Below, piece after piece: positions 1 through 64,000 of a stretch of DNA of 64,000 nucleotides. Position numbers and translations under genes: made by a program. This stretch comes from an uncultured Lentisphaerota bacterium (lineage in GTDB: Bacteria; Verrucomicrobiota; Lentisphaeria; Oligosphaerales; CAITYL01). The notes beneath the pieces are model-generated. The model worked only from the letters and a program-made list of their open reading frames with translations, made no database searches and was not told where the DNA came from. Every line of letters begins with the position of its first letter. Position 1 is the stretch's first letter. Where the stretch lies: the NCBI GenBank assembly GCA_903921725.1, contig CAIXRA010000076.1:29040-93039 (forward strand). Direction: 5' to 3'.

Positions 1-1019
1 AACTGGATCTCTTCCACCCCCAAATACATATGGTATGCGGAGTAGTGGCGCTGCGTGCCGACAATCTCCACCCAAAAAAACGAGGAAGGTGTTTTCATGT
101 TCAGCGTGACTTCCACCCAGCCGAAACCGCGGTTCGGGGATGGCTTGTTTTGGCCAATCAGCTCGCCTTGCTTCGCCTTGGTTCCGTCGTAGACGTTGAC
201 GGCGGTCGCCATGGACTGGGAAACGAAGATGCGAAAGGTTTTCATTTTCACGGCATCTGGGAAACTGAAACAGATTTTCGTGGGATCGTCGCAGAGTGAA
301 ATCCTATACCCGGCCATGCCTTTCCTGCCCTTGTCCCACAGTCCGTCGGTCAGCTTATCGCACGCATTGTCACCAGTCGCGCGCCCCTTATAGAAATAGT
401 TGACCGCCTTCCGCTGTTCGTCCCAATTGAAGAGCTTCTTCTCGGCCGGTTTTTCCTTGGAGTCGTCCGCCCCTTTCGCCCCGGCATTCGCGCCGCCGCC
501 CACGGCTGCGGCAGGCGGCGGGGGCGTTGGCGGCGGCGGATTGGAAAAGGGCTTGAATTCACCCTCGGCGAGGCCTTTCAGCAGACCGTCAAGGGAAACT
601 TCGGTTCCGCGGTTTTTCGCCTTCGCCAGCGCCACAAGCGCCTTCTCGTTTTCCGGCTGCACCAGCAGGGCAACGCGGCAGAACAGGACGCGCATGGGAA
701 AAGAATAGGCGCCGTCCTGCGCCGCCTTCAGCAGGATGGCTGCGTACTGGGCGCCGCCATCCGCCAGGGCGACATTGTCCAGCGGCAGACTCTCCTCCAG
801 TTTCGCCTGGAGGATCAGTGCCTTCTTGTTGTCTGGCGAAAGGGCCAGAGCGAACTTCAGGAGGCCTTCGCCTTCCGCACTCATGCGGGACTCCTTCAGC
901 TTCGCCGTCGCCACAACGACGGCACCCTCGGCGAGGTCGTCCAGCGCGCCGGCCACAACGCATTCCACCCCTCCCATGAAGACGAGTACACCCAACAGGA
1001 AACTGCATCTGCTCGACAT
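1..1019 (-). CDS. Secreted hypothetical protein (partial, runs off left edge): N-terminal helical repeat, Pro-rich linker, possible discoidin/CBM-like C-terminal domain
   Basis: Absent from the ORF track (no stop in window). Hand translation from ATG 1019 with AGGAGG upstream gives MSSRCSFLLGVLVFMGGVECVVAG (signal-like), ALALSPDNKKALILQAK / ALLVQPENEKALVALAK, PPPPTPPPPAAA, KLTDGLWD; open to base 1. Confidence 0.75.
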   Translation of the reverse strand, partial: MSSRCSFLLGVLVFMGGVECVVAGALDDLAEGAVVVATAKLKESRMSAEGEGLLKFALALSPDNKKALILQAKLEESLPLDNVALADGGAQYAAILLKAAQDGAYSFPMRVLFCRVALLVQPENEKALVALAKAKNRGTEVSLDGLLKGLAEGEFKPFSNPPPPTPPPPAAAVGGGANAGAKGADDSKEKPAEKKLFNWDEQRKAVNYFYKGRATGDNACDKLTDGLWDKGRKGMAGYRISLCDDPTKICFSFPDAVKMKTFRIFVSQSMATAVNVYDGTKAKQGELIGQNKPSPNRGFGWVEVTLNMKTPSSFFWVEIVGTQRHYSAYHMYLGVEEIQ

Positions 1020-1456
1020 CCGGCGGACCTCCTGTTTACCGTGGAAATACAATCATCAAGCATATCCGGCGCGTCCCCAATAGCAAGCCGCCAGTACAAT
1101 CCTTGCACGATGCATTCGGAACTCCCGGCCTTGATCGTTACGGATTCCACGGGGACCTGAAAAATCCCCACGGTGGCCGCACCTGTGCCGCCATACACAT
1201 TGGGCGGAAGCGTGCCGGCCCATGCGGAGTCCGCAAGGAGAATGTCGCCATGAATGATATAGTACCACCACCCTACCCGCGATGGTGCAGCACAGAATCG
1301 ACAGCGGGACACGGGAATCACGCCGGAAAATTGAAAGATCCAATGCCCTATCCTCGAAACAACGACTCCCTTAAAACGGCACCGGCACAGAAAGAGTGTC
1401 ACGCATTCCCGGCCTGCGGGGATTCGGAACGGCGCGACTCAAGCGCACAGGCCAAA

Positions 1457-2098
1457 ATGGATGAAACATACAAAACAGCCTTTTACGAGGCAATGGCACG
1501 CTCTCTTTCCGTGTTCGATCCAATGTTTACGCCAACATTTTTGCTGGACAACAAAACCAAGTATGACGTTGATTATATCAAGAAAATCATATCCGATGAT
1601 TTTTTGGACGGTGTGGAAAAAAACCCGTGCGCATTAACCGGACGATGCTTTATGCTGGCCAGGGAAGCGTCCTATGTTCTCCATGAAAACGGAATCCGGC
1701 ACTACTTGACCATAGGAAATGTTCTTGTGGACGGCAAGCCATATTACAAGACAACCATTGACAGCCTTATGGCGGATGTTAAAAACGGCTATACATGCGA
1801 TGAAATTGTGAATGCTCATGTCTGGCTGACTTTAGATTCCGGCCAAGTGTTAGATCTGACCATGCTCTCATCAATCGGCCATAAAAACGACAAGCATAAA
1901 TCCAGTATTTATGATGCCGTTTACGTGTCAAGCGATTGCAAGGACGACGCATTGGTGCACGTCCCCATGCTTGCCGGATTCGGCTATAATTTGAAAGTGG
2001 TGACGCACCCCGACTTAAACAGCAGCTGGTTTGACGCATATTCCGAATGGTGGCTTGACTATCTCCATAATTTCCATTACCAAAAAGCCGCACAATAA
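1457..2098 (+). CDS. Hypothetical protein, putative papain/transglutaminase-like fold (Cys-His-Asp), low GC
   Basis: C-terminal part of ORF 1103..2098; motifs GRCF, LTIGNV, NAHVWLTLDSGQVLDLT; visibly AT-richer than the flanks; start chosen at ATG 1457. Confidence 0.65.
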   Translation: MDETYKTAFYEAMARSLSVFDPMFTPTFLLDNKTKYDVDYIKKIISDDFLDGVEKNPCALTGRCFMLAREASYVLHENGIRHYLTIGNVLVDGKPYYKTTIDSLMADVKNGYTCDEIVNAHVWLTLDSGQVLDLTMLSSIGHKNDKHKSSIYDAVYVSSDCKDDALVHVPMLAGFGYNLKVVTHPDLNSSWFDAYSEWWLDYLHNFHYQKAAQ

Positions 2099-2111
2099 CC
2101 GCACTCATCCC

Positions 2112-2154
2112 AAAGACCACCCCCGGCCGCAGCGCCTGGGATGGTCTTTTTTTT
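2112..2154 (+). terminator. Intrinsic terminator between convergent genes (possibly bidirectional)
   Basis: AAAGACCACCCC...GGGATGGTCTTT stem followed by a T run, just after stop 2098 and before the miaA stop at 2177. Confidence 0.65.
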
Positions 2155-2176
2155 GTGCTGTCCCGCGCCGACCCTC

Positions 2177-3226
2177 TCACCGGTCGTGCTTGGGGCCGTA
2201 TAAAATGTCCTTGATCTGGAGGAGTGGCGGGGGCAGCGGTTCTCCGCGCAGGAATCGCTCCAGCAGCAAATCCGCAAGCGCGGGGTCGCCGCCGGGCAGC
2301 CAATGGATGACCTTCCCCTCGCGCTCGAACTTGCGCAGCCAGATCTCCTGGGCGCGGCAGAAGTTGCGGATCTTGACGAGGAGCCTGAAGCGCATTTCGT
2401 CGAGGCTCATCTTTCCCTGCAGGTAAAGCGCCGCGTGGCGGTATTCGAGGCCGAAGAATTCGAGGCGCTCCCACGGCACGCCGGCGGCGTGGAGCCCGGC
2501 GACCTCCGCGACCATGCCGGCGGCCAGGCGGGCGTCGAGGCGCTGTTCGATGCGGCGGTGGAGCTCGGGGCGCGGGAAGTATGGGGCCAGCAGGATCGGC
2601 AGCAGGGGCAGCGGCGCGGGGGCATCCGTGTCGGTCCGTGATGGTTCGTGTTCGTCCGTAAAGCCGGCCGCCGTGGCCCGGACCCGGGCAATCTCGAGGG
2701 CGCGGAGCAGACGGCGGCGGTTGGCGCGGTCGGTGCGGGCGTAAAGGTCGGGGGCTTCCGCCTTGAGTGCGGCGTCGAGTTCCGCGTCGGCGAGCCGTTC
2801 CAGCACGGCGCGGACGGCGGGATCCGGCGGCGTGCCGGGGAGGTCGTAGCCGTCGAGCAGCGCCTTGAGATAGAGTGCGGTGCCGCCGACGGCGACGGGA
2901 AGACGTCCTCGTGTACGGACGTCGAGGACGGCGGCGTGGGCGAGGCGCAGGACGCGGAAGAGGTCCATCTCCTCATTCGGCCCTGCGATGTCGATCAGGT
3001 GGTGGCGGACGGCCGTCCGGCCGTCCGGCGTGGCGGCGTATTCGCCGAGGTCCTTGCCGCTGCCGAGGTCGAGCCCGCGGTAGAGCTGGCGCGAGTCGAG
3101 GCCGATGATTTCGCCATTGAACCGGCGCGCCAGATGCACACCGAGCTGCGTCTTGCCGCTGGCGGTGGGGCCGACGACGGCGATGAACGGGATGGGCGCG
3201 GTGGTTGTGTCAGCGGTGTCCGTCAT
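2177..3226 (-). CDS. miaA: tRNA dimethylallyltransferase
   Basis: GPTASGKT P-loop, DSRQLYRGLDLGSGK, HHLIDI, VGGTALY, RLLRALE; ATG 3226 overlaps the upstream TGA (ATGA). Confidence 0.95.
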   Translation of the reverse strand: MTDTADTTTAPIPFIAVVGPTASGKTQLGVHLARRFNGEIIGLDSRQLYRGLDLGSGKDLGEYAATPDGRTAVRHHLIDIAGPNEEMDLFRVLRLAHAAVLDVRTRGRLPVAVGGTALYLKALLDGYDLPGTPPDPAVRAVLERLADAELDAALKAEAPDLYARTDRANRRRLLRALEIARVRATAAGFTDEHEPSRTDTDAPAPLPLLPILLAPYFPRPELHRRIEQRLDARLAAGMVAEVAGLHAAGVPWERLEFFGLEYRHAALYLQGKMSLDEMRFRLLVKIRNFCRAQEIWLRKFEREGKVIHWLPGGDPALADLLLERFLRGEPLPPPLLQIKDILYGPKHDR

Positions 3227-4113
3227 GAAGCGGCTGCCGTTGTTGCGTTTTCGGGCGGGTTCCGGCGCGGCACCGGCGCGGTGCGGAGGTGCCCGCAGAC
3301 GCCAACAATGATTCCGGAGTGCCGCCATTTTGCGTCGAACTCCGCATGCGTCAGGGTCTTCAATCCCTCCAACGGATCTCCCACGGTGACGGTCGTCCCG
3401 GTGACGTTGAGAACGGTGACGTAGTGGTCCACCAGGAATCCGTACTTGACGGTGGCGATGACCGGCTCCAATCCCCGCAATTCACCCACCGACCGGAAGC
3501 AGCGGTATTCGCAGCGCACGTCATCCGCATAATAACGCTGTCTGATGGCTGCGCAGAGGGAGTCGGCGGGGGTTCCCGCGGCAGACGTGGTGTGCGCGAG
3601 GATTGCCAGTTCGCCCTCTTCGGCCGAGATCCCGAGATGACGCAGCGCCGTCACCGCTGCGGCGGGGCCGCAGTCGTAGTTGTTGTTCTGGAGGCAGACG
3701 CCGTCCACGTCCACAAAGGTTTTCATGTTCCGAAGGTATGAATAGTTCAGCGCTGGCAGCAGAAAAGGCAGGACGGAATAGACCGTGACGGCAAGGACCA
3801 TGAACGCCCACACCAGCCCCCGCTGCCTCCTGTGCGGCAGCTTGGACAGGGGAATCACCAGGACCGAGGTGCAGAGGAAGGCCAGAAGGGCGAACTCCCG
3901 CCGGTCCGCCATGATCCAGCGGAACGGGGCGACAAATTCAAGCCCGTCAAAACAACGGGAGACGGCGATGGCCGTGATGAGCAGCAGCGGGACGAGATAG
4001 GCGGCGATCCACAACGGCCGCCGTGCACGGGCCGCCCGCAACCCCGCCCAGACGCCCGCCACGGCGAGCAACAGGACGCCGATCGTTTCCATGTATGGCT
4101 GAAGCATAGTCAT
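3223..4113 (-). CDS. Membrane-anchored C39-like cysteine peptidase
   Basis: About 4 N-terminal TM segments, then CLQNNNYDCGPAAAVTAL...DHYVTV...GDPLEG (Q/C/H/D pattern of peptidase C39); no ABC domain. Confidence 0.8.
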   Translation of the reverse strand: MTMLQPYMETIGVLLLAVAGVWAGLRAARARRPLWIAAYLVPLLLITAIAVSRCFDGLEFVAPFRWIMADRREFALLAFLCTSVLVIPLSKLPHRRQRGLVWAFMVLAVTVYSVLPFLLPALNYSYLRNMKTFVDVDGVCLQNNNYDCGPAAAVTALRHLGISAEEGELAILAHTTSAAGTPADSLCAAIRQRYYADDVRCEYRCFRSVGELRGLEPVIATVKYGFLVDHYVTVLNVTGTTVTVGDPLEGLKTLTHAEFDAKWRHSGIIVGVCGHLRTAPVPRRNPPENATTAAAS

Positions 4114-4159
4114 GCCCTTCCCTGATTATCCGCCAGCCGGCCGGGGGCTGTTCCACCTA

Positions 4160-5344
4160 TTACTGCACGGCGCCCGACTTGGCGGGGGGTGCGGGGATGA
4201 TGATGGTGCGGGTGGACGGCAGGACGTTTTCCAGCATGAGGGAACCCTCGGGGAGCGCCGGTTTTACCGAGGAATCGAGGGGGACGGACACTGGCGGAGA
4301 CGAAAGCGGAACGGATGCCGGCGGCATGGCGGATGGTGGAAGGATCGGACGGTTTTCGGGCTGGAGCTGCGAGAACATGAAATCGCTGCCCTGCTCGACG
4401 ATGGTCACATCCACCACGCTGGGACTGACCGACTCGACGGCGACGCCGGCGGCGCCGCTGGTCCAGACCTCGACGCGGCAGCGGTAGCGGCCGGGAACGG
4501 TGTAGGAGGAGAGGTCGATGAAGGGGCGGATGGAGGCGGGATCCACGTTTTTGAGGTTTTCCGGCATGCCGCGGACGGCGACCTTGACCAGCGGCATGGG
4601 CTCGACGACGTCCCACTGCAGCAGCGGATTGTTCAGCACGGCGACGGGGAGATCCTGGTAGCTGTGGGTCGCCTGCTTGGCGATTTCGACCTGCACATGG
4701 ACGGTTGCGATGCCGGGGATGACGCGGGGGGAGGCGGAGGATATCCGCTTTTCCACCTCGAACCCGACGGTCAGCGTCTCATCGAGGGGGACGAGATCGG
4801 TGGTCAATTCCTGGACATCCTGGAGCAGAGCGGCGGGCGCGCGCACATCCACCTGTGACGGGATGACGGTGCAGCGGCTGATCTGGTAGCCCTCCGGCAG
4901 CCGGCCGCCGTAGCGCACACGGATCGGCACGCCGCTCTTTGTCTCCATGCGGTCCACGGCTATCTGCTGCAGGGAGGGATCGATGCCAACGACGGTGATG
5001 CCCGTGGGGGTCTCCACGCATTCGGGCGTGACGCGGAGGTCGTAGGCGGACTTCCCGTGCTGGATTTCCGCCTCCTTGATCTCCGCCGTGACCCGCAAAT
5101 CGGAGCCGCGCAGTTTCTGGAGCTGCTGGCGGGAGCCGCGGACGCTGACGTTGACGGTGGCGGTGTCCTTTTCGGCGCAGATGGCGGTGCGGTCGTAGGA
5201 AAGCACGACCGGCACGTCGTGGAAGGTCTCCACGTCGCGCAGCTGCCCCTTGACGTAAAACCAGAGCAGCACGGCGAAGATCAGGGCCACGGCCTTGCGG
5301 AACCAGTCTTCGCGGATGATGGGGGGCAGGAGCGGAGTTCTCAT
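4160..5344 (-). CDS. cdaR: CdaR/YbbR-domain protein
   Basis: N-terminal TM (KAVALIFAVLLWFYV) and three YbbR-like repeats (VNVSVRG, VDVRAP, VKVAVRG..FIDLS); ATGA overlap with cdaA; Pro-rich tail. Confidence 0.85.
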   Translation of the reverse strand: MRTPLLPPIIREDWFRKAVALIFAVLLWFYVKGQLRDVETFHDVPVVLSYDRTAICAEKDTATVNVSVRGSRQQLQKLRGSDLRVTAEIKEAEIQHGKSAYDLRVTPECVETPTGITVVGIDPSLQQIAVDRMETKSGVPIRVRYGGRLPEGYQISRCTVIPSQVDVRAPAALLQDVQELTTDLVPLDETLTVGFEVEKRISSASPRVIPGIATVHVQVEIAKQATHSYQDLPVAVLNNPLLQWDVVEPMPLVKVAVRGMPENLKNVDPASIRPFIDLSSYTVPGRYRCRVEVWTSGAAGVAVESVSPSVVDVTIVEQGSDFMFSQLQPENRPILPPSAMPPASVPLSSPPVSVPLDSSVKPALPEGSLMLENVLPSTRTIIIPAPPAKSGAVQ

Positions 5345-6207
5345 CGCGAGGAATCCTCCTCGTCGGAACGGATGTCGGCGGCGTCCTGGCGCACGGGCCC
5401 CCACCAGCCGAAAAGACCTCCGCCCAGGCCGCGGTTGCGCATGAGGAAATTGCCGAGGTGCCGCTCCAGGCGCTGGCGGTTCACATCCCGCAGCAGGCGT
5501 CCCTTGTGGGCCAGGCTCACGGATCCGGTCTCCTCCGAAACGATGACGGCGACGGCGTCGGTCTCCTCCGTGACGCCGACACCGGCGCGGTGGCGGGTAC
5601 CGAGGCTCTTGGACATGCCGGTGTCCTGGGTGAGCGGGAGGATGCAGCCGGCGGCGACGACGGTGCTGTCCTTGATGATGACGCCGCCGTCGTGCAGCGG
5701 CGTGTTGGGGAAGAAAAAGGTGGTGAGCAGTTCGCGACTGAGGGGTGCGTTGACAAGCGTGCCGGTCTCGGCGAGGGCGCGCAGGCCGATTTTCTGCTGG
5801 ATGACGATCAGGGCGCCAAGCTTGTGCTCGGAAAGGTAGAAGATGGAGTCGAGCAGGATGTCCACCGTGTCATGGAAATCGCGGGCGCGGCCGTTGCGGA
5901 GGTTGACGAGCTGGCTGCCGGTTTCCGCCAGCGCGCGGCGGATTTCCTGCTGGAAGATGATGAGGACGGCGAACGCCAGGAGCGCCCACAGTTTCAGTAG
6001 AAGCCATTCAATCACCTCCAGGTGCAGCGACTGCGAGACCAGCCACATGAGGAAGATGATCGTTGTGATGCCGGCGAGCACGGGCGCCGCCTTGGTGCCG
6101 CGGAGGAAGTAAAGGACCGAGTAGATGAGGACGGCAAGCAGGCCGATCTCCAGCAGGGCCCGCAGGCACACCGCCAGGTGCTCCAGGATGTGGTAGATGG
6201 CTCCCAT
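5341..6207 (-). CDS. cdaA: Diadenylate cyclase CdaA/DacA
   Basis: 3 TMs, IIFQQEIRRAL, GALIVI, TPLHDGGVI, GTRHRAGVG..E.TDA..VIVSEETG (DAC motifs). Confidence 0.95.
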   Translation of the reverse strand: MGAIYHILEHLAVCLRALLEIGLLAVLIYSVLYFLRGTKAAPVLAGITTIIFLMWLVSQSLHLEVIEWLLLKLWALLAFAVLIIFQQEIRRALAETGSQLVNLRNGRARDFHDTVDILLDSIFYLSEHKLGALIVIQQKIGLRALAETGTLVNAPLSRELLTTFFFPNTPLHDGGVIIKDSTVVAAGCILPLTQDTGMSKSLGTRHRAGVGVTEETDAVAVIVSEETGSVSLAHKGRLLRDVNRQRLERHLGNFLMRNRGLGGGLFGWWGPVRQDAADIRSDEEDSSR

Positions 6208-6421
6208 TGCCGTCCTTCTTGTATTCCGGAACGGCCGCCGCGCGCACCCCCGGCAAATTAAAGTCGCCGGAAAACGGAACCGCGGCCGTGCATTTCTAGT
6301 CTGATGGAACATAATACCATCCACGCGGAACGCCACCCGCCGCACGCACGCCGGGAAGCCGGCGGCGGCGGGCTTTCCCGCGGCGTCCGCAACCGCCAAC
6401 CCATATGGGATCTGCACGAAC

Positions 6422-7717
6422 ATGGGCATCCTCCACGACCTTCTCGCCGCCGAAGTCTATCCCGCCCTGGGCTGCACGGAACCGATTGCCTGCGCCTATG
6501 CCGCCGCCCTGGCCGCCGCCGAACTGGGCGCGCCCGTGGAGGGTGTGTCCCTGACGGCGGACCCCGGCACGTTCAAGAACGGGGCGGCCGTCACCGTCCC
6601 GCACAGCGGCGGCGCGCGCGGCAACCTCGTCGCCGCCGTGCTCGGCGCCTTGGCGGCGCGGCCGGAACTGAAGCTGGAAGTGCTGAAGGCCGCCACGCCG
6701 GAGATGCTGGCGCGCGCCGGTGCGCTCCAAGCCGCCGGCGCCTGCCGGTACCGGTGCCTTCCGGACGTCCGCGGGTTCCGCGTGGAGGCGACCGTCTTCG
6801 GCGGCGGACACGAGGCGCGCTGCGTGCTGGCCGGCGGCCACACCAGCATCGTGCTTCTGGAGCGCGACGGAAAGATTCTGCGCCAGGCCGACATCAACGG
6901 CGGCGAAGGGGAAGGCCACGCCTACCGCGCCGCGCTGCGGGAGATGCCGCTCCGCGCCATCCTGGAAGAATCCGTGAAGCTGGACGAGGCAACCCGGCGC
7001 GAGCTGAAGCGCGGCGTGGAAATGAATCTGGCCATGGCGGAGCACGGCGCCGGGGTGCGCGGCGTCGCCTCCCAGCTCCGCCGCATGCACGAATCCGGCC
7101 TCGCCGCCGATGACATCTTCCACCGCACGAAGATCCTGGTCGCCTCCGCCGTGGATGCGCGCATGGCGGGGCTGCCGTATCCGGTCATGACCTCCGGCGG
7201 CTCCGGGAACCAGGGGATTGTCGCGTCGCTGACACCGTGGAGCGTCGGCACCGCCCGCGGCGTCCCGGAGGCGCGCATCCTGGAAAGCATCGCCGCCGCC
7301 CACGCCGTGAACGCCTACGTCAAGAGCTTCACCGGCGAACTCTCCGTGATCTGCGGCTGCGCGATGGCCGCGGGAATCGCCGCCGCCGTCGCCATCGTCT
7401 ACCAGCAGGCGGGGCTCGACATGGCCAAGATCACCTGTGCGGTGGGCAACGTGGCGGGCGACCTCGGCGGCCTGATCTGCGACGGCGCCAAGCCGGGCTG
7501 CGCCGTCAAGTCCGTCACCTCGGTCGACGCCGCCATGCGCGCCGCCTTCATGGCCCTCGACAGCTACGGCGTTTCTGGCGACGACGGCGTTGTCGGCCAC
7601 ACCGTGGAGGAGTCGGTGCGCAATCTCGGCCGGATCAGCCTCGAGGGCATGTTCCCCGTGGACGCGACGCTGCTCGATATCCTGGAGAAAAAATCCGTTG
7701 CCAGCGGCCGCGCGTGA
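6422..7717 (+). CDS. L-cysteine desulfidase-like protein (YhaM/CdsB, serine dehydratase alpha-like)
   Basis: PALGCTEP, KNGAAVTVP, DARMAG..PVMTSGGSGNQG, LSVICGC, GLICDGAKPGCAVK. Confidence 0.9.
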   Translation: MGILHDLLAAEVYPALGCTEPIACAYAAALAAAELGAPVEGVSLTADPGTFKNGAAVTVPHSGGARGNLVAAVLGALAARPELKLEVLKAATPEMLARAGALQAAGACRYRCLPDVRGFRVEATVFGGGHEARCVLAGGHTSIVLLERDGKILRQADINGGEGEGHAYRAALREMPLRAILEESVKLDEATRRELKRGVEMNLAMAEHGAGVRGVASQLRRMHESGLAADDIFHRTKILVASAVDARMAGLPYPVMTSGGSGNQGIVASLTPWSVGTARGVPEARILESIAAAHAVNAYVKSFTGELSVICGCAMAAGIAAAVAIVYQQAGLDMAKITCAVGNVAGDLGGLICDGAKPGCAVKSVTSVDAAMRAAFMALDSYGVSGDDGVVGHTVEESVRNLGRISLEGMFPVDATLLDILEKKSVASGRA

Positions 7718-7767
7718 CGGCCGTGAAACCACCGCATGCCGAATCCATCAGTCACGGGAGGAGCATC

Positions 7768-10674
7768 ATGCCGTTCCACATCCAAAATCCGCGCCATCCG
7801 TTCCGGTGGGTGCCGCTGGCCGCGCTTGCCGTTTTTTCGGCGGCATCCGGCGTCCGGGCCGCACAGACCGTCAACGTTTACCCCAAACCGCATTCCATGC
7901 GTATCCTCGGCAGCGCCCCGGCGTCACCCGTCGTGGCGTCCAAAATTACCGGGGTCGACACCGCCGATGCCGATGCCGTCCGACTGCTGCGCGACCGCAT
8001 CGCCACCCTCAAGGGCACGGGCCCGGCAGCGGAGATTGTAATCGGGGAGAAGGGCTCCCCCGCCGTGAAGGCATACGAGGCCGGGCTCCCGGCCGTCTCC
8101 GGTGCGTACCAGCTCTCCGTCAGCCGCGACCGCATCACCATCGTGGGCTACGACAAGCGCGGCACGTTTTACGGCGTGCAGACGTTGTTGCAGCTTCTGG
8201 ACGGCAACCAGATTCCGGCCGTCGAGATCACGGACGCGCCCGATATCCCGTTCCGCGGCACCGTCGAGGGGTTCTACGGCACGCCCTGGCCGCATGCCGC
8301 GCGGCTGGCACAGATTGCCTTCTACGGGCGCTTCAAGATGAACACCTACATCTATGCACCGAAGGACGACCCGTACCACAGCTCGCCGAACTGGCGCAAG
8401 CCCTATCCGCCGGCCGACGCCGCACGCATCCGCGAGCTGACCGCGACCGCCCGTGCCAACAAGGTGGACTTCGTCTGGGCCATCCATCCCGGCAAGGACA
8501 TCAAATGGACGGAAGACGATTTCCAAGCCGTGAAGGGCAAATTCGAGGCGATGTATGGCCTCGGCGTGCGCTCCTTCGCTGTGTTCTTCGATGACATCTC
8601 CGGCGAGGGCACCAAGGCGGAGAAGCAGGCGGGGCTCCTCAACCGCCTCAACGTCGAGTTCGTCAAGGCCAAGGGTGACGTGACGCCGCTCATCCTCTGC
8701 CCCACGCAGTACAACCGGGCGTGGTCCGGAGGCGACTACCTGGACGTGCTCGGGAAGACCCTGTCCCTGGATGTGCAGGTCATGTGGACCGGCAACTCGG
8801 TCGTCGCCGACATCGACGCGAAGACCGTGGAATGGATCAACCGCCGTATCAAACGCAAGGCCTACATCTGGTGGAACTTCCCGGTCAGCGACTTCGTCCG
8901 CAACCATCTCCTGCTCGGCCCGGCGTACGGCAACAGCCCGGACATTGCCCAGGAGATGTCCGGCTTCGTGTCGAACCCGATGGACAAGCCGGAGGCGTCG
9001 AAAGTCGCGCTCTATGGCGTCGCCGGATACACGTGGAACCTGAAGGGCTACGATTCCGCCGCCGCGTGGGAGGCCGGCATCCGCGACCTCATGCCCAGGG
9101 CCGCCGCCGCCTTCCGAACCTTCGCCGCGCACAACTCCGATCTCGGCCCGAACTACCACGGCTACCGCCGCGAGGAGTCCGTTGAAATCAAGCCGGCCGC
9201 CGGCCGCTTCCTGGACGGCTGGCGGGCGGGCAGGCCCGCCCCCGCCGACAGCGCCGCGCTGCGTGCGGAGTTCGCGCGCATCGCCGCCGCCCCCGCCGCC
9301 ATCCGCGCCGGCACTGACAACGGCGCGCTGATTGCGGAGATCGCACCATGGCTCGACGCCTCCGCCGCGCTCGGCCGCGCCGGAACCGCCGCCATGGACT
9401 TCGCCTCGGCGGCCAACCGCAGCGATCTTTGGACGGCCTACGCCCGCGCCGCCGCCGCCATGGACGAGATGGCGGAGATCGACCGTACGCAGAACCGGAA
9501 CCCCTACCAGCCCGGCGTCAAGACCGGCTCCCTCGTGCTGGAGCCGCTCGTCGCCGAACTCCTGAAATCCGGTTCTGCACGCATCCTCTCCGCCTTCACC
9601 GGCCGTACCATCGCCACGCCGCGCCCGTTCTCCAATTCCAATACGAGGGACGGACTCGAAAAAATGCTCGGCGGCGACCCCAAGGGATTCTACTACAGCC
9701 AGCAGGTTCAAAAGGCGGGCGACTATTTCGGCGTGGATCTCGGCGCGGACATCCCCGTATCCGGCGTGCGGATTCTCATGGGCCGCAAAGACGGCGACCA
9801 CGACATCGTGCACAAGGGGCAGCTCGAATGCTCCCGCGACGGAAGAATCTGGACGCCGCTCGGCGGGGAGACCACCGGCGAAAGTGTCTCCTGGGAAGGC
9901 CGCCCGGTCACGGCGCGCCAGGTGCGGTACCGCGTCGTCAGGGCCGGCAGGCTGGACGGCTCCAAAAACGACGTCTGGACCGCATTCCGCCTCTTCGCCG
10001 TCAACCCCATCGACACACAGCCCCGAGTCCGCTCCACCGTCGCCGCACTCGCCAGACTTCCGGTGCGCACCGAGGGCGACGCCATGAGCATCAACCCGAC
10101 GCTGGAAGTCATCCCGCTGCCACCCGCCGGCAGCATCGGGCTCGAATTCCCCTCCGCGGTTGTGATGAAGCGGCTGGAGGCGGATCTGGCCTCACCGGAC
10201 GCCGGCGCCTGGGCCAGGGCTGAGCTGTCCGCCGATGGCAGGGGCTGGCATGAGGTAAAATTCTCGGTGTCCGGGGCGTCGATTTCCGGCGAGGTCAACG
10301 AATCGGCGCGCCTCATCCGCATCCGCAACGCATCGAACAGGCCGCATGACATCAAACTCTCCGCGTTCAAGCTCCTCCTCGCGGGCGGCGTCAAAACCGG
10401 CGGCGACGCCTGGACCGACGGTCGCCCCGAGACATCCGCCCCGCTGGGCCAGCGCCGTACCTTCGAAGTTCCGGCGGACACCGTCGCCGTCGGGCTGCTC
10501 TTCTCGCCCGGCTCCGGGCGAGGCGTGACGGTCGGAACCGGGTCCGGTACGCTCGGCACGGTCTCCACCGATTCAGCGGAGTTCGCGGTGCCCCCGGGCT
10601 GCCGGCAACTCATCCTGACCCCGGGGTCGGCCCCGGCCCGGCTGCACGAGATTCTCTGGCGCAAAAAAAACTGA
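7768..10674 (+). CDS. Secreted GH84 beta-N-acetylglucosaminidase (O-GlcNAcase/NagJ-like) with F5/8-type C-terminal domains
   Basis: Signal peptide; GH20b-like N-domain; RGTVEGFYGTPW, YIYAPKDDPYH, WAIHPG, catalytic FFDDISG, CPTQY, WWNFPVSD; GGAGGAG RBS before ATG 7768. Confidence 0.92.
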   Translation: MPFHIQNPRHPFRWVPLAALAVFSAASGVRAAQTVNVYPKPHSMRILGSAPASPVVASKITGVDTADADAVRLLRDRIATLKGTGPAAEIVIGEKGSPAVKAYEAGLPAVSGAYQLSVSRDRITIVGYDKRGTFYGVQTLLQLLDGNQIPAVEITDAPDIPFRGTVEGFYGTPWPHAARLAQIAFYGRFKMNTYIYAPKDDPYHSSPNWRKPYPPADAARIRELTATARANKVDFVWAIHPGKDIKWTEDDFQAVKGKFEAMYGLGVRSFAVFFDDISGEGTKAEKQAGLLNRLNVEFVKAKGDVTPLILCPTQYNRAWSGGDYLDVLGKTLSLDVQVMWTGNSVVADIDAKTVEWINRRIKRKAYIWWNFPVSDFVRNHLLLGPAYGNSPDIAQEMSGFVSNPMDKPEASKVALYGVAGYTWNLKGYDSAAAWEAGIRDLMPRAAAAFRTFAAHNSDLGPNYHGYRREESVEIKPAAGRFLDGWRAGRPAPADSAALRAEFARIAAAPAAIRAGTDNGALIAEIAPWLDASAALGRAGTAAMDFASAANRSDLWTAYARAAAAMDEMAEIDRTQNRNPYQPGVKTGSLVLEPLVAELLKSGSARILSAFTGRTIATPRPFSNSNTRDGLEKMLGGDPKGFYYSQQVQKAGDYFGVDLGADIPVSGVRILMGRKDGDHDIVHKGQLECSRDGRIWTPLGGETTGESVSWEGRPVTARQVRYRVVRAGRLDGSKNDVWTAFRLFAVNPIDTQPRVRSTVAALARLPVRTEGDAMSINPTLEVIPLPPAGSIGLEFPSAVVMKRLEADLASPDAGAWARAELSADGRGWHEVKFSVSGASISGEVNESARLIRIRNASNRPHDIKLSAFKLLLAGGVKTGGDAWTDGRPETSAPLGQRRTFEVPADTVAVGLLFSPGSGRGVTVGTGSGTLGTVSTDSAEFAVPPGCRQLILTPGSAPARLHEILWRKKN

Positions 10675-10751
10675 CGGCCGCCACCTTTTTTCCACGTGTC
10701 GACGGAGCATATTTACCAGCTTCACATTTTGGACGACCACGAGGGGGACGC

Positions 10752-12977
10752 ATGCGCCTTTTCACGCTACAAATCACCATGGGACTCCTGTGCTTGGCCG
10801 CCCTGGCGGCCATGCCGCTGCGCGCCGCCGCCGTCCAGACGCCCCCGCCCGCAGCGGAGAAATATGTCGACAGCGGAGACTTTTCCGGATTGCAGGCGTC
10901 TCTGGCACAGTGGCTTCTGGCCGCGGAGGCGTCGGCTCCGGGAGCAACGCCCGAAATCAAGCTCGCCGGGCTCCTTTCCGACCGCGCCTACTGTCAGGCA
11001 CTGGCCCAGCACGAACTGATCCGCCTCACCGGCGCCTCCGGCCTGGGGCGGCTCGCCGAGGAGAAATACGGCGCCTCCTTCCTCAAGACCTTCCTGTGGG
11101 ACACGGCCTGGATGGAGATGTGGCTGGCCTCCGGCCCCGTTCCCTCCGGCACGCCGGAAGGACTCGGATTTCTCCGCGACATCTGGGTGGCGGACCGCAC
11201 GCCGGCCCGGACGCGGTACCGTGCGCTCGCCACGGCGACCGCCCTTGTCTTCTCCGCCGAACCCACACGCAACCGCATGCAGGGCATGACGTACAACCCT
11301 TTCCGCCCGATCAGCCCCGTCAGCCGTTATTTCTTCTACCGCAACGCGCATGAGGCGGGTCGGCTGCACCCGATGTTCGACCGGCTGAAGAGCTGGGAGC
11401 TGCGCTTCGTCGTCGGCGGCAACCAGAGTCAGGAGGACGAAAGCCTGGAATGGCTGCTGACAAACGTGAACATCCCGCTCTGGAAATACACCGACGCCTG
11501 CTGGATGGTCGAGTACCGCGGCGCCAATGCCTTCGGTGACACCGTCCAGGGGCCGCTGTTCTACATGCCGTGGTCGCGGAACATGAGCTCCGAGGAGAAC
11601 GCCTTCCGCCACGGCGGCGTCTGCGGCTCCCTCTCCACTTTCGGCGCCACGGCGGCGCAGGCGCACGGCATCCCCGCCTACACCTGCGGCCAGCCGGGGC
11701 ACTGCGCCTACGCGGTGCGCCTCGAACGCAAGAAATGGGCCGGCGGCTTCGGCGGCCCGGCCGGCGGCCCCCACAACTACTTCTGGGGTGGCAGCTACTA
11801 TTACATCCTGCTGATGGAGGACGCCTTCTTCGACGACGCGGCCATCCTCCGCTCGGAACGCCACATCTGGCAGGCCAGCCTGCACGGCGAGAAGGATCGC
11901 AAAGCGGCATACGCCGCTTTCGAACTCTCCCTGCAGCAGTGCAAAACTAACTACCACGCCTGGGACGGGCTGATCGCCCTGCAACTGGGCGACCCGGACG
12001 CCACGGCCGCCCAGTGGCAGAAGACCGCCGAACAGCTTTTCGTCCGCCTCCGACAGCACACCCGCCCCATGACCGACCTGCTGGCTAAATTTGAGGAAAA
12101 GAAGATCCTGGCCGGCATGAAAGACGTGGACAAGGTCAAATGGTTCACCGGCGTCCACCGTGCCATCGCCGCCACCACCGGCGAAATCAGCTGGGATTGG
12201 AACATGGAGGAGTACTTCCAGAGTCAGGCCCGCACGTTCAACGGCTCGCCCGCGCAGTGGGACCTCTTCCGCAATGCCGTCGCCATCCACGCCGGCAGTG
12301 AACAGTTTCTGGGCAAGCTCCTGGCGTGGGGCGCCAAGGCCTGCGAGGTCTCCGGCGATCCGCGGCTCTACATCGCCGCCGCCGCTGCCGCCCTGCGCGA
12401 CCGCGGAAGCTCCATGAAGGAGGATGCGATGCGCAAGACCGCCGCCAGTCTGGTGCTGGCCTCCGAGAAGGCGCGTTCCGCCGAAGCCTTCCAGGCCGCC
12501 AGCGACACCGCAAAGAAGTTCGCGCGGCCGGCGGACGAAGGGGTCAAGCTTGAACGCCCGGCAGGGCTTCGTCTCGTCTCCGGCGACGCCCTCCTCTACC
12601 TCAGCACCAGCAGCGGCTGGGATCAGCCGTGCTCGCACCGCGACGTGCTGCGCGAGACCGGCGGGCAATTCCACACGGACAAGGAAAAGGCCCCGTTCGC
12701 CGTCGTCCAGCTCAAGAACGCCGTGACGCTTTCCGGCATTCTGATTGTGAACATGCCGGGGAACCAGGAGCGCGCCAACCCGCTGAAGGTCTACACCTCC
12801 ACCGACGGCGCCACATGGATGCCGCTTTGGGAAAGTTCGGAAGTCCGCCGCCAGTGGTACATCCCGCTTTCCGGAAAGCATGTGCAGGCCAAGTGGGTCA
12901 AGGTCGAGTCGCCGCATGACGCCGAACCGAACTTCCTGCACCTCCGCAACATCTGCGTCTACGGGGAGGCCCGCTGA
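10752..12977 (+). CDS. Secreted protein with putative transglutaminase-like Cys/His core and C-terminal discoidin (F5/8 type C) domain
   Basis: Signal peptide; HGGVCGSLS...AHGIPA..CGQPGHCAY; C-terminal FHTDKEKAPFAVVQL...VYTSTDG..W...AKWVKV...FLHLRNICVYG. Confidence 0.7.
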   Translation: MRLFTLQITMGLLCLAALAAMPLRAAAVQTPPPAAEKYVDSGDFSGLQASLAQWLLAAEASAPGATPEIKLAGLLSDRAYCQALAQHELIRLTGASGLGRLAEEKYGASFLKTFLWDTAWMEMWLASGPVPSGTPEGLGFLRDIWVADRTPARTRYRALATATALVFSAEPTRNRMQGMTYNPFRPISPVSRYFFYRNAHEAGRLHPMFDRLKSWELRFVVGGNQSQEDESLEWLLTNVNIPLWKYTDACWMVEYRGANAFGDTVQGPLFYMPWSRNMSSEENAFRHGGVCGSLSTFGATAAQAHGIPAYTCGQPGHCAYAVRLERKKWAGGFGGPAGGPHNYFWGGSYYYILLMEDAFFDDAAILRSERHIWQASLHGEKDRKAAYAAFELSLQQCKTNYHAWDGLIALQLGDPDATAAQWQKTAEQLFVRLRQHTRPMTDLLAKFEEKKILAGMKDVDKVKWFTGVHRAIAATTGEISWDWNMEEYFQSQARTFNGSPAQWDLFRNAVAIHAGSEQFLGKLLAWGAKACEVSGDPRLYIAAAAAALRDRGSSMKEDAMRKTAASLVLASEKARSAEAFQAASDTAKKFARPADEGVKLERPAGLRLVSGDALLYLSTSSGWDQPCSHRDVLRETGGQFHTDKEKAPFAVVQLKNAVTLSGILIVNMPGNQERANPLKVYTSTDGATWMPLWESSEVRRQWYIPLSGKHVQAKWVKVESPHDAEPNFLHLRNICVYGEAR

Positions 12978-14261
12978 ATGAAACCCGCCGCCGCCATGCT
13001 CGCCGCCCTTCTTCTTGCCGCCGGAACCCCCGCATACCGCGCGGAGACGCCGGCCGCCACACCGGCAAAAGCCGCCGCCATCGCATGGCAGCCGCATTTC
13101 GAGGCGGCGCTGGATGAGTCGAAGGTATCCGGAAAAGACATCTTCATCTTCATCACCGGCAGTGACTGGTGCAAGCCCGGCGTCCGCTTCAAGACGCAGG
13201 TGCTGGATTCCACCGCGTTCCGCCAGGCCGCGGGCAACCGTTTCACCTTTGCCGTGATCGACCATCCGGACGTGATGACGGACGCACGCCGGGAGGCGGA
13301 AAAGAAGAATGCCAAGTTCACGCTTTGGACCAACTGCTACCCCGCCGTGGCGCTGGCCGACCCCTCGGGCCGTGTCTACGGCCGCATCGCCTGCGCCAAG
13401 GAAACCAAGCCGGCCGCGTTCCTCCAGAAAGTCGCCAGACTCCAGGCCGTCAAGGCCGCCCGTGACACGGAATGGGAGCTGGCGGAGAAGTCGCAAGGAG
13501 TCGAACGCGCCACCCATTTCGGCAAGGGGCTGGATGCCCTGGATGAGGATCTCGCCCGCCAGAAGGAGTACCAGCCCATCCGGGAAAAGATCAAGAAGGC
13601 CGATCCGGAAGACAAGAGCGGCTACACGGCACGCTATGCATTCAACCTGAATTCGATCATGGAAGGGCAGGTTTGGCGCCTCGCCGGGGAAAAGAAATTC
13701 GAGGAGGCGGAGACCGATCTCGACCGCCAGCTCACGAACCGCTGCCTTACCGTCACCCAGCGCCAGGGGTTGACGGCCGCCAAGTTCGCCCTCTATCAGC
13801 GTTGGGAGCGCAAAGAGGACGCCCTGGCGCAGCTTAAGAAAATCATCGAACTCGCCCCGGCCTCCGACATGGCCGCCGGCGCCAAGGGCTATCTGGACTT
13901 CCTTCAGTCGGCGCCCGTCCCCGTCACCGACCGCTGGGACGGTTCCATCTGCGGCGAACGCGCCGTCTGGCTGATCAACGTCACCGGTACCCTCTCGCAG
14001 CCCGGCACCTACAAACTATGCTTCACCCAGAAAGCGGGGGGCGATAAGCTCACCATCAGCGAGGCCGTCCTCCTGTGCGGCGACACGGAACTCGCGGCGG
14101 ACCGGCATGAGGGGCGCGCCGACAACTCCAGCGGTTCCTATCTCCTGGAGGTGAAGGAAGTGCCCGCAGGCGGCAAACTGACCATCCGCGTCACGAGCCG
14201 TTGCGGAGGCTGGCATAATTCCAGCGGCGAGATCACCATCTCCAAAGTAGCCTTCGAGTAA
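12978..14261 (+). CDS. Secreted thioredoxin-like protein (single Cys, WCKPG) with helical middle and beta-sandwich C-terminal domain
   Basis: Signal peptide; IFIFITGSDWCKPG, cis-Pro-like YPAVALADPSG; starts immediately after the previous stop. Confidence 0.7.
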   Translation: MKPAAAMLAALLLAAGTPAYRAETPAATPAKAAAIAWQPHFEAALDESKVSGKDIFIFITGSDWCKPGVRFKTQVLDSTAFRQAAGNRFTFAVIDHPDVMTDARREAEKKNAKFTLWTNCYPAVALADPSGRVYGRIACAKETKPAAFLQKVARLQAVKAARDTEWELAEKSQGVERATHFGKGLDALDEDLARQKEYQPIREKIKKADPEDKSGYTARYAFNLNSIMEGQVWRLAGEKKFEEAETDLDRQLTNRCLTVTQRQGLTAAKFALYQRWERKEDALAQLKKIIELAPASDMAAGAKGYLDFLQSAPVPVTDRWDGSICGERAVWLINVTGTLSQPGTYKLCFTQKAGGDKLTISEAVLLCGDTELAADRHEGRADNSSGSYLLEVKEVPAGGKLTIRVTSRCGGWHNSSGEITISKVAFE

Positions 14262-14340
14262 GGCCCGGTGCGTTGCCGCACGGCAACGTGAAGGTGATGC
14301 GCCACGCTTCATGTGCCGACTCGCGTCTATTTGCGGCTGG

Positions 14341-14829
14341 TCAGCGGGCGGCGACGGCGTCCGGACTGAACACGGTCTGGCGCAGCGCCTCATAAAGGAC
14401 GATGGAGGCGGCGTTGGCCAGGTTGTGGCTGCGCGCGTGCGCCCCGGGCATGGGGATGACGTAAAGCCCGTCGCCGTAGCGTTCGTAGAAGGCGTCGGGC
14501 AGGCCATGGCCTTCGTTGCCGAACACCAGAAAATCGCCCGGCCGGAATTTGAACCCGTACAGCGAACGCCCGCCCTTCGTGCTGGCGAACAGCATCCGCT
14601 CCGGCTTGGCGTCCGCCAGGAACGCATCCCAGTCTTCGTGGACGCGCAGGTCGAGGTGCGGCCAGTAGTCGAGCCCCGCCCGCCGCACGCTCGCCTCATC
14701 CAGCAGAAACCCCAGCGGCTTGACCAGGTGCAGCCGCGCGCCAGTACAGACGCACAGCCGCCCGATCGTCCCCGTGTTCTGCGGGATCTCCGGCGCGACC
14801 AAAACAACATGAAAGCAGGGTTGGTTCAT
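14341..14829 (-). CDS. trmL: tRNA (cytidine/uridine-34 2'-O)-methyltransferase
   Basis: PEIPQNTGTIGRLC, RRAGLDYW, FGNEGHGLP, RSHNLANA (SPOUT). Confidence 0.93.
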   Translation of the reverse strand: MNQPCFHVVLVAPEIPQNTGTIGRLCVCTGARLHLVKPLGFLLDEASVRRAGLDYWPHLDLRVHEDWDAFLADAKPERMLFASTKGGRSLYGFKFRPGDFLVFGNEGHGLPDAFYERYGDGLYVIPMPGAHARSHNLANAASIVLYEALRQTVFSPDAVAAR

Positions 14830-15041
14830 GCGAACACCATCAAAATCGGGGAGATGCCGTTCTCGCCTCTCTCCAAGCCCCTCTGGAGAGTAGCACTGCC
14901 ACGGGTTATTTTTAATCTCAAGGGTTGCGGACTCCGCAGGCGGATATGGCGTAAAGATTGATGCACGGTTGAGATGCCTGCGGACTCCGCTACTTTGGTG
15001 TTAAAAAAGAAAGCCGTGCATCTGGCACCCTCCGGGTGGTT

Positions 15042-15074
15042 TCAGGGGGGGGGGGCGAGGACGGCTCCCCCTGA
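15042..15074 (-). terminator. Hairpin with G11 tract just downstream of argH (putative terminator)
   Basis: TCAGGGGG...CCCCCTGA stem next to the argH stop at 15077; weak U-tail. Confidence 0.35.
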
Positions 15075-15076
15075 TT

Positions 15077-16453
15077 CTATGGGGTTTTCAGCGCTTTCTG
15101 CCAGAAGGCAACCTGTTTTTTTACCTGGGACGGCGCGGTGCCGCCGAGGGTGGTGCGCGCCTCCACGCTGCGGCGCGGGTCGAACATCTTCAGGCATTCC
15201 GGTTTGGCCGCGGGGATTGCCGCGCGCATCTGCTTGAGCGTCGCCTGGTCGAGGCCGATGCCGCGTTTCTTGCAGTCGCCGACGAAGCGGCCGACCATGT
15301 GGTGCGCGTCGCGGAACGGCACGCCCTGACAGACCAGCCACTCGGCCAGATCGGTCGCCATCAGCGCGGGGTCCGCGGCGGCGGCGGCCATGTTTTTGCC
15401 GTTGACTTTCGCCCCGGCCATCATCGGCGCGAGCGTGGCGAGGATGAGCTTGACGGTGTCGATGGCGTCGAACAGTCCCTGCTTGTCCTCCTGCATGTCG
15501 CGGTTGTAGGTCAGCGGCAGCCCCTTGAGCGTGGTGAGCATGGCGATGAGGTGGCCGTAGACGCGCCCCGTCTTGCCGCGGGTCAGCTCCGCCACGTCCG
15601 GGTTCTTCTTCTGCGGCATCAGGCTGGAGCCGGTGCAGAAGGCGTCGTCCAGTTCGATGAAGGTGAACTCCTGCGAACTCCACAGGATCAGATCCTCGGC
15701 CAGACGGGAGGTATGCATGGCGATGAGCGCCAGCGCGGAGAGGAATTCGACGACGTAGTCGCGGTCGGCCACGGCGTCCATGCTGTTGCGCAGCGCGCCC
15801 TTGAACCTCAGCTCCCGCGCGACGAATTCGCGGTCCAGCGGCAGCGTCGAGCCGGCGATCGCGCCCGCGCCCAGCGGCAGCCAGTCCAGGCGCTCACGGC
15901 AGTCGGCCAGGCGCGAGCGGTCGCGCTCCAGCATCTCCACATAGGCGAGCAGATGATGCGCGAAGACGACCGGCTGCGCGTGCTGCAGGTGCGTGAACCC
16001 CGGCAGGATCGTCCCCGTATGCTTCGCGGCGAGCGCCACCAGCGATTTCTGGAGGCCGCGCGCCAGCTCCCGGACCTCGTCCGCCTCGGCGCGCAGATAG
16101 AGCCGCTCGTCCGTCGCCACCTGATCGTTCCGGCTGCGTCCGGTGTGCACCTTGGCGCCGACCGGCCCGAGTTTTTCGATCAACGCGGCCTCGATGTTCA
16201 TGTGGATGTCCTCCAGGGACTCCTTGAATTCGAACTCGCCCCTGTCGATCCGCGCCTTGATCCGGTCAAGCTCCCTGCGGATGGCCTCGGCCTCCGCCTT
16301 GGCGATGATGCCGACCTTCGCCAGCATCTTCACGTGCGCCTGGCTGCCGCGGATGTCGTGCGGATAGAGCCGCCGGTCATACGAAATGGATTCCGTGAAC
16401 TTCGCGACCAGCGCGTCCGTCCCCTTTTCAAATCTTCCGCCCCACATGGCCAT
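15077..16453 (-). CDS. argH: Argininosuccinate lyase
   Basis: MWGGRF, EDIH, HTGRSRNDQ, GFTHLQ.AQP, GSSLMPQKKNPD. Confidence 0.97.
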   Translation of the reverse strand: MAMWGGRFEKGTDALVAKFTESISYDRRLYPHDIRGSQAHVKMLAKVGIIAKAEAEAIRRELDRIKARIDRGEFEFKESLEDIHMNIEAALIEKLGPVGAKVHTGRSRNDQVATDERLYLRAEADEVRELARGLQKSLVALAAKHTGTILPGFTHLQHAQPVVFAHHLLAYVEMLERDRSRLADCRERLDWLPLGAGAIAGSTLPLDREFVARELRFKGALRNSMDAVADRDYVVEFLSALALIAMHTSRLAEDLILWSSQEFTFIELDDAFCTGSSLMPQKKNPDVAELTRGKTGRVYGHLIAMLTTLKGLPLTYNRDMQEDKQGLFDAIDTVKLILATLAPMMAGAKVNGKNMAAAAADPALMATDLAEWLVCQGVPFRDAHHMVGRFVGDCKKRGIGLDQATLKQMRAAIPAAKPECLKMFDPRRSVEARTTLGGTAPSQVKKQVAFWQKALKTP

Positions 16454-16520
16454 GGCCTGGACTCCTTGTTGGAAAACCTGAAGTATAAACGTTGAACGCC
16501 AAATGCCGAATGCCGCCGCC

Positions 16521-17270
16521 TTACCCTGCCTCCCGGCTCCCCGCCGGCGCATCGTCCAGCTGCGATGCGATGCACCCCAAAATTTCGGCGGCGGCGGTGG
16601 CGATGTGGTCGGGGCCGAACCCGGCCTGCACCAGTTCCCGGTAGAAGGAGACGGCGAGCTGACGGACCACCCGGTTCGGATTCTTGAGCGACTCGACCAT
16701 CAGGTGTTCCGTGGCGTCCATCGCGCCGGACTCCAAGCTGTCGGCCGCGACCAGTTCGTGCGCCCGGTGCCGGAAATCCTGCTGGAGGCAGTCGTAGACC
16801 TTGGCGTTCTCAATCACCAGCGAAGCGAAGCTCGCAATGACTTCGAAAAGCTTGCGGCTGACTTCGTCGAAGCCGAACTTGCCGGAGTTCGCCTTGCCGG
16901 TGAGCAGCAGGCCGATTACTTCGCCCTTCACGCGCAGCGGCGTCGCCAGGATTGGAAAACCGATGCCGGCGACGCGGGCGTCGAGCGAGCCGATCTGGCG
17001 GGTGCGGAGGATGCGCCAGAGGATGCTCTGCAGCTTCATGTCCACCCCCAGCGGCTGGCCGGTCTGGACCTGTTCGTTTTCAACGCCGACGCAGGTGCGG
17101 ACCAGAAGCCGCCGCCGATCCTCGTCGCGCAACAGGATGACGGTCTGCTGCGTCTCCATGAGCGTGCCGGTCATTTCCGTGATGCGGTCAAGGCTGGCCG
17201 CCATCCCCTCGGGCGTGCTCAGTGTGTCGGTGAGCATCGTCAGGACCCGCAGACTGGTTGCAAAATCCAT
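16521..17270 (-). CDS. GAF domain protein with short C-terminal helical domain
   Basis: GAF-like segment (ILATPLRVKGEVIGLL...FASLVIENA) and C-terminal NPNRVVRQLAVSFYRELVQAGF. Confidence 0.75.
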   Translation of the reverse strand: MDFATSLRVLTMLTDTLSTPEGMAASLDRITEMTGTLMETQQTVILLRDEDRRRLLVRTCVGVENEQVQTGQPLGVDMKLQSILWRILRTRQIGSLDARVAGIGFPILATPLRVKGEVIGLLLTGKANSGKFGFDEVSRKLFEVIASFASLVIENAKVYDCLQQDFRHRAHELVAADSLESGAMDATEHLMVESLKNPNRVVRQLAVSFYRELVQAGFGPDHIATAAAEILGCIASQLDDAPAGSREAG

Positions 17271-17301
17271 GGCCGCACCCTCCCGCTAAAGCTGCATCAT
17301 G

Positions 17302-17382
17302 AACGCCCAACGCTCCGCGTTGAACGCTTCAGTATTCAAGGTGGTTGTATCGTTGGATGTTGAACATTGAGCGGTGCGCGTT
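17302..17382. repeat. Inverted pair of degenerate heptamer tandem repeats
   Basis: AACGCCC AACGCTC CGCGTTG AACGCTT ... CGTTGGA TGTTGAA CATTGAG CGGTGCG CGTT. Confidence 0.55.
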
Positions 17383-17420
17383 CCTTTGCGCCGCATGCCG
17401 TCCGTTCGCGATTCGTTGTG

Positions 17421-17502
17421 CAACCCCTTCAGGGTTGAAATCATTATTGCTTCTTTTTCCTGGGGCGTTGCCCCAGGCTATGATGTGATGCCCCGTTGGG
17501 GC
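17421..17502. repeat. REP-like cluster of three palindromes
   Basis: CAACCCCTTCAGGGTTG (17421-17437), CCTGGGGCGTTGCCCCAGG (17459-17477), GCCCCGTTGGGGC (17490-17502). Confidence 0.7.
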
Positions 17503-17558
17503 GGCTTGCGAAAAAGCGTTGATCGTTGCACGTCGAGCATTTTGTGAATGGCCACCCC

Positions 17559-18680
17559 TCAGCCCTTCCCGACAAGCCGCACCACCAAATCCTCCAGCAG
17601 CACCTGCTTGTTGGAGGCGCCGCCGGTGACGCACTTCTGGTACGCGTCGCGCAACAGCGGAATCGCCCGCACCAGCTCCGTCCCGGAATAGCGCTGCGCC
17701 ATCGGGTACATCTTCTGGAGCCGGAACGGATGGAACGTGACAAACTCAAAGCCTCGCCGCAGCGCCTCCGCCCTCGCCTCGCCGGAGAGCGACTCCGCGC
17801 AGCGCTTGAGGACTTCCGCCGAATGCACCTCCCGGTGCTCCTGCAGGAAGACGCGGATCTGGAGCAGTGACCGGAACTGGCCGTGGAGTCCGCGCAGCAG
17901 CGGGAGCACGGCCGCCTCTGGATCCTTTTCCCGTTCCAGGGCCGCCTGCAGCTCGCCCCAGACGGCGGGGAGGCTGCGCTGGCCGACCGCTTCCTGAAGT
18001 GCGAAGGCCGCCACCTCGCCGCCCTCGCCGCGGCACAGCATCAGCACGTCGGACGCGGAGACGGTTTTCCGCTCGCCGGCATGGCACGCGAGTTTCTCCA
18101 GTTCGCCGTCGAGCCGAAGCGTGTCCACGCCCAGGGCATCGACGAGGCATTCGACGGCCTCGCTCTCCAGCACGACCCCTTTTTCCTTGGCGCGGGTGCG
18201 GATGAGGCCGGCCATCGCCGCCTGCCAGTTGCGGTCTTTCGGATCCGGTTTCTGACAGAGCTTGACCTGGCCGCCGGCCTGGCGGAAGGCGTCGCCGAAT
18301 GTTTTTTCCGCGCCGGGTCCGCTGACGACCAGCCGGATGCCCGGCGGCAGCCCGGCGGAGACAACCTCCGCCAGCCGGGCCGGCGCCTGCGCATCGGCCG
18401 ACTTCGCCGCCCCTTTTTTCCCGACCTCCATTGCGAAGCCCGATGTCTTGTGAAGCCAGACGGTCTTGTGTTCCAAAAGGAACGGTGGCGCGAGCAGCGC
18501 GGCAATCGTCTGCTGCAACAGTTCGCCGGAGGCGAGGTCGTCGCGCTCACGGAACGCCTCCAGCGCGCCCGGTTCCGGATCGGCGCCCGCCAGCCGGGCC
18601 ACCAGCGCCTTCGCCTCGGCCTCAATGGCGGCCTCATCGTTGCCGGCCACAAGAAAAATTGCGGTTTCAGGAGCGCCCAT
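17559..18680 (-). CDS. holA: DNA polymerase III subunit delta
   Basis: IFLVAGND, PPFLLEHKTV, AKEKGVVLESEAVECLV, LDGELEKL, FALQEAV, HPFRLQK. Confidence 0.8.
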   Translation of the reverse strand: MGAPETAIFLVAGNDEAAIEAEAKALVARLAGADPEPGALEAFRERDDLASGELLQQTIAALLAPPFLLEHKTVWLHKTSGFAMEVGKKGAAKSADAQAPARLAEVVSAGLPPGIRLVVSGPGAEKTFGDAFRQAGGQVKLCQKPDPKDRNWQAAMAGLIRTRAKEKGVVLESEAVECLVDALGVDTLRLDGELEKLACHAGERKTVSASDVLMLCRGEGGEVAAFALQEAVGQRSLPAVWGELQAALEREKDPEAAVLPLLRGLHGQFRSLLQIRVFLQEHREVHSAEVLKRCAESLSGEARAEALRRGFEFVTFHPFRLQKMYPMAQRYSGTELVRAIPLLRDAYQKCVTGGASNKQVLLEDLVVRLVGKG

Positions 18681-18734
18681 GAGATTGTTTTCCGGTTGCG
18701 GGATGAGGCTCGGCGGCAATTGAAAAAAGCGGTG

Positions 18735-19244
18735 TCACCCGCCGCCCAGAAAGCCGTTCACGGCGAGGAACATCACGGCCAGTCCGAGAGCCGACGCCAG
18801 CGAGGCGCCGCGGTCAAGCCAAAGATACCAAGCGGGCAGCTTCCGCAGCTGCTCGAAGATGTCCGCAACGCCATTGCGCCGCCGCCGGACAAACCACATG
18901 TCCAGCATCAAAAGGAGAAAGGTTTTCAGCAGCAGCGCACCGGCCAGCCAGGGCAGCATCCGGAGCCGCAGGAAATAGGCCAGCGTCGCCACCTCCGCCA
19001 GCGAGACGGCCAGCTCCAGCATGCCCAGCCGCGCAACGCGCCGGAGGAATGCCGCCTCGACATCCCCGGACGGCGTGGCGTCACCGCGCACCACGCGCCC
19101 CGCCCGCTGCAGAAGGTCCGCGTCGGCACCTGCCACGGCGGCGCACAGCGGATCGCCCAGAAGGGCGGCGCGCAGTGAATAAAGGGTCAGCAACCAAACG
19201 ATGACGCTGAGCCCCAAGACCGGAATGTCCGTCGGCGAAGCCAT
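18735..19244 (-). CDS. Hypothetical membrane protein
   Basis: 169 aa, 3-4 hydrophobic segments, in a co-directional run between ftsQ and holA. Confidence 0.65.
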   Translation of the reverse strand: MASPTDIPVLGLSVIVWLLTLYSLRAALLGDPLCAAVAGADADLLQRAGRVVRGDATPSGDVEAAFLRRVARLGMLELAVSLAEVATLAYFLRLRMLPWLAGALLLKTFLLLMLDMWFVRRRRNGVADIFEQLRKLPAWYLWLDRGASLASALGLAVMFLAVNGFLGGG

Positions 19245-19265
19245 GTTGAGAGACCATCCTGTTCG

Positions 19266-20342
19266 TCAGTGCGGATGCGCCGTCGCGGAGGCCGCCGTGT
19301 GCGCGCTTCCTGTTCCGTGGAACGGCATGACGGCGCCGGACGCCGGTTTCGCCGGTGCTTTATGGGGCTTCGGCGTTGCAGGCTTGGGCGTCACGGTCTT
19401 GGCGGACGTACCAGGCTTCGGCACCGCAGCCGGAGACTCCACCCCGGACGTTCCGGGCGGAAGTGTGGCGGGATCGATCGCGCCAAGTACCGGCACGTTG
19501 GTCACATAGGTGGCGTCGATGAAGCGCGTCTTCAACTGTCCCAGCATGCGGTCGGCGGCGATTTTCTCGACGCGGAACAGGGCCGCGTCAATCTCCACGT
19601 CGGAGGTGGCGGGCACAATCATCTGCGCATCCTCGACGAACGTGCTGCGCGCCCGCAGCAGAACCCGCAGCTGCCGCTGCTCCGTGTCGCATGCGATGCG
19701 TTTCACGTCGAACAGCCGGCCATAGGGCCTTGTGTTGATCAGATGCAGGAAGCGAAGGACGCCCTGCGTCATCTCGTCCTCGGCCTTCTTGCCCGTCGGC
19801 GTAAGTTCGGCGCTTTTGAGATTGGAAACCAGCGGCAGCGACTCCGTTTTCTGTTCCGCCGCCGACATGGGCGGGAGCATCCAGCCTTCCGCGTCCAGCA
19901 GCCTGCCGTTGCCTCCGGCCAGCCGGACGACCGGCACGCGCTCCGTCACCGTCACCTCCAGTTTCGAGGGAAGGACTATCTGGAAGTCGGCTTTGGACAC
20001 CATCACGAACTTTGCCAGACGCTCGCGAAGTTCGGGGATGTCGAGCGCAAAAAGGTTGGACTTCCCTTTTTTGACGTTCCAAACTTCCAGACGCCGGAGA
20101 ATCTCCTCCTGGCGCAGGTTTCCGTTGACCGTGACTTTGATCTCCTGCAGCGTGAAGTGTGGATTTTCCGTGAGGAAAACACGGACGGCCATGCGGCCGG
20201 CGCCGCGCACCCCGATGAACAGCAGAAACAGCGCCAGACACGCCGCCCCGGAATAGAGCAGGAGACGCAGCAGGCGCGTCCCCGTCTGTGCTTCCGCCGC
20301 CGGACGCCCCGGGCCACCGCGTTGTGCCGTCTCGTCTTTCAC
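19266..20342 (-). CDS. ftsQ: Cell division protein FtsQ/DivIB-like (POTRA)
   Basis: Single TM, FTLQEIKV.VNGN, NLFALDI.ELRERL, LPSKLEVTVTERVPV, LLDAEG, LPLVS, IDAT; Pro/Lys-rich tail. Confidence 0.75.
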   Translation of the reverse strand: MKDETAQRGGPGRPAAEAQTGTRLLRLLLYSGAACLALFLLFIGVRGAGRMAVRVFLTENPHFTLQEIKVTVNGNLRQEEILRRLEVWNVKKGKSNLFALDIPELRERLAKFVMVSKADFQIVLPSKLEVTVTERVPVVRLAGGNGRLLDAEGWMLPPMSAAEQKTESLPLVSNLKSAELTPTGKKAEDEMTQGVLRFLHLINTRPYGRLFDVKRIACDTEQRQLRVLLRARSTFVEDAQMIVPATSDVEIDAALFRVEKIAADRMLGQLKTRFIDATYVTNVPVLGAIDPATLPPGTSGVESPAAVPKPGTSAKTVTPKPATPKPHKAPAKPASGAVMPFHGTGSAHTAASATAHPH

Positions 20343-20687
20343 GCTTCAAGCCTTCTTGTTGACCGGATTCTCCCCGCCGCAGGCGCGGGGGGCGTTCCGG
20401 GACCTTCCCGGTCTGACATCATCATCACATGCCGTACGACAAGCTGGCGTTTCCACCGCCCGCCATGCGCTCCGTACAAGCTGTTTGGACGGAATTGCAG
20501 GATTCAACGGACCGGGAGGATGAGAACTGCCGCCATTTCCTCAAAACGACCCCACCCTGAAAGGCCCGTAATCCTGTCAGCCTGTCCAACAAACCGTACG
20601 GGGTTAGCTTATCGCGGAAGCGCCGAAAATCAACCGCCGGAAGCGTGGTTTCCGCATCATGCCTTCGGGGCGGCCTCCGGCGGCACC

Positions 20688-21554
20688 TCACGTCCCTATT
20701 TTTTTGAATTCCCGAGCGGTCTCCGGCGATGCGGTGCGTTTGGCCGGCGGCAGCAGCGGCGCGGCGAACAGATCCGATGGTTCCGGTTTCTCCGACGGCT
20801 TCGCAATCTCCGCCTCGCCAAAGGTGATCCGCGCCTCCCACTTGGGCTTGACAAGGCCGCTCAGGCGCATGGCGACGGGGAACCAGAAATCGCCGTTTCG
20901 CTTGAACTCCTTGAACTCAAAACAGCGCCACGGCTCCTTTTCACCCTCGCGCAGCCAGTTGACGCGGAAGGGGAAGGCGCACGACTTGGCCATCCAGACC
21001 TGAACGCGCTCCTTTTTCTGCGGGTTCGCCAGCTCCAGCACGCGGCACCCCTGCCCGCGCACGGACTCCTCCGGCAGTTCGCGGGCAAAATTCCAGTAGA
21101 GGAAGCCGAAGGAAAGATCGTCCGGCAGCAGCCCGAATTTTTCCAGCGTCATCTGGGCGGGAGCGACGGGAGAGAGGTCGAGGTTCACGTCCGGCACGCC
21201 GCCGTCCGCCCGGTAGGTCTGCGTCACGCGGGCGACCTGGCCGTCCTTCATTTCAAGCTCGGCCTGGAGCATGTCGGTGCCCATGTGCATCGAAAGCCGG
21301 ACGGCGGCGGAACGGCGGACCTCGCCGTGGTAGTCGGCGGTCCCCTTCAGCCGGCACCAGACCGCCGACAGGAACGGACGCCGCGCCAGTTCAAGGAACT
21401 TCGCCGGCGGCAGCGCCTGCTCCTCGGGCGAAAGGGTGCGCACCGCAATCTCCTCCGGCGCGGCGGCGGGCGCCGCCTTCACCGCTTCGTCCGCCTTCGC
21501 GGGGCACGCCGCCAGGCAGGCCGCCGCCGTCATCCACGCCAATGCAATGCGCAT
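20688..21554 (-). CDS. LolA-like outer-membrane lipoprotein-sorting protein
   Basis: Signal peptide; EESVRGQGCRVLEL, VQVWMAK, FKRNGDFWFPVAMRL. Confidence 0.6.
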   Translation of the reverse strand: MRIALAWMTAAACLAACPAKADEAVKAAPAAAPEEIAVRTLSPEEQALPPAKFLELARRPFLSAVWCRLKGTADYHGEVRRSAAVRLSMHMGTDMLQAELEMKDGQVARVTQTYRADGGVPDVNLDLSPVAPAQMTLEKFGLLPDDLSFGFLYWNFARELPEESVRGQGCRVLELANPQKKERVQVWMAKSCAFPFRVNWLREGEKEPWRCFEFKEFKRNGDFWFPVAMRLSGLVKPKWEARITFGEAEIAKPSEKPEPSDLFAAPLLPPAKRTASPETAREFKKIGT

Positions 21555-21765
21555 GATCCGCACTCCTTGTTCAAGTTCCAAAAAACACCGCCGCCGGAAC
21601 AGCGCATAGTGTACCCCCGGTTCGGCCGCTTGGAAACCGGAAAACGAAGAAATCGCACCCGTCCGGCGTTACTGCAGGGAACGTTTATAGTATAGGCTTC
21701 CCCAAAAATGGAACCCGGTCCCGTCCGGGATGCATTTTCCAGCAGAACGAAGGAGTCAGGGCGCC

Positions 21766-24700
21766 ATGAAAAAAATCCTCAAGGCCAGCCTCCCCGCCGC
21801 CGCAATCTTGGCTGTGCTGTCCGTTGCCGCCTATTTTATCGTCGGAAGCTCCTGGTTCGTGAAGGGGCAGCTGCTGCCGCGCGTCTCCACGGTGCTCGGC
21901 ATGCCGGTCACGGTGGAAACCGTCTCCTTCTCTCCGCTCTCGCGTTTGGAGATGACGGGGCTGCGCGTCGGCGGCGGGGACGCACCCTTGGCCGAAGTGA
22001 AGACGCTGCGTGTCCGCTACAGCGCCCTGGCCGCCGTTTTTGGCGGCATGGTCTCCGTCTCGGAACTGTTCGTGGACGGTGCCAAGATCCGGGTCGTCCA
22101 GAAGCCGGATGGTTCCTGGAGCCTGCCGCAGCCGCCCAAATCCGCCGCGGCGGAAAAACCGAAACCGGCGGCGGTCCCCGCGAAGCAGAAGGCGCTCAAG
22201 CTCGACATCCGCAACGTCCGCATCGCCGACGCCGAGTTCACTTTTGACCAGAAGACGCCATTGCCCGCCACCATCCGGCTCCGCAGCGTCAACCTCGCCG
22301 TCCCGGTCGTCCACCAGGGAGAAACGCTCGACCTCGGCTTTACCATGCTGGCAAGCGTCATGCGCAACAACGAGACGCTGGCCGAGCGGATGCCCGTCAC
22401 CGCGCTCCTCACCTTTGTCCCGCCCGCGGAAATCGGCCAGTTGCCGCGCGACCTGCGCCTCCAGCTCCGCGCCGGCGACGCCGTCGCCCCGGCCGCCGCC
22501 GAGGCCAAGCCGAAACCGCTGGCCGATGCCCAGGCGCGCCTCTTCGCCGGGATGCCCGGCCTGGACAAGACCTTTGCGGAGTTCGCAAAACTGCCGCCCT
22601 CCGGCGGCGCCGTCACCGCCACCGTCGCGTTCGCCACCACGGACGCCGGCAGTCAGTGCAGCGTCGAACTCTCCGGCACGTTCGCCAAAAACGCCGCCCA
22701 GCCGGAATTCCATCTCCAGGTTTCCGGACATTCCGGAGCGGGCACCCAAACCTTCCCGATGGCGCTGACAATCCGCGCCGAGATCGCCCCCGCCGCCGGC
22801 ACGTTGCGCGCGCTCTCCGGACTGCCTCTGACGCCGTTCACCGGCGCCTACGCCGGCGACGTCACGGTGGCGGCCGGGAACAAGATTTCCGCCACGGGCG
22901 ACTTCAAGCTCGACGGCCTGGGGCTGGCGGACGGCAAGGGCGCAAAACTGCCCCCGCTCAGCATCGCCGTGCGGCACGCCGTCACGGTCGACCCCGCCGC
23001 CGGTTCCGCCACGGTCGCCAAGCTCGAGGGCTCCGTCGTCCAGAACGGCCGCGAGATCGCCTCCATGACCCTTTCCGAGCCGGCGGTCATCGCCTGGAGC
23101 GGTGGAAAATCCCCGGCCGCTTCCCCCGCGCGGCTCCGCATCGCCACGCACGACTTCGATCTTGCGACGGTGGCACCCTTCCTGCCGCCCAAACTCCCCG
23201 TCACCCCCCTCGGCGGCACCATCAACTCCGCGCTTGACGTGACCGTCGAGAACCGGGGTTCCTCCATCACCTTCAACGGTCAGGCGTCCGGAACCGGCAT
23301 CCGCCTGCGACACGGCGCGAGAGAGATCCCCGCCTACTCCTTCCGCAACCAGGCCAACGGCAGCCTGGTCAACTTCTCGCGCCTCACGCTGGAGATGCAC
23401 CCGTCCGTCGCCGTTGAAAACGTTACAGCCCTCCAGCTCAACCTGACGCTCACCGCCGACCTGGCGACGCGGGACACCGACCTGACCGCCGAGATCCCGC
23501 TCGCCAGCGAACGCCTTCTCGCCTTCCTGCCGAAGGACATGACCCGCCAGGTCACGGCGCTCAAGCTTCAAGGAAACCTCAAGGCCGCGGCCCGCAACCA
23601 GTTCCGCAGCATCACCGCCTCCGGTGAACTCAGCGTCCCGCAGATCGAAGTGCGGCTCGCGGACGGCACTCCGCTGCCCGCCGCGCAGGCCGCCGCCGCG
23701 TTCGCCGCCTCCGCCGACCTGACGAAATCAACGGGCCGTCTTGAAAAACTTGAGCTGTCGGTTAAACAGTCCGGCCGCCCCGTCGTCACCGCCGAACTTT
23801 CCGCGCCGATGGCGCTTTCTTGGGCCGGTGCCGCCACTCCGGAGGACGCCGAGCTGCGGTTGACCGTGGACGCGCTGGACCTGACGGTGGTCAAGCCGTT
23901 CCTGCCGCCCGCCGCGCCGCACCCGGAATCCGGCACGCTGTCCGCCAGGATCACCGGAAAAATGGCGGAGAAGGGCACCGCCTTCCAGGCGACCGGAAAC
24001 TGGTCCGTGCAGGAACTCCGCCTGGCCTCCGACCAGACCGCCGCCACCGCCAAGGGCACGCTGGACGCACTGTTCCTGCCCGCGCCCGGCGAACTCCGCA
24101 TCAAGTCCTGCACGTTCAAGGCCGAACAGGGCAACACCCCGCTGGCCGATGCCGCGCTGACTGGCGTCGCCTTCCTGCCGCCGTTCGCGGACCGCCCGAT
24201 GCTGCTCTCCGTCACCGGCGGCACCCTGAACCTGACTGCCATGAAGGCGCTGTTGGAAAAGCCGGGCGCCAAAGCTGCGGCGGATGAAACCGCACCCGTG
24301 GATACCGCGCCCGCCGTGGAGCCGGGGCCGCAGGATATGAAAGGGTTGCGCGCCACCGTCACCATCGACCTGAAAAACATCGTCTACGGCGAAATCGCCG
24401 CCTGTGACATCCTCGCCACGCTGGAAGTGAAGGCGAACACCGTCACCGTCAAGCCGTCCACGCTCACGCTCAACGGCGCGCCGGTCTCGTTCCAGGGGCG
24501 CGCCGACCTTGGCGCCTCGCCGTGGAAATACGACGGCGTCTCCATGAAACTCGATAAGCTCGCCCTCGCCCCGTTCATCGGCACCTTCGCGCCGAAGTTG
24601 AAGGACCAGATGGCGGGCGAAGTGAAGTCGCTGGCGCTTTCCGCTTCCGGGTCCGGCGTCACCCCGGCCAGCCTGGCCCGGACATGCACCGCCTCGTGCG

Positions 24701-25395
24701 ACCTTTCCATGACCGGCGTCAAGCTCGACAACCTGCCCGTGCTTGTCGAGGCGGCCGACTCTGCCGACATCCCCGAGCTGAAAACCGTCCAGTTCGACAC
24801 CGTCCACGTAAAATTCGCCGGCACCGGCCTGATGACGATTGAGGAAATCAAGGCGTCCGGCCCCTCCCTCAGCATTGACGTCACCGGCGCCTTCCGCGCG
24901 GACAAGTGGCTGGAAAAGATCAACATCATCCCCGCCGTCGCCGGCGATCTGGAAGCCCGGATCCGCACCTCCTCCACGCTCAACGTGCTTCTGTGCGCAA
25001 GGAACGGCGGCTACGCGGGCTTCCTAATCCCCGTCGTGCTACCCACCGGTTATGCCAACCAGATCTCCGCCAGCAAAATTGTGAAAACACTCCTGAAGGA
25101 GGCAGGCAAGCGCGCCGCCACGAACATCGCAACCGGGGCGCTCGAATCGTTGGGCAAGGGCGAGAAGATCAGCGGAAAGAAACTCCTCCAGGGGCTTTTG
25201 GGTGGCGGCTCCACCACGGACACGCAGCCGCCAGCGAATCAGGGCGGAACCACCACCCCCGCGCAGCAACTCCAGCCCCAGACGCCCGCGACGCCCCTGG
25301 ACCCGCAGCAGCCGGTGCCGCCGAAAAAGAAAAAGAAGAAGGCGCTCGACATCTTGGGCGACGTACTGAACAACCAACTCGACCCGAAAAAATGA
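21766..25395 (+). CDS. AsmA-like (repeating beta-groove) large periplasmic protein
   Basis: N-terminal TM, then LLPRVS..LG.PVTVETV...VSVSELFVDGAKIRVVQKPDGSWSL; long beta-rich body; AsmA-like C-terminus. Confidence 0.8.
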   Translation: MKKILKASLPAAAILAVLSVAAYFIVGSSWFVKGQLLPRVSTVLGMPVTVETVSFSPLSRLEMTGLRVGGGDAPLAEVKTLRVRYSALAAVFGGMVSVSELFVDGAKIRVVQKPDGSWSLPQPPKSAAAEKPKPAAVPAKQKALKLDIRNVRIADAEFTFDQKTPLPATIRLRSVNLAVPVVHQGETLDLGFTMLASVMRNNETLAERMPVTALLTFVPPAEIGQLPRDLRLQLRAGDAVAPAAAEAKPKPLADAQARLFAGMPGLDKTFAEFAKLPPSGGAVTATVAFATTDAGSQCSVELSGTFAKNAAQPEFHLQVSGHSGAGTQTFPMALTIRAEIAPAAGTLRALSGLPLTPFTGAYAGDVTVAAGNKISATGDFKLDGLGLADGKGAKLPPLSIAVRHAVTVDPAAGSATVAKLEGSVVQNGREIASMTLSEPAVIAWSGGKSPAASPARLRIATHDFDLATVAPFLPPKLPVTPLGGTINSALDVTVENRGSSITFNGQASGTGIRLRHGAREIPAYSFRNQANGSLVNFSRLTLEMHPSVAVENVTALQLNLTLTADLATRDTDLTAEIPLASERLLAFLPKDMTRQVTALKLQGNLKAAARNQFRSITASGELSVPQIEVRLADGTPLPAAQAAAAFAASADLTKSTGRLEKLELSVKQSGRPVVTAELSAPMALSWAGAATPEDAELRLTVDALDLTVVKPFLPPAAPHPESGTLSARITGKMAEKGTAFQATGNWSVQELRLASDQTAATAKGTLDALFLPAPGELRIKSCTFKAEQGNTPLADAALTGVAFLPPFADRPMLLSVTGGTLNLTAMKALLEKPGAKAAADETAPVDTAPAVEPGPQDMKGLRATVTIDLKNIVYGEIAACDILATLEVKANTVTVKPSTLTLNGAPVSFQGRADLGASPWKYDGVSMKLDKLALAPFIGTFAPKLKDQMAGEVKSLALSASGSGVTPASLARTCTASCDLSMTGVKLDNLPVLVEAADSADIPELKTVQFDTVHVKFAGTGLMTIEEIKASGPSLSIDVTGAFRADKWLEKINIIPAVAGDLEARIRTSSTLNVLLCARNGGYAGFLIPVVLPTGYANQISASKIVKTLLKEAGKRAATNIATGALESLGKGEKISGKKLLQGLLGGGSTTDTQPPANQGGTTTPAQQLQPQTPATPLDPQQPVPPKKKKKKALDILGDVLNNQLDPKK

Positions 25396-25488
25396 TGCAT
25401 CTTCTTCATGCGACCGAATCTTTTACCACGTCTTGACAAGCATGCGGGCGGCGGTAATGTACTCCCGAATCACTCCCTGGAGTGCGTA

Positions 25489-28254
25489 ATGAGCAAGCCG
25501 GTCATCATCTGCGTGGACGATGAAAAACTCGTCACTGAAAGCCTGCGGGACACGCTCGCGGTTGCCTTCGTGAACGACTACGTAGTTGAATGTGCAGAAA
25601 GCGGCAAAGACGCTCTGGCGCTGGCGTTGCGCCTCCTGGCGGGGGGCACGGATATCCCCGTCGTCATTTCGGACTACGCCATGCCCGAAATGAAGGGTGA
25701 CGAACTATTCCGGCATCTCCACGCCGTCTCGCCGCGGACGCTCAAGATCATGCTGACCGGACGGGCCGGCATCGAAGGAATCGCCGGGGTTCTCAACGAC
25801 GGCGGCCTTCACCGCTGCATCACCAAACCGTGGGACAGCGCACAGCTGGTGGCTTTCGTCCGCCAAGCCGCTCACGAGTATTTCCGAAAAAAACAGGAGG
25901 AGGAGCGAAACCTCGCCATCCTGAACGCCATTCCGGACCTGATGTTCCTCATCGGCCGCAACGGGGCATTCCTCGACTGCCGCTGCCCACCCTCCGCCCA
26001 GGACCAGCTCTTCCTCCCGCGGGAACAATTCATCGGCCGCCTCTTCGACGATGTGCTGCCGCCGCGGCTCGCCGCCTTGCTCCGGGAAAAGCTTGACGCC
26101 GTGGAGGCGGACGGACAGGCGGGGCGGTTCGACTACAGCATTCCCATCGGCGGGGTGGAACGGCTTTTCGAGGCGCGGCTGACCCGATGCGGGCAGGATG
26201 CCTTCCTTTTGCTGGCGCGCGATATCACCGGGCACCGGCGGGCGGAAGATGCCGTCCGGCGGCAGATGCAGTTCGACGCGCTCATCAACAAGCTGCTGGC
26301 GCGTTTTGCCGGCTGCCGCGGGAGCGAGATTGACAACCACATCCACATCGGCATGGCGGAGCTGGGCGTCTTCATGGAAGCCGACACCGTGCTGGTGCTG
26401 CAGCCTTCCTCAAGCCGTGATTCATGGAAGACCGCCTATGCCTGGACGGCGGCGGACGGCGGTTTTGCGGAGGCGGAAGCCGGGCTTCTTCCACTGGACG
26501 CGCAATGCCTGCTGGCGGGCGGCACGGTCGCATCCAACCCGCCGGCCGATGCGGGGGAGGATGCCCGCGCCCGGCTGGCGATTCCGTTCCGCGGCCTGGG
26601 CGGCCAGATCATCGGCTGCATCGATCTCCACTCGCCGTCGCGCCGGGAAGATTGGACGGGGGAAGAAATCCGCCAGTTGAAGATAACGTGCGACGCCGTC
26701 GCCAACGCGCTGGAACGCAAGTGGGCCGAAGAGGAGATCCACTGCCTGTTGAGCGCCATCGAACAGGTGCCGGACAGCATCCTCATCACCGACACCGACG
26801 GCGTCATCGAGTACGTCAACCCCGGCTTTGAGCGCATCTCCGGCTACTCCCGCAACGAAGTCGTCGGCCAGACACCTCGGATGCTCAAAAGCGGCAGGCA
26901 CGAAAACGACTTCTACCGCGAGATGTGGGGCCGGATCAGCCGCGGCGACCCCTGGCACGGCATCGTCACCAACCGGAAGAAGGACGGCACGCTCTACACG
27001 GAGGACACCGTCATCACCCCCGTGCGCGACAAGGCGGGCGAGGTCACGAACTTCATCGCCGTCCGGCGCGACATCACGCGCGAGCAGGAAGCCGAGGACC
27101 GCTACCGCCAGGCGCAGAAGCTCGAAAGCGTCGGCCGGCTGGCCGGCGGCATCGCCCACGACTTCAACAACATCTTGATGGTCATCACGGGAAATCTCGA
27201 CATGGTCCTCCATTCGCTGCCGCCCGGACACGCCATGGCCGCGGAGCTTGAAAGCAGCCGGAAGGCGGCGGAACGGGCGGCGACCCTGACCCGCCAACTC
27301 CTGATCTTTGCCCGGCGCCAGATTGTCGAACCCCGCATCTTCGACCCCGGCGAGCTTGTCGCCAACCTCGGCAAGATGCTCCAGCGGCTCATCGGCGAGG
27401 ACATCATGCTCAAGCTGGACGTCACCGCCGACACCGGTAAGATCAAGGCGGATCCCGGCCAGCTCGAACAGGTCATCGTCAACATGGCCGTCAACGCCCG
27501 CGACGCCATGCCGGAAGGCGGTACCCTCACCATCTCCACCACCTGTGAAATGGTGGATGGACGGAACGATGAACAGTTCGTCAATCTCGCCCCCGGACGG
27601 TACATCCGGATCAGCGTCCAGGACACCGGAACGGGGATGGAGGAGGAGGTCCAGCAGCACATCTTCGAGCCGTTCTTCACCACCAAGCCACCCGGCAGCG
27701 GAACAGGGCTCGGCTTGGCGACCAGCTTCGGCATCATCCGCCAGAACAGCGGCCACATCCTCTTCGACAGCACTCCAGGAAGCGGCACAACCTTCCACAT
27801 TTACCTGCCGCTGGCCGGCAGCGGGGCCTCCTCCACGCAGTTTCTCCGCGACCTCCAGGCTGCCGCTCCGAAGGGGTCGGAAACGCTCCTTCTGGTCGAG
27901 GACGATCCGCATGTGCGACAGACTGTCGCGCGGATGCTCAAAAATCATGACTACAACGTGCTGGAGGCCAACGGCGGCGTCGATGCCATTGCATTGGCGC
28001 GCCAGCACCGGAACAGCATCAGCCTCCTGGTCACCGATGTCGTGATGCCCGAAATGAACGGCACGGAACTGGCCGACGTGCTGCTCGGAATCTGCCCGGG
28101 AATCAGAATCCTCTTCATCTCCGGCTACGTCCAAACCCACACCGTCGTGCAGCAGGCCGTCAACCAGTCCGGCGCGCAGTTCCTCCAGAAACCGTTCGCC
28201 TCGGACGACCTGGCACGGAAAGTGCGCGGAATCCTCGACAGCGCCCCGGCATGA
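25489..28254 (+). CDS. Hybrid sensor histidine kinase (REC-PAS-GAF-PAS-HisKA-HATPase-REC)
   Basis: CVDDE / VISDYAMP REC, two PAS, AGGIAHDFNN H-box, NMAVNARDAM, DTGTGM, FFTTK, GTGLGL, C-terminal REC (LVTDVVMP); no TM. Confidence 0.93.
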   Translation: MSKPVIICVDDEKLVTESLRDTLAVAFVNDYVVECAESGKDALALALRLLAGGTDIPVVISDYAMPEMKGDELFRHLHAVSPRTLKIMLTGRAGIEGIAGVLNDGGLHRCITKPWDSAQLVAFVRQAAHEYFRKKQEEERNLAILNAIPDLMFLIGRNGAFLDCRCPPSAQDQLFLPREQFIGRLFDDVLPPRLAALLREKLDAVEADGQAGRFDYSIPIGGVERLFEARLTRCGQDAFLLLARDITGHRRAEDAVRRQMQFDALINKLLARFAGCRGSEIDNHIHIGMAELGVFMEADTVLVLQPSSSRDSWKTAYAWTAADGGFAEAEAGLLPLDAQCLLAGGTVASNPPADAGEDARARLAIPFRGLGGQIIGCIDLHSPSRREDWTGEEIRQLKITCDAVANALERKWAEEEIHCLLSAIEQVPDSILITDTDGVIEYVNPGFERISGYSRNEVVGQTPRMLKSGRHENDFYREMWGRISRGDPWHGIVTNRKKDGTLYTEDTVITPVRDKAGEVTNFIAVRRDITREQEAEDRYRQAQKLESVGRLAGGIAHDFNNILMVITGNLDMVLHSLPPGHAMAAELESSRKAAERAATLTRQLLIFARRQIVEPRIFDPGELVANLGKMLQRLIGEDIMLKLDVTADTGKIKADPGQLEQVIVNMAVNARDAMPEGGTLTISTTCEMVDGRNDEQFVNLAPGRYIRISVQDTGTGMEEEVQQHIFEPFFTTKPPGSGTGLGLATSFGIIRQNSGHILFDSTPGSGTTFHIYLPLAGSGASSTQFLRDLQAAAPKGSETLLLVEDDPHVRQTVARMLKNHDYNVLEANGGVDAIALARQHRNSISLLVTDVVMPEMNGTELADVLLGICPGIRILFISGYVQTHTVVQQAVNQSGAQFLQKPFASDDLARKVRGILDSAPA

Positions 28255-28369
28255 CCCCGCCACCCGCCGTTCGCCGCCAATGCCAAACGCGCGATTCATG
28301 CCAAGGTGGTTGTGCGGTTTGACGTGAATGCCGGATATTGAAACATGAGCGCGCCCGACCCGATCCGGC

Positions 28370-29146
28370 CTACTCCTCCGCCCAGGGCGGCATGTGGCGC
28401 GAGGCGTGATGCAGTTTCCGGCGGATGCCGAGCGCATACGGCTCCCGCCGTTCCACCTCGTCCCAGAAGCGCTCCGAATGATCCAGGTGCAGCGTGTGGC
28501 AGAGCTCGTGGACCATGACGTAGCGCACCTGCACCGCCGGCAGGAACAACAGCTTCGCGTTCAGACAGATCCGGCCGGCCGGCGAACAACTCCCCCAGCG
28601 GCTCGCCATCAGGCGGACGGTTACATTTCCTAATTGGGATTTTCGATTTCCTGTTTTGTCCGGGGTGAGGCCGCACTCCGCGGCCACGCGCGCCAGCCAC
28701 GGCGGCAGCACCGCCTTTGCGCACTCGAGAAGCCAGCGCCGCAGCGCGAGCCGTGCGGAGTCCGCATCGTCCGCGAACAGCCGGAGCGTCCGGGTCGCGG
28801 CGTCCGTTTCCCAGCCGGCGCGGCCGTGGCGGAGTCCGCACCGCTCGACGCGCCACGATTCCTCCAGCGCGCGGAATTCGACCGTCTCCGGAAGTTCCGC
28901 CGCCGTCTCCGGCCGCATCGCCGCCAGCCGCATCCCGATCTTCACCCAGGCCGCCTCGACCCAAGCCTGTTTCTCGCGCACAAACCCGCGCGCCGACTCC
29001 GGCTTCACCCGCGCCGGCAACACCAGCACCACGCCCTCCTGCGGCGAAACCTCCAGCCGCACCCGCCGTGCCCGGTGGCTGACGCGCACCGTGTACAGCG
29101 GCAGTCCGTCCGCATCCCGCGGAAGCTGGCCGGAAACAAGCGTCAT
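28370..29146 (-). CDS. YgjP/DUF45-like zinc metallohydrolase (SprT/M48-like)
   Basis: SRWGSCS, ICLN, YVMVHELCH...HSERFW. Confidence 0.88.
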   Translation of the reverse strand: MTLVSGQLPRDADGLPLYTVRVSHRARRVRLEVSPQEGVVLVLPARVKPESARGFVREKQAWVEAAWVKIGMRLAAMRPETAAELPETVEFRALEESWRVERCGLRHGRAGWETDAATRTLRLFADDADSARLALRRWLLECAKAVLPPWLARVAAECGLTPDKTGNRKSQLGNVTVRLMASRWGSCSPAGRICLNAKLLFLPAVQVRYVMVHELCHTLHLDHSERFWDEVERREPYALGIRRKLHHASRHMPPWAEE

Positions 29147-29868
29147 GGCGCCCCCGACGATTCTTTTGTCAGGTCATCGGCAGTGAGAAGCTTGCCGTTC
29201 TGGTAATGGCAACGCTCGGTCAGTGTTCCGTCCCATGGATTCCACCGCTCATCAAGGCCGTGCCGGACAAGCTTGCCGCCGGCATCCGTGTAGGCGTGGA
29301 AACGCCACATCGGCCGCCCGTCGGGGAAAAAGAAGGTATAGCAGGCGGTCCCGCCGCCGGCGGCTTCAATTTTCGGCATCTCCAGCGTGGCCAATGCGGC
29401 AAGCGTGCGCTCCCATTTTTCCAGATCATTCCTGACAAGCGACAACTGTTGGACATAATCAATGGCACCAGAATCTGCGTTGGCATACCGCCATAGCGCC
29501 AAAAGGTGCCGGGCCATCCGTTCCCGCAGCGCGGGCGATGCCTCCACTGCACGCCAAAAGTCCGCCATTCCATGGATTTGGGCACAGGCGCCGCTGAATG
29601 TGTAGATCACGCACATCCCGGGCGTGGTAATGCCAACCGTCCGCCATTCCGGATTGGCATTCCGGAGATAGTCGGCCGGAAGCGCGTCCGTCACCGGACT
29701 GTTTTCCGTCCGGCGGTACACCGGGCAGAAAAGCAGGCAGAGGGAATTACGTATTCTGCCGGTGGAAATGTCCACTTCGATGCGCCGGCAGTTGGCCGTC
29801 GGCAAGACGCCCTGCACGACCAGCAGAAGGACGACGACCGCAAGCAGTGCAACGCCGGCACGTTTCAT
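29143..29868 (-). CDS. Hypothetical membrane-anchored protein with C-terminal MORN-variant-like repeat, lower GC
   Basis: N-terminal hydrophobic segment; C-terminal HGLDERWNPWDGTLTERCHYQNGK; ATGA overlap with the next gene. Confidence 0.6.
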   Translation of the reverse strand: MKRAGVALLAVVVLLLVVQGVLPTANCRRIEVDISTGRIRNSLCLLFCPVYRRTENSPVTDALPADYLRNANPEWRTVGITTPGMCVIYTFSGACAQIHGMADFWRAVEASPALRERMARHLLALWRYANADSGAIDYVQQLSLVRNDLEKWERTLAALATLEMPKIEAAGGGTACYTFFFPDGRPMWRFHAYTDAGGKLVRHGLDERWNPWDGTLTERCHYQNGKLLTADDLTKESSGAP

Positions 29869-29902
29869 GTCCCGTTCCTCCTGCCTGCCGCCCGCCGCCG
29901 GC

Positions 29903-31933
29903 TCACTCCCCGGCCGGCGGGGTGCGCTCGAGCTCTTCGCCGGAGCGGACGAGGCGGGCGCTGTTGAAGACGACGGCGAGGCTGCCGATGCTGTGCAGGA
30001 CGGCCGCGGCGATCGGGGTCAGGACGCCGACGGTGGAGAGGTAGAGGCCGCCGAGGATGACCAGCAGGCCGAGCAGCAGGTTCTGGTTCATCAGGCGGCG
30101 GGTGCGGCGGGCCAGCTCGATCAGGAACGGCACGCGGCGCAGGTCGTTGTTCATCAGCGCGACGGAAGCGCTGTGGATCGCCACATCGCTGCCGATGGCG
30201 CCCATGGCGATGCCGACGTCGCCGGCGGCGAGCGCCGGGGCGTCGTTCACGCCGTCGCCGACCACCGCCACGCAGAGGCCGGAGGCGCGCAGTTCGCTGA
30301 CGAACGCGGCCTTCTCCTGCGGCAGGCAGCCGGCGCGGACCTCCTCGATCCCGACCTTCGCGGCGACCTGCTTCGCGACCGCCTCGTTGTCGCCGGTGAC
30401 CATGTACAATTGCTTGACGCCGAGTGCATTGAGGCGTTCAATGGCCTCCTTCGCGGCGGGGCGGACGGCGTCGCGCAGGCCGATCCAGCCCAGGGTCCGC
30501 GTGCCGCGGGCGACAAAGACCACGCTCATGCCGGCGACGGCCTCGGCGTCGGGCGGCGGCGCACTGATGCCGAGCTCGGCGAGCCAGGTCGCGCGGCCGA
30601 CGCGGAAGGTTTCGCCGCCGATCACGGCCGCGACGCCCTTGCCCGGGACCTCCTGGTAGTCGCCCGGCTGTTCCCAGGTGATGCCGACCTGTTCGGCGAG
30701 CCGGCGCAGCGCCTGCGCGGCGGGATGGTTGCTGTGCGCCTCGGCGGAGGCGGCGGTCTGCATCAGTTCGGCGGGCTCGACGCCGGGGAGCGGGTGCAGC
30801 TTGGCGACCTCGAGGTTGCCCTCGGTCAGCGTGCCGGTCTTGTCGAACACCACGGCCTTCAGCTTCGCGGCCAGCTCCAGGTGCGTCACGTCCTTGATCA
30901 GGATGCCGAGGCGCGCGGCGGCGGCGATGGCGGCGATGACGGCCGACGGGGTGGCGACGACCAGGGCGCAGGGGCAGGCGATGACGAGCACGGCGATGAC
31001 GCGCTGGAGGTCGTGCGTGAAGAGCCAGACGAGCGCGACCAGCGTCAGGATCGTCGGCGTGTAGTAGCCGACGTAGCGGTCGACCATGCGCATGAGCGGC
31101 AGGCGGGAGCTTTCCGCGGCGACGATGAGGTCGCGCACCTTGCCGAGCGTGGTGTCCTTGCCGATGCGGGTGACGCGCACGTCCACCAGCCCGGTCAGGT
31201 TCTGCGTGCCGGCGAAGACCTCGCCGCCGGGCGCCTTGTCCGCCGGCAGCGACTCGCCGGTGATGGTGGCCTGGTTGACGGTGCTGCTGCCGGAGACGAT
31301 GACGCCGTCGGCGCCGAAGTTCTCGCCGGGGCGGATGCGGATGACGTCGCCGACCCGCAGCTCCAGCACGTCGAGAGACTCTTCGGCCCCGCTTTCCGCG
31401 TTCACCCGGCGGGCCTGCCGCGGCGTGAGGCGGATGAGCGACTCGATGGAGCTTTCGGCGCCGATGGCCGTGCGCTTCTCGAGCATGATGGAGATGAGCA
31501 TGATGAAGGCGACGGCGCCGGCCGTGCGGTAGTCGTGCGCCGCGAACGCCGCCAGCAGCGCCAGCGCGACCAGCTCGTTCATGTACACCTTGCCGCGGAG
31601 CAGGTCCTTGACGGCGGACCACCAGATCGGGACGGAGAGTATGAGGGCGCCCAAGAGCGCGCTGTACTCGGCGGCCCGCGGGTCGATGACGCCGGCAAAG
31701 AACAGCTCGGCGACGTATGAGTTCAGGACCAGGACGCCGCCAGCCAGCGCGACGGCCAGCGCGATGCGTCCGCCGCGCGTCCGCGTGTCCGGCACCTTGT
31801 CCGGCCCGCAGCAGGGGCAGACGGCGCCCGGCGCATGGTTGTGCACCGGAGCCGCGGCGGACCCGTGCTCCGGCCCGCAGGCGCAGGCCCCCGCCTTCTC
31901 CGCCATGCTCTCACTGAGTTTCTTTCCCAGCAT
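29903..31933 (-). CDS. P1B-type heavy-metal-translocating ATPase
   Basis: Cys/His-rich N-terminus, TGES, CPCAL, DKTGTLT, HP, GDGVNDAP; final TM AAVLHSIGSLAVVFNS. Confidence 0.93.
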   Translation of the reverse strand: MLGKKLSESMAEKAGACACGPEHGSAAAPVHNHAPGAVCPCCGPDKVPDTRTRGGRIALAVALAGGVLVLNSYVAELFFAGVIDPRAAEYSALLGALILSVPIWWSAVKDLLRGKVYMNELVALALLAAFAAHDYRTAGAVAFIMLISIMLEKRTAIGAESSIESLIRLTPRQARRVNAESGAEESLDVLELRVGDVIRIRPGENFGADGVIVSGSSTVNQATITGESLPADKAPGGEVFAGTQNLTGLVDVRVTRIGKDTTLGKVRDLIVAAESSRLPLMRMVDRYVGYYTPTILTLVALVWLFTHDLQRVIAVLVIACPCALVVATPSAVIAAIAAAARLGILIKDVTHLELAAKLKAVVFDKTGTLTEGNLEVAKLHPLPGVEPAELMQTAASAEAHSNHPAAQALRRLAEQVGITWEQPGDYQEVPGKGVAAVIGGETFRVGRATWLAELGISAPPPDAEAVAGMSVVFVARGTRTLGWIGLRDAVRPAAKEAIERLNALGVKQLYMVTGDNEAVAKQVAAKVGIEEVRAGCLPQEKAAFVSELRASGLCVAVVGDGVNDAPALAAGDVGIAMGAIGSDVAIHSASVALMNNDLRRVPFLIELARRTRRLMNQNLLLGLLVILGGLYLSTVGVLTPIAAAVLHSIGSLAVVFNSARLVRSGEELERTPPAGE

Positions 31934-32093
31934 GAAAAACTCCCCCAAAATCATCACCCGCTTGAACGACGGTCGGCAGAGGAAACAGAGAGAAGCCCAT
32001 TGCGGTTCTTCCCCACTCCGTTTCTTCCTGCAAGAGGTTTCCGAATTCACATCCCTTTGCGTCTTTGCGCCTTCTGTTCACATGAGGCGGGGC

Positions 32094-33266
32094 TTACGGC
32101 CCCTCCGCCGCTTTCGGCTTCTCCGGCTCCGCCCCGAGCAGGAGGCGGAGTTCTGCGTTGTTGTCCGGGCGGGAATGGATGACATATTTGGTCTCCGCCC
32201 GGTTCAGCACGTCGCGAATGGTGTCGGTGTAGAGCGATATGAGCATGGTTTTCGGCGACTTGCGGTATTCGGCCAGCACCGTATTGAAATAGAGGGAGGA
32301 GGCCTTGACCGACTCGACGGTGCTGGTGCGGTAGGCGCGGGCGGTGGCCAGAATCTGGGAGGCGTGCCCCCCGGCCTCGGTGACGATGCGCTTCTCGTCG
32401 GCCAGCATCTTGTCGATCTCCGTCTGCTTGTCCGTGGCGGCGGCGAGAACATCGCGGAAGGCGAGCTGGACGCAGAGCGGGGGCTGGACTTCGGCCAGGC
32501 TGACCTGCTGGATCTCGATGCCGGCCTTCAGCTCGTCCAGGCGCGCCGTCACGCGGCGGCGCACGGCGCTGGTCAGCGGCTCGCGCGGGGCCTGCCCCTC
32601 GGCGAGAAGCGCGGCGCTCTCCGGCGAACGGGTAAGAAAAAGCGCATCCTCAACGGTGCGCGTGGCCACCTCGGAGAGCACGGCGCCGGCCAAGGCGTCC
32701 TCGATGAAGATGTCGATCCCGCGGCGGGCGCGCGGCGCCGGCGGCTTGCCGGAAGCGTCCGGCTGGTCCTGGCGGAAGGCCAGGTAGTAGCGTTTCACGT
32801 CGGAGACGCGGTAGGTCATGGTCCAGACCATGTGCAGGATGTTGGCGTCGCCGGTGAGCAGGTAGCCGTCGGCCCCCGGCGCCAGCGGCTGGATGGCGGA
32901 GGAAAGCCCCGGATTCTGGAGCTGGTTCGGGTTCGTCTGCGGCCAGAAGGCCTGCTTCGTGCTGACGGTGATGGAGCGCGAGGCCGGAACCTTCTCCACG
33001 CGGTCAATCGGGTACGGGAAGGCCCAGTACCAGGTGCCGCTGCGCAGGACATCCTGTCCCTCCTTCTGGATGAGCTTGCCGAAGCGGAACAGCATGGCCG
33101 CCTTGTCCTGCTCGACGTAGAACATGCCGCCGAACACCAGGTACGCGAGCATGACGACCAGCAGCACGCGAAGCCCGCCGAAGAAGAAGCCGACCATGCG
33201 GACGAGCGCGGACATGCCCTCGCCGGCCGGCTCGCCGTCATGCTGGGTTGGAATGGGTGGGTTCAT
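32094..33266 (-). CDS. SPFH/band-7 protein, HflK-like
   Basis: TM, LFRFGK, WAFPYPIDRV, YLLTGDANI, GIEIQQV, VQPP..VQLAFRDV, AGGHASQI..ARAY. Confidence 0.85.
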   Translation of the reverse strand: MNPPIPTQHDGEPAGEGMSALVRMVGFFFGGLRVLLVVMLAYLVFGGMFYVEQDKAAMLFRFGKLIQKEGQDVLRSGTWYWAFPYPIDRVEKVPASRSITVSTKQAFWPQTNPNQLQNPGLSSAIQPLAPGADGYLLTGDANILHMVWTMTYRVSDVKRYYLAFRQDQPDASGKPPAPRARRGIDIFIEDALAGAVLSEVATRTVEDALFLTRSPESAALLAEGQAPREPLTSAVRRRVTARLDELKAGIEIQQVSLAEVQPPLCVQLAFRDVLAAATDKQTEIDKMLADEKRIVTEAGGHASQILATARAYRTSTVESVKASSLYFNTVLAEYRKSPKTMLISLYTDTIRDVLNRAETKYVIHSRPDNNAELRLLLGAEPEKPKAAEGP

Positions 33267-33318
33267 GGCTATTTTTCCGATTTGAACGTTCGGATTTCCG
33301 GTTGACGGAGAATGCGTT

Positions 33319-34314
33319 TTACTTTTTCTCCGGTACGGCGGCAGGCGGCGGCCGTGCGGGACCCGCGGCCGGCTGCAGCTCGGTCGCGCCGGGCTGGAGC
33401 AGGTCGAACGGCGCGGTGCGCGTGTCCAGCACCAGCGTGGTCTTCTCGGTGACCATCGAGCGGAGCGACTCCAGCTTGCGCAGGAAGGCGGCCAGCTCCG
33501 GCGCCTGGCCGAACACCGCGTAATACTCCGCCGCGGCGCGGTCGCCCTCGCCCCGGATTCCCTTCGCCTCGCTCTCGGCCGTGGTCAGAAGCTCGCTCGC
33601 CGTCAGTTTCGCGCGCTCCTCGATCTGGCGCGCGGCCAGCCGGCCCTCGTCGCGGTACGCCTTCGACTTGCGCTCGCGCTCGGCCTGCATGCGGGCGAAG
33701 ATCTTGCCCGTCACATCCTCCGGCACGCCGATCTGCTTGAAGCCGGTGAAGACGACCTCGATGCCGTATTTCTCCCGCGCCTGTCCCTGCACCGCCGTCA
33801 GGATTTCCTTCTCGATCTCCGGCAGCTTCACCTTGGCGGGGTCGACGTTCACCAGCTCCGTCAGGTTGTGCCGGCCGAGCACGTTCAGCCGCGCGCTGCG
33901 CACGATGTCGTCCAGCTTCTGCTCCGCGGACGCGGTGTCCTTCACCGCTTTGAGGAAGACCGCCGGGTCGCCCACGCGCCAGAGCACGTAGGTGGTGACG
34001 ATGATCTGGTACTCGTCGGCCGTCGGGATCTGCTCCACCTGGCCGCGCGTCAGCTCGTACGACTGAATCCGCCCGTCGTGCTTCCACACCGTTTCCACCG
34101 GATACGGCCACTTGACGTGCAGCCCCGGCGGATAGACCTTGATTGCCTCCGCGCCGTTGACCGCTTCCGCGCGCGGTTTGTCAAAGCGCATGACCACGGC
34201 CAGCTCGTTCTCGTCCACCTGGAACACCACCAGCGCCGTCCCAAAAAACGCCGCCACCAGAACGCCCAGCGTCATCGCCGGCCAATGCTGCCAAAGCTTG
34301 CGGTTGTCTGCCAT
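33319..34314 (-). CDS. SPFH/band-7 protein, HflC-like
   Basis: VFQVDENELAVVMRF, PGLHVKWPYP, YGIEV, IFARMQAER, IRGEG, FLRKLESL. Confidence 0.88.
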   Translation of the reverse strand: MADNRKLWQHWPAMTLGVLVAAFFGTALVVFQVDENELAVVMRFDKPRAEAVNGAEAIKVYPPGLHVKWPYPVETVWKHDGRIQSYELTRGQVEQIPTADEYQIIVTTYVLWRVGDPAVFLKAVKDTASAEQKLDDIVRSARLNVLGRHNLTELVNVDPAKVKLPEIEKEILTAVQGQAREKYGIEVVFTGFKQIGVPEDVTGKIFARMQAERERKSKAYRDEGRLAARQIEERAKLTASELLTTAESEAKGIRGEGDRAAAEYYAVFGQAPELAAFLRKLESLRSMVTEKTTLVLDTRTAPFDLLQPGATELQPAAGPARPPPAAVPEKK

Positions 34315-34451
34315 GTCTGCTCTCCCTGTCAACGTTTTTCCGCACTGAAATTTATTGATCCAACACTAAGCCTGAAGTTCAAAATGGACGGTCACGGACG
34401 CCGCACAGATAATCACAGACCGCCGCGCAGTTTTACGCCCTCACGTTTCAA

Positions 34452-34701
34452 TTCTTCCGATCGTCCATCTTTCCGCGCTTCCACACCTCCACCTTCCCAC
34501 ACTTCGCGCTTCCATCTTTCCGCACTTCCGTTCTTCCGTCTTTCCACACTTCGCACTTCCGGCTTGCCACACTTCCGTTCTTCCGTCTTTCCACACTTCG
34601 CACTTCCGGCTTGCCACACTTCCGTTCTTCCGTCTTTCCACACTTCCGCACTTCCGGCTTGCCACGCTTCCGTTCTTCCGTCTTTCCGTTCTTCCGTTCC
34701 G
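34452..34701. repeat. Octamer-based tandem repeat with ~47-bp higher-order unit
   Basis: ACTTCCGT TCTTCCGT CTTTCCAC ACTTCGC ACTTCCGG CTTGCCAC at 34524-34570 and 34571-34617, a 48-bp copy at 34618-34665, a partial fourth copy, and degenerate octamers to the left. Confidence 0.9.
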
Positions 34702-36669
34702 TTACTTGCCCGGTTCCGCGCCCGGCGCCTGATCCTTCGTCGGAATCGCCAGATCCATGAGGTCCGGCCGCAGCTTCTTCTGCAGATCCACCTGAATCAC
34801 CTCGCGCCCCTCGGCGGCCACGACGTACTTGCGGGTGTCGCGCGTCGCCGTCTCCAGCACGTCCAGATACGAATAGAGCATGAACAGTTGCGGCGACGCC
34901 CGGTAGGCCAGAAGCTGTTTGCCGAAGCGCGCCGCCTCCGCCTCCGCGACCGCCGTGCGCTCCCCGCGGTAGCCGCGGGCCTGTGAAACCAGCGCCAGCG
35001 CGTCCGCCTCCGAGGTGAGTTTCGCGGTGACCGCGTTCTTCTCCGCCTTCAGCAGTTCCTCATGCTTCTCCTCCAGCGCGCCGACCACGCCGTCGTACGC
35101 CTTGCCGACGCGCACCGGCGGATGGATCCCCTGCAGTCCGACGAACACGATCTCGACGCCGAGCCCGAGGCTGTCGGCGGAGGCCTGGATACGGCTGCGG
35201 AGTTCGCGCCCGCCCGCCTCGCGGTCCGTCGTCAGCAACCGCCGCAGGTCCATGTTCGCCAGGTAGCGCACCACCTCGCGCGTCGCCGTATCCTCCAGCG
35301 ATTTGCGTGCGTCGCCGTGGACGAACTGGTAGGCGTAGAGATCCTTGACCTTGAAGAAGACGGGGATGGCGGCCGACATGAGGTTCAGCGTGACCGGCCC
35401 GCGCCCGCCCGCCGTCACCCCTGCCGCCGCGGCGTCCGCATCGCCGGCCACCAGGAAATTGGCCTCCGACTTGTGGTGTGCGCGGCTCCACACAATCACG
35501 CGCCCCGTCAGGTCGCCCATGAGGCTCTCGTCCAGCTTCGCGTCGGGCTTGCCGACCTCGAAGCCGATCTCCAGCGTCTGGATCTTCTCCACCGGGAAGG
35601 TGCTGATCTTCTCCAGCGGCCAGGGCAGCTTCAGGTGCAGCCCCGGCCCCACCGGCGTGCGGTCGGCGACATGCCCGGAACGGATGCGCAGCCCCGCCTC
35701 TTCGGGCTGCACGACCACGACGCAGGTCATCAGCCAGAGCGCCGCGCCCGCAAAGAGCGCGAACGGCAGCAGCGTCCGCTCCAGAAAACGGTAGAACCAG
35801 CCCTCCGACACGCGGAAGCCGAACTGGTAGTCGAGCGCCGCCGCCACGTTCGCCGCCAAGCCGCCCGGCTCGGTCAGCAGCGCCAGAATCTTGCTCTCAA
35901 AGAGCGGACGATCCTCCTCCTTCGCCCCACGCGGACGGTAGAACTCGAAGACCACGTTGGCGACCATCTCCACCCCCAGCACCATCAGTGCGACGGTGAG
36001 CGCCTTCGCCGCGCGCAGGTCGAGCTTCAGCACCCAGTCCGCCGGATGGTCCGAACGCCCCGTCTGCCAATACACCATCAGCAGCCCCGCGCCCGCCGCC
36101 GCCAGCAGGATCCCCGTGAAATGGAGCCAGGCGCCGCACGGCCGCAGCCAGCGCCCGCCCGCCTCGCGCGACACGCCGGACCAGTAGCTGCCCGCCAGCA
36201 TGCAGCCGATGAACAGCCCGAGCGCCAGCACCGCGTTCTTCAGCGGCGCCACCACGTCCACCGACCCGACCACCGGCTTGTCCCAACCGCCCAGCAACAG
36301 CCAGCCGCCGAAGGCCAGCCCCGCGCCCGCCAGCACCGCCAGCACCGGCAGCACAAATTTCTCGTAGGCCCGCCGCGTCCGCGCCGCCAGCTTCACCGCC
36401 TCGTCCGCGTTCTCGAACAGCTCGCCGCCGGTGTGCCGGCGCCGGAACTCCGCGACCGCGGCCTCCTCCTCCGCCTGCCGCCGCGCCAGGCGCAGCCGCC
36501 AGCCGCCCATCAGGGAAAGCAGCGCCAGCGCGCCCGCCGCCACCACGGCCGGCACCAGCATCGCCGACTTCGCCCCGGAGGCCAGCGCCCCGGCCAGCGC
36601 CGCCAGCACCAGCCCCGCCGCCGCCGCCACAAACGCCAGCCGCTCCGGTTGTTTCAGGTCATTTTTCAT
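34702..36669 (-). CDS. Polytopic membrane protein fused to an HflK-like SPFH domain
   Basis: About 7 N-terminal TMs, then VVVVQPEE.GL...GPGLHLKLPWP, LGVEIVFVGLQGIHPP, AEAARF...YRASP. Confidence 0.85.
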   Translation of the reverse strand: MKNDLKQPERLAFVAAAAGLVLAALAGALASGAKSAMLVPAVVAAGALALLSLMGGWRLRLARRQAEEEAAVAEFRRRHTGGELFENADEAVKLAARTRRAYEKFVLPVLAVLAGAGLAFGGWLLLGGWDKPVVGSVDVVAPLKNAVLALGLFIGCMLAGSYWSGVSREAGGRWLRPCGAWLHFTGILLAAAGAGLLMVYWQTGRSDHPADWVLKLDLRAAKALTVALMVLGVEMVANVVFEFYRPRGAKEEDRPLFESKILALLTEPGGLAANVAAALDYQFGFRVSEGWFYRFLERTLLPFALFAGAALWLMTCVVVVQPEEAGLRIRSGHVADRTPVGPGLHLKLPWPLEKISTFPVEKIQTLEIGFEVGKPDAKLDESLMGDLTGRVIVWSRAHHKSEANFLVAGDADAAAAGVTAGGRGPVTLNLMSAAIPVFFKVKDLYAYQFVHGDARKSLEDTATREVVRYLANMDLRRLLTTDREAGGRELRSRIQASADSLGLGVEIVFVGLQGIHPPVRVGKAYDGVVGALEEKHEELLKAEKNAVTAKLTSEADALALVSQARGYRGERTAVAEAEAARFGKQLLAYRASPQLFMLYSYLDVLETATRDTRKYVVAAEGREVIQVDLQKKLRPDLMDLAIPTKDQAPGAEPGK

Positions 36670-36841
36670 TCACCGCACCGCCTGTGGTTGATCTTGCCGC
36701 CCCCGCTGACGTCATCGACCTCCAAATCAACACGCGCAATCCAGTCAACGACGTCCGCACAAACTTGCCTCACACCATACCCGTTTTCCGCCGCTTCGCA
36801 ACCGCACGCGCGTGAGCGATTATCTAAAAACCCCACCGTCA

Positions 36842-37084
36842 TCAATGCGTGCAAAGCATATGCCCAAAGAAGCCAGCAAATGCCAAAAGCGCCGGGCCTC
36901 CTTGTTTGCCCTTTTCAACGAACGCACAAAACAGCAGGGACGCCATCGTGGCTCCGCAACCAAACAGCCACACAGTTCCACTGATTCTACAGCTCACGAA
37001 AAAGTGCGCAGGAACCGCCAGCAGCGAAAAACCGGCCGCAATGTACGCCAGCCGCCGCATGCCGTCTTTTCGCCATATTTCCAT
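36842..37084 (-). CDS. Small hypothetical membrane protein (80 aa), lower GC
   Basis: Three hydrophobic stretches; ATG 14 bp from the direct-repeat copy, with purine-rich AAGGA upstream. Confidence 0.5.
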   Translation of the reverse strand: MEIWRKDGMRRLAYIAAGFSLLAVPAHFFVSCRISGTVWLFGCGATMASLLFCAFVEKGKQGGPALLAFAGFFGHMLCTH

Positions 37085-37098
37085 CCCGTCCGTCCTTA

Positions 37099-37201
37099 TC
37101 CTTCGCGCCTTTGCACCTTTGCGTTTCCATCTTTAGCCACAGAGGGCACAGAGAGCACAGAGGTGTTCATCTGCGCAATCTGTGTAATCTGTGGATCACC
37201 C
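37099..37201. repeat. 103-bp direct repeat, left copy
   Basis: Matches 37851-37953 with 5 mismatches by hand alignment; contains the TGA of the pilin-like gene. Confidence 0.95.
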
Positions 37202-37840
37202 GCTTCCCGTTCCCGGCAAGACCAGGATGTCCGTCCTGCGGTTGAACCCCGGCTCCGCACTCGTCCGGAACCGGAACGGAACCTCCCGCTTGTTCTTCCC
37301 CTCGACATGCGTGTCGCCATACATGACGTTGATGAACTCGCCCTTGTGGTTGGGCGTCTTCGCCGCGTCAGTCGGACCGTTCAGCGCCTTGCAGGCGTCG
37401 GTCATCAGCGCGGTGTCGGAACCGATTTCCTCCTCCTTATACCCGCGGCCAAAGTAGTAGTAATCCATGACGTTGGCCCCGGTCAGTCTTGTTGCAACGC
37501 CCGGCACAACCCGGCCGCCGCTGCTCGGACAGTGAAACAAGCTCAGGTCCGTGATGAACTTGTCGCGGATCAGCACGTCCATGTCCAAGGCCGACGACTC
37601 CAGCGTCACCCGGCGGTATGGCAGGCGACGCGTGACGCTCCCCGGAAGCATGCCGTCGTTGTCCTGCACATACTGCTTGCAGGCCAGCCCGATCTGCCTG
37701 AGATTGTTGGAACACTTGTTGCGGTTTCTCGGCTCGCGAGTATGGCCCCCCAGGCCGGGCAGAAGCACTGCCAATAGCACAACCAGAAGCATCACCATGA
37801 CAATCACCTCCACCAACGTCAATGCACGGCTGTGTCTCAT
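37196..37840 (-). CDS. Prepilin/pseudopilin-type N-terminal cleavage protein (DUF1559-like)
   Basis: MRHSRA|LTLVEVIVMV...LLAVLLPGL, CSNNLRQIGLA..QY..DN, LFHCPS, NHKGEFINVMYGDTHV (H-X9-DG variant). Confidence 0.85.
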   Translation of the reverse strand: MRHSRALTLVEVIVMVMLLVVLLAVLLPGLGGHTREPRNRNKCSNNLRQIGLACKQYVQDNDGMLPGSVTRRLPYRRVTLESSALDMDVLIRDKFITDLSLFHCPSSGGRVVPGVATRLTGANVMDYYYFGRGYKEEEIGSDTALMTDACKALNGPTDAAKTPNHKGEFINVMYGDTHVEGKNKREVPFRFRTSAEPGFNRRTDILVLPGTGSG

Positions 37841-37850
37841 CGTCCCGCCC

Positions 37851-37953
37851 TCCTTTGCGCCTTTGCACCTTTGCGTTTCCATCTTTAGCCACAGAGGGCA
37901 CAGAGGACACAGAGGTGTTCATCTGCGAAATCTGTGTAATCTGCGGATCACCC
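37851..37953. repeat. 103-bp direct repeat, right copy
   Basis: Matches 37099-37201; contains the TGA of the HTH gene, and its end overlaps the AGGAGG RBS of the pilin-like gene. Confidence 0.95.
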
Positions 37954-38403
37954 CTTGCCCCCGCCCGCGGCTGCGTCCGGCTCCGGCGTGCGGAGCGCGT
38001 TCAGCTTGGCGGTGTCGCCGGTGATGGAGACATGGCCGCAGCGCGTACACATCCGGGAGGTGATGGGGATCAGGCTGTCTTTCAGCGTCCAGAACTTGGT
38101 CTTCTTCGGCTTGAAGTAGATCAGGCCGGTGCTGCGGACGTCCCCCTCCACCAGCTCCGTGCCGTGGCAGACCGCGCAGAACTCGCGCACGACATTGACG
38201 TTCTTGTCCGCCGGGATCAGCTTGATCACCGCGTCCAGGTCCTCCTGCAGGAAGCGCGTCGAGTCGCCGACCTTGCGCACGTTAATCTTGCCGTCGCGCA
38301 TCCAGCGGTAGATCGTCGGCTCCCCGATGTCCAGATACTCCGCCGCCTCCCGGATGCTGAACCACACCGGCCCCTGGGGTTTTTCATGGCCTGATCCGCT
38401 CAT
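37948..38403 (-). CDS. Excisionase-like (HTH_17) DNA-binding protein fused to a Zn ribbon
   Basis: FSIREAAEYLDIGEPTIYRWMRDGKI..RKVG..TRF, then CAVC...CTRCG; ATGA overlap with the DUF2330 gene. Confidence 0.85.
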   Translation of the reverse strand: MSGSGHEKPQGPVWFSIREAAEYLDIGEPTIYRWMRDGKINVRKVGDSTRFLQEDLDAVIKLIPADKNVNVVREFCAVCHGTELVEGDVRSTGLIYFKPKKTKFWTLKDSLIPITSRMCTRCGHVSITGDTAKLNALRTPEPDAAAGGGKG

Positions 38404-40046
38404 TTTTCACCTCCCGTTTCCCGCTTGCCGTCCGTCTCATGCTTGGGTGCGGTGAACATCGCCGGGCAGCCGTGCCTGTCATACACCGTGATCTGCGGCC
38501 GCCCGTCCGCCGACAGCCCGACCGTGTAGTTGCCCGGCGAGGCTTCCTCGATGGGACGGCTGCGGAATTCCTGCCAGGAGAAGCGCTCAAGATATTTTGC
38601 CCGTAACTCCGCCACACCGGCGCCGTTCGGCAGTTCTTCAACCGCCCCCCTCGCCTCGGACTCCTGCAGCCACTCCGCCCGACCGAAAACGACTCCCATA
38701 TGGGCGGTCGGCAGGCACAGTCGCAACAGAAGGCCGGCAACCAGGATGCAGGCAAACCCCGGCAGCAAAATCCGCCTGAAGTATTTCCACCCGCCTCCCG
38801 CCTGCCACAACCAGTCCTCCTTCACCCGCCCGACGCCGAGCACAAGCAGAAACAGAGAAGCCGCTCCGCCCACAAGCAGAATGGAAAACTTCCGCACGAG
38901 GCTGACGCTATAAAGCGTGGCGCGGCAGGCGGATGCCATTTTCCACACCATCACGAAATCCTGATCCATCTGGCGCGGCGTCACCGTGCCGGAAAGGCGC
39001 GTAAACACGATTCCCGCAGACACCATGCGCAGGAATTCCGGATGGCCGCAGACGCCCCCGGCAACATCGCGTGCAGACAAGATGCTTGTGTGTGCCATAT
39101 CCGCGGAGGCCCATGCCGGCGTTGCCCGCAGCGTGTCGGAAAACCATGTCTTCAGCACCGGCGCCAACGCCCGCTTCGGCCCCGCGACAAACAGGTCGAG
39201 CCACATCGGCTGCCCGGAGAGCGCCGTAAGCCGCATGGGATAGACCGCCTCCTTCGCCGGGAAGGTCACGGCCAATGGGTGCGGCGTCTGCACGCCCTTC
39301 TCCGCGAGCTGCAGGCGGACGGCCACGAAGCGCCAGCCGTCGCGGATGTACGACTCGACAATGTTGCGTCCCTGTCCCGGCAGGGCCGCCAGTTCGTTCA
39401 GCGCCAGCCATTTGTCCAGCGCCGCGGCGGAATCCGCCTTGAGCACGGCTATTTCGTAATGGCCGACCATCATGGACTGCCGGACTTCGACACCGGAAAC
39501 CGCGTAACCACCCCCGACCCCAAGCCCAATTGTCGCCATATTCGAACTACGGGAGCCGAATTCCCGGAGGTGCGGAAAAAGCAGGAGCGAAAGGAATATG
39601 GCCAGCATCAGAAAAAGGAAATTCATTTTTGCCGCCCGCCGCCGGCGGAAAAAACAGACAAACAGACAGACAATCCAAACGGCGGGAAGGATTCCCCACG
39701 CCACCCACACATTCAGGTTGAACCGATACTTGATCTCCGGCTGGAAGCAGGCGTCGAGGGTCTTGAGCAGGCCGGGGGAGGCTTCGCGGACCGAGTCGGG
39801 CTCGGCGGGCAGCGGCAGGATCCAGCCCAGGCGCTGGCTCTTGGCGTCGAGGCTCGACTCGATCACCAGCGTCTCGCGCTTCGCCGCCTCGTCCCAGACC
39901 AGCAGCGCGCGCTGCGCGGGAATCGCCGGCGGCGTCGCGACGGCGCGCTCGGGGAAGTAGCAGCCGTCCGCATGCGCGGAAGGCGCGGCTGCCGCCAGCA
40001 GGACCACCGCACACATCACAGGAAGAATGCCCAACCACCGCCGCAT
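38400..40046 (-). CDS. DUF2330-like secreted/membrane protein
   Basis: Signal peptide ending ADGCYF, QRALLVW...ETLVI, GWILPLP..P, VGHYEIAVL, WL..N, YIRDGWRFVA.RL, HPL..TF...VYPMRLT; extra TM pairs. Confidence 0.75.
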   Translation of the reverse strand: MRRWLGILPVMCAVVLLAAAAPSAHADGCYFPERAVATPPAIPAQRALLVWDEAAKRETLVIESSLDAKSQRLGWILPLPAEPDSVREASPGLLKTLDACFQPEIKYRFNLNVWVAWGILPAVWIVCLFVCFFRRRRAAKMNFLFLMLAIFLSLLLFPHLREFGSRSSNMATIGLGVGGGYAVSGVEVRQSMMVGHYEIAVLKADSAAALDKWLALNELAALPGQGRNIVESYIRDGWRFVAVRLQLAEKGVQTPHPLAVTFPAKEAVYPMRLTALSGQPMWLDLFVAGPKRALAPVLKTWFSDTLRATPAWASADMAHTSILSARDVAGGVCGHPEFLRMVSAGIVFTRLSGTVTPRQMDQDFVMVWKMASACRATLYSVSLVRKFSILLVGGAASLFLLVLGVGRVKEDWLWQAGGGWKYFRRILLPGFACILVAGLLLRLCLPTAHMGVVFGRAEWLQESEARGAVEELPNGAGVAELRAKYLERFSWQEFRSRPIEEASPGNYTVGLSADGRPQITVYDRHGCPAMFTAPKHETDGKRETGGEK

Positions 40047-40152
40047 GCACTGCCTCCGGTTTTCCGCGTGTTGAACTATCTCTTGCTGTCACCTGCTATC
40101 AAAGTATTGTCATGGCGTTGTATTTGCAAGCCGCCGGTGAAATTAAAGTGGG

Positions 40153-40194
40153 GCCGATCGGACGGATCCGACCGATCAGCCCCATCGGCCCCAT
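40153..40194. repeat. Degenerate 9-bp tandem repeat
   Basis: GCCGATCGG ACGGATCCG ACCGATCAG CCCCATCGG CCCCAT in the divergent DUF2330/aroA gap. Confidence 0.6.
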
Positions 40195-40311
40195 GCGGCG
40201 GAGCCGGCTCTTTTAGCTTTCGCGCGCGCTGCGGGAATGCACGGCTATATTTTCGCCTTGAACGGCAATCGGGAATCCTCAACGCAAACCGCAATTTAAA
40301 AGACAGCCGCC

Positions 40312-41589
40312 ATGTTTTTCCGCTGCACCGCATCCCAGCTCCGGGGCGCCGCCGCCATACCGGGTTCCAAGTCGCACACCATCCGCGCCGTGGTCATCGC
40401 CGCGCTTGCCGACGGCGAGAGCGTGATCGAGGCGCCGCTACTTTCCGCCGACGCGCAGTCGGCCGCCGCCTGCGCCGCGCAGCTCGGCGCGGAGGTGGAC
40501 ATGAGCGACGGCGGCGTCTGGCGCGTGCGGGGGTTCGGCAGCGTGCCGCGCCCGAAGTCGGACGTCCTCGACACGGGGAACTCCGGCACGACGATGAATA
40601 TCCTGCTGGGCATCTCCGCCCTGCTCCCCGCCGGCCGCGAGATCACGCTCACCGGCGACCACCAGGTGCAGCGCCGGCCCAACGGCCCGCTCGCCGCGGC
40701 GCTGAACAACCTCGGCGCCTCGGTCGTCTCCGAACGCGGCGACGGCTGCCCGCCGTTCCGCATCCGCGGCACGCTCAAAGGCGGCTTCACCACGCTCGAC
40801 GCGCCGACCAGCCAGTACCTGACCAGCCTGCTGCTCGCCTGCCCGCTGGCGGAGGGGGACACGGAAATCGAGCTGACCCGCCTGAACGAGGCGTCCTACG
40901 CGCAGATGACGCTCGACTGGCTCGCCTTCCAGGGGATCCGCACCGAACGCGACGGCTGGAAGCGGGTGCGCATCCCTGGCCGCCAGCACTACCGCCCCTT
41001 CACGCGCCGCATCCCGGCCGACTTCTCCTCCGCCAGCTTCTTCCTCTGCGCCGGCGCCATCCCCGGCAACGAGGTGCTCTGCCGGGGGCTCGACATGGAC
41101 GACTGCCAGGGGGACAAGGCGGTGGTCGGCTATCTGCGGCAGATGGGCGCGGAGATCACGCTCGGGCCCGACGGCGTCCGCGTCCGCGGCGGCCGGCTGC
41201 GCGGCATCGAGATCGACATGGACGAGACGCCGGACGCGCTGCCGGTGATGGCCGTCCTCGGCTGTTTCGCCGAGGGGACGACCGTGCTGCACAACGTCGC
41301 CCACGCCCGGATTAAGGAGACCGACCGCATCGCCGTGATGGCCGCCGAACTCCGCAAGATGGGTGCGCGGATCGAGGAGCGGCCCGACGGTCTGGTCATT
41401 CATCGAAGCGCGCTGCACGGCGCGGCGGTCGAGGGGCACGGTGACCACCGGGTCGTGATGTCGCTCGCGCTGGCCGGCATGTCCTGCCCCGGGGAAACCA
41501 CCGTCACCACTGCGGAGGCCGCCGGTGTCACCTTCCCGAACTACGCGGAACTCATGCGCAACCTCGGCGGGAAGCTGGCGGCGGAATGA
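40312..41589 (+). CDS. aroA: 3-phosphoshikimate 1-carboxyvinyltransferase
   Basis: PGSKSHTIR, GNSGTT, SQYLTSLL, DFSSA, RIKETDRI, DHRVVM. Confidence 0.96.
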   Translation: MFFRCTASQLRGAAAIPGSKSHTIRAVVIAALADGESVIEAPLLSADAQSAAACAAQLGAEVDMSDGGVWRVRGFGSVPRPKSDVLDTGNSGTTMNILLGISALLPAGREITLTGDHQVQRRPNGPLAAALNNLGASVVSERGDGCPPFRIRGTLKGGFTTLDAPTSQYLTSLLLACPLAEGDTEIELTRLNEASYAQMTLDWLAFQGIRTERDGWKRVRIPGRQHYRPFTRRIPADFSSASFFLCAGAIPGNEVLCRGLDMDDCQGDKAVVGYLRQMGAEITLGPDGVRVRGGRLRGIEIDMDETPDALPVMAVLGCFAEGTTVLHNVAHARIKETDRIAVMAAELRKMGARIEERPDGLVIHRSALHGAAVEGHGDHRVVMSLALAGMSCPGETTVTTAEAAGVTFPNYAELMRNLGGKLAAE

Positions 41590-43844
41590 ACCTGTTCGAC
41601 CACAACCGGAAGCGCCAGATTGAGGAGGAGCAGCCGCTGGCGGCGCGGATGCGTCCGCGGACGCTGGAGGAGTTCATCGGCCAGGAGCACATCCTGGCGC
41701 CGGGACGGCTGCTGCGGCGCGCCATCCAGGCCGACCAGATATCCTCGATCATCTTCTACGGCCCGCCGGGCACCGGCAAGACCACGCTGGCCTCGGTCAT
41801 CGCGAACACGACGAAGAGCCATTTCGTGGTGCTCAACGCCGTGCTCGCCGGGGTTGCCGACCTGCGGAAGATCACGGAGGAGGCGCAGCAGCGCCGCGGC
41901 GAGCAGGGGCTGCGCACGACGCTGTTCGTGGACGAGGTGCACCGCTGGAACAAGGCGCAGCAGGACGCGCTGCTGCCGTGGGTCGAGAACGGCACGGTCG
42001 TGCTGATCGGCGCGACCACGGAGAACCCGTACTTCACCGTCAACCGCGCGCTGGTCAGCCGCAGCCGCATTTTCCAGCTCAAGCCGCTGGAGAAGGCGCA
42101 CGTCGAGCAGGTCATGCTCCAGGCGCTGCGCACGCCGGACCGCGGCTTCGGCAACCTGAAGATCGAGATCAAGCCCGACGCGCTCGACCATCTGGCGGAC
42201 ATCGCCAACGGCGACGCCCGCGCCGCGCTGAACGCGCTGGAGCTGGCCGTGGAGACGACGACGCCCGACGCCGACGGCGTGATCGCCATCGACATGCACG
42301 TCGCCGAGGAATCGATCCAGCGCCGGGCCGTGCTCTACGACAAGGAGGGCGACTACCATTTCGACACCATCAGCGCCTTCATCAAGTCCCTGCGCGGCTC
42401 CGACCCCGACGCGGCGCTCTACTGGCTGGCGAAGATGGTGTACGCCGGCGAGGACCCGCGCTTCCTCTTCCGGCGCATGCTGATCTTCGCGGGGGAGGAC
42501 GTCGGCCTGGCCGACCCGCAGGCGACGGTGTTCACCGCGGCGGCGGCGGAGGCGTTCGACCGCGTCGGCATGCCGGAGGGCAACTACCAGCTGGCGACGG
42601 CCGCGCTCTACCTGGCGACCGCGCCGAAATCGAACTCGGTGATGGGGTTCTTCGACGCGCTCGGCATGATCGAGAAGGAGAAGGAGGGCGAGGTACCGAA
42701 CCACCTGCGCGACGCGAGCCGCGACAAGGAAGGGTTCGGCCACGGCGTCGGCTACAAGTACCCGCACGCCTACCACGACCACTGGGTCGCGCAGCAGTAC
42801 CTGCCGGACGACCTCAAGGGGCGGCTGTTCTATACCCCCGGCACGCTCGGGCATGAGGCGCGCATCGCGGAGACGCTCCAGCGCCGGCGCGAGGCGCAGA
42901 TCTCCGCCAGCATGGCCGCGGAGGCGGAAGGGACGGACTCGCCCCCCGAGGTGCTCACGTTCGCGAAGAAGGACAAGGCGGTGGACCGCTGGCTGGAGCG
43001 CGCCGCCGGCACGCTCGCCGCGGAGCAGGAACAGATCCGCGGCCGCATCTTCGCCGCGCGCCGGGTGCAGCGCCACGAGCGCATCCTCGACCTCAACGCC
43101 CGCGTGGGGCTGCTGACCTGGGAGGCGGTCCGGCTCGCGCCGGAGGGCGGCGTCTGGACGCTTGCCCCGACGGCCGCCGATGCCAAGCGCCTCCGGGAAA
43201 CCTCCGCCGCCCTGCCGCTGCTGCACCAGCCGCACGTGCTCTCCGGAAACCCGTGCGGACTCCGCGGGTTGCTGGAGGCCTCGGGGCACGGCGACATCCG
43301 TTTTGAAATGATGGTCGGGCACAACGCCTGGAACCGCGCCGCGACCGCTGGCGGCGATGCGTCCGCCTTTTTCTGCGGTTTGTGGGAATGCCTGGCCGGC
43401 GGCGGCACGCTTTCGCTGGCGGAACGGCTGCCAGCTTATCCGCAGACGCTGTACGGCCTGGCACCGCTGGAGAGGCTGGAGCCTGAACTCGCCCGGCGCC
43501 TGGCCGCCGCGGAGGACGCCCTGCTGGCCGCCGATTCCACGCGCAGCCTCGACGAACACGCGCTGCGGCATGCCGCGGAATCCGCGGGTGTCACCAGCCT
43601 CAATGTCGAGGTGGCGCAGATGACCAAGCCGCTGCTCTACGACCGTGCCGCGATGGAGGCGCTCTTCACGGCGGCTCCGGGTTCGGGCGAAGGCATTTAT
43701 GCAGCCAACCTGCGCCGGCACGGCTTCACGGACGAGGAAATTGAACGGGTCCGGCAGCTCTACCTTTCCGGCATCTGCCACAAGCCCGTCACGCTTCACA
43801 TGACCTACGCCTTTCTCCGGGCCAAGAAGGAATCCGACCGATGA
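41586..43844 (+). CDS. rarA: RarA/MgsA AAA+ ATPase fused to a C-terminal SAM-methyltransferase-like domain
   Basis: PLAARMRP, GPPGTGKTT, DEVHR, GATTENP, SAFIKSLRGSD, YKYPH; extra ~300 aa with RILDLNARVGLL. Confidence 0.9.
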   Translation: MNLFDHNRKRQIEEEQPLAARMRPRTLEEFIGQEHILAPGRLLRRAIQADQISSIIFYGPPGTGKTTLASVIANTTKSHFVVLNAVLAGVADLRKITEEAQQRRGEQGLRTTLFVDEVHRWNKAQQDALLPWVENGTVVLIGATTENPYFTVNRALVSRSRIFQLKPLEKAHVEQVMLQALRTPDRGFGNLKIEIKPDALDHLADIANGDARAALNALELAVETTTPDADGVIAIDMHVAEESIQRRAVLYDKEGDYHFDTISAFIKSLRGSDPDAALYWLAKMVYAGEDPRFLFRRMLIFAGEDVGLADPQATVFTAAAAEAFDRVGMPEGNYQLATAALYLATAPKSNSVMGFFDALGMIEKEKEGEVPNHLRDASRDKEGFGHGVGYKYPHAYHDHWVAQQYLPDDLKGRLFYTPGTLGHEARIAETLQRRREAQISASMAAEAEGTDSPPEVLTFAKKDKAVDRWLERAAGTLAAEQEQIRGRIFAARRVQRHERILDLNARVGLLTWEAVRLAPEGGVWTLAPTAADAKRLRETSAALPLLHQPHVLSGNPCGLRGLLEASGHGDIRFEMMVGHNAWNRAATAGGDASAFFCGLWECLAGGGTLSLAERLPAYPQTLYGLAPLERLEPELARRLAAAEDALLAADSTRSLDEHALRHAAESAGVTSLNVEVAQMTKPLLYDRAAMEALFTAAPGSGEGIYAANLRRHGFTDEEIERVRQLYLSGICHKPVTLHMTYAFLRAKKESDR

Positions 43845-44413
43845 AACAACTATGCGCATGGTGTGGAAATGGCATACGGAAAGACGCCGCTGAAAACGAG
43901 GCGGACGCTCCCGTCTCCCACGGCATCTGCCACGCCTGCGCCGGCGGGATGCTTACCGCGAAGCCCCAGGAGCTGCGCGGGTTTCTCGACCGTTTTGCCT
44001 TTCCCGTCCTGCTGGTCAACGCCGACGGCAGCATCGTGCTGGCCAATCACCAGGCATGCGACATGCTGGCCCTGTCTCCGGAGTCGTTTCCCGCGCAGGA
44101 CTTCGGCAGTGTGGCCGAATGCGTCTATGCAAAAGAGACCGGCGGCTGCGGACGCAGCGTCCACTGCACCGGCTGCACGCTCCGCCGCACGCTCGTGGAC
44201 ACCGCCGCCACCGGCAAAAACCACCAGAACGTCCCGGCATCGCTCCAACTTCTTCCGCGAAAGATCGCACCGCCGGTGGAATGCCTCATTTCGACGGAAA
44301 AGTCCGGCGGATTCATCCTGTTGGAGCTTAAAAAAATCCAGAAGCCGCAACCGTTGCCGGACGCCCGGCCCGCACCGCCTGCCGGTGGCGATACCGATAC
44401 GCAAAAGCTATAG
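43841..44413 (+). CDS. Cys-rich PAS-like domain protein
   Basis: CAWC...SHGICHAC, PVLLVNADGSIVLAN, C...GGCGRSVHC.GC.LR; ATGA overlap with rarA. Confidence 0.75.
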   Translation: MKQLCAWCGNGIRKDAAENEADAPVSHGICHACAGGMLTAKPQELRGFLDRFAFPVLLVNADGSIVLANHQACDMLALSPESFPAQDFGSVAECVYAKETGGCGRSVHCTGCTLRRTLVDTAATGKNHQNVPASLQLLPRKIAPPVECLISTEKSGGFILLELKKIQKPQPLPDARPAPPAGGDTDTQKL

Positions 44414-44589
44414 TACCCTGAATTCCACAGAAATTGGCGCGCCCCATTTATCCGGCGCCGCATTCGTTTTGTACTCCGCCGTCTACCGCATCCACACCCA
44501 TCGCGCAGCAAGCGCAACCGCTCCGGCCGTCTGATGGCGGTCGGGCGTTCATGAACCGTCCAGACCAATACACAAAAAGGGGCAAAGCC

Positions 44590-45681
44590 ATGAGCGAGAA
44601 GACGATCTACAATTTCAACGCCGGTCCGGCGGTGCTGCCGCGCGAGGTCATGCTGAAGGCGCAGGCGGAGTTCGCCAATTTCCACGGCATCGGCTACGGG
44701 CTGATGGAGGAAAGCCACCGCAGCCCCGTCTTCGAGGAAGTGCTGGCCAAGACCGAGAAGAACGTGCGCGACCTGCTGGGGGTCGACGACTCCTATTCCG
44801 TGCTCTTCCTGCAGGGCGGCGCCAGCCTCCAGTTCGCCATGATCCCGATGAACCTGGCCCTGCCCGGCAAGCCGATGCTCTACGCGAACACGGGCTACTG
44901 GGCCGGCCGCGCCATCGCCGAGGCGAAGCTGTTCGGCGACGTCAAACTCGTGTACGACGGCAAGCCGACAAACTACAGCCACATCGGCGACTGCTCCGAC
45001 TGGCAGTTCGACCAGGACGCCTCCTACGCCTACCTCTGTTCCAACAACACCATCTACGGCTCGCAGTACCGCAGCTTCCCGGACACCGGCAAGCTTCCGC
45101 TGATCGCCGACATGTCCAGCGACATCATGAGCCGCCCGGTCAACATGAGCAAGTTCTCCATGATCGTCGCCGGCGCGCAGAAGAACCTCGGCCCCTCCGG
45201 CGTCACGCTCGTCATCATGAAGAAGGATCTCGTCGCCCGCACGCCGGAGAAGACGCCGACCATGCTCAAGTACTCCACCCACATCGACAACAATTCGATG
45301 TACAACACCCCGCCGACCTTCGGCATCTACATGCTCGGCCTGGTCACCGACTGGATTAAGGACCAGGGCGGTCTGGAGGGGATGAAGAGCCTGAACACGC
45401 ACAAGTCGCAGACGGTCTACGAATGCATCGACCACTCCGGCGGTTACTACCGCGGCACGGTGGACGCGGCCGACCGCTCGCAGATGAACATCACCTTCCG
45501 CCTCGGCACCGAGGAGCTGGAGAACAAGTTCCTCAAGGAGGCCAAGGCCCGCGGCTTCATCGGGCTGAAGGGGCACCGCGCCGTCGGCGGCGTCCGCGCC
45601 AGCGTCTACAACGCCATGCCATACGCCGGCGTCTCCGCGCTGGTTGACTTCATGCACGAATTCCAGTCCAAGAACGGCTGA
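44590..45681 (+). CDS. serC: Phosphoserine aminotransferase
   Basis: NFNAGPA, SHRS, LQGGAS, ADMSS, AGAQKNLGP, NTPP, GHR.VGG.RAS.YNA. Confidence 0.97.
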   Translation: MSEKTIYNFNAGPAVLPREVMLKAQAEFANFHGIGYGLMEESHRSPVFEEVLAKTEKNVRDLLGVDDSYSVLFLQGGASLQFAMIPMNLALPGKPMLYANTGYWAGRAIAEAKLFGDVKLVYDGKPTNYSHIGDCSDWQFDQDASYAYLCSNNTIYGSQYRSFPDTGKLPLIADMSSDIMSRPVNMSKFSMIVAGAQKNLGPSGVTLVIMKKDLVARTPEKTPTMLKYSTHIDNNSMYNTPPTFGIYMLGLVTDWIKDQGGLEGMKSLNTHKSQTVYECIDHSGGYYRGTVDAADRSQMNITFRLGTEELENKFLKEAKARGFIGLKGHRAVGGVRASVYNAMPYAGVSALVDFMHEFQSKNG

Positions 45682-45708
45682 GCAGACCGCAAAAAATCCA
45701 CGCAACCG

Positions 45709-45739
45709 GAGCCGGGAAACCATTCCCGGCTCTTTTTTT
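45709..45739 (+). terminator. Rho-independent terminator after serC
   Basis: GAGCCGGGAA-acca-TTCCCGGCTC followed by T7. Confidence 0.88.
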
Positions 45740-45904
45740 GTCCGTGACGGCGGCATGCCGCGCCCGCACTACGGACACACCGTTCCATCCACCGGATTTT
45801 TTGCCGTATTTGCGGTTGCATTTTCGTCTGAGCCGTGGTAGTTTCAAGCAGAGACGGAACCGGTGACCGGACAGACGACGGGGCCGTCCAAAGGAGAAGC
45901 CGCC

Positions 45905-46450
45905 ATGAACATCCGCTTTGGAGAACGCGTCACCAGCAGCGACCTCAAGGAACTCGGCATCCTGAAGGAGCTTCTTGTCCAGCCGGCGACCCGCGAAGTC
46001 GCCTACCTGGTCGTGCAGCGCGGATTGTTCTTCGGCACGGACACGCTTGTGCCGACCGAGGCCGTGGCGGGCGTCACCCCCGACGGCATCCGCCTGAACC
46101 AGACCGCCGAAACCATCAGCAGCCAGGTGCAGGAGATTTCCGCTCCGGAGACGCAGCCGCGGAGTTCCCTCATCCCGCCCGGATTTGTCCCCGGCGAGAT
46201 TTCCCCGCCGCTCGCCGCGCCCAACGGCACCGTGAGCTTGGATCATGACACGCCGGTGGAGACGAGCGACGGCAGGGCCGTCGGGCGCATCCTGTCCGTG
46301 ACGACCGCCGACCGCCGCATCACGGAGATCGTGCTCAAGGGCGGCATGGCGCATCCGGGCCGCACGTTTGACGCGGAAAGCATCGGGCATATCGAGGACA
46401 ACCGGATTGTCCTCACGATTCCCGCGGAGGCGCTGAACGCCGCCGGGTGA
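45905..46450 (+). CDS. PRC-barrel domain protein (two barrels)
   Basis: VTSSD.KELG...LLVQP.TREV.YLVVQRGLFFG..TLVP; second copy VETSDGRAVG...ITEIVL; AAGGAG RBS. Confidence 0.75.
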   Translation: MNIRFGERVTSSDLKELGILKELLVQPATREVAYLVVQRGLFFGTDTLVPTEAVAGVTPDGIRLNQTAETISSQVQEISAPETQPRSSLIPPGFVPGEISPPLAAPNGTVSLDHDTPVETSDGRAVGRILSVTTADRRITEIVLKGGMAHPGRTFDAESIGHIEDNRIVLTIPAEALNAAG

Positions 46451-46530
46451 AGCTGCTGGCAAATCGCCGTTCCCGCATCACATTACCCCCCTTGTCCACG
46501 CAGGAACCCCTCCTGCATGCGGCACGGCAG

Positions 46531-46615
46531 GCGAGAGTGGCGGAATTGGCAGACGCACTGGATTTAGGTTCCAGCGGGGAAACCCTTGGGGGTTCGAGTC
46601 CCCCCTCTCGCACCA
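46531..46615 (+). tRNA. tRNA-Leu (anticodon TAG)
   Basis: GCGAGAG acceptor stem, GGCGGAATTGGCAGAC D-arm, CTGGA-TTTAGGT-TCCAG, long variable arm, GGTTCGAGTCC, encoded CCA. Confidence 0.97.
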
Positions 46616-46698
46616 TTATAATACGTTTGAATTGATGTATTTACGTCATAGGCAAGCGTGAAGACTCATCCGCTTGCCGTGGCGGCCGGAGTTTCACC

Positions 46699-49035
46699 AT
46701 GGCTTTCCGCTTCCCCGTCCCCGGACTTTCGACAGCCTCCGCGTCCGCCTTGGCGTCCATTTTGCTGCTGGCGTCCGCCCTTTCCCCCATGGCCGGCGCG
46801 AAGGCGCCGCCGCCCGCCGCCGCGCCGGCAACGCCCACCATGCGCACGCCGCTCCCGGGCTGGCCCTCTGGGAGCCTCAAACCCGTCCCCATCAAGGACG
46901 CCACGGCCTACCGCCTCTGCACGGAACTGCTGGCGGCCCTGCAGAAGGAGACGGCGGTCACGGAGGACTCCCTGGCCTTCCTGCCTGCCGATGTGGAAAA
47001 CCGTCTTGTGGTGCTTACCTGGAGCACCGGTGTCCTGCCACCGCGGCGGCCCGTGCCGGGAAACAGCGGCGGCGCGACGCTGGCCGAACAGGCGGCCGCC
47101 GGATCACGCGGTGCCGACGCGAAGCGGCAGGCGGAAAAAAAGCTGGGCTCGCTGGGAAAGGACGCGCCCAAAGGGGTCGTCGTGGAAGACATTTCGCAAA
47201 GCGCAAGGGTGTTCGACAAGAACGGACGGGAGATCGCCTCTGCTGTAGGCTCGTCCCAACCGGAGCAGCAGCAGTACCTTCTCCGCGTCCACGGCAAAAG
47301 CGCCGCCGCCACCGGCAAAGGAGTCCGCGCGGCCATCTTGGCGGCCGTACGGCAGGCGCGGAGCTGCGACGGGGAAGGGTTGCGGGAGGCCCGTTTTCTG
47401 AAGGTGGAGATTCTCCAGCACGCCGTCGAATGCGCAGGATTCCAACTGTTTGGCAAAGGCATCTGGAAGCCCGACCTGGTGGGTATTGCTTTCCCGGGGA
47501 AGACCCAGCCCTTCGTGCTCCTTCCCGACATCCTCATCTACTGCACGGACGAGAAAAACCAGTTCCAGCCAGCGGCGCTGCCGCTGCTGGAAGACCTATG
47601 GGTGACCCAGGATTCCGTGCGCCAGGTCAGCGAATGGGCGGAGCTTACACCAAGCCCGCTCTCCGGCGCGCTGCTCGTCGAAATGCAGGGCTGGTTCACC
47701 GACGGCCAGGCCACCTCCCCCATGTTCCGCGGTCACCGCATGCCCAACAGCCTCGACGCCAACCAAATCCGTCAGGCCGGCGACCGCGCCGCCGGGTTTC
47801 TTTGCCGCAACATCCGCCGCGACGGCACCTTCGCCTGCACCCTGCCCCGCTGGCGCTCCTCCGGCAGGCTCGTCGCGGCCGGCGAATCGCCGGAAGCCTG
47901 CGTGAGGGCCGTGCTCGCCCTGATCGAATGGCAGGCGGCAAACCCATCCGCGGACCGGGCGGCCGTCATCGACGGTTGCCTGGCCCGGCTTACCGGCCAG
48001 CTTTCCAGCCTTCCCTCGTCGCCGGGCGCGAAATGTCTGGCGGAGGAACCATTCGAGGCCGGGCAGTTTGGAGTTTCCGTCAAGGACCTGACGGGGGGCA
48101 GCGCCGCCGACATCTTCCATGCCGAGCTTGGCACCAACGCGCTGCTGGCCGCCGCGCTGCTCCGTCATCTGGCCGGCCAGCCCTACCCCGCCAAGCTTGA
48201 CGCCGAGCTGGAGGCCATCGGCAAATATCTCCTCCTGCAACAGAAGCTCGACGGGCGCTTCATCATCGCCCGGACACTCCCCTCCGGAGCCATCCGCACG
48301 GGAGATTCCTTCTCCGCGGAGACGCAGGCCGCCACGGCGCTCGCGCTCCTTTCCGCACGCACGGGCCGCGTCGAGTACCTGGACGCGGCGGAGAAGGCGA
48401 TGGCCGCCCTCTTCGATACCGGGGCGGTACCGGCCGGTGCAAGCACCGAATCCATCATTCCGAAGGGTCTCCAGCTCGAGACCACCGCCGCCGTCTTCAC
48501 AGCCGGCCTCAACCGACGACACCTCAAGTCCGTTGAAAAATTGGCCGCCGGCCTGTTGGCCGGCCAGACGGTGTTCCCCGCAGTCCCGCTCTCCCCCGAC
48601 CTTTCCGGAAGCGCCTGGAATTCCGCGCGCCTGGCACCGGCGGCCGCCCAGATCCGCGGCATGCTCGCGGCGGCCGACATCTGCCGTCGCGCGCACAGGG
48701 ATCTGATGGCCGAAACCCTCGTATCCGCCACGCACAGCAGCCTCCAGTTCCTGCTACAGGGGCAGGCGGACACAGCCTCGACCCTTTTTCTGCCGGAGGG
48801 GACGGAGTATGACGGCGCCTTCCGCCGCACGCTCACCGGCTGCGAGTTCACGCTGGAGGGGCAGGCGGACTGCCTGCGCGCACTGGCGGCCGCCGTGCGC
48901 ACGCTCTCCGAAACCGGGGCGCAGGCGTTCCCCATTACGGAGGAGCTGACACGGGACAATCAGGAGGCGCTCAGCCGCCTCGGCACCTTTCCCCGCTCCC
49001 TTCCGGACCCCCCGCCGCGCCCGGCATCCAAGTAG
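46699..49035 (+). CDS. Secreted hypothetical protein with probable (alpha/alpha)-toroid C-terminal domain
   Basis: Signal peptide; helical repeats AAGFLCRNIRRDGTF, ELGTNALL, GKYLLLQQKLDGRF, QFLLQGQ. Confidence 0.65.
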   Translation: MAFRFPVPGLSTASASALASILLLASALSPMAGAKAPPPAAAPATPTMRTPLPGWPSGSLKPVPIKDATAYRLCTELLAALQKETAVTEDSLAFLPADVENRLVVLTWSTGVLPPRRPVPGNSGGATLAEQAAAGSRGADAKRQAEKKLGSLGKDAPKGVVVEDISQSARVFDKNGREIASAVGSSQPEQQQYLLRVHGKSAAATGKGVRAAILAAVRQARSCDGEGLREARFLKVEILQHAVECAGFQLFGKGIWKPDLVGIAFPGKTQPFVLLPDILIYCTDEKNQFQPAALPLLEDLWVTQDSVRQVSEWAELTPSPLSGALLVEMQGWFTDGQATSPMFRGHRMPNSLDANQIRQAGDRAAGFLCRNIRRDGTFACTLPRWRSSGRLVAAGESPEACVRAVLALIEWQAANPSADRAAVIDGCLARLTGQLSSLPSSPGAKCLAEEPFEAGQFGVSVKDLTGGSAADIFHAELGTNALLAAALLRHLAGQPYPAKLDAELEAIGKYLLLQQKLDGRFIIARTLPSGAIRTGDSFSAETQAATALALLSARTGRVEYLDAAEKAMAALFDTGAVPAGASTESIIPKGLQLETTAAVFTAGLNRRHLKSVEKLAAGLLAGQTVFPAVPLSPDLSGSAWNSARLAPAAAQIRGMLAAADICRRAHRDLMAETLVSATHSSLQFLLQGQADTASTLFLPEGTEYDGAFRRTLTGCEFTLEGQADCLRALAAAVRTLSETGAQAFPITEELTRDNQEALSRLGTFPRSLPDPPPRPASK

Positions 49036-49163
49036 GAATTTCCCGCCGGGGTGCCGCCCATTCTTGCGCCGCGCTCATCATGGACGGGAAAGGTTTTGTG
49101 TCGTCACGGCGGCGGTCGCTTTATCGACATGACCCGACACAGATTCCTCACAAAGGATGCGGC

Positions 49164-50585
49164 TTACTTCGCCTCGTCGGTGGTAAATTCCGGAGTCACG
49201 GGGTAGTCGCCGTCGAAGCAGGCGCAGCAGTAATCCTTCGCCGGATGCGCCTTGACGCAGGAGAGCATGCCCTCCTGCGTGAGGTAGGAGAGGCTGTCCA
49301 GATGCAGATGCTTCGCCAGCTCCTCCACCGACTGGATTTTGTTGGCGATCAGCTTCTCGCGGTCCGGGAAGTCGATGCCGAAATAGCAGCCGAACTTGTG
49401 CGGCGGGCAGGTGACGCGCATGTGGATTTCCTTCGCGCCGGCCTCGCGCAGGGTGTGGATGCGGGCGCGGCTGGTGGAGCCGCGGACGATGCTGTCCTCG
49501 ATTAGGCAGATGCGCTTGCCGCGGATTGCCTCGTCAATCGGCTGCATCTTGCGCTGCACAAGCTTGCGGCGCGAGCTGAGACCGGGGTCGATGAAGGTAC
49601 GACCGACGTAGTGGTTGCGGCTCAGCCCCATGTCGAACGGGATGCCCGACTGCTCGGCATATCCGAGGGCGGCGTACATGCCGCTGTCGGGCACCGGCAT
49701 GATGACGTCGGCCGGCACCGGCGACTCGATGGCCAGCCGGCGGCCCATCGCCTTGCGGACCTCGTACACGCTGTCACCAAAGACGTAGCTGCCGGGGCGC
49801 GCAAAATAAACGTGCTCGAAAATGCAGTAGGCCTTGCGTGCGGACTCCGCAAACTTGCGGCTCGTCATCTCGCCGGTCGCCAGATCCCAAATGACCATCT
49901 CGCCGGGCTCGACGTCGCGGACATACTCGGCGCCGGTGACGGCCAGGGCGATCGTCTCGCTCGCCGCCATCCAGCCGCCGTCCTTGAATTTCCCGATGCA
50001 GAGCGGGCGGAACCCCTGGGGGTCGCGGACCGCTATCATGCGGTGGTGGGAGAGGATCAGCAGGCTGAAGGCGCCCTTGAGCTGGCCGACCGCCTCGACG
50101 ACCGCCTCGCGGTAGTCGCGGTTGTGCCGGCGCACGCAGCGGGCCATGAGGTGCAGCACCAGCTCGGTGTCGGTGGTGGTCTGGAAGATCGCGCCCTCCT
50201 CCATCAGCATCCGCCGCAGGGAACCGGCGTTGGAAATGGTGCCGTTGTGGGCGACGCCGACGAACTTGCCGTTGACGTTCGCCATCAGCGGCTGCGCGTT
50301 GGCGGTGGTCGAGGCGCCGGCGGTGGAATAGCGGACGTGCGAGATGGCGTCCCGTATCCCCGCCTTCCACCAGCTGGGCGGCAGCGTGCCGAACATGGTG
50401 TCCACCAGCCCGGCGGACTTGTGAAGATGGCACTCGCCGGCCAGTACCGCCATCACGCCCGCCGCCTCCTGGCCGCGGTGCTGCTGCGAGTGCAGTCCGA
50501 GGTACACCTTCTCCAGCGCATCCTCCGGCACACCCGTAACGCCGCACAGACCACAGTATTCACGGGGCTTTTCATCGAAGTTCAT
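49164..50585 (-). CDS. purF: Amidophosphoribosyltransferase
   Basis: Propeptide then CG, QHRGQE, HVRYST, HNG, CIFEHVYFARP, PVPDSG, EDSIVRG.T, CCACF. Confidence 0.97.
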   Translation of the reverse strand: MNFDEKPREYCGLCGVTGVPEDALEKVYLGLHSQQHRGQEAAGVMAVLAGECHLHKSAGLVDTMFGTLPPSWWKAGIRDAISHVRYSTAGASTTANAQPLMANVNGKFVGVAHNGTISNAGSLRRMLMEEGAIFQTTTDTELVLHLMARCVRRHNRDYREAVVEAVGQLKGAFSLLILSHHRMIAVRDPQGFRPLCIGKFKDGGWMAASETIALAVTGAEYVRDVEPGEMVIWDLATGEMTSRKFAESARKAYCIFEHVYFARPGSYVFGDSVYEVRKAMGRRLAIESPVPADVIMPVPDSGMYAALGYAEQSGIPFDMGLSRNHYVGRTFIDPGLSSRRKLVQRKMQPIDEAIRGKRICLIEDSIVRGSTSRARIHTLREAGAKEIHMRVTCPPHKFGCYFGIDFPDREKLIANKIQSVEELAKHLHLDSLSYLTQEGMLSCVKAHPAKDYCCACFDGDYPVTPEFTTDEAK

Positions 50586-50607
50586 GGGGGCTCCAAAAGG
50601 GGAATGT

Positions 50608-50650
50608 GACGGATAAGACCGATCGGACCGATCCGTCCCATCCGTCCGAT
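50608..50650. repeat. 9-bp tandem repeat filling most of the pyrG-purF spacer
   Basis: GACGGATAA GACCGATCG GACCGATCC GTCCCATCC GTCCGAT; same family as 40153-40194. Confidence 0.7.
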
Positions 50651-50653
50651 TTT

Positions 50654-52285
50654 TTAAAGCAAATACCCGGCCTTCGCGGCAGCACCGACAAAGCCGCGGA
50701 AGATCGGGTGCGCCGCCAGCGGGCGCGACTTGAATTCGGGATGGAACTGGCAGGCGACAAACCACGGGTGTTCCGGCAGTTCGACGATTTCCACCAGGCT
50801 GTCGTCCGGCGCGGTTCCCGCAAAGACCAGCCCCTTGGCCGCCAGCGCGGCGCGGTACTTGTTGTTGACCTCGTAGCGGTGGCGGTGGCGCTCCCCAATC
50901 GTCTCCGCTCCATACAGCGCCCGCGACTTACTGCCATCCGTCAGACGGCAGGGGTACGAGCCGAGGCGCATCGTGCCGCCCTTGTCCGTCACGTTCTTCT
51001 GCGTCTCCATCAGGTCGATCACCGGCGCGGACGACGTCTCGTTGAATTCGCTGCTGTTGGCATCGGCCAGCCCGCAGACGTTCCGCGCAAACTCGATCAC
51101 CGCGCACTGCATCCCCAGGCAGATGCCGAAGAACGGAATCTTGTGTTCGCGGGCGTAGCGCACCGCCGCGATCTTGCCCTCGATGCCGCGGTTGCCGAAG
51201 CCGCCGGGGACCAGCACGCCGTTGACACCGGCCAGGTGCTTCTCCGCGCCGTCCTTCTCGATCTCCTCGGACTCGACCTGGCGGATCTTCAGGTCCACGT
51301 TGTTCGCGAATGCGCCGTGGCTGAGCGCCTCGTAGATGCTCTTGTAGGCGTCCTTCAGGCTGATGTACTTGCCGACGACGGCAATCTCGACCTGCGGCTT
51401 GTCCTTGGTCAGGATGCGCTCGATGAGCCCGTTCCAGTCGCGCAGATCCAGGTCACGCACATGCAGGTTCAGCATCTCCAGGATGTACTTGTCCATGTCC
51501 TGCTTCGCCAGCTCGACCGGCACCTCGTAGATGGTGTTGGCGACGTCGCACTCCTCAAACACCAGATGCGGCTCGACGTTGCAGAACAGCGCCAGCTTGT
51601 CCCGGTGCTCCTGCCCCATCGGGCGCTCGCAGCGGCAGACCAGGATATCCGGCAGGATGCCGATGCCGCGCAGGATGCCGACCGACTGCTGCGAGGGCTT
51701 GGTCTTCATCTCGCCCGCCGCCTTGATGTACGGCACGAGCGTGAGGTGGATGAACAGCCCGTTCTCTCGACCAATCTCATGCCGGAACTGGCGGATCGCC
51801 TCCAGGAACGGCAGCGACTCGATGTCGCCGACCGTACCACCGATTTCGGTGATCGCGATGTCGATGTCCGGCGTGTGCAGCGAGCGCAGCGCCGTCTTGA
51901 TCTCGTCCGTGATGTGCGGGATCACCTGGACCGTCTTGCCCAGGTATTCGCCACGGCGCTCGCGGCTGATGACGTTCGAGTAGATGCGGCCGCTGGTGAA
52001 ATTGCTGGCCTGCGAGCAGGTGAGGTCGCCGAAGCGTTCGTAGTGCCCCAGGTCCAGGTCGGTCTCCGCGCCGTCGTCGGTGACAAACACCTCGCCGTGC
52101 TGGTACGGCGACATGGTGCCGGGGTCGACGTTGAGGTACGGGTCCAGCTTCTGCATCTGCACGCGGTACCCGCGGCGCTTCAGCAGCAGCGCCAGCGAGG
52201 CCGCCGTGATCCCCTTGCCCAGCGAGGAGACCACCCCGCCGGTGACAAACAAATGCTTCGTCCGTGTCTGCTTTTTCATGACCAT
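50654..52285 (-). CDS. pyrG: CTP synthase
   Basis: [47 protein letters not shown]. Confidence 0.98.
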
Positions 52286-52329
52286 TTCCGTCTTCCGGTT
52301 GCTGCGTTTTTGCGCCGGTTTGAATTTCT

Positions 52330-52875
52330 TTACCGCGGCGGTGGCCAGGGTTTCGTAACCCCGTAAGCCTTGCGTTGCTCAGAATCAGCCATGAGGGGAT
52401 CCGTCATGACCGTAATTATTCCCAGCCGCTTCATCCCAGGGAACTCAAACTGGATTTCAGCGGTGCCGTTTTCATAGAACAAAATGATTTCGTCGTTTGC
52501 CTTGTCAACATCGCGCCAGTAAGGCTCGCCAAAACGGGAGACGATCTCCTCAATGGTGGTTTGGGTGCCGATGGCAATCGTTTCGCCTTGAAACGTAAAC
52601 GTTCCGGGGAATTTCTCCACCGCCAGGTAGATGTATTCCAAATTGTTCTGTCTTGTGCCGACCTCAAACCCGCACGCCTCGTCCTGAAACATGTCCTGCG
52701 TCGCCAGTTCCTTGGCAAAGAAATCATCCCTCGATATTGGAGCGCCAAGCACCGTGTGGCCGCAACGAAACTCCGCCAGTTCAATCACCAGTCCGGCATA
52801 GGCTTCCCGTGGACAAGTAGCCATCGGCGCTTTGCGGCCAGCCCCAAACAACAACAGACTGGACAGTATGCCCAT
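52330..52875 (-). CDS. Hypothetical protein, low GC
   Basis: 181-aa acidic ORF with [16 protein letters not shown]; AT-richer than neighbours; GAGGA RBS. Confidence 0.65.
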
Positions 52876-52936
52876 TGAAACATCCTCATTGCTTTGCCGG
52901 AACCATTGGGGTCAAGCCCACTTTTTTATCTTACTT

Positions 52937-53479
52937 TCATAATTTTTCTACTGGCCGCTCGATCAGCCCTTGGAGTTCCTGGGGAAGCATCGGCCACAAG
53001 CGGGGATGGCTTTCGACCAGCCGTGCGATGTCGCCCAGGTCTTTTATCCGTTTGCTCTGCCGCCGTTCCGCGTCACGCCAAGCCTCAATCTTCCCGCGCA
53101 AAGTGTCTTCCAGCGACGCCACCCGCATCAGGATACCATGGATGTCAGCCGCCACCGACCGACTGGGAAACTCACGATAGAACTCTTCCGTACTCAACTG
53201 AATGCTGACTTTCGAGCGGCCGAGGAAGTTTACCGACCAGGCAAATCGTTCGGACTTGAATCCCGCTTCTTCCAGCAATTTCACCGCGCGCTCGACCGCA
53301 TCAGTCGCCACGACCACGTCCACATCCCGCGTCACCATCGGTTCGGCGGCCCAGTGGTTCACGGCAACTCCGCCAATGGCGCACCATTCGATGTCCGCCC
53401 GCTCCAGGCAGTCCACCAGCCGCATGACATCGTCGGTTCCGCCGGCAGTCTGCCAGTCATAAAATTGCTTCGCTGTCAT
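52937..53479 (-). CDS. Stand-alone nucleotidyltransferase (Pol-beta superfamily, AbiEii/MNT-like)
   Basis: AIGGVAV...TRDVDVVV (GG and DxD), LRGKIEAW...R..KRIKDLGDI; GGAGG RBS before ATG 53479. Confidence 0.8.
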   Translation of the reverse strand: MTAKQFYDWQTAGGTDDVMRLVDCLERADIEWCAIGGVAVNHWAAEPMVTRDVDVVVATDAVERAVKLLEEAGFKSERFAWSVNFLGRSKVSIQLSTEEFYREFPSRSVAADIHGILMRVASLEDTLRGKIEAWRDAERRQSKRIKDLGDIARLVESHPRLWPMLPQELQGLIERPVEKL

Positions 53480-53560
53480 GACTGCCTCCGTTCGTTGTAC
53501 GCCGTCACCGGTTCGGGATTCGTTGGGCATGCCAGGGTTTTAGAAATGCGCGTGGTGTCG

Positions 53561-53758
53561 TTTGGAGTGCGGCAATACGTGCATCCGTTTGCCGCTTTTT
53601 CATTCGCGCGGAGCGCTGGTGTTTGTGGTGTTTGGGTCCGGGTGTTTATGTTTGGGGATTTCGGGGTGACTTGGCGTGTTCTCTGTAAGGTATTCTTGAT
53701 AGCGGCTCCGCCTTAGTTGGAAAGCGGCGAACGGATGCACGTATCGCCGCACTCCAAA
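53561..53758. repeat. REPIN-like element: two inverted 38-bp hairpin-forming arms
   Basis: 53561-53598 versus the reverse complement of 53721-53758: 36/38 identical; GGAG precedes each hairpin. Confidence 0.85.
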
Positions 53759-53775
53759 ACTTGCATGCCTTTTCA

Positions 53776-55617
53776 TCACTCCTTCTTCTCATCTACCGGA
53801 GCCGGGGCCGCGGCGGCCGCGGCATGGGGATGAACCCCGTGCTTATGCGGGAGGTTGAGTTTGATGCGGAGTTCGCGGAGCTGTTTTTCTGTGACCTCGC
53901 CCGGGGCGCCGAGGAGCAGGTCCTGGCCGTTCTGGTTCAGCGGGAAGGCGATGATTTCGCGTATGTTCGGCGCGCCGGTGAGCAGCATGATGATGCGGTC
54001 GAACCCCGGGGCGATGCCACCGTGCGGCGGGGCGCCGAAGCGGAACGCGTTCAGCAGGCCGCCGAACTTCTTCTCGACGGTTTCCTTGGTGTAGCCGCAA
54101 AGCTCGAACGCCTTGTACATGATCTCCGGGCGGTGGTTGCGGATGGCGCCGCTGGAGAGTTCGACACCGTTGCAGACCAGGTCGTACTGGTAGGCGCAGA
54201 TGAGGTCGGGGCGCGTGTTCAGCAGCGTCTCCATCCCGCCCTGCGGCATGGAGAACGGGTTGTGCGAGAAATCCCAACGCTGCTCCTCCTCGCTCCACTC
54301 GTACATCGGGAAATCCACGATCCAGCAGAAGCGGTAGACGTTCTTCTCGCGCAGGTCGAGCAGTTCCGCGATGCGGACGCGCGCCTCGCCGGCGATCTTG
54401 TTCGCCAGCTTCTCGGCGTCGGCGATGAAGAAGGTCGCGTCGCCGGGTTTGGCGTTGCCGAGCAGGCGCACGGCCTCGACCTCCTCGGCGGACATGAACT
54501 TGAGGATCGGGCTCTTGGGGCCGTCCTCCATCCACTGGATGTAGGCCATCCCCTTGCCGCCGCGTTCCTGGGCGAAGCCGATGAGGCCGTCGAAGAAGCC
54601 GCGGGACTGGCTGGCGGCGCCCGGCACGGTCACGGTGCGGATGACGCCCTTCTTCTCGAGGATGCCCTTGAAGGCGTTGAAGGCGGTGCTGGCGAAGATG
54701 CCGGAGGCGTCCTTGATTTCCAGCGGGATCCGCAGGTCGGGCTTGTCGGTGCCGTACTTGACCATGGAGTCGCGGTAGGTGATGCGCGGGTAGGCCGGAG
54801 CGGTCAGCGCCTGGCCGTTGCCGAACTCGGTGAAGAGGCCGTCCATCAGCGTCTCAATAACGGCAAAGACCTCCTCCTGGGTGACGAACGACATCTCCAG
54901 GTCGATCTGGTAGAACTCGCCGGGGGAGCGGTCGGCGCGGGCATCCTCGTCGCGGAAGCACGGCGCGATCTGGAAGTAGCGGTCGAAGCCGGAGACCATG
55001 AGGAGCTGCTTGAAGATCTGCGGCGCCTGCGGCAGCGCGTAGAACTTGCCGGCGTGCAGGCGGCTGGGGACCAGGAAGTCGCGGGCACCCTCGGGGGAGC
55101 TGCAGGTGAGGATCGGCGTCTGGTACTCAAGAAACCCCGCGTCGGTGAGGCGGCGGCGCACACTGGAGGCCACGAGGGAACGCAGGACGATATTCTTGTG
55201 CATCTGCTCGCGGCGGAGGTCGAGGAAGCGGTACTTGAGGCGCAGCGACTCGTCGCACTCGGTGGTGTCCTGCGCAATGGAAAACGGCGTGATTTCCGAC
55301 TCGGAGAGCATCTCCATCTTATCGGCGACGACCTCGATCTCGCCGGTGGCGAGTCTGGTGTTGACGGTGTCCGCCGCGCGCCCAATCACCTTGCCATGGA
55401 AGCTGACGACCGACTCGCAGCGCCATTTGGTGCTGTCCTGGTAGCAGGCGGAGCCGGGGTTGACGACGACCTGGGTGACGCCGTAGTGGTCGCGGAGATC
55501 CACGAAGAGGACGCCGCCGTGGTCGCGCACCCGGTGCACCCAGCCGGCGATCTTCACTTCCTGGCCGATGTGCGACTTGCGCAATTCACCGCACTTGTGT
55601 GTCCGATAGGTCTGCAT
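53776..55617 (-). CDS. aspS: Aspartate--tRNA ligase
   Basis: [50 protein letters not shown]. Confidence 0.97.
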
Positions 55618-55809
55618 CCGAGTTCCGTCTCCCCTGGCCTGTGGCGTGCATCAAAAACAAAAAACGCCCCGCCGCAGCACAAAATCCGGGTTCCGGGGGG
55701 CGGGGGTCGTCGAAGGGATGGAAATGTAACACTCTCCCCCGCCTTTGTCCATGCCACGGTGAAGATTCCGGCCCGGCGTACGGCGACCCCGAAAGCAGGC
55801 CGCGGTGCG

Positions 55810-56889
55810 TCAGGCCACAGGCGCAGCGGACGCCGCTCGGCCCTTCCGGCCGCCGGTCCAGACGTCGATGAGGCCGTAGCCGATGGCCAGCAGCGCGGGA
55901 CCGAGGAAGAGGCCGATGAAGCCGAACGCGATCACCCCGCCGAGGACGCCGAGGAAGACCAGCACGAACGGCATGTTGTTGCCCTTGCTGATCAGGTACG
56001 GCCGCAGCACGTTGTCGACGCCGCTGATTACGAGGAGCCCCCATATCAGCAGGAAGACGCCCCAGCCCGGGTGCCCGGAGTGGAAGAGCCACCAAGCGGC
56101 CGGCCCCCAGATCAGCGGCGGCCCGAACGGCAGCAGCGCCAGGAAGAAGGTCATCAACCCCAAAAAGAGCGCCGACGGCACGCCGGCCATCCAGAACCCG
56201 ATCCCCGCCAGCACCCCCTGCACCACGGCAGTGCCGATCAGGCCGTAGACCACGCCGCGCACCGTCCCGCCGACGGCGTCGAGGAAATAATCCGTCCGCT
56301 CGCCCGCCAGCCGGAACACGCATTCGCGCGTGAATCGCGCCACCGTCGAACCGCTGCGGTAGATGAAGAACATCACCAGCACGCTCAGCAACAGCTGCGC
56401 CGCTCCGGCCGCCATGGAACGGAGCGCGATCATGATCCATTTTCCGGCGCCGATGATGACGTTCTTCGAGATGGCGCCGATCTTTTCGGGGTTCTGCGCC
56501 CATTCGCGCCAGACCCGGTCCGCCTCCGGCCCCACCTTGGGCACCGTATGCAGCCACTCCGGGGGATTGGGGATTCCGCCATTGACGGCCGTCGTGGCCA
56601 TCTGCGTGATCTGGTCGCTGTTGTCCGCCAGCGTCACGGTGACGCAGACAAACGGCACGGCCAGCACGGAGGAAATCAGCAGGATCATCGTCAGCGCCGC
56701 CAGAGTATGCCGCCCGCGGAACAGGCGGTCGATCCGGACATAGAGCGGCCAAGTGGAGAAACAGACGATGCCCGCCCACATCAGTGCGGAAACAAACGGC
56801 ATCAGCACCACGAAGCAGCCGATGACCAGAAACGCCAGGACCGTAATCCTCGCCGCCAACTCGATCCATTGGTTCCTGCTGCCGCTCAT
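55810..56889 (-). CDS. AI-2E family transporter (YdiK-like)
   Basis: Multi-TM; GTAVVQG, DNVLRPYLIS, GVLGG..AFG.IGLFLGP. Confidence 0.9.
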   Translation of the reverse strand: MSGSRNQWIELAARITVLAFLVIGCFVVLMPFVSALMWAGIVCFSTWPLYVRIDRLFRGRHTLAALTMILLISSVLAVPFVCVTVTLADNSDQITQMATTAVNGGIPNPPEWLHTVPKVGPEADRVWREWAQNPEKIGAISKNVIIGAGKWIMIALRSMAAGAAQLLLSVLVMFFIYRSGSTVARFTRECVFRLAGERTDYFLDAVGGTVRGVVYGLIGTAVVQGVLAGIGFWMAGVPSALFLGLMTFFLALLPFGPPLIWGPAAWWLFHSGHPGWGVFLLIWGLLVISGVDNVLRPYLISKGNNMPFVLVFLGVLGGVIAFGFIGLFLGPALLAIGYGLIDVWTGGRKGRAASAAPVA

Positions 56890-56987
56890 GGCCACCCCCC
56901 GGAGAGCTGTTGAATTCCGGCGGAAAAACGGTAAACTTCCGGATGCCCGCGGTTTTCATTTATATAACGCCCAAACACGGAAAAACA

Positions 56988-58646
56988 ATGGCTGGCGACG
57001 CCGCAAACCGCAACCTGAAACCGGCGGGCTTCCTCCTGCTTTTCCTCCTGCTGTCCCTCGCCCTGTACGCCCCCGTGCTTTCCAGCCGGGAGTACGTCTA
57101 TGACGGCAAGCTGCAGATCGAACGCCTGCACGCGCCGTTCCTCGGCGAACGCCCGCTTGCGGAACGGAGCGCCGGCGAATGCATCGCCGTCCTTGCCGAT
57201 CCCGTGCGATTCGGCCCCGCGACCAGCCACCTCTCCTGGCGGCCGCTGACGGCGCTGACGACGATCTTCGTGGACTCCCGCCTCTTCCGCGAGACCCCGG
57301 CGCTTTCCCTCGCGCTCAACCTTCTGCTCCACGGCCTCAACGCCTGGCTGCTTTTCCTCTGCCTCCGGCGGTTCCTGCCCCGCCGCCCGGCCCCATGCAC
57401 GCCGGACAACGGCGACAATAATGGCCCGGCCGCCGCCGGCGCCTTCCTGTTCCTCCTGCACCCCCTGAACAGCGAGGCGGTCCTCTGCGCCGGATTCCGC
57501 CCGGATCTCGTTTCCGCCACCCTGATACTGGCCGCAACGCTTCTTCTCCTGCCCGCCCCGCCGGCCGGCGGGGGGATCGGGCGCCCAACCGCACTCCGCC
57601 TTGCCGCCGCCGCCGCCGTCACCGCCGCCGCCCTGCTCTTCAAGGAGATTGCCGCCGCCGCGGTCGTCCTGCTTCCGCTGCTGCTGCTCCTGAAGCCGGA
57701 CGGCGGCGGGTGGAAAACGCGGGGCCGCACCGCGCTCGTCCTGGCGGCGGTGCTGGCCGGGGTCTTCGCCATCTTCCTTGCGGCCTGGTTCCGCTTCCGC
57801 GCACCGGTGAATCCGTCCCAATTCCTTGGCGGCGGCGGACGCGCGCTCGGCGTCGCCAACGGCATCACGGCGCTGTGGGAAATCTACGCGCATCGGCTGG
57901 CATGGCCTTGGCCGCTGCGGGTCGCCCACCCGTTCGAACCGGTCGCTTCCCTGGCGGCGGCGCGCTTCCTGTGGGCGGCGGCGGCCACCGCCGGGCTTCT
58001 TGCCGCGGCGGCGTTCCTTTTCCGGCGCAACCGCACCGCGCTTTTCGGACTGGCCTGGACTGCCGTCTGCTTCCTGCCCTACCTCCAGCTCGTGCCGATC
58101 CCCGACCCGGTGGCCGAACGCTTTGCCTACGTCCCCATGGCAGGCGTCGCCATGCTCGTCGCCGCGCTGGCCTGGCAATTCCGGCCGTTGGCCGAAACCC
58201 GCCCGCCGCTGCGCCGGGTTTGCCTCGCGGTCGGAATCGGCCTGGCGCTGCTGTATGCGGGAATGGACCTCCGCCGCAGTCTCGACTGGCGGACCGACAT
58301 CGGCCTGAACATCGCCAACTGGGAGGAGGCCGGCGACACCAGTCCCGCCGCCCTGGAGAATCTTGGCGCGCTCTACCAGATGAAGGCGCACGGCCTGCGC
58401 GCCGAACAGCGGCCCGCCGCCGTGCGGGAATGTCTGGATAAAGCGGGGGAAGCCCTGGCGCGCCTCCGTGCCATGCGGCCGCAAAATGTGGCGGGCTGGC
58501 GCCTAAGCGCGGCCTGGGCCGCCGCCACAGGCCGGCCGGAGGAGGCGCGGGCCTTCATCCGCGAAGCTCTGCGGCTCAGCCCCGGCGATGCGGAGGCCCG
58601 CGAAATGGCCGGCAAGCTCGGCGTCCCGGAGACGGGGAATGGATGA
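56988..58646 (+). CDS. TMTC-like polytopic membrane protein (GT-C-like) with short TPR tail
   Basis: WRPL, NLLLHGLN, LFLLHPLNSEAV, LLFKE, AERFAYVP, W.TD..L, C-terminal TPR. Confidence 0.75.
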   Translation: MAGDAANRNLKPAGFLLLFLLLSLALYAPVLSSREYVYDGKLQIERLHAPFLGERPLAERSAGECIAVLADPVRFGPATSHLSWRPLTALTTIFVDSRLFRETPALSLALNLLLHGLNAWLLFLCLRRFLPRRPAPCTPDNGDNNGPAAAGAFLFLLHPLNSEAVLCAGFRPDLVSATLILAATLLLLPAPPAGGGIGRPTALRLAAAAAVTAAALLFKEIAAAAVVLLPLLLLLKPDGGGWKTRGRTALVLAAVLAGVFAIFLAAWFRFRAPVNPSQFLGGGGRALGVANGITALWEIYAHRLAWPWPLRVAHPFEPVASLAAARFLWAAAATAGLLAAAAFLFRRNRTALFGLAWTAVCFLPYLQLVPIPDPVAERFAYVPMAGVAMLVAALAWQFRPLAETRPPLRRVCLAVGIGLALLYAGMDLRRSLDWRTDIGLNIANWEEAGDTSPAALENLGALYQMKAHGLRAEQRPAAVRECLDKAGEALARLRAMRPQNVAGWRLSAAWAAATGRPEEARAFIREALRLSPGDAEAREMAGKLGVPETGNG

Positions 58647-58769
58647 GCGTGGAAGCGGACGGACGCTCCGCGCGGGACCGCTTTGAAGCGGGCCGGTGGT
58701 GAAGCCGCATAATCATGGCGCGGCCGCATTCCAAAACGGCGGGTGCGGCATTATGTTCCACTCCTCAAC

Positions 58770-60890
58770 ATGCAGAGCAACCGGTCCAACTTGCTGGCGG
58801 ATCTTTTCCGCAACGAACGAATCCTCGCGCTGCTGCTCGTGATGGCGGCGGTGGCGCTGTACGCCCCGGCGCTGAACGGCGCCTTCATCTGGGATGATCC
58901 GGCCATGCTCTGGACGAACCCGGCGGTGACGGCGCACGCCGGCGGTCTTTGGGAAATCTGGACGGGACGGGGCACGCCGGATTATTTCCCGCTCACATCG
59001 ACCGTGTTCTGGACCGAATGGCGGCTGTGGGGGATGAGCCCGCTGGGGTACCGCCTGCTGAACGTCCTGCTGCACGCCGGAAGCGCGCTTCTGCTGTGGC
59101 GCGTCCTGCTGCGGCTGCGGGTGCACTGGGCCTGGGGCGGCGCGCTGCTGTTCGCGCTACATCCACTGGCCGTAGGGTCCGTCGCTTGGATCGCGGAACT
59201 AAAGAACACGCTGTCCCTGCCTCTCGCCCTGCTCGCCCTGCTCTGCTATCTCCGCTTCGTGGAGGAAGGCGGGCGGTGGTGGTACGGCGCGGCGCTGGCG
59301 GCGTTCCTGCTCGCGCTGCTGGCCAAAACCTCAGTGGTGATGCTGCCGCTGCTCCTGCTGCTGCTGGCCTTCCAGCGCGGAGATGATTGGCGGCGGACGC
59401 TTGCCCGGACCGCACCGTTTTTTGCGCTGGCGCTGGTGTTGGGGCTGGTGACCGTCCATTTTCAGGCGACGCAGGCGGGGGCCGCCGTAGAGCCGGAAAC
59501 CCGGCTGGCCTTTCTCACCCGAATTGAATTCGCTGGCCGTGCCCTGTGGTTCTATCTGGGCAAACTGCTGGTGCCCTCCGGGCTTTGCGCCGTCTATCCC
59601 GCCTGGCGCCCGGCGCCGCAGGCCTGGCTGGCGCTGCTTCCCGCCGCCGCCTGGACGGCGTTTGTTGCGGCGGCGTGGCGGCTGCAGCGGCGGACGTCAG
59701 GCGGCGGCATGGATGCCTGGATGCTGCCGGCCACGCTGACGATCCTGCTGCTGCCGGTCCTGGGGCTGGTGTCGATGTCGTTCCACCAGTACGCCTGGGT
59801 GTCGGACCATCTGGCCTATGTCGCCGTGCCGGTGGCGGCGGCGTTCGCCGCGGCGTGCTGCGGGATGCTATGGAACCGCGGCGGCGGCTTCCGGTCGGCC
59901 GGCGCGCTGCTCTTCCTGGCCGTCGCCGGATGGTGGGGGGCGTTGGCGGCGGAGCAGGTGGCGCTCCATCGGGATCCGGCGGCACTCTGGAACAATGTGA
60001 TCCGCGCCAACCCCGGCTGCTGGGTCGGTTACCACAATGCGGGCGAGGCGCTGATCCGGGAGAGCGTGGACCGCGGCGCGCCCGTCGCTCCGGAAAAGCT
60101 CGGGGCGGCACAACTCCTGTTTCAGGAAGCGCACCGCCGCAAACCGCAGAACATCACCCGCTTCTTCCTCGGCTATGTCAGCGAGAAGCTCGGGCGTCCG
60201 GCGGAGGCCGAAGCCTGGTTCCGCCGCGCGCTGGAGCTCAACCCGGCCGATGTCTGGTCGGAGAAAAAACTGGGGCTTCTCCTGCAGCAGCGCGGGTGCC
60301 ACGCCGAAGCCGAGGACTGCTACCGCGACATCGTCCGCCTGTGGCCCGGCGACGAGGAGGCCCGCTACAACCTGGGCAACGCCCTCGCCGCACAGGACCG
60401 GCCGGCTGAGGCGCTGGCGGCGTACCGCGAAGCGCTGCGCCTGCGGCCGGACTATCCGGAAGCCTCCACGAACGCGGCGGACGCGCTCGCCCGGCTCGGC
60501 AGGCACAAGGAGGCGCTCGACCTTTACTTGTCCGTGGCGCAGGAGCAGCCGCAGGACGCCTCGGCGGCCATGAACGCGGGCTGCGCCTCGCTGCGGGCGG
60601 GCCGGGTGAAGGACGCCATGGCCTGGCTCCTGAAGGCGCGCGCCTTGGATCCGCAGTCGGCCGCCATCCTCCTCAACCTCGGCATCGCCCACGCCAGTTG
60701 CGGCGGGACGGAGGCGGCGTTGGCCTGCTGGCGCGACGTCGCCAAGCTGGAGCCGGCCTCGCCGGAACCGCACCGGCTGGCGGCAAAGGCGCTGGCGGCG
60801 GCCGGACGCGCCGCCGAGGCGGAGTCGGAATCGCTGAGGGCGGCGCAGCTCGAACGCCGGCAATCCATCACCACGCAATCGAAAAAATGA
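58770..60890 (+). CDS. TMTC-like membrane protein (GT-C-like) with multiple TPRs
   Basis: FIWDD, YFPLT, NVLLH, LFALHP..V.SVAWIAELKN, LLAKTS, DHLAY, about 7 TPRs (YNLGNAL). Confidence 0.85.
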   Translation: MQSNRSNLLADLFRNERILALLLVMAAVALYAPALNGAFIWDDPAMLWTNPAVTAHAGGLWEIWTGRGTPDYFPLTSTVFWTEWRLWGMSPLGYRLLNVLLHAGSALLLWRVLLRLRVHWAWGGALLFALHPLAVGSVAWIAELKNTLSLPLALLALLCYLRFVEEGGRWWYGAALAAFLLALLAKTSVVMLPLLLLLLAFQRGDDWRRTLARTAPFFALALVLGLVTVHFQATQAGAAVEPETRLAFLTRIEFAGRALWFYLGKLLVPSGLCAVYPAWRPAPQAWLALLPAAAWTAFVAAAWRLQRRTSGGGMDAWMLPATLTILLLPVLGLVSMSFHQYAWVSDHLAYVAVPVAAAFAAACCGMLWNRGGGFRSAGALLFLAVAGWWGALAAEQVALHRDPAALWNNVIRANPGCWVGYHNAGEALIRESVDRGAPVAPEKLGAAQLLFQEAHRRKPQNITRFFLGYVSEKLGRPAEAEAWFRRALELNPADVWSEKKLGLLLQQRGCHAEAEDCYRDIVRLWPGDEEARYNLGNALAAQDRPAEALAAYREALRLRPDYPEASTNAADALARLGRHKEALDLYLSVAQEQPQDASAAMNAGCASLRAGRVKDAMAWLLKARALDPQSAAILLNLGIAHASCGGTEAALACWRDVAKLEPASPEPHRLAAKALAAAGRAAEAESESLRAAQLERRQSITTQSKK

Positions 60891-60906
60891 AATAGGAGAA
60901 TCTGCC

Positions 60907-61905
60907 ATGGAAAAGGTGAAACTCGGTGTCGTGGGAGTCGGGGCGCTCGGCAAGATCCACGCCAAGCTGTACAAGGATGTGAAGCTGGCGGAGCTGGTCG
61001 GCGTGTACGACCACAGCTTTGAGACGGCGCAGGCCGTCGCCGCGGAGCTCGGCGTGCAGGCGTTCGCCACCATCGGCGAACTGGCGGCGCGGGTGGACGG
61101 CCTCAGCATCGCGGTGCCCACCGACCGGCATCACGAGGTCGTCATGCCGCTGCTCGCGCAGGGGAAACACATTCTGGTCGAGAAACCGATCGCCCAGACC
61201 GTGGCGCAGGCGGAGGCGATGGTCGCGGAGGCCGCGCGCCGGAACCTGGTCCTGGGCGTCGGCCACGTCGAGCGCTACAATCCGGTGCTGGAATGCCTGG
61301 ACCGGACGCCTGGCGAGCCGCGCTTCATCGAGGCGCACCGGCTCGCGCCCTACCCCCCGCCGCGCCCCGGCATGCGTCCGCGCGGCACCGAGGTCAGCGT
61401 CGTGCTCGACCTGATGATTCACGACCTGGACATCATCCTGTACCTCGTCCGTTCGCCGGTGAAGCAGGTGGACGCCGTCGGCGTGGCGATCCTCAGCGAC
61501 AGCGAGGACATCGCCAACGTCCGCATCCTCTTCGAGAGCGGCTGCGTTGCCAACATCACGACCAGCCGCGTCAGCCAGGAGCGCATGCGCAAGATCCGCG
61601 TATTCAAGAACCACGCCTATCTCTCGCTGGATTATCAGGCCAAGAGCGGCGAAACGGTGTACATCGCGCCGGGCATGAAGCTGATCCGCGAGGCGGTGCC
61701 GGTGGAGGACGCCAACGCGCTGCTGTGCGAGCTGGAGGAATTCTGCCGCTGCGTCGCGGAGTCGAAGGCCACCGGAAAGTCACCCGCGCCCAAGGTCAGC
61801 GGCGAGGACGGGCTGCAGGCGCTGGCGCTGGCGGAATTGGTCCTCGCCAAGATCAAGGAGGCGGATATCGGCCGGCCGGACCTGTCCGCGCTAAAGTCTG
61901 GCTGA
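60907..61905 (+). CDS. Gfo/Idh/MocA family oxidoreductase (GnnA-like)
   Basis: GVGALG, AVPT..H, EKPI, VGHVERYNP, DLMIHDLD. Confidence 0.88.
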   Translation: MEKVKLGVVGVGALGKIHAKLYKDVKLAELVGVYDHSFETAQAVAAELGVQAFATIGELAARVDGLSIAVPTDRHHEVVMPLLAQGKHILVEKPIAQTVAQAEAMVAEAARRNLVLGVGHVERYNPVLECLDRTPGEPRFIEAHRLAPYPPPRPGMRPRGTEVSVVLDLMIHDLDIILYLVRSPVKQVDAVGVAILSDSEDIANVRILFESGCVANITTSRVSQERMRKIRVFKNHAYLSLDYQAKSGETVYIAPGMKLIREAVPVEDANALLCELEEFCRCVAESKATGKSPAPKVSGEDGLQALALAELVLAKIKEADIGRPDLSALKSG

Positions 61906-61949
61906 GGCGCCCGGCGGTTCCCGCCCGGGTCATCCACAAAACATGCGGG

Positions 61950-62636
61950 TCAACGGGAGATGCGGCTTTTTTCCACCCGGAAGAAGGCGGAAACCCGCAG
62001 CATGCAGAACAGCCATGAGATGACGATGAAACCCTGCATGGTGATGAGGATGAATTGGAGCGCGGACTCCATGTCCATCCACACCGCGGCCTGCTTTGCC
62101 AGAAACTGCTGGACCGCCAACGCGTCCGGCAGGCGGAAGGCGTTCCGCGCCAGGTCAAGGATGCAGACGCGGCTCCCCGCCAGCCCCACGGCGGTGAGGG
62201 CGGCGACGGCAAGCACGCCAACCACCAGCAGGACGACGTAGGCCCGACGGTTGAGGCAGAGGCACAGCATGCCGTCCGCCATCCGGCCCAGCATTGTCTT
62301 TTCCGCGCGGAAATTCATCTGCATCCGCCGCTTGCCGGCGCCGCCGCGGCACCACAAGTACGACTGGACCAGAACCACGATGCCGAGGACGCCGGCAAGG
62401 GTTGCGAGAACGAAAACCTGCCGCCGCATGGACGGTTGCAGGTTGCCGATCTTGTGCACAATCTGATCCTTGTCAACGATGCCCTTCACCGCATCAGAAA
62501 GATCGACCAGCGCACCGCTGACGCTGTGGACACAGGAAAGGGAGTTGAGCGCACACAGGGTTCCAATGATTCCGATGATGAATATGATGAAGCACGTGCT
62601 GGCCAGCGGCGCATCTACTGATCGTGTCTTCCGCAT
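61950..62636 (-). CDS. Hypothetical membrane protein (4 TM)
   Basis: Four hydrophobic segments; AAGGGGA RBS upstream. Confidence 0.6.
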   Translation of the reverse strand: MRKTRSVDAPLASTCFIIFIIGIIGTLCALNSLSCVHSVSGALVDLSDAVKGIVDKDQIVHKIGNLQPSMRRQVFVLATLAGVLGIVVLVQSYLWCRGGAGKRRMQMNFRAEKTMLGRMADGMLCLCLNRRAYVVLLVVGVLAVAALTAVGLAGSRVCILDLARNAFRLPDALAVQQFLAKQAAVWMDMESALQFILITMQGFIVISWLFCMLRVSAFFRVEKSRISR

Positions 62637-62727
62637 GCAATCCCCTTAGTACTTATCCGGATAAGCACTCAATCCGAATCTGAACGCTTTTTCGAGTGGA
62701 TAATCTACCATACACTGAAGCGGCGTG

Positions 62728-63351
62728 TCAAGGCGCTTTTATGAGATAGGGATTTTCCGCCGCTTCCGTGCCGACGGTGGTGGAGCCGCCGTGCCCCGGG
62801 AAGACCCGCGTCGCCGCCGGAAGCACCAGCAGTTTTTCGCGGATCGAGCGCTGGAGCGCGTCCGCATCGCCGCAGTGAAGGTCGGTGCGCCCGACGGAAC
62901 CGGCAAAGAGCGTGTCGCCTGTGAACAGGGCTGCGGAATCCGCGAAGTAATAGCAGACCCCGCCGCGGGTGTGGCCGGGAGTCTCCAACACGGAAAACGC
63001 CAGGCCCGGCACAATCGGAACCGCAGCTGCCGGCTCCGGAAGATCCCGCGCGGCGGGCACCCACGGCGGCAGCGCGTTCGCCGGGCTGCGGTACAGCGGC
63101 AGTTCGGCCGGGTGCAGCCACACCGGAATGCCGTGCTTCCCCGCCAGCGCGCCGACGGCGCCGATGTGATCCACATGCCCGTGCGTGAGCAGGATTGCCG
63201 CCGGCCTGAGAGCGTGCGCGGCAAGTGCCGCATCGACCTTGGCGGGCTCCGCGCCGGGGTCGATGACCAGCGCGGATTCCTCACCCTCCGCCCAGACCAG
63301 ATAGCAGTTCACATCCAGAAAACCGACGGGGATGCATTCCATGCGGATCAT
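62728..63351 (-). CDS. MBL-fold metallo-hydrolase (glyoxalase II-like)
   Basis: NCY, IDPG, THGHVDH, TPGHT, GDTLF..SVGRTD, PGHG. Confidence 0.92.
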   Translation of the reverse strand: MIRMECIPVGFLDVNCYLVWAEGEESALVIDPGAEPAKVDAALAAHALRPAAILLTHGHVDHIGAVGALAGKHGIPVWLHPAELPLYRSPANALPPWVPAARDLPEPAAAVPIVPGLAFSVLETPGHTRGGVCYYFADSAALFTGDTLFAGSVGRTDLHCGDADALQRSIREKLLVLPAATRVFPGHGGSTTVGTEAAENPYLIKAP

Positions 63352-63516
63352 GATGGCGGTGTCCGGTTGCGGCGGTGGCGGTTGTTTTTGGTCGTGAGAC
63401 TTTACTCCGCCCCGGAGTGAATGCAACCGTCCCGCGCCTTTGCACGCGCGCGGTTGCCCGGCCTGCTTCGCGGTGCTATTTTACCCGTTCCAATTTCGGA
63501 ACCCACGGAGATGATC

Positions 63517-64000
63517 ATGGCGGTAACGGCAAACCAGGAAAAGATGGAAAAAATCGTGGCGCTCTGCAAGCGCCGCGGCTTCGTCTTTCAGAGCTCGGAA
63601 ATCTACGGCGGCATCAACGGCTTCTGGGACTACGGCCCGCTGGGCGTGACGCTGCGCCGCACGGTCGAGGGACTGTGGTGGAAGTACATGGTGACGGACC
63701 GCGACAACATCGAGGGGCTCGACTCCACCATCATCTGCCATCCGCGCGTCTGGCACGCCTCCGGCCATGTGGCGCAGTTCAGCGACCTGATGGTGGACTG
63801 CCTGGAGTGCAAGAAGCGCTTCCGCGACGACCAGCTCCAGGAAAAAGGGGTCTGCCCCGCCTGCGGCTCAAAGAAGATGACGGAGCCGCGCGAGTTCAAC
63901 CTGATGATGAAGACCTACGTCGGCCCGGTGGCGGACGAGGAGCACATCGCCTACCTGCGCGCCGAGAGCTGCCAGCCGATCTTCGTGGACTTCGACCAGG
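63517..64000 (+). CDS. glyQS: Glycine--tRNA ligase, alpha2 type (partial, runs off right edge)
   Basis: Hand translation: MEKIVALCKRRGFVFQSSEIYGG.NGFWDYGPLG...ASGHV..FSD...FNLMMKT...YLRAE. Confidence 0.93.
   Translation, partial: MAVTANQEKMEKIVALCKRRGFVFQSSEIYGGINGFWDYGPLGVTLRRTVEGLWWKYMVTDRDNIEGLDSTIICHPRVWHASGHVAQFSDLMVDCLECKKRFRDDQLQEKGVCPACGSKKMTEPREFNLMMKTYVGPVADEEHIAYLRAESCQPIFVDFDQ

Follow-up and report, generated by a model that had tools for sequence, protein, structure and literature searches.

The two direct repeats on either side of a pilin gene in the window (the whole 64-kb stretch of DNA analyzed here) belong to a family of palindromes with arms made of short, regularly phased words. 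Each repeat is probably a small mosaic that contains a non-autonomous hairpin of this family, spread by a GxxExxY nuclease and settled in the spacers of an operon.

A repeat search of the window returned one two-copy family (37099-37215 and 37851-37967, 752 bp apart). The sharply bounded core of both repeats, read on the minus strand, is 103 nt long, and the direct repeat pair reported in the initial annotation was confirmed in every detail: copy A (37099..37201) and copy B (37851..37953) are spaced by 752 bp and differ at 5 positions. The copies are 95% identical over their full 103 nt, with spacer and GCAAAGG tail included, and the longest identical run is 49 nt. A pattern made from a 29-nt core matched the two copies alone in the window, and nothing in 100 shuffles.

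The repeats lie in a string of minus-strand genes. Its first gene encodes a DUF2330 protein of 548 aa (38400..40046, identified from the ORF list and Pfam), the end of which overlaps by 4 nt with the start of a gene for an HTH_17 protein of 151 aa that has a CxxC...CxxC tail (37948..38403; PF12728, E 3.7e-13). The closest Atlas clusters of the HTH_17 protein are mainly from Verrucomicrobiota, and the TGA stop codon of its gene is inside copy B. The boxed gene follows (37196..37840, minus strand). It encodes a DUF1559-type prepilin-like protein of 214 aa (PF07596, E 5.9e-6), and an alternative in-frame ATG is found at 37882, inside copy B. Beyond copy A, an 80-aa hydrophobic protein without a Pfam family is encoded at 36842..37084 on the same strand (ORF list and Pfam). 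The stop-to-start placement claimed for the repeats holds, since each copy spans the interval from a stop codon to a point 10 nt (copy B) or 14 nt (copy A) short of the next ATG. Both copies open with GGG TGA TCC. The TGA, which terminates the preceding gene on the minus strand, falls within the first 6 nt of the copy and is located 2 nt from the hairpin base.

Copy B comprises the HTH_17 stop codon, a hairpin core, a spacer and three GCAAAGG words, and copy A the pilin stop codon, a hairpin core, a spacer and three GCAAAGG-type words. Tandem Repeats Finder reported three sub-arrays per copy, as expected from the three word triplets described earlier; read on the plus strand, these are 9-nt ATCTGTG, 9-nt CACAGAG and 8-nt CCTTTGC arrays. 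Both hairpin arms have a period of 9 and 2.8-2.9 units in either copy. According to the covariance model introduced below and to folding, the hairpin cores occupy 37884..37951 (copy B) and 37132..37199 (copy A) of the minus strand. The 5' arm of copy B reads CCGCAGATT ACACAGATT TCGCAGATG, that of copy A consists of three CACAGAT-type words, and in both copies the 3' arm has three CTCTGTG words followed by GGCTAAA. The remaining triplet forms a solo arm with an 8-nt phase, located by Tandem Repeats Finder at 37852..37874 in copy B (three GCAAAGG words) and at 37100..37122 in copy A (GCAAAGG/GCGAAGG words), again on the minus strand. In copy B the last GCAAAGG word merges into the ribosome-binding site of the pilin gene, AAGGAGG. 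Each 103-nt repeat can therefore be described as a putative small mosaic, in which a spacer of 15 nt separates a hairpin lacking a gene from a solo arm with three GCAAAGG words. GCAAAG-like words were also seen in an unrelated mosaic of the family (L136).

The predicted hairpin of three stems of about 7 bp was borne out by folding. The 68-nt core forms stems of 7, 6 and 6-7 bp with small internal loops, with energies of -30.6 kcal/mol for copy A (z -6.0) and -25.7 kcal/mol for copy B (z -4.65), and none of 200 shuffles folded as well in either case. In a 116-nt context the z scores were weaker (-2.1 and -1.4), and the best fold of copy B was another structure. The words of the two arms differ in type (CACAGAT versus CTCTGTG), with one T-C mismatch per word; because CACAGAT faces CTCTGTG, it is the last base of each word that is mismatched. 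We conclude that the repeat is a structured element and not a chance duplication.

We considered whether the hairpin could be a Rho-independent terminator, but rejected this identity, because neither copy was called as an intrinsic terminator and the stem is followed by GGCTAAAGATGG, which lacks a terminator T-tract. In a polycistronic transcript, each copy is expected to fold into a stable stem-loop (-26 to -31 kcal/mol) that lacks a U-tract, and it might affect mRNA stability or translation of the next gene. An Rfam search around the repeats gave a single match, to a microRNA model, far below threshold and outside the repeats. Eighteen family loci likewise matched plant and animal microRNA-precursor models alone, all far below the gathering scores and attributable to the generic nature of long hairpins.

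In the family, the arms consist of three CACAGA(G/T)/CTCTGTG heptamer words at 9-nt spacing, and the closing ends read T-n-A-n-CC and GG-n-T-n-A. The initial annotation had proposed a covariance model of the repeat. We built such a model (R1) on 30 hairpins from unrelated metagenome contigs and genomes, leaving the window out. When both strands of the 64 kb were searched with R1, the top matches were copy A (38.0 bits, E 4e-8) and copy B (33.8 bits, E 6e-7), both aligned over the full length of the model (positions 1-85 of 85). The next locus in the window scored 20.9 bits and the background at most 13 bits, which leaves two strong matches and one or two weak ones. The next locus is a third, weaker family-like hairpin with other words at 14911..15006 (minus strand), in the spacer that separates argH from a gene for a SpoU methylase. 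Its scores were 20.9 bits on one strand and 16 bits on the other, and it folds with -33.4 kcal/mol (z -5.2). A phased array at 2625-2660 falls within a long ORF of the IPP transferase family.

The closing columns of the 30 hairpins had played no part in selection, and they show covariation. Pair 4-97 is AU in 9, CG in 7 and UA in 2 cases, and pair 5-96 is AU in 19 and GC in 6. The covariation score was 0.164 versus 0.108 in shuffles (0 of 500 reached 0.164), and it was 0.035-0.089 in controls in which the 3' partner was slid by 1-3 columns. The family hairpin is thus a real palindrome. The window copies share its characteristics: their arms have at least three CACAGA(G/T)/CTCTGTG-type words with an 8-9-nt period, are inverted and complementary so that they form one long interrupted stem, and lie in an intergenic spacer directly at a stop codon.

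The similarity to other family members does not extend over the whole repeat. The largest stretch common to the window repeat and any fetched locus was about 30-33 nt (3' arm and GCTAA), and two adjacent CRCRGAT words upstream were present in none of the 138 arrays listed. The loop 18-mer had 10 scattered single matches in unrelated taxa among species-representative genomes, which we read as chance. Therefore, the 103-nt unit may exist as this pair alone, which favors a local duplication as the source of the pair.

The family is broadly distributed. A triple repetition of CTCTGTGNN was found in at least 119 metagenome contigs with GC contents of 0.36-0.69. Among the 138 arrays listed, a CRCRGAG-type arm was present within 200 nt upstream in 63 and downstream in 6. 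ORF calls around these arrays were crude (57 arrays fell into a naive ORF and were dropped), and the remaining counts are qualitative. Exact CTCTGTG triples occurred in 16 of 201, 24 of 151, 3 of 151 and 2 of 151 genomes of the four sampled phyla, with up to 65 triples per genome, and a reversed-pattern control was found in none of the 654 sampled genomes.

Outside the window, the arms are linked to genes for GxxExxY proteins (PF13366/TIGR04256, PD-(D/E)XK fold). In one phylum, 27 of 30 PF13366 loci had inverted arms with three phased words on their flanks, and 3 had no such arms. One of the 27 (L169) has CACAGAT words, like the 5' arm in the window. Arms of the CTCTGTG type were found on both sides of, or next to, PF13366 ORFs at L047, L061 and L089, and also in G121:C12, G048:C33, G032:C79, G018:C2, G429:C7 and G396:C40. 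In the phylum sampled with 201 genomes, PF13366 was present in 13 of 16 pattern-positive versus 62 of 185 pattern-negative genomes (Fisher p 2.5e-4), and in a second phylum (151 genomes) in 19 of 24 versus 31 of 127 (p 5.7e-7), in statistics that ignore relatedness among genomes. The tallies include one genome flagged as unpublished (G050), which is pattern-negative with one PF13366 match. There were exceptions: two genomes with 65 (G414) and 13 (G020) arms had no PF13366 match, and many PF13366-positive genomes lacked an exact CTCTGTG triple. In one further locus (L179), a CTCTGTG arm is found immediately downstream of a PF05635 ORF, and therefore small ORFs of more than one kind may be associated with the arms. 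The entry for PF13366/TIGR04256 in a survey of PD-(D/E)XK proteins gives its function as "Unknown" (PMC3424549). In searches of full-text articles, we found no account of palindromes with phased heptamers, nor of repeats that surround GxxExxY genes.

The window itself appears to be free of candidate enzymes. The Pfam scan covered 45 of 52 called ORFs and the 80-aa ORF, 46 proteins in total, and the 7 omitted ORFs were all shorter than 100 aa. No tyrosine or serine recombinase, transposase or PF13366 protein was detected among these 46 proteins, and the scan gave no match to PF01797 (HUH Y1 transposase). A six-frame HMM search of the 64 kb for GxxExxY proteins had no match at E<=10. Of the co-occurrences that had been suggested as a check, the one with GxxExxY nucleases was supported by the bracketing arms elsewhere and by the correlation in two phyla.

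Comparison of related genomes revealed a site with and without a hairpin. It is present in one orthologous spacer of genomes G114 and G215, and the sequence of G208 and G209 is shorter there by about 105-116 nt. The filled sites differ in their words (CACAGAG versus CATATAG), with matching changes in both arms. The polymorphism could equally reflect deletion instead of insertion. A clean target-site duplication was visible neither at the window copies nor at the one filled/empty site compared. In locus L178, five family copies, 74-85% identical, occupy five consecutive spacers of a conserved operon of the heterodisulfide-reductase (hdr) type, with genes for HdrC/B/A-like, MvhD-like and Fe-S proteins. 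The first of these spacers has the stop codon inside the closing sequence of the element, and in the other four the element begins about 5-10 nt past the stop. An alternation of genes and repeats as in the window is therefore a habit of the family, and the boxing of a single gene follows from the colonization of spacers and need not mean gene swapping.

Four DNA runs of one lake-water study contain the window stretch, and no RNA run was listed. In all four, contig depth over the arm was 3-9x that of the flanks, and many contigs with unlike flanks stop at 37132/37163 and 37884/37915. Since the arm depth sums contigs of all lake organisms, it is not a copy number for the source genome.

Taken together, these observations suggest the following model. 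The hairpin in the window belongs to a widespread palindromic repeat family, of which it would be a non-autonomous member, and full-length relatives have a small GxxExxY (PF13366, PD-(D/E)XK-fold) gene between such arms. We infer that the nuclease recognizes the phased words and spreads itself and gene-less hairpins, akin to RAYT for REP/REPIN; the system may have been active in the source organism and may have given rise to the window pair. The hairpins would settle in short spacers between genes on the same strand, where they typically reach from the stop codon almost to the ribosome-binding site of the following gene. The boxed look of the pilin gene comes from hairpins of the same sub-type and polarity that fill both of its spacers.

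The initial annotation had instead taken the repeats for parts of an integron-like or repeat-mediated system that swaps surface-protein genes into an operon. On the integron-like reading, they would be attC-like sites at which a site-specific recombinase inserts and excises single surface-protein genes. Bulged hairpins do separate single genes in one orientation, and the boxed pilin gene looks accessory. It had also noted, correctly, that attC boxes and a nearby integrase are missing: the core sites GTTRRRY/RYYYAAC are absent from both strands of both copies, and no integrase or other tyrosine or serine recombinase was among the Pfam-scanned proteins of the 64 kb. Moreover, the arm sequence is conserved across phyla, unlike that of attC sites, family copies sit inside conserved functional operons, and the partner gene elsewhere encodes a PD-(D/E)XK-fold protein and not an integrase. 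The repeats are gene-less copies of a spacer-settling hairpin family and therefore not an integron-like gene cassette. We consider this reading largely refuted and its truth very improbable. The repeats might alternatively be a purely cis-regulatory RNA of the operon, in which the pyrimidine-rich CCUCUGUG arm pairs alternately with the CACAGAU arm or with the GCAAAGG/AAGGAGG tail, which is purine-rich and holds the ribosome-binding site. Upstream translation would then tune that of the next gene, or the hairpin would shield the mRNA from 3' exonucleases. In the minimum-energy fold of copy B in the 116-nt context, the partner of the CUCUGUG arm is indeed the GCAAAGG/AGGAGGG tail and not the 5' arm, and this fold equals the hairpin fold of copy A in energy (-37 kcal/mol). 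The position of the stop codon next to the hairpin base and the absence of a terminator U-tract would also fit. However, two sequences are too few to look for covariation in the alternative pairing, the GCAAAGG tail is missing from most family members, and no Rfam family matches the repeats. Conservation of words across phyla and a link to a nuclease gene would be unexpected for an operon-specific RNA switch, and we regard this explanation as improbable.

A third explanation concerns the pair rather than the hairpin, which would still be a family member. The ancestral order could have been HTH_17 gene, repeat and 80-aa gene, and a circle of pilin gene plus repeat could have integrated into the resident repeat by homologous recombination, so that the pair reflects one event and not two insertions. 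Later, the same unit might be excised as a circle of 752 bp. We think such repeat-mediated (RecA-type) gain of the pilin gene rather unlikely. It would agree with the near identity of the copies even in spacer and tail, and with the finding that no other fetched locus matches the repeats beyond about 33 nt. The pilin is a rare paralogue with three relatives at E<=1e-5, the best 51% identical, and its gene has a slightly lower GC content than the rest of the window (0.611 versus 0.658). One 649-nt contig (run X2) joins 37856 back to 37105, in the order pilin 5' end, repeat, pilin 3' half, as would be the case in a circle or a tandem duplicate. However, this joint falls into the identical run of 49 nt, which exceeds the word length of the assembler, and it was seen in one of four runs at a depth of 2.8, where the true left path (37061-37104) was almost uncovered, so that an artefact of the assembly graph accounts for it equally well. 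Taking this back-joint (49 ambiguous letters) together with one opposite-strand joint, we judged the joint contigs uninformative. The reading of the contigs is confined to the covered parts of the window. No contig that skips the pilin gene to join across an empty site was found in the four lake-water runs, where contigs drop rare variants, and hence no empty allele was seen. It also counts against this explanation that similar copies serially fill adjacent spacers in the family without gene gain. Two related ideas were rejected. Tandem duplication of a repeat-plus-gene unit conflicts with the lack of real similarity between the pilin and the 80-aa protein (22% over 50 aa, E 0.04 in a single comparison), and the GC content of the block 36700-40300 (0.617 versus 0.658) differs too weakly to be used as evidence for a horizontally acquired island.

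REP/REPIN-RAYT systems and BIMEs offer a close parallel. These are also short palindromes outside genes, with many copies per genome, mostly downstream of genes; in the family, 3 of 47 arrays with both neighbors called (from crude ORFs) were between divergent genes. In both cases, gene-less copies far outnumber those that flank one enzyme gene, and different modules join into mosaics. RAYTs (TnpA-REP) are HUH Y1 transposases, BIME mosaics are known from enterobacteria, and REPs are species-specific. In the family, by contrast, the bracketed gene is PF13366/TIGR04256 and not an HUH transposase, the words are nearly identical across phyla, and the arms consist of three heptamer words with a 9-nt period instead of one 20-40-nt palindrome. 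One definition of REP palindromes includes a GTAG or CGTC tetranucleotide tag at one end (PMC3733652). Neither tag, nor its complement, is present in the 103-nt repeat.

The likeness to integron attC sites lies in imperfect bulged hairpins between single promoterless genes of the same orientation, but there are no R/L core boxes and no integrase was found in 64 kb, and the family arms are conserved in sequence, not in structure alone, while family copies occur within ordinary conserved operons. MITEs and Rickettsia palindromic elements (RPE) are small non-autonomous palindromic insertions that are tolerated beside or inside coding sequence. The family resembles them in having filled and empty orthologous sites, and the window element contains a stop codon. 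Its inverted ends are internally periodic and the family is without a DDE transposase partner. Small selfish ORFs, such as those of PF05635 type (23S rRNA intervening sequences), resemble the family insofar as one of PF05635 type adjoins the arm in L179, but the window copies carry no ORF and lie outside rRNA.

For annotation, the elements matter in several ways. They supply stop codons and abut ribosome-binding sites within operons, create false ORFs with HRGHRG- or LCALC-type translations, break short-read assemblies, and can give ordinary genes a cassette look. The window adds a probable example from Verrucomicrobiota, with two word types in the arms, a fused solo arm and no enzyme. On a bolder view, which we hold to be unlikely, the family would be a class of mobile DNA, absent from the literature we searched, in at least five phyla, in which GxxExxY nucleases read 9-nt-phased words and copy hairpins into operon spacers, and recombination between neighbors moves single genes, here as a 752-bp pilin unit, in a recombinase-free analogue of integron cassettes. 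If the model proposed here is true, the family would be a counterpart of REP/RAYT whose enzyme has another fold and whose recognition word is unusually conserved across distant phyla. PF13366/TIGR04256, a large protein family, would gain a function if its nucleases drive the phased-heptamer palindromes.

The window contains one two-copy direct repeat (37099-37215 and 37851-37967) with a spacing of 752 bp. Its sharp-edged core, read on the minus strand, comprises 103 nt (repeat A, 37099-37201; repeat B, 37851-37953), of which 5 are mismatched and at most 49 in succession are identical. A 29-nt core pattern was found only at these two places in the window and gave no match in 100 shuffles. Both copies begin GGG TGA TCC, the TGA being the stop codon of the upstream gene, and the following ATG comes 10 nt after the end of B and 14 nt after the end of A. 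Tandem Repeats Finder detected three sub-arrays in each copy. The predicted fold of the 68-nt core has three stems and a free energy of -30.6 kcal/mol in copy A (z -6.0) and -25.7 kcal/mol in copy B (z -4.65); none of 200 shuffles reached this stability. Neither copy contains attC-type boxes, and no intrinsic terminator was called at either. The initial annotation had described the pair correctly in every detail.

The GCAAAGG tail of the 103-nt repeat represents a second, solo arm, the last word of which extends into the ribosome-binding site. In copy B, an alternative fold between the CUCUGUG arm and this tail equals the hairpin fold of copy A in stability in the same context, so that a translational effect is conceivable from the modelled folds of these two sequences. 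Similar GCAAAG words were present in an unrelated mosaic locus (L136). A solo pair of GCAAAG words (GCGCAAAGACGCAAAGGG), of the type found in the tails of both repeats, lies at 32054-32073 on the minus strand, about 20 nt past the stop of a 390-aa SPFH gene. Repeat B also offers a possible earlier start for the pilin gene: translation from an in-frame ATG (in AAAGATGGAAAC) may add an N-terminal extension of 14 residues (METQRCKGAKEGGT; 37841-37882) before the prepilin-like MRHSRALTLVEV. In repeat A, the corresponding ATG does not share the reading frame of the 80-aa ORF.

All genes of the locus are on the minus strand. A DUF2330 gene (548 aa, 38400-40046) overlaps by 4 nt with an HTH_17 gene (151 aa, 37948-38403), followed by repeat B, the DUF1559-type prepilin-like gene (214 aa, 37196-37840), repeat A, a hydrophobic 80-aa ORF (36842-37084) and, about 170 nt further, three SPFH/Band-7 genes. 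Since neither repeat is called as a terminator and the only sigma-70-like site in 36500-40400 is upstream of the DUF2330 gene, the four genes from DUF2330 to the 80-aa ORF look, tentatively, like one transcription unit. The pilin has no real similarity to the 80-aa protein. The nearest Atlas clusters of the HTH_17 protein were mostly from Verrucomicrobiota and Planctomycetota, and the predicted Verrucomicrobiota affinity fits the DUF1559 pilin. The C-terminal half of the HTH_17 protein has two CxxC pairs (CAVCHG ... CTRCGH) with a zinc-ribbon-like look.

A simple greedy GC3 rule called 52 ORFs in the window, and Pfam was run on 45 of them (the 7 excluded were all <100 aa). The matches were housekeeping genes (miaA-type IPP transferase, argininosuccinate lyase, EPSP synthase, MgsA-type ATPase, CTP synthase, aspartyl-tRNA synthetase), with no integrase, transposase or PD-(D/E)XK protein among these 45. 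One ORF (52937-53527) gave a partial AbiEii toxin-type nucleotidyltransferase match (E 2e-6) and adjoins an unassigned 180-aa ORF; the two may be a type IV toxin-antitoxin pair.

Family hairpins were collected from metagenome contigs and genomes, none from the window itself. Thirty of the 36 extracted hairpins were aligned (loop <=40 nt, one near-duplicate removed). Their arms read CACAGAG-nn-CACAGAG-nn-CACAGAG plus the complement, closed by pairs such as TTCACC/GGTGAA, TTGAACC/GGTTCAA or TTTAGCC/GGCTAAA. Under the stated structure, these closing columns, which had played no part in hairpin selection, covaried in the 30 hairpins (pair 4-97: AU 9, CG 7, UA 2; pair 5-96: AU 19, GC 6); the word columns are selection-biased and were excluded as evidence. 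Covariation of the whole structure was 0.164, compared with 0.108 for shuffles (0 of 500 reached the observed value) and 0.035-0.089 for slid partners.

A covariance model built from this alignment was searched over the window with filters off. Copy A (38.0 bits, E 4e-8) and copy B (33.8 bits, E 6e-7) were the top matches, both at full length. The two are atypical in one respect: the 5' arm consists of CACAGAT-type words and the 3' arm of the complement of CACAGAG, leaving the last base of each word unpaired. A CACAGAT-type 5' arm was found by strict pattern in 0 of 138 metagenome arrays of the CTCTGTG-type triple (among the matches listed), and at one fetched locus (L169) a nuclease gene has matching CACAGAT words on both sides.

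The next model match in the window, at 20.9 bits, was a third family-like hairpin with other words (ACCAAAG / GCGGAGT / CCGCAGG) at 14911-15006, which separates argH from a SpoU methylase gene (fold -33.4 kcal/mol, z -5.2); the rest scored about 13 bits or less. A small perfect hairpin of GACGGAT-type words directly downstream of the CTP synthase gene (50602-50652) is a weak match (13.3 bits, E 0.26; fold -27.7 kcal/mol, z -4.8). The spacer between two SPFH/Band-7 genes is filled over 250 nt by purine-rich tandem repeats of GGAAG/GGAAAG words with an 8-nt phase (34454-34700, minus strand; higher periods 16, 24 and 47 nt), possibly an expansion of phased words of the same kind.

The repeat core also occurs outside this locus. 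The stretch is present in four runs (X1-X4) of one lake-water metagenome study, the contigs of which were placed on 36300-38700. Summed contig depth over the CTCTGTG-arm bins was 3-9x that of the flanks, a value reflecting all organisms in the samples and not the copy number of this genome; for bin 37110-37190 it was 46.6 against about 5-6 in X1, 21.6 against 2.8 in X2, 33.2 against 4.6 in X3 and 16.1 against 5.2 in X4. Contig ends piled up at 37132/37163 and 37884/37915, in many contigs with mutually unlike flanks. The triple (CTCTGTGNN)x3 was found in at least 119 public metagenome contigs (GC 0.36-0.69 among the matches listed). Among the 138 arrays listed, a CRCRGAG-type arm was present within 200 nt upstream in 63 and downstream in 6, and the flank consensus was TTT-arm-G(T/C)(T/G)AA. 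In species-representative genomes, the exact triple occurred in 16/201 genomes of the phylum of an Acidobacteriota record, and in 24/151, 3/151 and 2/151 genomes of the phyla of a Desulfovibrio, a Chitinophagaceae and a Streptomyces record, respectively, with up to 65 per genome. A control pattern, reversed but not complemented, was found in 0 of 654 genomes across the four phyla.

Arms of this kind were also found around GxxExxY genes. Among the 119 listed metagenome loci, at least three (L047, L061, L089) have, next to the arm, an ORF recognized by an ad hoc GxxExxY HMM, and the L047 ORF was identified as PF13366 (E 5.6e-41) and TIGR04256 "GxxExxY protein" (E 1e-40). Conversely, an inverted arm pair with three phased words flanks 27 of 30 PF13366 loci fetched from the Acidobacteriota-record phylum; arms are absent at the other three, of which L148 is close to a contig end. 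The words vary by locus (CACAGAG, CACGGAG, CGCAGAG, CGCCGAG, CACGAAG, CACAAAG, CACCAAG, CACAGAT, CACGGAT), and their changes occur together in both arms. On six genome contigs (G121:C12, G048:C33, G032:C79, G018:C2, G429:C7, G396:C40), exact CTCTGTG arms lie on both sides of a PF13366 match or directly beside it, and decayed gene remnants lie between the arms at two loci (L179, L180). At L179:6305-6735 (G508:C2), a 119-aa 23S-rRNA-intervening-sequence protein (PF05635, E 5e-40) is encoded directly upstream of a CTCTGTG arm, so other types of small ORF may also be associated with the arms.

Co-occurrence with GxxExxY nucleases, one of the tests proposed in the initial annotation, was seen in two phyla. 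PF13366, present in 75 of the 201 sampled genomes of the Acidobacteriota-record phylum (tallies that include G050, flagged unpublished), was found in 13/16 genomes with the triple and 62/185 without it (one-sided Fisher p 2.5e-4), and in the second phylum in 19/24 and 31/127 (p 5.7e-7), both p-values being too small because the genomes are related. The exceptions G414 (65 exact CTCTGTG triples) and G020 (13), which have no PF13366 match, could be orphan hairpin populations, incomplete assemblies or hosts of another partner enzyme.

Comparison of orthologous sites pointed to mobility. One spacer upstream of a conserved gene contains the hairpin in G114 and G215; in G208 and G209, ...CAAGTTT runs straight into the ATG and about 105-116 nt are missing. 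The two hairpins differ in their words (CACAGAG and CATATAG), the arms of each having changed in concert, and a clean target duplication was not visible at this spacer in the four genomes. The filled and empty states represent either gain or loss of the hairpin. In G203 (L176, G203:C315, about 2000-2390), the same spacer holds a small ORF with an MKKRYSML... start and a hydrophobic N-terminus; insertions seem to favour this site.

On contig C24 of G443, a string of genes on one strand has five elements, 74-85% mutually identical, in five successive spacers. The first element includes the stop codon in its closing sequence, the other four start about 5-10 nt past the stop, and all end 20-45 nt before the next start. 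The intervening genes form a functionally coherent set (HdrC/HdrB-like, HdrA-like, MvhD-like and Fe-S proteins), so gene-R-gene-R-gene arises when the family colonises an existing operon; the layout by itself is no sign of cassette exchange. In a crude call of 47 arrays with both neighbours called, after removal of 57 arrays inside naive ORFs, 27 had co-directional, 17 convergent and 3 divergent neighbours.

We consider it probable that the pair consists of gene-less phased-heptamer palindromes in operon spacers. The repeats and their family membership were observed here; the PF13366 link, the filled and empty site and the serial spacer occupancy were observed in other genomes. REP/REPIN elements spread with RAYT. 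By analogy, the nuclease would recognize the phased words and spread both full-length and gene-less elements, and the two hairpins of the window would be passengers of such spread. On transcription, each would fold into a stable stem-loop, lacking a U-tract, within the operon mRNA. The analogy also draws on PMC3733652.

As to the origin of the pair, one local sub-type may have hit both spacers, or a single recombination event at a resident copy may have brought in the pilin gene. Local repeat-mediated gain of the pilin gene, the main rival, appears rather unlikely to us, even though the copies are 95% identical over all 103 nt and any other fetched locus shares about 33 nt at most (the loop 18-mer had only 10 scattered matches in species-representative genomes), and few relatives of the pilin were found (3 at E<=1e-5, best 51% identical). 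A single contig in which 37856 is joined back to 37105 is compatible with a 752-bp circle or a tandem duplicate, but the joint falls within the 49-nt identical stretch, in one of four runs, at depth 2.8 and with the true path almost without cover, so that an assembly artefact is at least as likely. Nor was an empty allele seen in the contigs of the four runs, although contigs drop rare variants.

Spacer colonisation by gene-less palindromes also bears on the proposal in the initial annotation of an integron-like system swapping surface-protein genes into an operon. That proposal found no support: there is no integrase among the 45 ORFs run through Pfam, the layout recurs in the coherent operon of G443:C24, and the element lacks the attC features outright, with no attC-type boxes in either copy. 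The element behaves like REP/BIME/REPIN sequences, but differs from them in arm design and in the fold of the associated enzyme, and lacks the GTAG/CGTC tag. Rfam has no family for it. The function of the PF13366/TIGR04256 family is given as "Unknown" in PMC3424549, and the domain is mentioned in passing in bioRxiv 10.1101/2021.01.26.428298. Full-text literature searches found no description of such repeats. The palindrome family thus appears to be undescribed in the searchable literature, and the window locus is one more gene-less instance of it, in a probable Verrucomicrobiota lake bacterium.
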